Shown here piece after piece: positions 1 through 64,000 of a stretch of 64,000 nucleotides of DNA (its first letter is position 1; each line of letters starts with the position of its first letter). The stretch lies in NCBI RefSeq assembly GCF_009914755.1, contig NC_060943.1. One strand, written 5' to 3'. The translations under genes were made by a program, and so were the position numbers. This stretch comes from the human T2T-CHM13v2.0 reference genome, Homo sapiens. The notes below the pieces were generated by a model, which saw only the letters and a program-made list of their open reading frames with translations, made no database searches and was not told the DNA's origin.

Positions 1-546
1 AAAAGATGCCCGACTGAGACCCCAGGAGAGGGTTCTTTGTTCTCACACAGGAAGGAATTCCAGGCGAGTTGCAGAGAACAGTGAGAAGAGAGAGTTTACT
101 GAAAGCTACTGCATTACACAGTAGGGCGACCTCAGAATGTGACCGGAAAATGCACCGTCTTTTTTTTTCCTTTTAAGTTGTTCTGATATAGAGTCTTTTC
201 CATGTGAAGATTTAACTAAGCTGTGTCTACATGCGGTGGGCTGATAGCATGACAATGTTTAGTATCCTGTTGATTTAAAGAAAACTCTCCTTGACATTCC
301 AGTGTGTAGCTTAGGAAAGCATAGCTATCATTATGTTGAAGGCATCTATTGCTTTGGATATTGGGCATCTGGACATTTTGCTTTCATAGGAGTCTGTCTT
401 GCAAGCATTGCTAAGCTGCTTCCTCAGCCACAGACATCTTAGAACCAGGGTGGTGACTGGCCAGGACTGTGCCTTGCTAGTTTCAAGAAGGAGTTGATTT
501 CTAAATGGTGTTGCCCTCACTCTCCTATGTTCCTGTTTCCCTAGCA
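1..546 (-). mobile_element. ERV1 solo LTR, MER41-like (truncated by the window edge)
   Basis: Mirror of 26140-26685; ends ...tttccctagca. Confidence 0.65.
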
Positions 547-1587
547 CTGTGGTCATTTAGACAAAGACATTTCCCCTGAACCCAGGTTTTGCTTTGCTCA
601 TCAGTTTGGACATGAAAGGGCTTTACCTGTATTTTCTTTGCACTTTCTGATTTCCACTTGAATATCTTGTTTGAACTTAAGGACTTTGATTGCAGAAATT
701 TCAGAGACTGTGCTTCATAGTTTAAAACATTCTTACAATTTATAAAATGTAGGTATATCTAATTTTGACAAACAGGGACTACAGATTGATAAGATATCCA
801 GTTTTCTAATATATTAAATTTTCTTTGAGGCCAATTCCACGATCAATTTTTCCAGATGTTTGATGGTATACTATGAGGGTCTCTAGAGGAGGGACCTGCA
901 TTGCATACATATCAAACACGCTAAGTCCAGTGAACAATTCTTTTAATGGATCACCTGCTTTTCTCATTCACATTGGTGTCATGTCACTGGCAGAGGAAGG
1001 ATGCGTCCGTGTAGTTTGAATGACAGGATGTGTGAGTTTACTCCTAGGGACACGGTGGGCACAGCAGAGAGATGGGGCTGACTGCATCCTGTGCCTGGGA
1101 GAGTCCAGGGATAGGAAGGAATCAGCGTCTCATTTTCTACCCTCCACAGGGAAAGAGAATCCCTCGGGCAGGACCAGCAGTGATGGACCCCAACACTCTC
1201 TCCATGGAACAGGGGAAGCAGTTCTTAAAGCAGTGCGGGATCCCACAAAGAGATGTGAGTACAGGAGCTGCGGGGTCACCTGGGAGGCAGGTGGAATGGG
1301 TGGAGTCCAAGTCGAGGGGGAAGGCTGAAGCAGGCTCCCCGTCCATGACCGGCTCATATTCAGAGTTTCACACCCTCCATACACGGGCACTGACCCATTA
1401 AAATCGATATGTAATTCCTCAAAGGGACATGGGAAAATGACACCACCACTGCCCCTTAGTTCCCACCTGGGAACAGCAGCACTTCCCAATACCCTGGGCT
1501 TTCACTCTTGGCGCCATTTGAAGGTCATCAGCCAACTCCTCACCAGCTCTGGAGTAAAGAACTGTGAGATTGCCTTTGCATCCTCAT

Positions 1588-1875
1588 AGCTTAGCTCCCA
1601 CACATGAGTGAGAACATAAGGTGTTTGGTTTTGCATTCGTGACTTATTCACAGAGAATAATAGTCTCCAATCCCATCCAGGTTGCTGTGAAGGCCATTAA
1701 TTTCTTCCTTTTTATGGCTGAGTAGTATTCCATCGTGTGTGTGTATATATATAACAGTTCCTTTATCCACCGGTTGATTGATGGGCATTTGGGCTGGTTC
1801 CATATTTTTGCAATTGCGAATTGTGCTGCTGTAAACACGCGTGTACAAGTATCTTTTTCACATAATGACTTCTTT
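1588..1875 (-). mobile_element. L1 3' fragment (L1PB/L1MA-like); mirror copy at ~24745-25090
   Basis: ttagctcccacacatgagtgagaacat...tttatggctgagtagtattccat. The minus-strand peptide CTRVFTAAQFAIAKIWNQPKCPS resembles the ORF2p C-terminus. Confidence 0.85.
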
Positions 1876-2484
1876 AAAAAAAAGAAAAGAAAAAAAAAAC
1901 CAAAACACCAAAATGTGAGCCTGCCCAGCATTCCCTTTAAAATCTCAGGAAGATGGGAGTTCCTCCTCTCCTCTGCCAAGGCTTCCTCCTGCCTGCAGAA
2001 CTCAGGTTGCGTCTCCATTCTCCTTTCTCTGCATTAGATTGACTTGATGACAGAGAAATGGGTTGTTCTCGCCTCTGTGGAGGTTCTTCTGCGATTTCCT
2101 CTGAAGCCAGGAGAGGATCCGACCGCCCGCTATGTCTCAAATAAAAAATGCCAACCTTCAGTGGACTGGCCCACCACAATTTCACAGAGACGTGGATACC
2201 AAGAGAAGTGGTAAGACAAGTATTAGGGAATAAGCTAGGGACAGCCTGGGGGACTCCCCAAGCACTGTTTTCCTGTTGTATTCCTGTTGTGGGCTCAAGG
2301 TTTCTGCTGAACACGCCTGGAGGCTTCCGTCTTGCGTGTCCCCCCATGACACGGCCAGTGATGTGTGCGAAGCCTGGCGTGAACACGCACATATGTGTCA
2401 GCATCGCAGGATCCTCAGAGGGCTGGTCCTCGCTTGGCTTTGTGCCTGCCTCTGTGTGAAGAGTGGCGTGTGGTCACAGGGGTC

Positions 2485-2780
2485 TCACGTGAAACGTCAC
2501 GAGTGTCCATAGGTTGAATATGAAAACTTTGCAAAGCTTTGAGCTTCTGGTTGGTTTTCTGAGTGAGAAGCTATTCTATGAAAATAGTGGGTTTTCTGGA
2601 ACTTGCTGGAAAAATATCAATAGTTGTTGGCTGTTCATCTCTTGGCTTTGACAAGTATTGTCAGAGGGTTTCAGCTCTGAGGCACTGACTGCACACAAAC
2701 CGAGAGCCCAGAAAACTTTTATGCAAGGCTGCAAATCTCACTTCGCCCTCTAGAAATCAAGCAGCCTTTGGTTTATAAAA
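2485..2780 (+). promoter_or_regulatory. Putative FAM90A27P promoter elements: E-box TCACGTGA, CRE half-site, TATAAAA
   Basis: TCACGTGA 2485-2492, ACGTCA 2494-2499 and TATAAAA 2774-2780 lie upstream of the splice acceptor ending at 2981. All are mirrored in the right arm. Confidence 0.4.
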
Positions 2781-3039
2781 TCTGTGTCCTGTTCTGGGAG
2801 TAGGTCAGGCTGGGAGAGAGTCACAAAATAGCACAACTGGGACCTGGGTTCAGAGAGGACCAAGTTACAGTGGGCATGACTCAGTGGCCAGTGCATCCCT
2901 CCATCCCTACTTGGGTAAATAGGGGTAGGAGGAACTTTCGTCTGGTGTCTGTGTAATGTTTTCTCTTTTTCTTATGACTAGGAAATCCAACCATCATTTA
3001 ATGAAGAAGAATGATCAGAAGTTCAAGGACCTGCCACAG

Positions 3040-6429
<3,390 letters not shown>

Positions 6430-6625
6430 GGCCCCCAAGGCAAGAAGACCCAGCTTCAAGCCCATGCGACTTGGAAGTGGCTGAAAGGCTGAGAAGGGGA
6501 GAGGCAGGAAGCAGCCCTGTACGGGGTCAGCCCTTCCCTGGCAGCGGTGTCTGTTCAAACGTGGACCCCAGATACTATCGGGGATCAACGAACCTGCCTA
6601 TTTACATTGTATAAATTTAACCTGT

Positions 6626-6631
6626 ATTAAA
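6626..6631 (+). terminator. Candidate polyadenylation signal ATTAAA for FAM90A27P
   Basis: About 200 nt after the stop codon; mirrored as tttaat near 20345. Confidence 0.45.
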
Positions 6632-7659
6632 ATGGGGCTGTTGAAAGTATCCTATAGATTTCTTTTTCAATTACATATAATTATATGAGAAACTGAGTCA
6701 ACATAAGCAAACAATGCTCCACTAGTGTCAATAGAAAGCTCTGAAACTCATCTGAGGGAGGGAGCAAACCACTGAAATTTGAGTAATTCTGGGCAAAGGG
6801 CCCTTCAATGGTAGTGGAAAACGTCAGTGTCTCCTGAGTCAAGAATATTTGACTGTGAAGGAGAGTTGTAGTGAGAAACGATTAGCCTTGGAAAATGGGA
6901 AATATTTTTTTGCCTTGCAAGAATTTTTTTAAAAATCAGTGAATTCAAATATTTAAGAAACTGTTTTTCATACCCTATAGTTTTTTTTATCAGTCCATTC
7001 AAATATGTAATAAACTGTTCTTCATACCCTCTACATTTTTCCAGGATATAAAACAAGGGAAATACTCCATTTATTTTATGAAGCTACCTAGACTCTGATT
7101 TCCACTGTGGTAGAGAGGGCATCTCAGCTAGCGCATGTGTAAAGTTGAGGTACCAATATTCTCAATGTTGGAGTTATTCAGTGGATTCAATAAGTTATGC
7201 AAAGCACGTCATGAATGGCACATGGTAAAATATATTTTACTATTATTATTATCATACCACAAGTAAACAATAGAGTAACTTGAAGTTTTTAAACGAATTT
7301 CACTTATAAGGATGTATTCTACTAGCCTTGGAACTTTTGTTATTAAATGTCATTGTAAAATTCTGTTTGGTTAATTTCTTTCCATATGAATAAAATTCTC
7401 TGAACTATGACACGTCTTACTGGTGTTTTGAGTTTTCCTTTTCACCTCAGGCCAATTTCTTTACATTTCAATCATCGTGTTTCATTTACTTGAGCAAAGA
7501 GGACTGGGTGCCCAGAGTGTCACCCGCAGACCCATAGCTTCTGAGAAACACAGACCCTCAGGCACAGCCCCACCCCCACCTGCTCAATCAGTAGCTGCAG
7601 TTGAATAACAACCCCAGGTGTTTCACATGTGGGTTAAAGTGGGAGAAGCACGAACATAG

Positions 7660-7828
7660 ACTGACTCTCAACTTGGTTGCACGTTGGAATCTCCTGGTGA
7701 GCTTCCCCCGCTGGCTGGGTCCCACCCTTGGAGAGAGTCATGTTCTAAGTCCCGTGTGAGGCTGGATATAGGGATGGGTGGACCCTTTGAGGTTAAGTCA
7801 AACATGGGTCAAGGTTAGGAAACACTGG
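7660..7828. mobile_element. MER5-like hAT DNA transposon remnant (mirror ~19198-19365)
   Basis: ctctcaacttggttgcacgttggaatctcctgg...aaggttaggaaacactg. Confidence 0.55.
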
Positions 7829-8223
7829 AGGGAGAGGGCGAAGACAATGCTTCCCTAACCCGCCTCCTGAGGAAACTCTCCTGAATTCAGAAAGATCAGA
7901 AGGCTCTGAGGGTGGGATTTCAGTCTCAGGAGAGCATCCCTGTCTCCCTAGGACCTGGTCCCTAAAAAGCAGTGGATGGAATTGTCCAGGCTGCCTCGTG
8001 GATGGGGCTGGAAGCCATGAAATATAAAGAGTGATCTGGAAACTCAGGTTGAACTCCTCCGGCGTGCTTTAGTGGGGGTGATTTTTTAAAATGTGTTATA
8101 CCAGAGTCATTTCTTCAACACTGGGCAACCAATTTGCTGTACAAAGGGTTTCCCAGATACAGAAGTTACACTCCAGCACGTTGTGTTTAGTACACTCTGG
8201 TTTGTCTATGAGCTCCGTGCTGA

Positions 8224-8628
<405 letters not shown>

Positions 8629-8629
8629 T

Positions 8630-9392
<763 letters not shown>

Positions 9393-10003
9393 TTAAAAAA
9401 TAAATTTTACCGAATGGAGGTTCCCCAAAGAGGAAAACACTTACGTTAAAACAATTCAATTATTCATTCCTTGGCTAACAGCTAGATTGAACTACTGATC
9501 TGACTTGGAGCTGAAGTGCCCTGGAAAACATATTTTAAAAATTGTCACTCTTTTCTTCCCTTGTAGGGTGCTTTAAATTAAGATTTTAAAATGTTGAATA
9601 TTACAGGTCAAATGCAATTTTATATAACCACACTGAAGTGGCAGACAGTGCTAAGGTGAAGAGCTGAGGATTTGCATAGTAAAATAGGAACAAGGCAGTT
9701 ATAATTTAATTTTTAAAACTCTCATTTAAATTTGCAGTGCTTTAAACGAGTATTACTTATTCATTTACATCAACTTTGTTGGTTACTACTTAGTAATCAA
9801 CAGAGTTTAGGAGACCATAAAAATACTCTTTCTGTTAGAAAATACAACAAAAATATAATTTTTAGCAGTTTGACTTTCAAACTGTTCTCTGTAGTGACTC
9901 ACATCTGCAATACATCTGTTTTGAGAATCTTGAAATGTGAACCCTGAGGGTTCTATGAAGCATTTTTAAACTTCCAGTTTTACCCATTTTTGACTCTTTT
10001 TAA

Positions 10004-10412
<409 letters not shown>

Positions 10413-10707
10413 TAGACAGATTCCTAAAACACAAACATCTAAATTTAACATGTATCTTTCCACCAGTATGGAACAGTTCATTCCTTTTTCACACAAAATC
10501 AGTTATATGATTGGTGCATTAACTCCAATCTCCATGTTTATACAGAATGCTCCATTTGTTAAACCTCTCTGAAAAGAATAAAAAATTCAGATGATTAATT
10601 CACTTACACTTAGAAACTAAGTCAGTATACCACAAATATATATTGTGATCAGTTATAATACAATATTTCTTGGCCTAGGGTTTCAATTAAACAACAGAAA
10701 AAAATGA

Positions 10708-11127
<420 letters not shown>

Positions 11128-11151
11128 TAGCACACCCACTGTAGAGTTACA

Positions 11152-11862
11152 TTAAGACATAAAAACTCTTTGCTTGAAATCAATAACCGCGCTGCACATG
11201 GGACATCTGTCAACTGCTTCAGCACATTGTTTACAAGTGACCAGATGTCCACAAGGAATAAAAACAACAGCGATATATCTGTCCATGCAGATTTTACAAA
11301 GCTTCTCCTCTTGCAGACGCCTTAGCGGCTCTTCAGGGCTGATTTCTCTCTGCAATGAAGTCTGATTCAATTCATTTTCTGTAGTGTCTTTCTGAGCGCT
11401 CACTAGATCTGCAACAAGAACCTCAAGCGTTTTATAGTTGCTCCCAGATGTTTGAATTCTTTCCTCCATTATTTTCTTAACGTCCTTGAAATCAAATCCC
11501 ATTCGTATAGCTTCTTGTAGCATAGGATTAGGGAAGATGGTATCACTGATTCTTTTAGTTAGTGATGGTGTTTTCTTGGTAGTTTGTACCAGAGCTCCCT
11601 CAAGTGAACGGGTTAAATGAATGTTGTTTATATATTCATGTCCCTTCTCTTCTAGCAGATATTTGCAACCTGGATACCATTTAGCATGCTGTTCCCAAGG
11701 ATCTTCCTTGGGCTTCCAGTTGGCTAGCCCTCCTCCACAGTGAAAGCACTGTACTTTATCCTCTTGACCTATAGCATAAAATCCAGCTCTTGCAAGCTGC
11801 TCTTTGTTGACGGAGTACATCCATGTCCCAAAAGTAATGAGCCGGGCTTCATAACCCGTCAT
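11152..11862 (-). CDS. BIRC8: BIRC8/ILP-2 inhibitor of apoptosis, 236 aa (BIR3-like, UBA, RING)
   Basis: [14 protein letters not shown]...[12 protein letters not shown]...HAKWYPGC (BIR) and CKICMD...[10 protein letters not shown]...CPMC (RING); first ATG of the frame is at 11860-11862. Confidence 0.95.
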
Positions 11863-12619
11863 GGATGGATTCCTTGGAGAACTTGTTGAATTTGAGAAAT
11901 TCCTATCAGAACTCGCAACATCAGATTCACCTCGAATATTAACGTTGTGGCCCAAAATAAAGAAGCAATTAGGAAAATGTCTCCTGTGTTCTGACCAGGC
12001 ACGATCACCAGGTTCCCAGTTTTTCAGTTTTCCGCCACAACAGAAGCACTGCACTTGGTCATCAGTGCCTGTGTAGTACAGCCCAGCACTGGCCAGCTCT
12101 CTCGGGGTCAAGTGGGCAGAGGCTGGCCAGTTGTGAAACGACTGTTATCTAGCTTCTTCACTATGCATGGCGGGGCTCCTCGGGTGTATGGAGTCTGATC
12201 TATCCACCACCTGTCCAGCTCTCAAAAGCTGGTCTGCACGAGTCTCAGACGGCCTGTCTAAAGCACAACGCTTTTCCTCTCCCAGATGGTTTTCAACTTG
12301 GTATTGACTATTTGGGACACCAGGATTTGCAGGTTTCGTGGCACTGTCTTCAAAATAAAAGCTGCGGATAAACCTGCAATTCGGCGCTGCTTTCTTGTGT
12401 TTGTCAACTCCTGAGCCCCCACGTTGCCACCTGTCTACCGCTTCAGGGCAGCTAAGGCCCCCCAGGGCGTCTCCTCCAACGCGCCGATGCCCAGGCAGGC
12501 CCACCACCTGCAAAGCCAGCAAACGTTTTTGATCTATTAATCTCTTCTACTAATTCTTCATCCTCATTGATGTCTGCAGACACATACGTTTTAGATCCTT
12601 CGAAACTGTTCAAAGTTAT
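11863..12619 (-). pseudogene. Disabled XIAP N-terminal coding region (BIR1, linker, BIR2) upstream of the BIRC8 ATG
   Basis: Ancestral ATG is now ATA (12617-12619; [11 protein letters not shown] versus [15 protein letters not shown]). Frameshifting deletion at ~12480; TAA at 12145-12147. Confidence 0.9.
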
Positions 12620-12965
12620 CTTCTCTTGAATATAGGACTTGTCCACCGTCTCGCGCCAGGATAGCGGCTCCAACCGCCCAGGCGATCGGCCTTGTCCCAA
12701 CGGGAGGGTCCCGCGGAGGGACGGTCCGAGCCCCCTACCATTGGAAATGCCAAACCCTGCCCTAAGCCGGGCCCAGCCACCCAGGCTGACGACCCACGAT
12801 TAGCACCGCGCGCACTGGGGAGCCGCCAAGGTGCAGCCACTTCCCAGAGCTCCGAAGGGTCAGCAAGAAAAGAGGAAGCCACGAACGCTCCCAGCCTCCA
12901 GCTGGAAACCACGCGGTGGAGTGGGCGCTTGCGCAGTGAGCACCTCGTGCCCCACGCCCGTGTCT

Positions 12966-14120
<1,155 letters not shown>

Positions 14121-14704
14121 GTGTGTGTGTGTGTGTGTGCATATATGTGTGTGCATACATATAGATAGATAATATTTTTTTCAGTTGTATTGCCTTTCTT
14201 TTTCTTATTGATTTGAGTACACTATATATGCTGGAAACAAGTAATTCCTTGGTTTTTGTTCTATCTTTCTTATCTTTTTATTAATATCAGCTCTTAAATT
14301 TTTTATAAACTGAATTGTCATTTCTCCTTTTATACTTCACATTAATGCTTTTCGGGCTGTGTGAGAAATCATTTTGTTCTCCTTTGATCTATTCTAAAAA
14401 TTTCATTAGTCATCTTTACAATTTAAATCAGATATCCATTCAGAATTAAGTTGTTGCATTGCACTAACAATTGATACTATGTTCAGTTAAGCCTCATGAC
14501 TTTTACTGGATGGAAACCATCATGTTTCATTACGGTTTCTACTCTTTCTCTCATCACCACTGGAGCTCACATTTCTGTGAAGCCTTGTGGTCATTCTCTC
14601 CCTTCTTCCTGCCTACTGGACATGTTAGCAATCCCACAGCACTACAAAACAAAGCTTTGTGTCCAGAATCTTTAATGGGCCTTTTTTCTCAAAGTATCAA
14701 TTAT

Positions 14705-14707
<3 letters not shown>

Positions 14708-14752
<45 letters not shown>
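14708..14752. repeat. (TA)n microsatellite at an Alu tail
   Basis: Perfect run of about 22 units. Confidence 0.97.
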
Positions 14753-15098
<346 letters not shown>

Positions 15099-15347
15099 TA
15101 AAGGGAGAAGTCCACTGTGTTTAGAGATATTTTCCCCATGCATTCCTTATGTTTCCTACGTCTTTTATCAGCTTCTGCTCCAGACTCTCTAAAGATTTTG
15201 TGTAAAAAACAGCCTTGAAAGATGGTGGTACTGTCTTCATAGGCGTTACAAGATAGATAAATTATTTGAACAATATAACAAAGATAATGCCTTCCACTGA
15301 GGCAAAAGTTAGGAAGATTTTCTTGCGATCCACTTTAAAATAGTGGG

Positions 15348-15770
15348 GGCAGGGTGCGGTGGCTCACGGCTATAATCCCAGCACTTTGGAAGGCTGAGGT
15401 GTGTGGATGACTTGAGGCCAGGCGTTTGAGACCAGCCTGGCCAATATGGTGAAATCCTATCTCTACCAAAAATACAAAATTAGCTGGGTGTGAGGGCACT
15501 GACCTGGAATCGCAATTACTTGGGAGGCTGAGGCAGGAGAATCCGTTGAGCCTGGGAGGCGAAGGCTGTAGTGAATTGAGGTGGCACCACTGTACTCCAG
15601 CCTGGGCGATAGAGCGAGACTCTGTCGCAAAAAATAAATAAAATAAAATAATGGACCGGGCATGGTGGCTCGTGCCTGTAATCCCAGCACTTTGGGAGGC
15701 CGAGGCGGGCAGATCACAAGGTCAGGAGATCAAGACCACCCTGGCTAATTCAGTGAAACCCCATCTCTAG
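15348..15770 (+). mobile_element. Alu (15348-15650) followed by a 3'-truncated Alu left monomer (15654-15770)
   Basis: Alu consensus. Confidence 0.9.
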
Positions 15771-16393
15771 TGATAAGCAGAAAAGAGGGTTGAGGAAGGG
15801 ACTTTACTGGCCCAACCAGAAACAAACTAAGAACCCAGGACTCTATTCTCTCCCTTGGACACCCTACACCAATCCCTGATGTCACATAATGCAATTTAGT
15901 GTAATCCGCAGTGACATTGATTGTTGGTGTTTAATCCAAGTGATAATGAAAACTGACTTGTAATGTGCTTAAGGACTTTAGCTCCAAAATTAATCTACTG
16001 TTCAGTCCACCCTAGGAGAATTATAGACTCAATTTTCAGAATTATTAAGAGTGCACTACAAGACCACCATGCTTCTCAAAGAGATAGGAGAGGTCAAGAG
16101 GAATCACCTAATCCTGTGCAGAAAGGGTGTCTCCAAATGGCAGTTGCTGGAATACGAATGTTTTCTCTCATCCTTAGTGCATGAATGCTTAGTGGAAACT
16201 GATTGTCTCCTCCTGAAAACATCCATAGTCTCTTCATACTGACAGATTGTTTTCCATCTTCTAGTTAAAGAATCAGCATTTAAGGAAGTGGTAACATACA
16301 AACTGGGTTTCAGAGAGCAGCCCTTGGGCACAAAAGTTTCTAATGATGTATTCTCTGGTTTAAGCATAGTCTCATATGAATCCCACAGTGTAC

Positions 16394-17035
16394 TGCTGGA
16401 AATGAAAGCTGGGAGTCGCAAAGAAAATGAGTACTTGAACAAAAGATTTCTCAGCAAGGCAATTTTACTTCTGCAGAAGGGTGCTGCCTATAAGCCTGAT
16501 TGCCATGAGAGCACCCCAAACAAAGGAAAGCAGGGATTCTTATTCCTAACGCATTGGGCCCCTACTGCTGCGTCCTATCTCCGTTGGCTGGAGCTGGACT
16601 GCACAATCTAGACTGATACTGATTGGCTAAAAACTTAAAACTTTACTAAATAGGTAAAGGCACAATGGGGAACAAAGAAAGGGATGGGGTTGGTTGTAGG
16701 AAACTAGGAAAACAATAACATTTCCAAATAAGGAAAGAAGCCTGGGCTGCAAGCTGGGACATGCCTGGGCATGTCTAGGCCTGTCCGGACAGGCCAGGAA
16801 ACATATGGGTTAGGCCTCTTGGTTTACAGTACAGGGATATAGGATTACTTATTTCTTTACTGTGTTTACCAACTGCCCGGGGCACAACAAAGAGTTATTA
16901 GTAGGGTAAAAGATTTGTTAATAGTATGAAACATGAAGGAAACTTGAAAGAAGCTTTTAAGTGGGACTATCATTCTTAGAACTTAATATTATTAACAAAA
17001 AGGGAAGTTTTGAAGAGGAACTTTTAATTTCCACA
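16394..17035 (-). mobile_element. ERV1 solo LTR, LTR10 (HERV-I)-like, 642 bp
   Basis: TG...CA termini with a 4-bp TSD GTAC (16390-16393, 17036-17039). The minus strand starts tgtggaaattaaaagttcctcttcaaa and has CCAAT boxes and an AGTAAA. Confidence 0.85.
16757..16786. promoter_or_regulatory. p53-family response element
   Basis: GGACATGCCT + GGGCATGTCT are two perfect RRRCWWGYYY half-sites with no spacer, followed by a one-mismatch half-site AGGCCTGTCC. Confidence 0.85.
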
Positions 17036-17763
17036 GTACAATTTTGATTTGTAAAATACACAAAATTTAACACGTTAAAGATTCCATTTGTACAAGGGGC
17101 TTCCACTTAACATGTTTCAGAAATCATGCTTTATTGCTATTACTTTTACTTGTATCAATTATGAATATAGAGATAAGTATACAATTTGAAATTACTAACA
17201 TTAGGTTTCTACCTTGTATGATTTTATCACATATTGGTGTTTCATTTCCCATAGTTTGGAGCAAGACATAGTGTTCAGTGATTTCTGTGATAGGTTCCAA
17301 TTTATTTCTGGCATAAAAGCAAAATCTTATGTCTGCTGCCATCTCAAGATAGAGGCAATTGTGCATTCTTTAAATATGATTTGTCATGGAGCAGTTCCTA
17401 GAGAATTATAAGGTCATTCTGCGTCTATGTTATGTTAAGATATCTCAATTTTATTTGAAGTTTGTATTGGCATATTCTATAAATCTTTATCCATGAATGT
17501 AAACTTGTTACAAAGTTACAAAATAAAATAACACCAATCTACAATAAGAGGACAGGACTTAAAATGACTCTATATACATCTGCATTACTTGAAGAAGACA
17601 GTTAAATTCTCCCTTGCATAGAGTTTAACTCCACCACTCTTTACCAACCCTGCCAAGGTCAAGCCCCCTCTTTGCTCTAAAATTTTGGATTTTGACAAAT
17701 CAGTAGCTTTATCCATCTACGTGTTCCTTAGCTTTCCAGTGAAAGTAATAGTCCTGCCTGTTC

Positions 17764-17830
17764 TGTGATCTGCCTGCCTTGGCCTCCCAAAGTGCTGGGA
17801 TTACAGGCGTGAGCCACCGCGCCCGGCCCG
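17764..17830 (-). mobile_element. Alu 5' fragment at the breakpoint of V1R-upstream homology
   Basis: gtgatctgcctgccttggcctcccaaagtgctgggattacaggcgtgagccaccgcgcccggcc. Confidence 0.9.
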
Positions 17831-20545
17831 AGTGTACCTTTTTGAGTCATTTTCCTTGAGTAGCCCTCATGTTTTTGACATCATTTGTCCACTCCTGTTC
17901 CAAAGCACCCTTTCAAGGATTGTTGTATAAGAAATCATTCTAAGAGATGTTGACACTGTCATCATTGGGGGTAAAAGACAGACATGACCATGTAACAAAG
18001 ATTCTGCCTCCTGCTTGAAGGCCCTACATATTTCATGACAGTCTTGATGATGGTGGGATGCTGAGAGAAAAATGATTTTCTGGAAAAGGAAAGGACGGGT
18101 TGAGGGATAAGAGAAGGCACGTGGTCATGGAGTACATGTGTTCATCAAGCTGGAAACAGGGGAGGAGTAGGAAGCCTCCCTGCTCTTCCATGCTAGTGAA
18201 GCTCATGTAAGGGAAGAAGGATTTAAACAAGCAACTGAATGTGCTTTGCTTACTATTCATTCTTTTCCTGGCAGAACAGTGAAGATTCAAGGGTGACTTG
18301 AAAGCATTCTAGCTTCCGTATTTGAGCCTTAAGCAGCCAGCAGGCAGGTGGCACTGGGAGGGTCGAGCTTTGCTGCTGCCTTCCTTACCAGCGCAGACAC
18401 TCTCCTGCTCTGCACTCCAGTTTCTTCCTCTGTCCCTATCCTGACTTCGTCAACATTAAAGAAGAAACTAAATATTCTTGGAATTTGTTGTAAGTGGGGA
18501 ACTCAAACTTCTACAGCTCTGCTGGATATGCATGCCCCTGTTTCCATTCTGGCCTCTGTGGTGCAATGCAGGGAGGGTGGGCTAGGTGCGGGGGAGGCTG
18601 AAAGTCCCCGGGGATAAGCATGGGTCATGGGTGCACGCGTGGGCAGAAAAAGAAAGGCTCCGTATCTGGCCCTCCCTGGTTGCTGAACGTACAAGCAGAA
18701 GAAGGAAGCTTCGCAGAACTTAGGGTGAAGAAACAAAAGATGAAACCTCCCTCTACCCTGGCAGGCCCCATGCTCACCCCATCTACACCCGCGCATTTCC
18801 CACAGGCTGCCTGGGATCCTGTGGTGCAGCCTGCTAGAGTGTAATTTCTCTATCAGGGAAACTGTTTGTACAGCAAATTGGGTGGCCGGAGTTGAAGAGA
18901 TGGCTCTCACGTAACGTATATTTAAAAATTACCTTACTAAAGCACGCTGGAGGAGTTCAACCTGAGCTTCCAGATCACTCTTTATATTTCATGGCTTCCG
19001 CCCCCATCCACGAGGCAGCCTGGAGACTTCCATCCACTGCTTTTTAGGGACCAGGTCCTAGAGAGACAGGGACGATCTCCTGAGACTGAAATCCCACCCT
19101 CAGAGCCTTCTGATCTTTCTGGATTCAGGAGAGTTTCCTCCCAAGGTGAAAATGTGAGGAGGCAGGTTAGGGAAGCATTGTCTTCGCCCTCTCCCTCCAG
19201 TGTTTCCTAACCTTGACCCATTTTGACTTAACCACAAAGGGTCCACCCATCCCTATATCCAGCCTCACACGGGACTTAGAACATGACTCTCTCCGAGGGT
19301 GGGACCCAGCCAGCGGGGGAAGCTCACCAGGAGATTCCGACGTGCAACCAAGTTGAGAGTCAGTCTATGTTCGTGCTTCTCCCACTTTAACCCACATGTG
19401 AAACACCTGGGGTTGCTATATAAGCTGCAGCTACTGATTGAGCAGGTGGGGGTGGGGCTGTGCCTGAGGGTCTGTGTTTCTCAGAAGCTACGGGTCTGCA
19501 GGTGACACTCTGGGCACCCAGTCCTCTTTGCTCAAGTAAATGAAACACGATGATTGAAATGTAAAGAAATTGGCCTGAGGTGAAAAGGAAAACTCAAAAC
19601 ACCTGTAAGACGTGTCATAGTTCAGAGAATTTTATTCATATGGAAAGAAATTAACCAAGCAGAATTTTACAATGACTTTTAATAACAAAAGTTCCAAGGC
19701 TAATAGAGTACATCATTATAAATGAAATTCATTCACAAACTTGAATTTACTCTATTGTTTACTTGTGGTATGATAATAATAATAGTAAGATATATTTTAC
19801 CATGTGCCATTCATGACGTGCTTTGCATAACTTATTGAATCCACTGAATAACTCCAACACTGAGAATATTGGTACCTCAACTTTACACATGCGCTAGCTG
19901 AGATGCCCTCTCTACCACAGTGGAAATCAGAGTCTAGGTAGCTTCATAAAATAAATGGAGTATTTCCCTTGTTTGATGTCCTGGAAAAATGTATACCATA
20001 TAAAAAAGAACAGTTTCTTAAATGTTTGAATTCAATGATTTAAAAAAAACACATTCTTCCAAGAAAAAAAAATTTCCCATTTTCCAAGGCTAAGCGTTTC
20101 TCACTACAACTCTCCTTCACAGTCAAATATTCTTGAGTCAGGAGACACTGACGTTTTCCACTACCATCAAAGGGCCCTTTGCCCAGAATTACTCAAATTT
20201 CAGTGGTTTGCTCCCTCCCTCAGATGAGTTTCAGAGCTTTCTATTGACACTAGTGGAGCATTGTTTGCTTATGTTGACTCAGTTTCTCATATAATTGTAT
20301 GTAATTGAAAAAGAAATCTATAGGACACTTTCAACAGCCCCATTTTAATACAGGTTAAATTTACACAATGTAAATAGGCAGGTTCGTTGATCCCCGATAG
20401 TATCTGGGGTCCACGTTTGAACAGACACCGCTGCCAGGGAGGGGCTGACCCCGCACAGGGCTGCTTCCTGCCTCTCCCCTTCTCAGCCTTTCAGCCACTT
20501 CCAAGTCGCATGGGCTTGAAGCTGGGTCTTCTTGCCTTGGGGGCC

Positions 20546-23500
20546 TCAGTCACTGTCACTGTCCTCAGAGGAGGAAGTGACCAGAAAGTCCTCATAGAGG
20601 ACACTCGTTGAGACCTGGGGACCCCGCCCCTCAGGCTGCCTTGAGAAGCGAGGGCTCTGAGCAGAAGCAGAGTTTTCAGGAGGACGGGATGTGGGAGGCG
20701 TTCTGAACCTGGGGCTCTTCTGTCCCTTGTCCCCTCTCATGAAGGTGACACTGCCGGGCCTCCCTGGAACATGAATGGGTGGTCCAGGCTGGAGGACGGG
20801 GCAGCCCTGGGCTGGGCCCAGGAAAGGTGAGCTGGGTGCGGGCTGGAGGTTGACTCTGGGCTGCAGGGTTGCTGTCTTGGTGGCTGCTGTCTGTGCAGTC
20901 GCCTCGGGTGCCTGTTTGGATCCAAGTCCAGTTGCAGTGCGGGGAGGCTGGAGTGTCTGCACAGCGCCCACATCCGGGAGCTGAGTTCTCAGTGCAGGGG
21001 TCTGGAAGGAGCTGAATCTTGCTTTCTTTGCGGGGTTCTGGAAAGTCTGGGTGGGGACGGGGCCAGGCTCCTTGTCTGGTGCCTGGGTTCTGGAGTCCTG
21101 GCCACACTGTTTTCTGACTTGCTGTGGTCTGGGCTTTGCATCTGCAACGGGATGTTTGATTTCTGCCTGGGATTTAAGGCCAGGACCCAGGGCAAGCGCC
21201 TGCATGGCAGGCTGGAGAGCACCATGGGAGGACATGTCAGGCCTGTTGGCTGGCAGCCTGGCACTGAGAGTGGGGGTCTGGTGGGAGCTCTTCAGAACAG
21301 GGAGCAGGGAGGCAGTAACGTCCCTGCCATGTCCCTTGGTGGGTCCACAGGTGCTCAGTTGAGGTCAATCGTTGTGACCCGAAGGGCAGAGTAATCTCAT
21401 CTCGGGTTTGTTGACAGGCGGTGGACCTGTGGACACAGGGCCCAGGACAGATCTCTTCTTGGTGGTGTGGACAGGCAGTGGCATGGTAGGATGCTACGGG
21501 AGAAAACATCCCACATGAGACAGCTCAGCAGTAGAATTTCCAAACTCTGAAGCAGGGAACTCACATGCAAAACCACATCACAACAGACACTGTGTGAAGA
21601 TGAGAAGCAAGCTAGGACAGAGGAAAATGGACAGGCTGACATGAGAAACAGAGAATAACAGGCACTGGGACTGCGTCTAAATCAGGATCAAATATAGGGA
21701 AGACCCTCCAAAAGAGACAGGACGTAGGAAATTAAACGTCACAGAAAAGGATGTACACATGGTCACTGAATATATGCAGAATTGTCACTTCAGGAATAGT
21801 GTTGGGGAAAGATAGCCAACCATTCTGTTTGCTGCGACTATCACATATGAAAATTAAAACCGTCTTTATGTTCTCTATTGTTAATATCAAGGGAATATCA
21901 ATTCCCCAAACAACGTGGAGACTGGAAATGTCACAGCTCCTTTTGAAAGCAGTTGTAAGATCATGCATAAAAATGAAGGAGACGCCTTATCTGCAGCCAG
22001 TATCCCGAAGGCATCTGATCAGTCACTCCCCACGGGCACTGAAATGCGCCCAGCAGCATTTGCTGGCCAACTTGCAAATAAAGGTACAGAAACCAATGTT
22101 TTAACAAAGAAGCTGGAAACTGGAGTATGCAAAGTCCTCAGGTAGCGTAGTTCTCCTGCAGGGCAGCCTAGGTCTTAACATGACCCCCACCCATGAAGGG
22201 CACAGAAGTGAAGGAATCAGGGGACCTAGAGGAGAAACAGAGCAGGGGCAGGGGGAGACTCACCCTCAGGAATGAACAGGCTTCCGCTGGCTCCTTCCAG
22301 GCTTCCTGCGTTTTCTCTTGGGGAGTTCTGGGAAATGTCTGCTTCGGAGCTTCGCTCTGCTGCTGCTGGGGACTGCAGAAGAAATCACGTTCACTGTCTG
22401 GACCCGCCTGACCCTCCTTGTCCACACCAGTGACTGGGAACCAAGCACCCTCCCGGAACCCAGCCCTAGCCCTTGCTTTGGGTGAGGGAGGCGTTCAGGC
22501 CTCTGTGAACTTTGCCAAGACAGCCCCTTCTCTCATCTCAGAAGCAGCCCCACTTCCAGGAAGCTCCGCCCCCCACCCCCACCATGGCCCCAGGTTCTCT
22601 AAGTTCATTCAGGCCCTGGAACTGCTCTGCCTGCCTCGGGTAACATCCCCAGGTCTCCCACAGCCCCTGCCCTCTAGAGACTCTCAGCGCTGGAATAAGC
22701 TCGGAGTGCGGACCCTGGAAGGCAGGGGCCTCCGTCCACCTCCATTTGGAGCTTTCCTTGTGTGCTTAGAGAAGGCTGCACAGAAAGACTAGGGGAGACA
22801 CCAGCTCCTGAGGCGCCGACCTCACGGATCTTCCTTGACCCTGCAAAATCCTTACCTTGGACTTCGCTCCTTTTCTCTGTCATTCGTCGTAAAGGGCCCT
22901 GGAGTCGTAAAGGGTAGCTGGGCCTTTGCTGGTTTCAGGTTCTCCTTCTCCTTGTGTGAGCCCAGGACCTGCAGAGGAAGGGCCCCACTCCACCTCTTAA
23001 TGGGGCAGGTCTTGCTCCTGGCTGAGTGCCCAAAGGCCCCGCAGTTCTTGCATTTCACCTGCAGGTGGAGGAGGACACAGAGCAGTGAGTCAACAGCAAT
23101 CACAGGCACCTGCAAGGTTCACACAAGGCCTGGGTTTTGGAGATGGATTATTTTAGGAGGGGGACATACGCCCATGGGCTGTTGGTTGCCAGGAAATTCA
23201 AGATATTATCGTCCTCCCCAGAGCCCGTTTAACAGGGATCCCAGGAGGAAGGACGCTTGTGTCTGAGAGTGAAGATAATGAACCGGTGTTGAGGACTCGG
23301 CAAACACCAGGCTGGACATGACACTGGACAGAGTATGAGGCTGCTCCTCAGAGACTCCGAATGGGCCAATCTGCTAGGGAGGAGAGCACAGACCTGTCAG
23401 CCTGAGTCCAGTGGGAGCACCTAAGTCATAATCATGGTTCCCATGTTCAAGCCCACTCTCTGGTGTCCATAGGTTACCAACATTTTCAAGCCCCCACTGA

Positions 23501-23621
23501 CCCTGGATTCCTCCTGCTCTGCTGGGAGAGTCGTCTGCCCCATGGGTCTCCTCTGCTGCTCCTGTGGGTTCTTGGCTCCGGGGGGCCCCTGAGCCTGATG
23601 ATGGATGGGATGACCGGCCAT
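20546..23621 (-). pseudogene. FAM90A28P: FAM90A family copy with a premature stop; exons 23502-23621, 22856-23058, 22264-22372, 20546-21493
   Basis: Mirror of FAM90A27P with intact GT-AG sites; TCA>TGA at 21365-21367 (codon 187). Confidence 0.9.
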
Positions 23622-24877
23622 CTGTGGCAGGTCCTTGAACTTCTGATCATTCTTCTTCATTAAGTGGTTGTTGGATTTCCTAGTCATAAGAAAAAGAGAA
23701 AACATTACACAGACACCAGACAGAAGTCCCTCCTACCCCTGTCTACCCAAGTAGGGATGGAGGGATGCACTGGCCACTGAGTCACGCCCACTGTAACTTG
23801 GTCCTCTCTGAACCCAGGTCCCAGTTGTGCTATTCTCTCCCATCCTGACCTACTCCCAGAACAGGACACAGATTTTATAAACCAAAGGCTGCTTGATTTC
23901 TAGAGGGCGAAGTGAGATTTGCAGCCTTGCATAAAAGTTTTCTGGGCTCTCGGTTTGTGTGCAGTCAGTGCCTCAGAGCTGAAACCCTCTGACAATATTT
24001 ATCAAAGCCAAGACATGAACAGCCAACAACTACTGATTTTTTTCCAGCAAGTTCCAGAAAACCAACTATTTTCATAGAATAGCTTCTCACTCAGAAAACC
24101 AACCAGAAGCTCAAAGCTTTGCAAAGTTTTCATATTCAACCTATGGACACTCGTGACGTTTCACGTGAGACCCCTGTGACCACACGCCACTCTTCACACA
24201 GAGGCAGGCACAAAGCCAAGCGAGGACCAGCCCTCTGAGGATCCTGCGACGCTGACACGTATGTGCGTGTTCACGCCAGGCTTCGCACACATCACTGGCC
24301 GTGTCATGGGGGGACACGCAAGACAGAAGCCTCCAGGCGTGTTCAGCAGAAACCTCGAGCCCACACTGTGCTTCAGAGTCTCCCATGCCGTCCCTACCTT
24401 ACTCCCTAATACTTATCTTACCTCTCCTCTTGGTATCAAGGTCTCTGTGAAATTGTGGGTGGCTGGTCCACTGAAGCCTGGCATTTTTTATTCGAGACAC
24501 AGCGGGCGGTCGGATCCTCTCCTGGCTTCAGAGGAAATCGCAGAAGAACCTCCACAGAGGCGAGAACAACCCATTTCTCTGTCATCAAGTCAATCTAATG
24601 CAGAGAAAGGAGAATGGAGAGGCAACCTGAGTTCTGCAGGCAGGAGGAAGCCTTGGCAGAGGAGAGGAGGAACTCCCATCTTCCTGAGATTTTAAAGGGA
24701 ATGCTGGGCAGGCTCACATTTCATTGTTTTTTTTTTCTTTTTTTTTAAAGAAGTCGTTATGTGAAAAAGATACTTGCACACATATGTTTACAGCAGCACA
24801 ATTCGCAATTGCAAAAATATGGAACCAGCCCAAATGCCCATTAATCAATGAGTGGATAAAGGGACTATGGTGTGTGT

Positions 24878-24878
24878 G

Positions 24879-24942
<64 letters not shown>
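24878..24942. repeat. (TATC)n tetranucleotide STR within L1
   Basis: About 16 perfect units. Confidence 0.97.
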
Positions 24943-24943
<1 letters not shown>

Positions 24944-26139
24944 GATGGAATACTACTCAGCCATAAAAGGAAGAAATTAATGGCCTTCGCAGCAACCTGG
25001 ATGGGATTGGGGACTATTATTCTCTGTGAATAAGTCACGAATGCAAAACCAAACACCTTATGTTCTCACTCATGTGCGGGAGCTAAGCTATGAGGATGCA
25101 AAGGCAATCTCACAGTTCTTTACTCCAGAGCTGGTGAGGAGTTGGCTGATGACCTTCAAATGGCACCAAGAGTGACAGCCCAGGGTATTGGGAAGTGCTG
25201 CTGTTCCCAGGTGGGAACTAAGGGGCCATGGCAGTGGCATTTTCCCATGTCCCTTTGAGGAATTACGTATCGATTTTAATGGGTCAGTGCCCGTGTATGG
25301 AGGGTGTGAAACTCTGAATATGAGCCGGTCATGGATGGGGAGCCTGCTTCAGCCTTCCCCCAGGCTTGGACTCCACCCATTCCACCTGCCTCCCAGGTGA
25401 CCCCGCAGCTCCCGTACTCACATCTCTTTGTGGGATCCCGCACTGCTTTAAGAACTGCTTCCCCTGTTCCATGGAGAGAGTGTTGGGGTCCATCACTGCT
25501 GGTCCTGCCCGAGGGATTCTCTTTCCCTGTGGAGGGTAGAAAATGAGACGCTGATTCCTTCCTATCCCTGGACTCTCCCAGGCACAGGATGCAGTCAGCC
25601 CCATCTCTCTGCTGTGCCCACCGTGTCCCTAGGAGTAAACTCACACATCCTGTCATTCAAACTACAGGGACACATCCTTCCTCTGCCAGTGACATGACAC
25701 CAATGTGAATGAGAAAAGCAGGTGATCCATTAAAAGAATTGTTCACTGGACTTAGCGTGTTTGATATGTATGCAATGCAGGTCCCTCCTCTGGAGACTCT
25801 CATAGTATACCATCAAACATCCGGAAAAATTGATCGTGGAATTGGCCTCAAAGAAAATTCAATATATTAGAAAACTGAATATTTTAACCATCTGTACACC
25901 CTCCTTGTCAAAACTAGATATACCTACATTTTATAAGTTCTTTCTAATATTAAGGACGTTTTAAACTATGAAGCACATTCCTTGAACTTTCTGAAATCAG
26001 ACTCCTTGAGATCAAACAAGATATTCAAGGGAAACCATCAAGTGCTAAGAAAATACAAAATAAAGCACTTTTATGTCCAAACTGATGAGCAGTGCAAAAT
26101 GTGGGTTCAGGGGAAATGTCTTTGGCTAAATGACCACAG

Positions 26140-26685
26140 TGCTAGGGAAACAGGAGCATAGGAGAGTGAGGGCGACACCATTTAGAAATCAACTCCATCT
26201 GAAAACTAGTGAGGCACAGTCCTGGCCAGTCACCACCCTGGTCCTAAGACGTTTGTGGCTGAGGAAGCAGCTTAGCAATGCCTGGATGGACAGACTCCTA
26301 TGAAAGCAAAATGTCCAGATGCCCCATATCCAAAGCAATAGATACCTTCAAGATAATGATAGCTATGCTTCCTGAGCTACACACTAGAATGTCAAGGAGA
26401 GTTTTCTTTAAATCAACAGAATACTAAACATTGTCATGCTCTCAGCCCACCACATGTAGACACAGCTTAGTTGAATCTTCACGTGGACAAAACCCCTATA
26501 TCAGAAAAACTTAAAGACAGTGCATTCTTCTGGTTGCGTTCTGAGGTCACCGTACTCTGTAATATAGTAGCTGTCAATAAACTCTCTTCACACTGCTCTC
26601 TGCAATTTGCCTGGAATTCCTTCCTGCATGAGATCCAAGAACCCTCCCTCAGGGTCTGGATCGGGCCTCTTTTTTTTCCACAACA
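26140..26685 (+). mobile_element. ERV1 solo LTR, MER41-like
   Basis: TG...CA ends, AATAAA near 26576, and a 3' end ccaagaaccctccctcagggtctggatcgggc typical of the MER41 group. Confidence 0.65.
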
Positions 26686-27406
26686 ACATGATTGAAAAAA
26701 GATAAAATCTGGGGGAAGCACTCAGGCCTATGGAGACAGCTTACAGACAGAACAACGAAAGATTGCAAAAGAAATAAAAAGATGGAAATGGTAAATCAAA
26801 CAATAAATTGGAGCTAATGAAAAAATAAATAGAATACAGCAGGAAAACGTACTCTTTCTTTGAGAGCAGTAGTAGGATACATTACCATGGGTTACCACAG
26901 AAAGATAATAAAATTTATCTTAATAGATCATATCAGGGAAAAGAAAAGGCAATAATGCCATGAAAATAGAAAAAAAATGATCAAGGAATGCTATCTGGAG
27001 CAAACGCACTTGAGAAATCTAGAATAAAGTGCGCGTTCCTTTTCAAAATCAAAATTGAGAAGTGAAGAAGCATTTTTAACTACATATTTAAGTAGGATCA
27101 TTCTTTACACCATCATTATAGACTAGGCACTCACAGCTTAAGTCTTGCTTGCCTTAATCTTTGGGTAGAGGCTCAGGGCCCTGAATTTATACTAGCTCCT
27201 AGCAAAGGTCAATGAGTATACTGGAATAAAAGATAAGTGAAGAAATCTCTTATCTAATAGCTTCTTCGTCAAAGGCACCAGGTCTCCATAACTGATCATC
27301 CAGCACCCACACAATTCAGGGTGCTGGGTGATCATTCTTAGCAAATGTTGACCTTTATGTAATCATTAGGATTTCTGAAATATTTTTTGAATCTGGCTAT
27401 GTCCTA

Positions 27407-27598
<192 letters not shown>

Positions 27599-28535
27599 TT
27601 AAGTATTCTTTACCTCAACATCTAAAACCGCACGCTAAAGAGTTTTCCCACTATTCTATTTCTCCCATTGGGATAAATGAACGCCCGAAATAGTAATGGA
27701 CTAACCTGTTCTTCTTGCCTACCAGCAGCAACTCAGGTAAGTGGACCCAGGGCAAACTTCACTCCTTACGCTGGGGCTTCCACAGTGAAGGAAACAAAGC
27801 TCACTGAGGGGAAGGTCCCTTCTGCTGGCATTTATACTGCTCCAGAGCCCCGCAGCCACTCCCCCTGGCTAACCTAATCGCGATATGATCTAATTACCTC
27901 TCCCTCTCTTGATTTATTTGGTGATCCTGTTCCTAGCACTTTTGTTTTATCACAGATGTATACATCTAAAACAAATAATTTGCTGTATGCTCATCTCATA
28001 AAATTTTAAAGTTTAACATAGAAGCATATGGTTTGAACAACACAAACTACTTTCTGCATGTTTCAAATATTGAGGCATACATCAACAGCCTGGCTGCCTC
28101 ATTCTGCGTTTTGCACCGAGGTGGGCAGCTCGGTCTCCCCATGGCAGGGAGCTCAGTGGCAATGTGTACTGGAGATTCTGGCCTTTGTGGGGCCAAAGAT
28201 AAGTGGTCTAAGAACAGCCTGGTTCACTATGTGTCGGGGGAATAGATGAGGTTGTGCTGTATGGCCGTAGGGGATGGGTCACCCAAAGTCTCAGACGGGG
28301 AGAACTGTAACAAGCCAACAGCTCAGTTTCAGCGACAGCTCCTGGAAAGTCAGTGGCTCTTGCTTTTTATCCCTGACGGGAACAGGAAGGCAAGGAGGCC
28401 TCCAGGGTGTGGACAGGAGCTCAGCAACTGAGTGGGATTAAGAGATCCTGAGGTCTAGATAGCACCTGGTTATTGAGGGTGGAGTGTAGACTCACCTCTC
28501 TGCTAGATGAGGGGGCTGAGTCAGGACGTGGGAGT

Positions 28536-28949
28536 TGATATAGTTTGGATGTGTGTCCCCTAATCTCCTGTTGAACTGTCATCCCCAGTGTTAGACCTGG
28601 GGCCTGGTGGGAGATGATTGGATCGTGGCGGCGGTTTTCTCATGAATGGTTTAGCCTCCTCCCCTGTGGTTGTGTCCTTTCCAGAGTGAGTGAGTTCTCC
28701 TGAGATCTGGTCATTTAACGGTGTCCAGCAGCTGCCTCCTCACTCTCTTGTCCCTGCTTTTGCCATGTGAAATGTCTAATCCCTCTTTGCCTTCCACCAT
28801 GAGTAAAAGCTTCCTGAGGCCTCTCAGAAGCAAAAGCTGCCATGCTTCCTGTGCAGCCTGCCGAACTGTGAGCCAGTTAATCCTCTTTTCTTTATAAATG
28901 ACCCAGCCTCCGGTATTTCTTTATAGCAGTGCAAGAACAGGCTGATACA
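28536..28949. mobile_element. MST-type ERVL-MaLR solo LTR
   Basis: tgatatagtttggatgtgtgtcccc...ctgataca with a 5-bp TSD GGAGT. Confidence 0.9.
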
Positions 28950-29129
28950 GGAGTGGTCCCAAGAATTCTCACAGCGATATCAGGATGTGGGGTCCCTCTA
29001 TCCCATTCGGGTGGGTTTCTCACCCACATGAAGCAGAACTGCTGAAACTTGTTTCCTGACACATTTTTATTTGCATTAATAATTTACCTCCCCCACATTT
29101 ATACTAAAAATCCACATACAATGATTCAG

Positions 29130-29860
29130 TTAGACGGGAGGAATAATTATTTGAGATACGGTATAGCATTGTGACTATGGTTAACAATAAGGTATATTAT
29201 TAACATGCAAAATTAGAAAGAGAGTGAATTTCAATTGTCCTCACCAAAAAAGTATGTCAGGAATTGAGATATTAATTTGATTGACTTAAAATTTCCACAG
29301 CATATACATCTATCAAATTAGTGCAATACACCCCATAAATATATACAATTATTATTTATCAATTAAATTTGTTTTTTAAATTCACACACAAATGAAAATG
29401 GAAAAATGGCCAGTAGCTGATTTCTGCACCCAATTCTTTCACCCCCAATCATACACTACATACTGTGTGACCCTACGCAAAAATAAAATCTCATGTCTAG
29501 CACTATCAATTACGGGAAAAAGAGTATTTTTTTAAACAAAGATGTTTCCAATTACAGTGGATTGTTTTTTATTGCAAATATTTCATAGATTCAAAAAGGA
29601 TTTTAAGGCGTCTCTTATTAAGTATATTTAATTTACTTTTAATTGACAAATAGTTCTTATGCATACTCACGGGTCCGTGGCGTCCTTAGGATAGGTTTAA
29701 TGCGTGGTGATTAGGTTAGGGTGATTAACATGTCCATCATCTCAAGCCTGCGTCATGTCTCTGTGTTGGGGACTTTCCCTCTCCTCCCTCTAGCTACTGG
29801 AAACCCTGCGTTATTGGTAACGATAGCCATCCTGCAGTGCCATGGGGCACAACACGGTGG
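29130..29860. mobile_element. Old L1M 3' fragments in both orientations
   Basis: gtatagcattgtgactatggttaacaat...ccccataaatatatacaatt (+) and a minus-strand fragment at ~29620-29860. Confidence 0.55.
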
Positions 29861-31109
29861 GTTCCTAGGCGCGCTCCCCAGCCTGGGCCCTCTGGAGGCG
29901 TCTCCCGGCAGTACTGAGCCACGTGGCGTGGACTGCACGGGGTCGGTGACTTCAAAAGCCCCACTTAGATCCTCTGCACTTACCCCCTGCAGAGCACCGA
30001 CAGCCCTGCTCTGGAAGCGCGGGTCTGCTTAGATGTCCTAAGCAACTTCTTGCACCAGGCGCCGCCAATGAGGAGTTCGGTGGATTTCTAACCAAGTCCC
30101 ATTTCACCGAGAGCGGAGTCCCGCGGGGACCAGGAGGTTCCTTCTCGCTCCGGGAGAGGGCGCTCCTGCCCGGCGTTTGTAGCGGCGGCTTCCTGGCTGC
30201 TTCCCAGCGTGGATTTGCACCCGGTCGATTTCCTGCGGGTGGGCGGTGCATGACCCTGGTTGGACGCCCTGTTTACCCCTCTTCTCCTTGGGCTGGAACT
30301 CCCAGAGCTGGAGGCAGTGCAGCCACGGCTGCGAACTCAACACCAGCACATTCTTAGAAATGGAAAACCCTTTCTTTACCTCTGATGTTCATACCTGAGA
30401 GTTTAAAAAATACTTACAAGTTTTATTCCAGGTGGCGGGCTCACTTGAAAAGCAAAGATAGATGTAGATAATCTTTTGTGATTTTATGCATTCATATGTG
30501 AAACGCATTTAGAATGATATCCAGTATGCAATAAATGTTAAAAATTTTTGTCTCTTTCACTCCAGTTTGAAACCGTCATTATTTTTTTTAATTTCTTGAC
30601 TCCAAAGTCATGCATTGAATATTTCCTCAGCACTTCAGCTCCTGGGGCTGGAGAAGCACACTGGAAAATGAGTGAGTGTGCTTTCAGCGATATCCGCATT
30701 TCTAGAACAGCATTTATTTTTGCATATGCATGTAGGACACAGATACACAGGGCGGGTTTGGGGCGGGACCTCGTGCGGTGCAGGCGCTGTGGGAAGCGTT
30801 GCCCTAACGGCTGGTCTCCAGGGCTGCAGGTCTGGGCCTGTGTCTGGCACCCACGTGCGGGTGTGCGCGAGAAGCGCCGTTAAAGACAGAGCTCATCCTG
30901 TTAGCTGTCCCTCTCATCCCCGCCCCTGCAACCTGAGTTTCCCAGATTCCTTACGTCCCGCAATGTCCGAGTTGATGCGCTGAAAGAGCAAAGAGATCAA
31001 AAAAAGAAAGGTGGGAGAACCGCGCCACACATTGGTTGGGATATTTAGGTTTTACAGCCGTTGGCGAAGGCAATTTAGCAATTATCCAACCATAGAAGTA
31101 ACGTGCATT

Positions 31110-31740
<631 letters not shown>

Positions 31741-32069
31741 AACAACATGCAATCACGGTGGAGCCGCAGTACACGTGTCAGAACCACCCAATAATCTGCA
31801 TGTTCGCACATCAGTGTGTTCAGCCACCTACACTCCCGGCAGCGTTTCACAGCAGGAGACAGACAAGCACATGCGACTCTGTACAGGGGTAAACAGGAGC
31901 GATTCAGTAACATGCTTCATTCATACGCACCAGGAAATAGGATGCAGTGTTTCCGAGAAGGAGGTATAGAAACATCTTCCACACTCATCACTGACTGGGT
32001 GAAGCAACACGAACAATGACTCCAACATGAACACATTTATATGAATTTTGAAGGAAGACAAAATGCCTT

Positions 32070-32320
32070 AATCATGTATATGTGTATGTGTATATACAAA
32101 TAGACCTATGTATATGTCCATCTATGCAAACATATACGTGTGTCTACGTAGAGATTTGTCTATATTTGTATCTGTGTCTATCTCTATAGATCTATGTCTC
32201 TGTATCTCTACATTTAGATATAGATATGAAGATATAGATCTATATCTGTCTATATATAAGATCTTTGTACATGTATCTATATAGAGAGATGTATTTATTT
32301 ATACAGAGATATCAATATAT
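32070..32320. repeat. TA/TAGA-rich low-complexity tract
   Basis: Direct inspection. Confidence 0.75.
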
Positions 32321-32444
32321 AAAGGAGGATACACCTCAAACTGGTAACAATCGTTATGCCTGGGATCAGCCTTGTATCTTTGCTGGGGTATTTATAGCTC
32401 ACTTTATTTAACTGTTTAAACATTTTATCATTAAATTGGATCCT

Positions 32445-32935
32445 GTACATATCCGTTTCCCATGACTCCACCATTACACAACGTCAGCGCCTTACAACAG
32501 CACCCATTTATTTTCTCCCCATAGGTCAGAAGCCCACAGTGCTTGGCTGTGTCCTCCACTCAGGGTCTCACAAGGACCGAATCCCGGGGTCAGCTGCCTG
32601 GGCTTTTCTCTCCAAGCTCGGGGGAGAATCTGCTTCCACGATCATTTAGGCGGCTGACAAATCTCCTTTTCTTCTCATGATTTCTACCTGCCTATCCTCT
32701 TCAGAGCCAGCAGCAGCCTGTGAAATCCCCCTCTTCCCTCTAAGCCGTGACTTCCTCTTCTGCGGTGTCTCTAACTTCTTTGTCTGCTTTAAGAGCTCAC
32801 TTGATTACGTTAGACTCCTGGATCATCCAGGATAATCTCCCGAGTTCATTTCAGCTGATTGTTAATTACATCCACAAAGTCTCTTTTGCCTACGTGGAAC
32901 TTAACATAACCACACGATAACATCAGGGATTGGAG
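32445..32935. mobile_element. MLT1-type MaLR LTR
   Basis: ctcagggtctcacaagg...gggagaatctgcttcca...atccaggataatctcc. Confidence 0.7.
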
Positions 32936-33734
32936 AACCAACCAATGCATTTTTTTATGGTAAAATATTATTGAAAAAAATATTCTCAAAGTATCAGCAA
33001 AATGATTACCACTCTTTATCTCTTGTGATGGTTTCTGGTGAGAGAAAAGCAAGGGGAAAGAATACTAGAATGTTGAATTCTGTGTTTTATTTTCTTCATA
33101 AAGCATGTGCTATGTTTTGGAAATACCACAGTAAGTAAAAGGAGCTCATCCTTTCGAACTTGGGACACAAAATAAACTCCTTTCATTCCATGACCCTGGC
33201 ACCTCTTGTCCCCACAGCATCTAGTATCCCCCATATGCTTAGCTCCTTGCACGCTTTTCCCCTGTGCACTCTTAAAACCTGCAGCGTACTCTACTGTCTG
33301 AAAATTAACCTCCTTGTGCCTTTAAGCCTCTGTGCTCTGTCTCCTGTTCAGTATCAGTTCCCTGCATTTACAGGCACTCTGTCTCAACGGCATCCTTTCC
33401 ATGAGCCCGCAGATTTACCCTATGTCACAAACCCGTGCAATGTCACACTCTCTGTCACACACTCATGCAATGTCAGACCCTCTGTCACACACCCAGGCAA
33501 TGTCGACCCCAATTCTCCAGCTTTTCTACTTAATGCCTTGGGCCAAATTAGCAACGTGCACATCATTTTATACGTTGCACATGGTGACGTCATCATCATG
33601 AGTGGTGCAAAGTGGAAAGAAGTATACAGGCTGAATCACAATAGAGCCATGACCGCCGCTATTCTCCAGATAGGAACCTGGTGTCAAGATACAAATACGT
33701 GTGCTGACGCTGCGAGTGTGGTGTTTAAAGGTGA

Positions 33735-33968
33735 GTGGGACTGTGTGAGTCTGTGTGAGTGCAGGGCATAGTGAGTGTGTTTGAATATGACTGTGGGTTT
33801 GTGGTGGGTGTGTGGATGGGTGTGAGCCTGTGGTGGAATGTGTATGTGAGGGCGAGTGTCTAGCTGTGTATGTACGTGATGTTCCTTTGATTTGTGCTGC
33901 TGTGCATGTACGTATGTGTTTGCATCTGTGTGTGTACATCTGTATGTGAATATATGTGTGTGTGTGTA
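33735..33968. repeat. Degenerate (TG)n repeat
   Basis: Direct inspection. Confidence 0.85.
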
Positions 33969-36623
33969 TTATAGAGGTTGTTCATCTTATGGCTCTAATC
34001 CCTGATGTGGAAATTGAGAAGCATTGAATGCCAGACAAGAATAAAATGGACTCTTCTTTGTAGGAAAAAAGAAAGCATTAATTTGAGCTCATATTTCATA
34101 TTTCTTATTTTATTACAAAAACAACCAGTGATCATTGCTGAAAACTTAGCAAAAAACAAGTGCAGAGGACTGTGGCAACCATCCAATGCTCTTGAATCGA
34201 GTAAGCAGCATTTGCTTCCCTGGATTGATCAAGAAGTGACTTTTTAGCCACCTGATCCACATCATCTAGATTCCAAATTAATTGGCATTGAGCCGTTGGC
34301 ATCCTGTTTGTCCTTTTACTTGTATCCCTTTGAAAATCCTTCTCAGGCCCTCTGTCTGGGTTCATTTCTCTGCACATAACCTAATGATGCTGCAGCTGAG
34401 TGGCGTGAAGATTAGGAAAGAGCTCGCTTTGGGGCAGAACCTCCCAGCAAAGCAGAGTATCCGGGGACACTCGTCCCTCACTGTGAGTGTGTCACAGGTC
34501 AGAACTCAGCGTTTCCTGCTCCCTCCATGTAAGACTGTGTCTCTCCAGGGAATGGAGACGAAAGAGCCTCTCCCAAACACTCCTCATAGTCTCTGAAGAG
34601 ATGCTGGCCAGAAACTTGTCATTGCTTTTGGTGATTAGCAATTGGGAAGAAAAGTTGTTCTGAAACGTTCTCAGCTCCCCAAGGCTGCACTGTCGTTGCC
34701 ACTGCAGGTGAAAAGATAATTGCAGTTCTGAGGGGAGGTGAGGTCACAGAACCACAAAACCATATCTCAAGGTCTGGCTGCTTCCCTCCCACACGATCCT
34801 GGCTGTGGCAACCTTCGCACTGAGCCCACCGTCTTAGCAGCAAGATGGAGCTGGGGAGAAAGTCTCTTTCGGTCTGTAGGGAAGGGTGCTTCCCAGGAGC
34901 CAGGGTAAGTTATCCTATTATAATAAGAAATTGTTCTAGATTGAAAACTGGTCTAGTTCCCAAGTCACAGAAAAAAGAGGAATAGTTCGGAGCCATGAGC
35001 TGAGCTAGCAAACCGAAATGGGGTCCTAGCCCCACACCAATCCCTGGGGGGTCCTGACGTGATTTAGGAGAATCCACACTGACCCGCATTGTTGGTGTTT
35101 CACCCAATCATAGTGAAACTTGACTACGTTCTTAAGGATTAACATTCTTAAATCAATCTGTCGTAATAATGAAAGCTGGTTGCATTCTTAAGGACTGTGG
35201 TACTAAAATCAATCTGCTGTTCCGCCTACCCAACAGGAATCATAGACTAAAATTTCAGGATTGCTGAGGACGTGACTATAATATCACCATGCTTGTAATG
35301 AGTAGACTGACTCTACAGGAGTCATGTAATTCCTTACACAAACAGTGTATCTAAATGGTAGTTGCTGGAACGAAAATGTTTTCTCTAATTCTGAGAGTGT
35401 GCAGGGCTTAATGGGAGCATTAATTGTGTCTCCACTGAAAACCACCATAGTCTGTTGATTATGGTGAGACTGTCTTTCCTCTTGATGTTAAGGAGGCAGA
35501 ATTTAAGGAAAAGGTAACTTTATAATAACGAGCTAAAGAGAGCAGCTGTCAGACTCAAATGTGTCCTCTAATGTGTTCTCTGCTTCAAATAGATTCTAAC
35601 ATCACCCAAACTCTCTAATTTCTGTTTATCAACTATATAACACACATCCATTAGAGTTTCCAATTTTCATGTTTGTCACACTTTAATTTAATTATGCAAA
35701 TATTGTCCTAAGGATAATAATTTCTTTAACTCAGTTACTAATGGCTCTAGATATGTCATCTAAGATTTGTAAGAATTTGGTTATTACCGTACACTATTTT
35801 ATCCCATATTGGTGTTTCATGTCCTATTGTTTTGGGTAAGACATGATTGTGGTAGGTGCCTTTATGCCTTTGTCCTTGGCACAAAAGCAAATGCTCACAA
35901 TGTTTTTTACTCTCTTTCCATTCTAATATTGATCCGTGCTTGCAGTCATTAAATCCAATTTGTTATGGCACAGGTTTCTATAGTGTTAAACTGTAATTCA
36001 TTCATCTACATTTTTTAAGATCTCTAAACCTTTATTTATTCAGATATTGACAAATAGAATAAATTTTTGCACATGATATAAAATCATTACAATATACAGT
36101 AACCTACTACAAGACTAAAATATAATGACAAGGAATAAAAACAAAGGTCTCTGTATGTGTGTGTCTTATTCAAAGAACACAGCTATCTAGCTTTGTTAGT
36201 AAACTATAATGGCTAAATGCACTCTCTGTGCAAAAAAACAAGGCAGGTTCAAGTTCGTGCTTGCCTGTAAGTAGGGTGGAAATGTCACTAGCCACTTCAC
36301 CTCTCTGTGTCTATGTCCTTCTCATATTTACAATGAAAGTAATAGTAATGCCTGCCTCATAGGTTTGTGAAAAAAGAAGTTGCCGCACGTATGATCTGCA
36401 CAGCAGTGATTCCCACATGGGAAGTGCTCTTTAAAGGTTACGCATTCAACTCTCAAAAGCCTCTTAAGAGAAGAGTGACTTTAAGTATTTCTAAGGGCAG
36501 AGCAATGGGAGGTGGAGAATGCTGGGTTGCAGGTGACACTATAAACGTAGCTCATGCCTCCTATTTCCATGCAGGACCTCCCAGCCCTGAAGACAAACAT
36601 CAGTGACAGACATCAGTGGCAGA

Positions 36624-37530
36624 ATGGCCTCCCGGTATGTGGCAGTGGGAATGATCTTCTTATCACAGACCGTGGTGGGAGTCCTGGGGAGCTTCTCTCT
36701 TCTTCTCCATTATCTCTCCCTTTACTGCACTGGGTACAGGTTAAGGTCCACAGATTTGATTGTTAAGCACCTGATTGTAGCCAACTTCTTAGCTCTCCGC
36801 TGTAAAGGAGTCCCCCAGACAATGGCAGCTTTTGGGGTTAGATATTTTCTTAATGCTCTTGGGTGCAAACTTGTTTTCTATCTCCATAGAGTGGGCAGGG
36901 GAGTGTCCATTGGCACCACCTGCCTCTTGAGTGTCTTCCAGGTGATCACGGTCAGCTCCAGGAAATCCAGGTGGGAAAACTTAAAGAGAAAGCCCCCAAG
37001 CATGTTGGCTTTTCTGTTCTCCTGTGCTGGATCGTGTGCATGTTGGTAAACATCATCTTTCCCATGTATGTGACTGGCAAATGGAACTACACAAACATCA
37101 CAGTGAACGAGGATTTGGGATACTGTTCTGGGGGAGGCAACAACAAAATCGCACAGACACTGCGTGCAATGTTGTTATCATTCCCTGATGTGTTGTGTCT
37201 GGGGCTCATGCTCTGGGTCAGCAGCTCCATGGTTTGCATCCTGCACAGGCACAAGCAGCGGGTCCAGCACATTGATAGGAGCGATCTCTCCCCCAGAGCC
37301 TCCCCAGAGAACAGAGCTACGCAGAGCATCCTCATCCTGGTGAGCACCTTTGTGTCTTCTTACACTCTCTCCTGCCTTTTCCAAGTTTGATGGCTCTTTT
37401 GGATAATCCCAATAGTTTACTGGTGAACACTTCAGCCTTAATGAGTGTATGTTTCCCAACTCTCAGTCCCTTTGTTCTCATGAGCTGTGACCCCAGTGTA
37501 TACAGGCTTTGCTTTGCTTGGAAAAGATGA
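36624..37530 (+). pseudogene. VN1R6P: Vomeronasal type-1 receptor pseudogene, VN1R4-like, two frameshifts
   Basis: MASRYVAVGMI...TDLIVKHLIVAN...GCKLVFYLHRVGRGVSIGTTCLLSVFQVIT...HRHKQRVQHI...PENRATQSILILVS. One-base deletions at ~36976 and ~37389; terminal AWKR* at 37530; splice acceptor ending at 36574. The symbol is from recalled locus order. Confidence 0.88.
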
Positions 37531-37737
37531 CAAGATCCCCTAAACTGATCATAAACATGTGAAAACATGTAAGTTGTATATATTTGCTCATTGTTTAATT
37601 GATGATTCCCTCTTCCCTGCAGTAATGTACACATGATTATGAACCTGTCACAATCATGAGAAGGTGATGAACAAGACAGGGTGAACTTCCATCCCAATGG
37701 TAAACAATATCTAGTAAGAACAATTATAAATGAAACG

Positions 37738-37936
37738 ATGAAATTATTATGTAAATACTCATATTATTAAAGCTTTATTAATACCTGCAGTAGAGTCATT
37801 AGAGGTCCATGCAATTTAAATTAGGTCATGAATCATGATGAAATTATTATGTAAATACTCATTATTACAGTTTTATTAATGTCTGCAGTGGAGTCGTTAG
37901 ACATCTATGCAATTAAAAAAAATTAGGTCCTGAATC
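37738..37936 (+). repeat. Two-copy tandem duplication of ~100 bp
   Basis: atgaaattattatgtaaatactcat...aaattaggtc(a/c)tgaatc occurs twice. Confidence 0.9.
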
Positions 37937-38346
37937 AAACTGGAAATTATGGGGATCTTTTTGAGTGTGCAACCTTCAGTCTGATATAATAAATCTATGC
38001 AGAAATTAAGTAAGCATGAGATTGCTGAAGAAAGTTACATGGGGAAGTAGCAATGTGTGAGGTGATCATTCAAGAAACTGAAGAAGGAAATGTTCTCCGG
38101 TAGTGATGACGTAGCATGGAGATAAGGTTTTGGTCAATACCAGAACTGGGGACCAAGTTATAAAATCAGACAGATAGTAGTCATTTAAAATATGATTATA
38201 TGGAAGGAAATTAGTATAGCATATTTAAATCACTTACATATATAAACAGTTAGACTGATCGACAGTAAGACAAAGGAGAGTACAAAAAATATATTTATGC
38301 CAAAATAAAAACATCAGGTGAGTGCTGTCTATTAAAAAACCAATGC

Positions 38347-38662
<316 letters not shown>

Positions 38663-38951
38663 GCAGATGTTCAGGATCTAAATCAGTAGAGGGTAATTTT
38701 TTTTTCTTTATCATGTGACGATGCCAATTGATCATGTTAGAAAGAAAGAGATTTTGGGGTGGGTGTTCTCATATCCCTAAGGCGAGCAAGCAAGCACAAC
38801 CACTCATTTTATTAAAATTTACTTGAAATAACAGAGAACTAAACAAACAAAAGAATTAACAATGAAATATCTTATAAATACAAGCATTTATTTTAAATAG
38901 ATGACAACTTATCTTAGATCACAAAAAAGAATAGAAACAAAGAAAAACTGA

Positions 38952-39337
<386 letters not shown>

Positions 39338-39339
39338 TT

Positions 39340-39809
39340 GCCTCACTCTTAACAGCTTGCTGTAGGTATTACTGTTTTTGATAGACTTGGCCCTTGGGTT
39401 TCATGCTAGAGTTATGAGTGGACTGCAAGGCACAATTACAGTATTAGAGTATTCTGGGCTTCCTTTTATACTTCATTTTACCAGTGGGTGTTGTGCCTTC
39501 AATTTTTGTGTGTGTGCCAATTGGTGTTTAGTTCATGTTGAATAACTCCTTGTAGCATTTCTTGTCCGCTGGATCTGATGGTGATGAATGCTGTCAACTT
39601 TTGTTTGTCCGGGAAAGACAGTTTCCTCTTCCTATTTGAAGGGTAGCTTTGCTGTATAATATTTTTGGATGGCAGCTTTTTTTTTTCTTTCAGCACTTTG
39701 AAAATGTTGCCCCACTTCCTCTTGGTCTGTACAGTTTTTGTTGAAAAGTCTGTTGTGAGATAATTTGGAGCGCCCTTGAGTGTTATTTGCCTCTTTTCTC
39801 TTGCAGGAT

Positions 39810-39810
<1 letters not shown>
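39340..39810 (-). mobile_element. L1 fragment (ORF1 C-terminal region)
   Basis: Peptide KRQITLKGAPNYLTTDFSTKTVQTKRKWGNIFKVLKEK resembles ORF1p. Confidence 0.8.
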
Positions 39811-42900
<3,090 letters not shown>

Positions 42901-42964
42901 GAATAACATATAGACAGGAAAAAGTATAAACATAAAGACAAACAAAAACAAAGACTTTATAGTT

Positions 42965-44440
42965 TTTAAAAATTTATTTTGTTCTTACATTATATTTGTA
43001 CATATTTATGGGATATGTGTGAAATGCTGTTACATGCATAGATTGTGTAATGATCAAATCGGAATATTCAGAGTATCCATCACCTGAGTATTTATCATTT
43101 CTATGGGCTGGGAACATTTCAAGTCTTCTCTAGCTATTTTGAAATATACAAGAGTGTTGTTAACGATAGCCACTATACTCTGCTATGAAACCTTAGAACT
43201 TATTCCTTCTGTCTAACGGTGTGGTTGTTCCCATTAACCAACCTCTCTTCATCCCCCACGCCGACACACACCCTTTCCAGTCTCATGTCTATCATTTCAC
43301 TCTCTACCTCCTTGTGAACAACTTTTTTAGCTCCCACATATGAGTGAGAACATGGGATATTTGTCTTTCTGTCTGGCTTATTTCAATTAACAGAATGACC
43401 TCCAGTTCCATTCTCTCTTTGTCTCAAAGAGACAAAGTTTCTTTGTAATACGTCATATGTCATATATAGCATATGACAGTTTGACTATCATATGCTATAT
43501 AGATGATCTTTGTGGCTTATACCTATATGGAAATCTCTAAGCCTCCTGTATTTCAATGTCTAATTCTCTTGCTAGACTTGGAAAGTTTTCAGCTATTATT
43601 TTGTTAGTGTTTTTATGCCTTTGACCTTCTCATTTTCTAGAATACTCAAAATTTGAAATACTTAGTCTCTTTATGGTGTCCTATATGTCACATAGGTTTT
43701 TTCATTCTTATTTTTTTTCTCTCTCTCTCTCTCTTATCTGGGTTATTTCAAAAGACTTCTGCTTGGTCTAGTCTATTGCTGTGCCTCTCAAGTGTATTTT
43801 TTATTTTGTGTATTGAATTCTTCAGTTCCAGAACTTTGCTTTAGTTCTTTTTTATAAAATCTATCTCTTTGATGAATTTCTCATTCACAGTTTGAACTGT
43901 TTTTCTGATTTTTTTTTGTTGTTTATCTGCATTCTCTTTTACCTCACTGAAATTTCTTAATATGATAATTTTGAAATCTTTTTCTGGCATTTCATGAATT
44001 TATTTTTATTGGAATTTGCTGTTGGAGAATTATTCTGATCCTTTGTCAAACTGCCTTGGTTGTTCACGTTTCTGGTGTCTTTATGTAGATATCCATGCAG
44101 CTGGTGTAACAATCACTCCTTTCAATTTTTCATTGACTTTCGTAGAGGAAGACTTTTTCCTGAAGATGTTTCTATGATGATAACTGGGAAGGATACTTTA
44201 GCTTTGCACAGACCATGGTGAGGCTTTCCTAGGAATAAGAACGGCAGCTGGGCCAGCCTTAGGCCTCTGTGGTAGCAGCAGCGAGCCATGCATGCTTTCC
44301 TTGGGCCCTTAAGAGGCATATGCAGGCACCAATGTTAGTGAGTCCAGGTGGACCAATTCTCAGGCCTTCAGGCAGCTTGCTCAGATGCCGGCAGTGGCAG
44401 TGGTAAGCCAGATGGGTAAGTAGAACTTTGAGCTTCCAGG
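42965..44440 (-). mobile_element. L1M fragments (3' end ~42965-43415 and an older 5' region)
   Basis: tttagctcccacatatgagtgagaacatg...tggcttatttca. Confidence 0.75.
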
Positions 44441-44909
44441 CAGCTGTAAAATCAGTAACCTAAGATTGCACCTTATGGAACTGGGAAAAGAAGACCAAAC
44501 TAATCTCATAGCTAGCAGAAGGGTGGAAATAAATATTAGAAGAGAGATAAATAGACAACAGAAAAACAGTAGAGGAAAACAATGAAATAAAAATGTCATT
44601 CTTTAAAAGATCAGCTAAACATTAATAAATCTCTAGCTAGACTGACTAAAAAATAAAAAATAAGAGAAACATGCAGATAACCCAAATCAGAAATGAAAAT
44701 GGGAACATTCTACTTACTTTTAAAGATTATTAAGAATAAAGATAAATTTAGCAATTGAAGTAGAAAGTGGTTAAAAAGATCATAAAAGACTGTTATGAAC
44801 AATTGTACAACAAGTTAGATAACCTGGATTAAATGAATAAATTTCTAGAAACACAACTAGCAAACGTGACTCAGAAGAAATACTAATTCTGAATAGACCT
44901 ATTCTACTA

Positions 44910-47305
<2,396 letters not shown>

Positions 47306-48992
47306 TCTATAACAAGAAAAGAGAGGGAATAATTTTAAAACTACTCACAAAGAAAAGGGCGGGATCAGATATCTTCCTTGATGATGTCTATCAAACATTT
47401 AAAGAAGAGTTAACACCAATCTTTCCCCAACTCTCCCAAAAAGTAGAAGGGGGAAACATTTCTTAATTTATCCTATGAAGCCAGCATTACCTTTTTTATC
47501 AAAGCCAGACAATGAAATAACAAGAAAGGCAAACCACGGGCCAATAGCCCTCACGCATACAGGTGCAAAAATCCTCAGCAGCATACAAGCAAATCCTATG
47601 CAGTGGCTTACCAAAAGGATTATACACCATGAACAAGTGAGATTTATCCCAGGAAAACAGGAATGCTTCAACATATGAAAATGAATTATAATGCACCACA
47701 TTAATAAGATGAAGCAAACCACATGGTCATTTCAGTTGATGCAGAAAAAGCATTTTACAATATTTTACAGCCTTTCATGATTAAAAAAACACTCAACAAA
47801 CTGGGAATATAAGAGACTTCTTCAACATGATAAAGAGCACTTATGAAAAACCCACACCTAGCATTATACTCAAGGGTGAAAGACTGAAAACTTACCCCCT
47901 AAGATCACAAGACAAGCCCAGTTTTGACAGTTCTATTCAACACTGTATTAGAAATTCTAGCCAAAGAAATTAGACAAGAAAAAAATTTCAAATTTGAAAA
48001 AAGATGAAATCTATCTTTATTAGCAGATGGATATAGAAAATCCTAAAGAATCCACACACAACAAACTATTAAAGCTAAAGAATAAATTCAGCAAAGTTGC
48101 TGATACAAGATGGGCACACAAAAATCAGTTGTATTTCTGTGCTAGCAATGAACAATCTAAAGAGGAAATTAAGAAAACAACTTTATAATAGCATAAAAAT
48201 TATAAAGTACATAATAATAAACTTAACCAAGAAAATTGCAAGACTTATACATAGAAAACTACAAAACATTGCCCTAACCTCCCTCAGTTACCTTGTGATT
48301 CTGTGTGTTGTGTTGGGACAAATGGGGAGGTGACAGAGAGAGGCCAATATTGTGTAACCATGTAACCAGCACTGACATTTCCTCAAGAATATTCCCCCAA
48401 AGATAAGCCTTTGAACTGCATAGTTGCTGTGGGTGGTGTCTGCACATTCTTTATTGGGATAATGTGTGCTCTTAAGCCAGGGACCCCAATACCCCTCTTT
48501 AGTTGTGCCCAGAGACCCATCCCTAGGAAACCCTCCCCCAGTGAAAACTACCAGTTTCCTGAGTCTTAGCCCCTCACTCTTTACCTTCTTTCTGGACTCA
48601 CACAATCCTGGAAGCTCCATGGGGTCCAATTCACTCTTGAGAGCCCATAATGATTCCCCCATTCTGCTATGAAATCCCACAGCACATTGCAAGCCCTAAT
48701 AACATATCTATTCATGTTGTAATGACATACATAAATTGACCCATGGACCCAATGATCCAGGAGCCCATATTTCCACTTACAACACCCTCTCCCAAAGTCA
48801 TACACCTCTGTAATATCCTAATCAAAGAGATATTTCTATGATGGTAAAGTAATTTGAAAGTAATTTAGAAATTATAAAGAAAAATCGAATGAATTCAGGA
48901 TCCAAGTTAAATTTGTGAATATAGGAATGGAATATAGGCTGCTGGGGAATAGCAATTTCTGGTGGGGAATTGAGACCGCAACACACCACAGT

Positions 48993-49346
48993 TGTTACCA
49001 GTGGAGGGTGTCCAGGTTCTTCGTGTCTTGAACAAAGAATTGGACAAAATGCATAAATTAAGGAAGGAATAAATGGATTTATTGAAAATGAAAGTACACT
49101 CCACAGTGTGGGAGCTGGCCCAAGCATAGGGTCTCAAGGGCCCCGTTACAGAATTTTCAGGAGTTAAATACCATCTAGAGGATTCCAGTGGTTACTTGGT
49201 GCATGCCCTATGTAAATAAAAAGGATGAAGTAAAGTTACAAAGTCATTTACTCGGTGTACGCCCTATGGAGGGGCTATTTCCTGTCATAGCTGAAGTGTG
49301 AAGTGGCCTTATGTTTCATGCCTCCAGATCCTATTTGCCTGCCTCA
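48993..49346 (-). mobile_element. ERV1 solo LTR (MER61/MER51-like)
   Basis: TG...CA; the minus strand starts tgaggcaggcaaataggatctggaggc; near-TSD cagt/cagc. Confidence 0.75.
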
Positions 49347-49711
49347 CAGCTAACATATGTGATTCGGGACAGAAGAAACTCATAGTGTCACAGGACAGGA
49401 GTCTGTCATCTCCCGAGACCCAGGGGACTCCTGAAGACAACGACCTCGTGTGAAGGGGAGTTCTAGGGAGAGGCAGATGCTGACCCAGGGAGGACTTCAG
49501 GATAGGGACTTTCAGGGAAGCAGTAAGGCCTGCAGAATCCCAGGCCCAGGAAGAAGATGCAGCATTCAGGGCTGCACTTGAGAGGCCTAAAACGGTGAGG
49601 GAGGCAGAGCTCAAGAGCTTGACTCTATCTCCTGAGTCAGGGATTTATAGGGAATAAGGCAGGGGAGGGAAGACAGTGAAGGGACTGAAGTAGGAAAATG
49701 ACTCAGCAGTG

Positions 49712-50362
49712 TGAAGAGGCTTAATTCTCCCTGTTGAAAACGAGATGCCCTACCGTCCTTTTTCTTAGAACATTTACTTTAGAAAACTTGTAAGCACTTC
49801 TCTCTTAGACATGCATTTGAATGCCTCCGAAAACTGGGTCGTTCTTTTGCCAGCTTTATGACCCAGTGATGTCTTTCTAAAGAACCTGGGAAACTTCTCT
49901 TTGAAATGTAAACATTAAGGAAAATAGCACCCCATCCCCTAGTTTCTGTGGGAGTGTAGGAGCCTCGCATCAGGCTCTTGGAGCCTTAATCCAAGCTGCA
50001 AAACGACTTCTTGTCATAAAGTGTATGAAGTTTGTGTTTCCTCTGGATAAAGCCAATTACCTATAACAGATGGTCACCCCAACTACCAGGTGAATCTAGG
50101 ATGATCTATGTGTGACCAATGGGGCAGTCAAGTCCTCTTACTTGAGAACTAGCTATTATTTGCCTTGAAGACAAGTATGTTCTACTTGGCTACATAAAAG
50201 TGCGAGATTTCTTTGCGTCTTTGCAATGGCTTAGTGGCTTGCCTGTGACGCACATCACATTTGGGTTTAATGCTTTTTCAAACTATTTTCTTTCTCTACC
50301 ATCTTTGCAGAGAGGTTTTCTACACTGGGAAAAGATTTTGTTTTTAATTGTGTCTCTCCAAC
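49712..50362 (+). mobile_element. ERV1-type LTR, family uncertain
   Basis: tgaagagg...tctccaaca with LTR-like content. Confidence 0.55.
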
Positions 50363-50539
50363 AGCAGGCAGTGTCTACAGAGCTTCGAGGCACAAACGTC
50401 GTTTCAAGGACCTAGCCTGAGGACGACTTTAAGGGGATACAGATGCGCAGGGGAGCAACTGGATTCCCAGCGTCTCATAATGACGCCGGGACTCTCAAGA
50501 GAGGAATGGGTGTGCAGATTTTAAAGTCTAGAGGATCCC

Positions 50540-50830
50540 GGACATCGGTGCGGAACACTGTAGAATAGGAGTGCAAGTTTGAAAGAGGAAGACGGAAACC
50601 CTTCTCACTGACGCGTGACCTCTCCATCCGCTTCCGGGTCTGCGGGCAATCCCTCTCATGGCAGGGCGGGGTCGCAGCGTCCTGGACCAGCGCCTAGACC
50701 CTGGCTGGTCTCGCAATGGAGAGGGCTGGATCCGAGGTGGGAGCCGAGATAGGGGCGGGTCTGGGAAAGGGGCGGAGCCTGGCCTTCCTAGTTTCGCCCC
50801 GCCCCAGGAAGTTTCCCGGTCTGTGGGTTA
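50540..50830 (-). promoter_or_regulatory. CpG-rich KZNF-type promoter remnant facing left
   Basis: Minus-strand cgcagacccggaagcggat matches the ZNF845 start cgcaaacccggaagcggat; four GC boxes at 50663-50805. Confidence 0.6.
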
Positions 50831-50915
50831 TTTTTCTGCCCAACTACATGATGGTCCTCATTTGCAGCCATTTGAATCTCTGTGATGTCTTCCTTTTTCT
50901 ACATAGACACGGTAA

Positions 50916-52100
<1,185 letters not shown>

Positions 52101-52112
52101 AAAAAAAGTCAT

Positions 52113-52426
52113 GCCTCTTCTCCTCCTCTTTCCGTCATCGTGGTGTGTGCTTGACTCCGCTTCTTGCCATGTCTTCTCACAAGACTTTCAGGATTAAGCG
52201 AGTCCTGGCCAAGAAAAGCAAAATTGTCCCATTTCCCAGTGGACTTGCATGAAAACTGGCAATAAGGTCACAATCATGTTACCATATCAAGCTGAAAGTG
52301 TCACCACTACCTGGAGAGTTGGACATGTTTTATTGGGAATATATTTTTTAATCTCTGAATCTGTTATGAATGCATTGGTTGGCTGGGTTCAATAATAAAT
52401 ATGTAAACATTTCATTTCAAAAAAAA
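52113..52426 (+). pseudogene. RPL39 processed pseudogene with an internal deletion
   Basis: Pyrimidine-rich leader, ATG at 52169 (MSSHKTFRIKRVLAKK), frameshift, missing C-terminal CDS, AATAAA and A-tail; TSD-like aaaaaa(a/t)gtca. Confidence 0.92.
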
Positions 52427-52589
52427 TGTCAAATGAAGTAATTCGATAGAGTACCTTGATCTTTGTTTTGTTTTTTTGAGCTGGAGACTCCACTATGTTC
52501 AGTGGATCACACCTGTGGTCCACGCACCTTGGGAGGCTGAGGTGGGAGGATTGCTTGAGACCGAGACTCCTGGTAATCTTCTCGTCTCT

Positions 52590-52876
52590 TCTAACCCAGT
52601 TTATGACAGACCCTTGGACTTTACTTTGTTATCCACCTGTGACCCGGAAGCCCCCCAATTCCAGTTATTGCACCTTTCCAGACCAAACCAATATATATCT
52701 TACATGTTTTGATTGATGTATTATGTCTCCCTGAAATGTGTAAAACCAAACTGCAGCCTAAACACTTTGGGCACACGTCATCAGGACCTCCTGAGGCTGT
52801 GTCACGGGGGCATTTTTAACCTTGGCAAAATAGATTTCTAAATTGAGTGAGACCCAGTAGATACTTTTGGTTCACG
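52590..52876 (+). mobile_element. MER4-type LTR, 3' portion
   Basis: tgattgatgtattatgtctccctgaaatgtgtaaaacc...ggacctcctgaggctgtgtcacggg. Confidence 0.75.
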
Positions 52877-53256
52877 AGCTCATGAACACAGAAAAAATCA
52901 AGAGAAAAAAATCTAGAGAGAATAGGAAAAAAACTAGATGTAATGGAAAGCACAAAATCAGGTCCAAAATCTGAACTCTTTCATATGTACTCAACATAAG
53001 GAAATGCTCTTCAACTTTGTGTGAAAGATAGATTACGAACATTTGATTAAAATAAAAACCCATTCTATGTGATTTTAGCCAATTTAACCCTGCAAATAAT
53101 GATCAATTATATACATACATAAAACTTCCTAATATTTCACTTAGTGTTGCTATTTCTATGTTCTTGGGGCAGAAGCTCAGCCTGTCAGATACATTACAAG
53201 ACAGTGGTGTCTCCATAATTGTGCTTAGGACTCTGTGTTGCATGAGTGGACAAACT

Positions 53257-54460
<1,204 letters not shown>

Positions 54461-55059
54461 AATGTAAATATAAAAATGAAAGTAATAGATCTCTTCCACA
54501 AATGTGCTGGGACAACTAACTGGATATCCACGTGAAAATGAATAATGTTGGATCCCTAACTCACAAAATCAAAAATTTTATTTAAAGAAATTTTAAAAAA
54601 GGAGAGAGAGAGAGACGAGGAAGGGAGCGCTGCCGGAGGAGGTGTTACTTTGTCGCCCAGGCTAACTTGGACCCCCCCCCGGCTCAGCGATCCTCCTGCC
54701 ACTGCTTCCTGAGTAGCTGGGACCTCAGGCTTTCGCCCCGCGCCCGCATCTCTGCTGTGTTTAAGCAGTAGGTGGTGACCTCACTCCTCCCTGGCCTGAG
54801 CACTCCGTCCCGCATCCCAGGGGGAGGCCCTAGGGAAATCTCTGAAGCTGAGCACAGGGTGGACTCTCCTTTCCCAGTGAATGGAGAATAGAAAGGGAGA
54901 GGATTTCTATTCTGTTCTGTGGGCCGTCAGCATGAAATCGTATGTTCCGCCCAGGCAGGGCTTTGCATTTCACATCCTAGTTTGCATCCCCGTTTCAGAC
55001 AATTCCAGGGCTTTTGAATCATGCCTCAGCCTTCCTGTCCGGTCTCGCCTGCAAAGCTC

Positions 55060-55820
55060 GAAAACAAGAGGCGCTGGGAGCGAGGTTGAGAGATGCACAG
55101 GTCCCGCCCCGGCCCCGCCTTCTGCCAATTCTAAAGGGGAAGGTCTCTCCGCTTCGCGCCCCGCCCCTACCTCGCTCAGGCCCCGCCTACCTCCCCGCGG
55201 GTCCCGCCCAGGCCTGGCTTCTGTCCTGCGCGCGCAGATTCGCGCAAACCCGGAAGCGGATCGCATGGAGTGATGGTCCCACCGCAGCGGTGAGTTTTGC
55301 TCTGTGTTGTGTTAAGTCTGCGCTTCCCAAGTCCCCGGCGCTTCTGTACCTGGGACGTGGGGTCCCCATAGACCTGGAAATTCTCACCCGTGTTCCTTCA
55401 CCTAGAGCAAATTTAGACGTCCTCGTCAGAGTCCAGGGGTCGCTTCCTTTTGGGTTTAAAGTCGCCCTGAGGATGGTCCCTTCCCGAATCTTTCTGCTAT
55501 AGGGCAATGTATACACTTCCCATCGCGTAGTTTCCCTGCTCAAAACCTTTTTCTGACTCCTCCCGACCCGCACTTTTTAAAGTCCTTACCGCGAGGCGGA
55601 TTCCCGCCCTTGGCGCCTCCCAGTCTTGTCTTAAGGCGCCGTCGCCCCCCACCTCCCTCCTCGTTCCAGGCCCTTATGCTCCCCAGGTCTCCCCACCGCA
55701 GTCACCGCTTACCCTGAGCCCGCGTTGGGGAGGTGCCCGGGGCTGTCCTATGACACCGGGTGTTCTTGCCTGCCCTGCACCAGCCCCTGGAAAATGCGCT
55801 CCTCCGGGATGCAGGCGTCT
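55060..55820 (+). promoter_or_regulatory. ZNF845: CpG-island promoter and non-coding exon 1 (to 55289) of a KRAB-ZNF gene
   Basis: GC boxes, ETS site CCGGAAG at ~55250, donor CG|GTGAGT at 55290. Confidence 0.8.
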
Positions 55821-56116
55821 TACTCCAAAGCCCTCCTGTGATTGTGTTGGCCAAAGGGATCAGGAGACTGAGAGAGAGAGCAGTAGAAAACCTGAGACAG
55901 AGAAAAGAAGAATGAGAAAGACCATAACAGATGGCAAAGTAGAGGATGAGTGAGGGATTTGCCAAGAGAGAGCAAAAATGAAAAAAACAAAACAAAACAA
56001 AAAACAGCAGGAGGAGCAGATCCCAGGGAAAAAGAAAACAAGAGCTAGAGAGAGAAGGGGAGAATGAGAGATATGTACAGAATTAGGGAGGGAAGCACAG
56101 TAATGAAGAAAGGGGG

Positions 56117-58020
<1,904 letters not shown>

Positions 58021-58884
58021 ACCACCACCAAAAAATGAAAGCAAAAGGCACATCAAAAGTGCTTTTGTTCTCGTTGTGTAACATATTTTCTTTTTTTTCT
58101 TTCTGGTTCCTCTTCCTTCCTTTCTTTCTTTCTTTCTTTTTTTTTTTTTTTTTTGCAGTTTTACTTTGAGATAAATCTTAGTTTTAAATATTTCTTTTTT
58201 AATACATAATCACTTCTGAAAGATGCATTTGCAGCATCCTATAACCAGCTCACATTTTTCAGTTATTTTCCCATTGACATCTGAATTTGTTCGATTTTTT
58301 AAAAAACAATTTCCAAATAGTTTCTGTTTGAAATTAGTTGCGTCCAGTTCAGATCGAGGTCTGCATGCTTTCTAGTCTTTATTATTTATTGGAAACCTTT
58401 AACATCAAAATGTAGTTTAACGAGTTAGCCTGTTTTTCAGTTTTGTTGTCATTTGTTAAAATCTTGAGCTGTGAGCTATTAAGTGCATGTTTCCCTCAAG
58501 GCACCTCTGGTCCATGTGGACAAATGTTGAAAGCCCAACTCCTCACTGTGGCTCCATAGCCCTGTGTCCAGGGCCCCTGCCAGTGTCCAGCCTCCTCCTG
58601 GGAGCTTGCCCTCATCGCATGACTGTCTCTGCCCCAGTCATATTTGCTTTTCTCTTTTCCCAAACACTAAAACCCTTCCTGTCTCAGGTTGCTGTCCCTG
58701 CTCTTACCCTGTGTTCCTAAATGATCACGGCCCTGTGCCTTTCTTCTCCTTCAGGTCTAGGCTCAGAGATGTCTCCCATGCCCTCCCACCCCCATCTGAA
58801 GTTCCCTCTGCCCGTCAGTCTCTATCACGTTACTCAGATTTTATTATCTCTGCATCAGTCACATCAGAAACACTCTTTTTATTT

Positions 58885-59500
58885 TATTTTCTTTTTTTTA
58901 GACAGAGTCTCACTCTACCGTCCAGGCTGTGAGTGTAGTCTGGTGACCTTCTCTCCCTGCAACCTCTGTCTTCTAGGTTCAAGCAATTCTTCTGCCTCAC
59001 CCTTGCAAGCAGCTGAAATTAAATGTGTGTGCCACCACAGCCAGCTAATTTTTGTATTTTAATTTTAATTTAATTTAATTTAATTTTACTTTTGAGTTTC
59101 AATCTGTCTCCCAGGCTGGAGTGCAGTGGCGTAATCATGGTTCACTGCAACCTCCTCCTCCCGGGTTAAAGTGATTCTCCTGCCTCAGCCTCCTGAGTAG
59201 CTGGGATTACAGAGTCGCACCAAGCCCAGCTACTTTTTGTATTTTTAGTAGAGATGGAGTTTCACCATCTTGGTCAGGCTGGTCTCGAACTCCAGACCTT
59301 AAGTAATCCACCTGCCTTGGCCTCCCAGAGTGCTAGGGTACAGGTATGAGCCACCGCGCCCGCCCCAATTTTTGTATTTTTAGTAGAGACAGGGTTTCAC
59401 CTTGTTGGCCAGGCTTATCTCAAACTCATGACCTCAGGTGATCCGTCTGCCTAGGCCTACCCGTGTGCTGGGATTACAGGCAAGAGCCACAGTGCCCGCC
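58885..59500 (-). mobile_element. Nested Alus
   Basis: An Alu inserted in the linker of another Alu. Confidence 0.85.
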
Positions 59501-60195
59501 CAGAGATGCCTTTCTGCATGGATTATTTTGAGTGTTTTGTGTCTCCCTTCTTTGGAGGATGCACAGTTCCCATCTTGGCCACAGGACAACTGCAGCACCT
59601 ACTCTGGGGTTGTGGTTCAGATGCTGAGGCGTCTTCAGGGAAGACTCAGGGCCTGGGGCAAGTGCAAGGATGGTCCCACATTTCTTCTGGAAATTTCAAT
59701 TCTAATTGATCTGAACTTCCTGTGGCTATTTATTTCAGTCAAAATAAAAGGAGAAGGCCTCACTAAGGTCAGAAAGCCCTACAGACCAGACCCTGTGTCC
59801 TCAGGCAGTGCCGAGGCATCTCCATTTTTGTCATCTGTGTCACTGCCTCACTCCAGCTCCCGGGTCTCCGTGCTCTGTACATCACCAGGACCCAGTTTGG
59901 CCATTATGGGCAGGGGCTTTGCCACCAGTAGGTGATGCGCTCAGCGTCAAGGGTCCTGGATTCCCTTCAGGAAGGGTGGGGAGAAGGTCAGGGACCTGAG
60001 GGGCATGAAGGACACACTCCTACACAACTAGTTCTGTTCCGGAGCAGCTGGAGGCTCCGTGACTTTAGGAAAGATTCTTCCAAGAATCAAGAGTGCAAAC
60101 AGCACCGTGAACTGCAGCCCGAGGGCCACCTCCTCCTGCCAGGCCAGTGGTGATGACGCTCTACTGGCTTTTCCTTGCCTGTCACAACACGTGAG

Positions 60196-60196
<1 letters not shown>

Positions 60197-60229
<33 letters not shown>

Positions 60230-60247
60230 CACACTCCCACACACACA
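60197..60247. repeat. (CA)n microsatellite
   Basis: Direct inspection. Confidence 0.95.
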
Positions 60248-60298
60248 GTCACAAGGCAGCTGGGGAGTCGAAGGTCAAGATGCTATAATGTAAATGTG

Positions 60299-60615
<317 letters not shown>

Positions 60616-61281
60616 TGTGCTATAATGTAAATGTGGAGCACAAATATTTTTTCCACAAAGAGGGGCCACTGGTTCCTGGGAAGGGAGTTTGAGGGTTATA
60701 GCCCTGGTCATGGCCAGAAGACTTAGGAACTGGAGGAAGGAAAAGCTGTATTTATCCTCACAGGATGCTCCTGTGAACAGATGGGCTGATCTAATGGAGT
60801 GACATTTAGAAAAAGGGGTTTTTCTCTCCACCCAGCACACACCGTCACCCACCCTATGCACAGTCCTCCCTTTCCCGTTGTCTTCTCTAGAATGACAAAG
60901 TTGATGCTTCCCCAGGTGGGCGTCTGAGGGAGGGGAGTGGTTTCCCTGCCTGTCCTTGATCCCCTCCCTCAAGTCTTCCACCTTCGTGTCCGCTGTTCTG
61001 TTCTGACACTCATTGCCTGCAATTCTATCGGTTTGCACCATCCCAAGACCCAACTAAGACCCAAGGATTTGAGTCTGGGAATATTTAAGCCAATGTCATT
61101 GCCAAGTCAGAAGTCTTAGACCCCAGGAATTTTTCTTCATTGAGAGTCTGGGCAGCCAGGAAGCCTCTCCTCTTTCTGCAGAGTTGAGGTCAACCAGGAC
61201 CCTGGCACATGTGAGACCCCAGAGGGGACATACTAGTATCACTCAGTCATTCTCATTCATTCACTCACTCAGTAGCTATGA

Positions 61282-61853
<572 letters not shown>

Positions 61854-62808
61854 CATCTCGTGGCTTTAAACTTTACCCCCATGGCCCCATGGCCCCTGCA
61901 GACCTCTCCCCTGAACGCTACAGTCCTGTGTCCAGTTGACTCCTTAACTCTCTGCTGGGAGGATGAACAGGCATCTCCACCTTCATGTGTCCAAAGGTGA
62001 CTTCCCGAACTTCCGTAAACGCATTCCCCCATGCTCCTGCCCTTCTCAGATGAGGGTGACCTTGTGCTTCCTAGGATATCACTAAAATCTCAGCATGCTT
62101 TTAAAATGTAAAGGATAATTACATTGTTTATAAGGGTTTTAATTTGTAATATAAAGAAAAAATTACATGTTTACTCACAATGGGTGAAGAAATTCATCAT
62201 TTTAAAAATTCTTTGGAGGTGTGGGAGAAAAATGTTAGAAGACCTCATCCCTGCCTGATCTGCCCTCCCAGGTCCTCTCTGACCTCATCTGTTTCCCGTG
62301 TCCTCCTCCCTCCCTCTGCTCCAGCCATGCAGGCGTCTTTCCTGTTCCTGGGCCGAGGTTGCTCCTGCCTCAAGGCGTTCATGTGGGCTGTCCCTCTGCT
62401 GGAACTCGCTGGCCCCTCAGCTGCAGGTGCAAACACCCCTCCTTCCCCAGGTCTCTGTTCTGATATCACCTTCTCAGTGGGGACTTCTGTGACCCACCTC
62501 CCATTTCACACTCCAGCTACACCCTCACCCCCTCCTCTGGTCCATATTGGCTGCTCTGCATGCTTCTTTCTGTTTTTTCACCTTCCACTGCCTGTAGGAG
62601 TTTATCGTCCCTGGTACAGTGGGCAGCAGAGGGGACCATATTTCCTCAGGGTGAGGTCTCCTTTGTATGTTTCATTGTGTTAACGGAGGGGGTGTGTTGA
62701 TTCTGAGCAATAAACAACATATTTTTAACATTCAGGATTGACTTCTAAAGACTCTTGGTACGTGAGGAAGAAACCCGGAAGAGGAAGAGGAAAGCAAAGG
62801 AGTCAGGG

Positions 62809-62823
62809 ATGGCTCTTTCTCAG
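62809..62823 (+). CDS. ZNF845: First coding segment (MALSQ) of a KRAB zinc-finger protein; exon 2 spans 62736-62823 and the remaining exons lie beyond the window
   Basis: Acceptor ttcag|GATTG, gggATGG Kozak context, donor CAG|GTGAGA; a typical start exon for this KZNF subfamily. The symbol is from recalled locus order. Confidence 0.8.
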
Positions 62824-63564
62824 GTGAGATGATATGTTGGGTGGATTGTTCTGTCTCCTTCCTCTCAGAAATCCTGGGCCTTGGAGTTGGGAATCTTCTC
62901 TGAGTCTGAAGCATCCTGCCTGACAGGTTTGCTCGCACTCACCCATGCCTTCCCTCAGTCCCTCTCATCTCGCTTAGATTCCATCTCTTGTGACACAGTG
63001 ACATCAACTTGGGAAGAGGCCGCACTGGGCATGGTCCTGGGAAGGGCTCACACCGAGACATGGATGGAGATGGGATGAGGGCCCCATGGTGTCAGTGCTG
63101 TTGGGCAGCAGGGATTGTTCAGGGGCCACATCTGGATGCACTGTCAGCTCTCTGTGAACCAGGATTAGAGCAGCTGCCAATGGAAGTCATGTATTCATGT
63201 GCACAAAGTAGGTGGTAAATTCTAGAAAAGGTGACCAATAAGGGGAAACGTTTTCTGCCTGATTTTATACTACATTTTTAGTTTTTTGAGTGAGTTACTG
63301 TGTTTCTGACTCCAAAAATCTTAGTAATTAGAATGGAAAGTTCATACACAGACATGAATGATAGAAGATGTTTTATTCCATCATTTCTTTAAGAATAGGA
63401 AATCAACCTGAATCATAGCAGGAGATTCATTCAACCATTCTTAGCACATTAAAGCTCATGGAGACTGTGGGGTTACTGCGGAGAGGCTTGTGAAACAGGT
63501 GTTTTCAGGAAAAATGGTTATAATTTTTCTCAAATATGGGAGCAGTACTTCATTTTTATCCTAG

Positions 63565-63914
<350 letters not shown>

Positions 63915-64000
63915 CCACCAATTATTATTAAATATATATTTTTATATGTAAACATCACATGATATATTTATTTGTTTTCTGGTAAAACTCGAAGGAAAGC

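What the first reader, a model, noticed from the sequence alone, without database searches (positions are those of the whole stretch)
16394..17035. Solo LTR with a perfect p53 element, oriented towards the anti-apoptotic retrogene BIRC8
Seen: a 642-bp TG...CA LTR with GTAC TSD. It contains GGACATGCCT-GGGCATGTCT (16757-16776; two perfect half-sites, no spacer) and a third near half-site, upstream of minus-strand CCAAT boxes (~16622, ~16553). It lies on the same strand as BIRC8, ~3.4 kb upstream of the retrocopy 5' end, in the spacer between both FAM90A copies. Established: LTR10 subfamilies are a known source of p53 sites, and ILP-2 is a testis-expressed IAP reported to inhibit caspase-9. Inference: an ERV-donated p53/TAp63 promoter or enhancer could couple germline DNA damage to an apoptosis inhibitor and/or to FAM90A.
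Basis: partly seen in the sequence, partly recalled or inferred. Interest (0 to 1): 0.8.

Follow-up and report, generated by a model that had tools for sequence, protein, structure and literature searches.

The report
Old solo LTR with p53 site
This is a real, tens-of-millions-of-years-old leftover end piece (solo LTR) of an LTR10/HERV-I-type retrovirus that still carries its family's inherited p53 binding site and is already catalogued as an enhancer, so it is an ordinary, known kind of element whose effect on the neighbouring BIRC8 gene remains unproven.

Summary
Window 16394-17035 is a 642-bp TG...CA solo LTR flanked by GTAC duplications. It carries one perfect spacerless p53 full site at 16757-16776, against 0.01 expected in 64 kb. 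Its sense strand is the minus strand, pointing at BIRC8 3.47 kb away. A proviral relative on chr6 fixes the orientation: a tRNA-Pro primer site (16/18) and protease, RT and RNase H in that order.

Family: LTR10/HERV-I group, gamma-like. It is not the MER61C anchor tested and not LTR10D; the subfamily is unresolved. It is old: 0.23-0.29 K2P from every other copy, terminal branch 0.093.

The p53 site is inherited. The homologous site is perfect in 7 of 21 copies.

The site is already known. RefSeq lists a reporter-assay enhancer centred on it. The exact 20-mer is printed as a "BIRC8 p53-RE" (PMC2719629). BIRC8 is named among p53-bound genes in ChIP-seq (PMC3048874).

Control of BIRC8 or FAM90A is not shown. 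The annotated BIRC8 start lies in its own CpG-rich patch, and RefSeq calls BIRC8 a transcribed pseudogene. Print reports that p53 binding at LTR10/MER61 rarely changes neighbouring genes.

The parts
16390..16393 (.). Target-site duplication, left copy (GTAC)
   Evidence: Read directly. Identical to 17036-17039.
16394..17035 (-). Solo LTR, 642 bp, TG...CA, LTR10/HERV-I group. The sense strand is the window minus strand.
   Evidence: Searches give the dispersed copies and their bounds. Searches give the orientation from the chr6 proviral relative. One search shows no interior in the window.
17036..17039 (.). Target-site duplication, right copy (GTAC)
16757..16776 (.). Perfect spacerless p53 full site (two decamers), sense positions 260-279 of the LTR
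   Evidence: 1 match, 0.01 expected; homologous site in family copies. The same 20-mer is printed under BIRC8 in Table 1 of PMC2719629.
16777..16796 (.). Two further degenerate decamers (1 and 2 mismatches to the half-site consensus)
16622..16626 (-). CCAAT box (sense position 410). It opens the 3' module shared with other LTR10-type subfamilies.
   Evidence: Six of the 30 loci match only from about query 396-408 onward.
16553..16557 (-). Second CCAAT box (sense position 479)
16539..16544 (-). AATAAG, a TATA-like hexamer 13 nt after the second CCAAT. Taken as the likely core promoter (inference).
   Evidence: The role is inferred from position only.
16464..16469 (-). AGTAAA, the likely polyadenylation signal of the R region (inference)
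   Evidence: The surrounding AGTAAAATTGCCTTGCTGAG stretch recurs at the ends of many matched copies.
16199..17398 (.). RefSeq functional element 'MED14-independent group 3 enhancer'. Its centre, 16798.5, falls just after the four-decamer cluster, 22 bases past the perfect site.
   Evidence: For the class test against p53 motifs.
11089..12922 (-). Neighbour: BIRC8 (XIAP retrocopy; RefSeq calls it a transcribed pseudogene). The 236-codon ILP-2 frame is open in this assembly.
   Evidence: Gene table; (81-88% DNA identity to XIAP exons).
12400..13100 (.). CpG-rich patch over the annotated BIRC8 start (GC 0.53-0.62, CpG observed/expected 0.80-0.85)
402..8073 (.). Left arm of the inverted duplication carrying FAM90A27P
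   Evidence: 11 blocks, 92-100% complementary.
18936..26284 (.). Right arm of the inverted duplication carrying FAM90A28P

Best explanation
A gamma-like retrovirus of the LTR10/HERV-I group inserted here, on the minus strand, tens of millions of years ago. Its two LTRs later recombined and left one LTR between the 4-bp duplication. The LTR's U3 region brought a p53 response element that was already in the virus. In this copy it happens to have stayed a perfect consensus site.

Shown:
- The element's identity, bounds and orientation.
- That the site is inherited.
- That RefSeq holds a reporter-assay enhancer feature centred on it.
- That the site and gene are already in print as a p53 element and a p53-bound gene.

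Inferred: p53 binds the site in cells with active p53, and the fragment then activates transcription in an episomal assay. In the chromosome it most likely acts as a bound, weakly consequential or conditional distal enhancer, like most LTR10/MER61 p53 sites. It most likely is not the promoter of BIRC8.
For: Ends, duplication and motif.

Dispersed family: 39 scored matches of 1089 first-look candidates. Matches are confined to about the LTR bounds.

Proviral relative at chr6:31183141-31193452:
- Two LTRs lie on the same strand.
- The 18 nt after the upstream LTR match the tRNA-Pro 3' end at 16 of 18 positions. The next best of the 20 tRNAs tested scores 12 of 18.
- The interior reads protease, then RT, then RNase H on the same strand.
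- An RT piece is closest to the PDB chains named 'Reverse transcriptase/ribonuclease H p80' and MMLV reverse transcriptase (E 4.5e-9 to 4e-8). Lentiviral RTs score about 1e-5.

Named anchor: the TRIM22 intron-1 LTR10D (PMC3597737) matches query 392-642 at 73.5%, E 4e-31.

Inheritance of the site: of the 21 copies among 30 loci that cover the place, 7 are perfect, 2 have one mismatch, 5 have two, and 7 have a length change.

Enhancer class: searches give the feature. A p53 full site with at most 1 mismatch occurs in 5 of 21 chr19 features of this class (this one included), against 0 of 20 and 0 of 20 in two other classes.

Print:
- PMC2719629 Table 1 (section read).
- PMC3048874 (passage).
- Sci Adv 10.1126/sciadv.ado1218 (passage): LTR10A-G, n = 2331, come from the gammaretrovirus HERV-I, which entered the anthropoid genome 30 My ago.
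- bioRxiv 10.64898/2026.04.19.719484 (passage): p53-responsive enhancers do not need Mediator in MPRAs.
Against: - The similarity to the one named LTR10 anchor covers only the 3' 250 nt, at 73.5%. No Dfam or RepeatMasker call could be made, so the subfamily is open and the LTR10 label is not airtight.
- The enhancer class is a mixture. 16 of its 21 chr19 members have no near-consensus spacerless p53 site, so the label alone does not prove p53 dependence.
- The source paper for that label (Neumayr 2022) was not held. The cell line and assay are recalled.
- The ChIP-seq peak that PMC3048874 assigns to BIRC8 could not be placed, because supplements are closed.
- The reference listed for the 2009 table entry is an in-silico motif study, so that entry is a prediction, not occupancy.
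Confidence: 0.8

Rival explanations
1. One reading: the LTR is a p53/TAp63-inducible promoter or dedicated enhancer for BIRC8 (and/or the FAM90A copies), linking DNA damage in germ cells to an apoptosis inhibitor.
For: - The LTR has the same strand as BIRC8 and lies 3.47 kb upstream. It carries two CCAAT boxes, an AATAAG and a perfect p53 site.
- LTRs of this kind can act as p53-driven promoters: the MER61C promoter of LINC01021/PURPL (PMC5732690) and LTR10/MER61-initiated transcripts (PMC12129084).
- The LTR10D in TRIM22 confers p53 response (PMC3597737).
- BIRC8 is named among p53-pS46-bound genes (PMC3048874).
- The 236-codon ILP-2 frame is open.
- FAM90A27P is fifth in an actinomycin-D RNA-seq table (PMC6828743, passage). 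This is a weak lead: ratios that large fit near-zero counts.
Against: - No annotated transcript, exon or CAGE feature starts in the LTR. The only BIRC8 transcript starts at 12922, inside a CpG-rich patch, while the LTR has CpG observed/expected 0.22.
- At 3 of the 4 places where three or more relatives read CG, the window LTR reads CA. This is what long germline methylation would give.
- The LTR's own AGTAAA lies downstream of its putative start.
- Print finds p53 binding at these families generally not tied to neighbour activation (PMC4287438 abstract; PMC10474299 passages).
- BIRC8 is a 'transcribed pseudogene' in RefSeq, and the ILP-2 BIR domain is reported unstable (PMC9260022).
- The site's survival needs no selection: 7 of 21 relatives are perfect too.
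Confidence: 0.1
2. The LTR binds p53 but does nothing in the chromosome (heterochromatic, methylated). Its enhancer activity exists only on a plasmid.
For: - STARR-seq-active LTR10/MER61 p53 elements often sit in H3K9me3, closed chromatin, with little effect on predicted target genes (PMC10474299 passages).
- The LTR is CpG-poor.
- The only functional feature in RefSeq here is a reporter-type one.
Against: p53 can open closed chromatin at many of its sites (PMC12143595 abstract), and TP53 activation opens LTR10 subfamilies (PMC12129084 passages). Chromosomal activity under stress is therefore not excluded. This rival overlaps the best explanation and differs only in degree.
Confidence: 0.35
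3. The element belongs to MER61 or another ERV1 family rather than LTR10.
For: MER61 is the other classic carrier of p53 sites. The match to the LTR10D anchor covers only the 3' 250 nt.
Against: - The Dfam-named MER61C at the PURPL promoter (PMC5732690) gave no blastn match to the window LTR or to any of the 30 family loci, apart from Alu.
- The LTR10D anchor matches the window LTR and 14 of the other 29 loci over the same 3' module at E below 1e-20.
- Gamma-like pol agrees with print on LTR10/HERV-I (10.1126/sciadv.ado1218). The tRNA-Pro primer site agrees with the 'IP' of the HERVIP10 name, which is my recall.
Confidence: 0.1
4. The p53 motif is a chance match in decayed sequence.
For: None beyond the a priori possibility.
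Against: 0.01 matches are expected per 64 kb. The same site sits at the homologous place in 21 of 21 copies that cover it, and 14 of them have at most 2 mismatches and no length change.
Confidence: 0.01

Closest known systems
LTR10 family LTRs of HERV-I / HERVIP10 (ERV1, gamma-like)
   Same: - TG...CA ends and a 4-bp duplication.
- A shared 3' module (CCAAT to U5) with the named LTR10D in TRIM22 intron 1: 73.5% over 257 aligned nt.
- A proviral relative with gamma-like RT and a tRNA-Pro primer site.
- A p53 site in U3, as reported for several LTR10 subfamilies (PMC12129084, PMC4287438).
   Different: - The 5' 390 nt do not match the LTR10D anchor.
- The copy is 0.23-0.29 K2P from every other copy found, so it belongs to a rare or old lineage whose subfamily I could not name.
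- The AP-1 and tandem-repeat features described for LTR10A/F (10.1126/sciadv.ado1218) were not looked for.
LTR10D p53 enhancer in TRIM22 intron 1 (PMC3597737)
   Same: An LTR10-group solo LTR that carries a p53 site near a host gene. It is the standard example of a lineage-specific p53 response given by such an LTR.
   Different: For TRIM22 the p53 response of the gene was measured across species. Here no response of BIRC8 or FAM90A has been shown. The TRIM22 copy has no perfect spacerless site in the 10 kb fetched; the window copy does.
MER61C promoter of LINC01021/PURPL (PMC5732690)
   Same: An ERV1 LTR with a p53 site close to a transcript start on the same strand.
   Different: There is no detectable DNA similarity. 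In PURPL the transcript starts at the LTR. Here the nearest annotated start is 3.47 kb away, in its own CpG-rich patch.

Membership tests
Solo LTR of an endogenous retrovirus | TG...CA termini with a short direct duplication of the target | tested here: met
   TG at 16394, CA at 17035, GTAC on both sides. By eye in the flanks printed, two other copies also show 4-bp duplications (L005, L010).
Solo LTR of an endogenous retrovirus | Dispersed copies that share the same bounds, some as pairs flanking a primer site and gag-pro-pol | tested here: met
   (bounds). (chr6 pair with a tRNA-Pro primer site, protease, RT and RNase H).
Solo LTR of an endogenous retrovirus | No proviral interior beside it | tested here: met
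   interior pieces of the chr6 relative hit only Alu in the window. The LTR itself occurs once in the window.
LTR10 / HERV-I (HERVIP10) group | Sequence similarity to a named LTR10 copy or model | tested here: inconclusive
   only query 392-642 matches the TRIM22 LTR10D, at 73.5% (E 4e-31). No Dfam or RepeatMasker model is on hand.
LTR10 / HERV-I (HERVIP10) group | Gamma-like (class I) pol in full-length relatives | tested here: met
   RVT_1 and RT_RNaseH_2 domains. The best true PDB matches are the MLV/XMRV-type RT chains, ahead of lentiviral RTs.
LTR10 / HERV-I (HERVIP10) group | Primer site for tRNA-Ile or tRNA-Pro (the 'IP' of the name; recalled) | tested here: met
   Pro 16 of 18, Ile-AAT 11 of 18, 20 tRNAs tested. 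One provirus only.
LTR10 / HERV-I (HERVIP10) group | Subfamily assignment (LTR10A-G, B1, B2) | not testable with these tools
   No repeat library is available. It is not LTR10D. None of the 30 loci matches the LTR10D anchor over more than 400 nt.
MER61 | Similarity to a named MER61 copy | tested here: not met
   no match to the MER61C at the PURPL promoter, which carries its own p53 site at L031 position 1874.
p53 response element | Two RRRCWWGYYY decamers with a 0-13 nt spacer | tested here: met
   0 mismatches and no spacer.
p53 response element | Occupancy by p53 in cells | not testable with these tools
   Print only. BIRC8 is named among p53-pS46-bound genes (PMC3048874 passage).
p53 response element | p53-dependent activation of a reporter or gene | tested here: inconclusive
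   The RefSeq enhancer feature is centred on the site. Its class is enriched for p53 sites but mixed. No p53-null comparison was seen for this locus.

The most novel reading that the evidence does not exclude
The LTR is a stress-conditional p53-family enhancer or alternative promoter that raises BIRC8 (ILP-2) or FAM90A27P/28P RNA in germ cells or p53-activated cells. That would make a virus-donated p53 switch sit upstream of an apoptosis-inhibitor retrocopy inside a palindrome.
Probability: 0.1. Interest if true: 0.5.

Novelty: already known. Interest (0 to 1): 0.2.

Why it matters
LTR10 and MER61 LTRs are the textbook case of retroviruses seeding p53 sites across primate genomes, and this copy is one more of them. 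It is already in RefSeq as an enhancer and already in print as a BIRC8 p53 element, so it changes nothing conceptually.

It would matter modestly if p53 were shown to induce an inhibitor of apoptosis through it, since that would be a negative-feedback arm specific to primates. Three things lower that prospect: the doubtful activity of ILP-2, the pseudogene label, and the CpG-rich start of BIRC8 itself.

Tried and rejected
- Naming the subfamily. The named LTR10D (TRIM22) and MER61C (PURPL) anchors were fetched and compared. They show only that the window copy is not MER61C and not LTR10D. PMC12129084 gave no gene-anchored examples of other subfamilies.
- Naming by pol. A word search with one RT piece found nothing among named proteins. 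The length filter makes that blank uninformative.
- Calibrating the clock on the catarrhine-wide TRIM22 LTR10D. This failed because none of the held loci is a full LTR10D.
- Dating by paralogous empty or filled sites. The flanks are single copy.
- A closer relative. A search with the 5' 257 nt found none closer than 77%.
- The source paper of the enhancer class, Wang 2007 and Richter 2001 were not held. I used passages of citing papers instead. What I say of the HCT116 STARR-seq origin of the RefSeq label, of the 2.2e-9 rate and of the HERVIP10 naming is recalled.
- A search for the provirus between HLA-C and HLA-B in print found nothing useful.
- Chance motif: rejected.
- Selection on the site: not needed to explain it (7 of 21 perfect).

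Full report
WHAT IS THERE

Window 16394-17035 begins with TG and ends with CA. It is 642 bp long and sits between two GTAC tetramers, at 16390-16393 and 17036-17039. The 20-mer at 16757-16776 is two perfect p53 decamers with no spacer. It is the only such site on either strand of the 64-kb window, against 0.01 expected from shuffles. The next two decamers have 1 and 2 mismatches. On the minus strand there are CCAAT boxes at 16626-16622 and 16557-16553, an AATAAG at 16544-16539 and an AGTAAA at 16469-16464.

IT IS A REPEAT WITH THESE BOUNDS

A search of the reference genome scored 39 of 1089 first-look candidates. Of the 30 loci fetched, this one included:
- 11 match from query position 1-134 to at least 589.
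- 13 match only from about query 255-296 onward. That is from the p53 site onward, since the site is sense positions 260-279.
- 6 match only from about 396-408 onward, which is from the first CCAAT box to the end.

The LTR is therefore modular: a 3' promoter-proximal/R/U5 module shared widely, a middle module that opens with the p53 site, and a rarer 5' U3 part. A search with 1.9 kb around the element found matches only within query 583-1243 (the LTR is 595-1236), and the flanks are single copy. A search with the 5' 257 nt alone found no relative closer than 77%.

ORIENTATION AND FAMILY

Two copies on chr6 (31183141-31183703 and 31192830-31193452, between HLA-C and HLA-B by the gene table) lie on one strand about 9.7 kb apart.
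- The 18 nt that follow the upstream copy match the 3' end of tRNA-Pro at 16 of 18 positions. The next best of the 20 human tRNAs tested has 12 of 18, and Ile-AAT has 11.
- A 2,001-base stretch from the expected pro-pol region is open on that same strand only in five pieces of 100-133 codons (5 of the 9 frames of at least 50 codons listed). That means at least four interruptions, whose kind I did not determine.
- Scanned apart, the pieces give protease, RT (two pieces), the RT-RNase H connection and RNase H, in that order.
- One RT piece is closest, among real reverse transcriptases in the PDB, to the chains named 'Reverse transcriptase/ribonuclease H p80' and MMLV RT (E 4.5e-9 to 4e-8), ahead of lentiviral RTs (about 1e-5). 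Two designer-protein hits with no passing stretch are spurious.

So the sense strand of the window LTR is the window minus strand, and the virus was gamma-like with a proline primer site.

Two copies named in print served as anchors. The LTR10D in TRIM22 intron 1 (PMC3597737, passages; located by its published primers) matches the window LTR over query 392-642 at 73.5% (E 4e-31). It matches 14 of the other 29 loci over the same module. The Dfam-named MER61C at the PURPL/LINC01021 promoter (PMC5732690, passages) has its own p53 site but no similarity to any of the 30 loci beyond Alu.

Print states that LTR10A-G (n = 2331) derive from the gammaretrovirus HERV-I (10.1126/sciadv.ado1218, passage). 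I therefore file the element in the LTR10/HERV-I group. It is not LTR10D and not the MER61C anchor tested, and the subfamily is unresolved for want of a repeat library.

SOLO STATUS

Interior pieces of the chr6 relative hit nothing in the window except Alu copies, and the LTR occurs once in the window. Together with the intact 4-bp duplication, this is a solo LTR left by recombination between the two LTRs of a provirus.

AGE

- Among the 11 copies of the first match class (two of them truncated at the 5' end), the window copy is 0.227-0.292 (K2P) from every other. Six copies form a tight younger cluster at 0.078-0.121.
- In a neighbour-joining tree the window copy's terminal branch is 0.093. 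That branch also contains change in the virus before insertion, so it is an upper bound.
- At a recalled rate of 2.2e-9 per site per year it gives at most about 42 My. At 1.3e-9 it gives at most about 70 My (my arithmetic).
- The two LTRs of the chr6 provirus differ by 0.073, or 0.059 without CpG contexts. That is about 17-28 My at the same rates.
- Print gives 30 My for the entry of HERV-I into anthropoids (10.1126/sciadv.ado1218) and 40-63 My for LTR10/MER61 (PMC5732690 citing Wang 2007). It also reports a catarrhine-wide LTR10D and a platyrrhine-specific LTR10A/B recombinant (PMC3597737).
- My estimate is an insertion roughly 25-45 My ago. No other primate genome could be consulted here.
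- BIRC8 is 81-88% identical to the XIAP exons, so it is itself an old retrocopy. The order of the two insertions cannot be told.

THE p53 SITE IS INHERITED, NOT SPECIAL TO THIS COPY

Of the 30 loci, 9 do not cover the place. Of the 21 that do:
- 7 have a perfect spacerless site.
- 2 have one mismatch.
- 5 have two mismatches.
- 7 have a length change. One of these has two perfect half-sites and a 2-nt spacer.

All six members of the tight younger cluster lack CATG in the core of the second half-site: five read CATT and one has a deletion there. A third of relatives are perfect, so this copy's perfection needs no selection to explain it.

WHAT IS ALREADY KNOWN ABOUT THIS LOCUS

RefSeq carries a functional element, 'MED14-independent group 3 enhancer', at window 16199-17398, with its centre at 16798.5. 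I tested what that class holds. On chr19 there are 21 such features. A spacerless p53 full site with at most one mismatch is present in 5 of the 21 (this one included), against 0 of 20 'CDK7 group 2' features (20 of 37 taken in list order) and 0 of 20 'BRD4-independent group 4' features (20 of 32 taken in list order). The class is thus enriched for p53 sites but mixed.

The source paper was not held. A preprint cites it for the statement that p53-responsive enhancers do not need Mediator in MPRAs (10.64898/2026.04.19.719484, passage).

The exact 20-mer is printed under 'BIRC8, chr19:58490331-58490351' among 23 top-scoring p53 elements in Table 1 of PMC2719629 (section read). It is described there as not experimentally validated, and the reference listed for it is an in-silico motif study. 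PMC3048874 (passage) names BIRC8 among genes bound by serine-46-phosphorylated p53 in etoposide-treated U2OS cells. I could not see where the peak lies, because supplements are closed.

DOES IT CONTROL BIRC8 OR FAM90A?

Nothing here shows it.
- The only annotated BIRC8 transcript is one exon starting at 12922, and no transcript or CAGE feature starts in the LTR.
- The annotated start lies in a CpG-rich patch (12400-13100; GC 0.53-0.62, CpG observed/expected 0.80-0.85). The LTR has CpG observed/expected 0.22, like its flanks (0.28 and 0.31). At 3 of the 4 places where three or more relatives read CG, it reads CA.
- This points to BIRC8 having its own start region and to the LTR having been methylated in the germ line for a long time.
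- The 236-codon ILP-2 frame is open. But RefSeq labels the gene a transcribed pseudogene, and a review reports an intrinsically unstable BIR domain and weak, disputed caspase inhibition (PMC9260022, passages).
- Genome-wide studies report that p53 binding at MER61, LTR10B and MLT1H is strong but generally not associated with activation of adjacent genes (PMC4287438 abstract), and that predicted targets of MER61/LTR10 enhancers are largely unaffected by loss of p53 (PMC10474299, passages).
FAM90A27P appears fifth in an actinomycin-D RNA-seq table (PMC6828743, passage), though ratios of that size usually reflect near-zero counts.

VERDICT

This is a real, old solo LTR of the LTR10/HERV-I group with its family's inherited p53 element. 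It is already annotated as an enhancer and already printed as a BIRC8 p53 site. It is an ordinary member of a well-known class. The proposed link to apoptosis control in the germ line is an untested inference with a low prior.

Noticed in passing
window 402-8073 and 18936-26284: A large inverted duplication in 11 blocks, 92-100% complementary, including 1797 nt at 99% and 952 nt at 100%. It carries FAM90A27P and FAM90A28P around a spacer of about 10.9 kb that holds BIRC8 and the LTR. The uneven identity suggests arm-to-arm gene conversion.
   Followed up: partly
window 12400-13100: A CpG-rich patch (CpG observed/expected 0.80-0.85) lies over the annotated BIRC8 start in an otherwise CpG-poor region. 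It may be the retrocopied XIAP 5' end acting as BIRC8's own promoter.
   Followed up: partly
The XIAP-like sequence upstream of it is split among other frames. Other XIAP retrocopies lie on chr2, chr10 and chr11 at 77-85% identity.
   Followed up: partly
G000 chr6:31183141-31193452 (L002, L004, L125): A provirus of the same LTR lineage lies between HLA-C and HLA-B. Its LTR pair differs by 7.3%, an Alu lies at the 5' edge of the downstream LTR, and the pro-pol stretch sampled has at least four interruptions. Its upstream LTR has 2 mismatches in the p53 site; its downstream LTR is perfect.
   Followed up: partly
L005, L006, L008, L009, L010, L011: A tight younger subfamily of the full-length class (pairwise K2P 0.078-0.121) lacks CATG in the second half-site in all six copies: five read CATT and one has a deletion there. 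This lineage spread with a weakened p53 site.
   Followed up: no
G000 chrY:23705132-23705457, 24359010-24359335, 25978992-25979317: Three Y-chromosome copies of the middle-module class have identical scores and bounds, as expected of ampliconic repeats.
   Followed up: no
chr19 features named 'MED14-independent group 3 enhancer' (L033-L052): Only 4 of the 20 other members hold a near-consensus spacerless p53 site. The remaining 16 must owe their class to something else.
   Followed up: no
L031 position 1874 (G000 chr5, just upstream of the PURPL start): The MER61C p53 site at the PURPL promoter is a perfect spacerless site too, but in an LTR with no detectable similarity to the window's. So the LTR10 and MER61 p53 sites lie in LTRs that blastn cannot align.
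   Followed up: no
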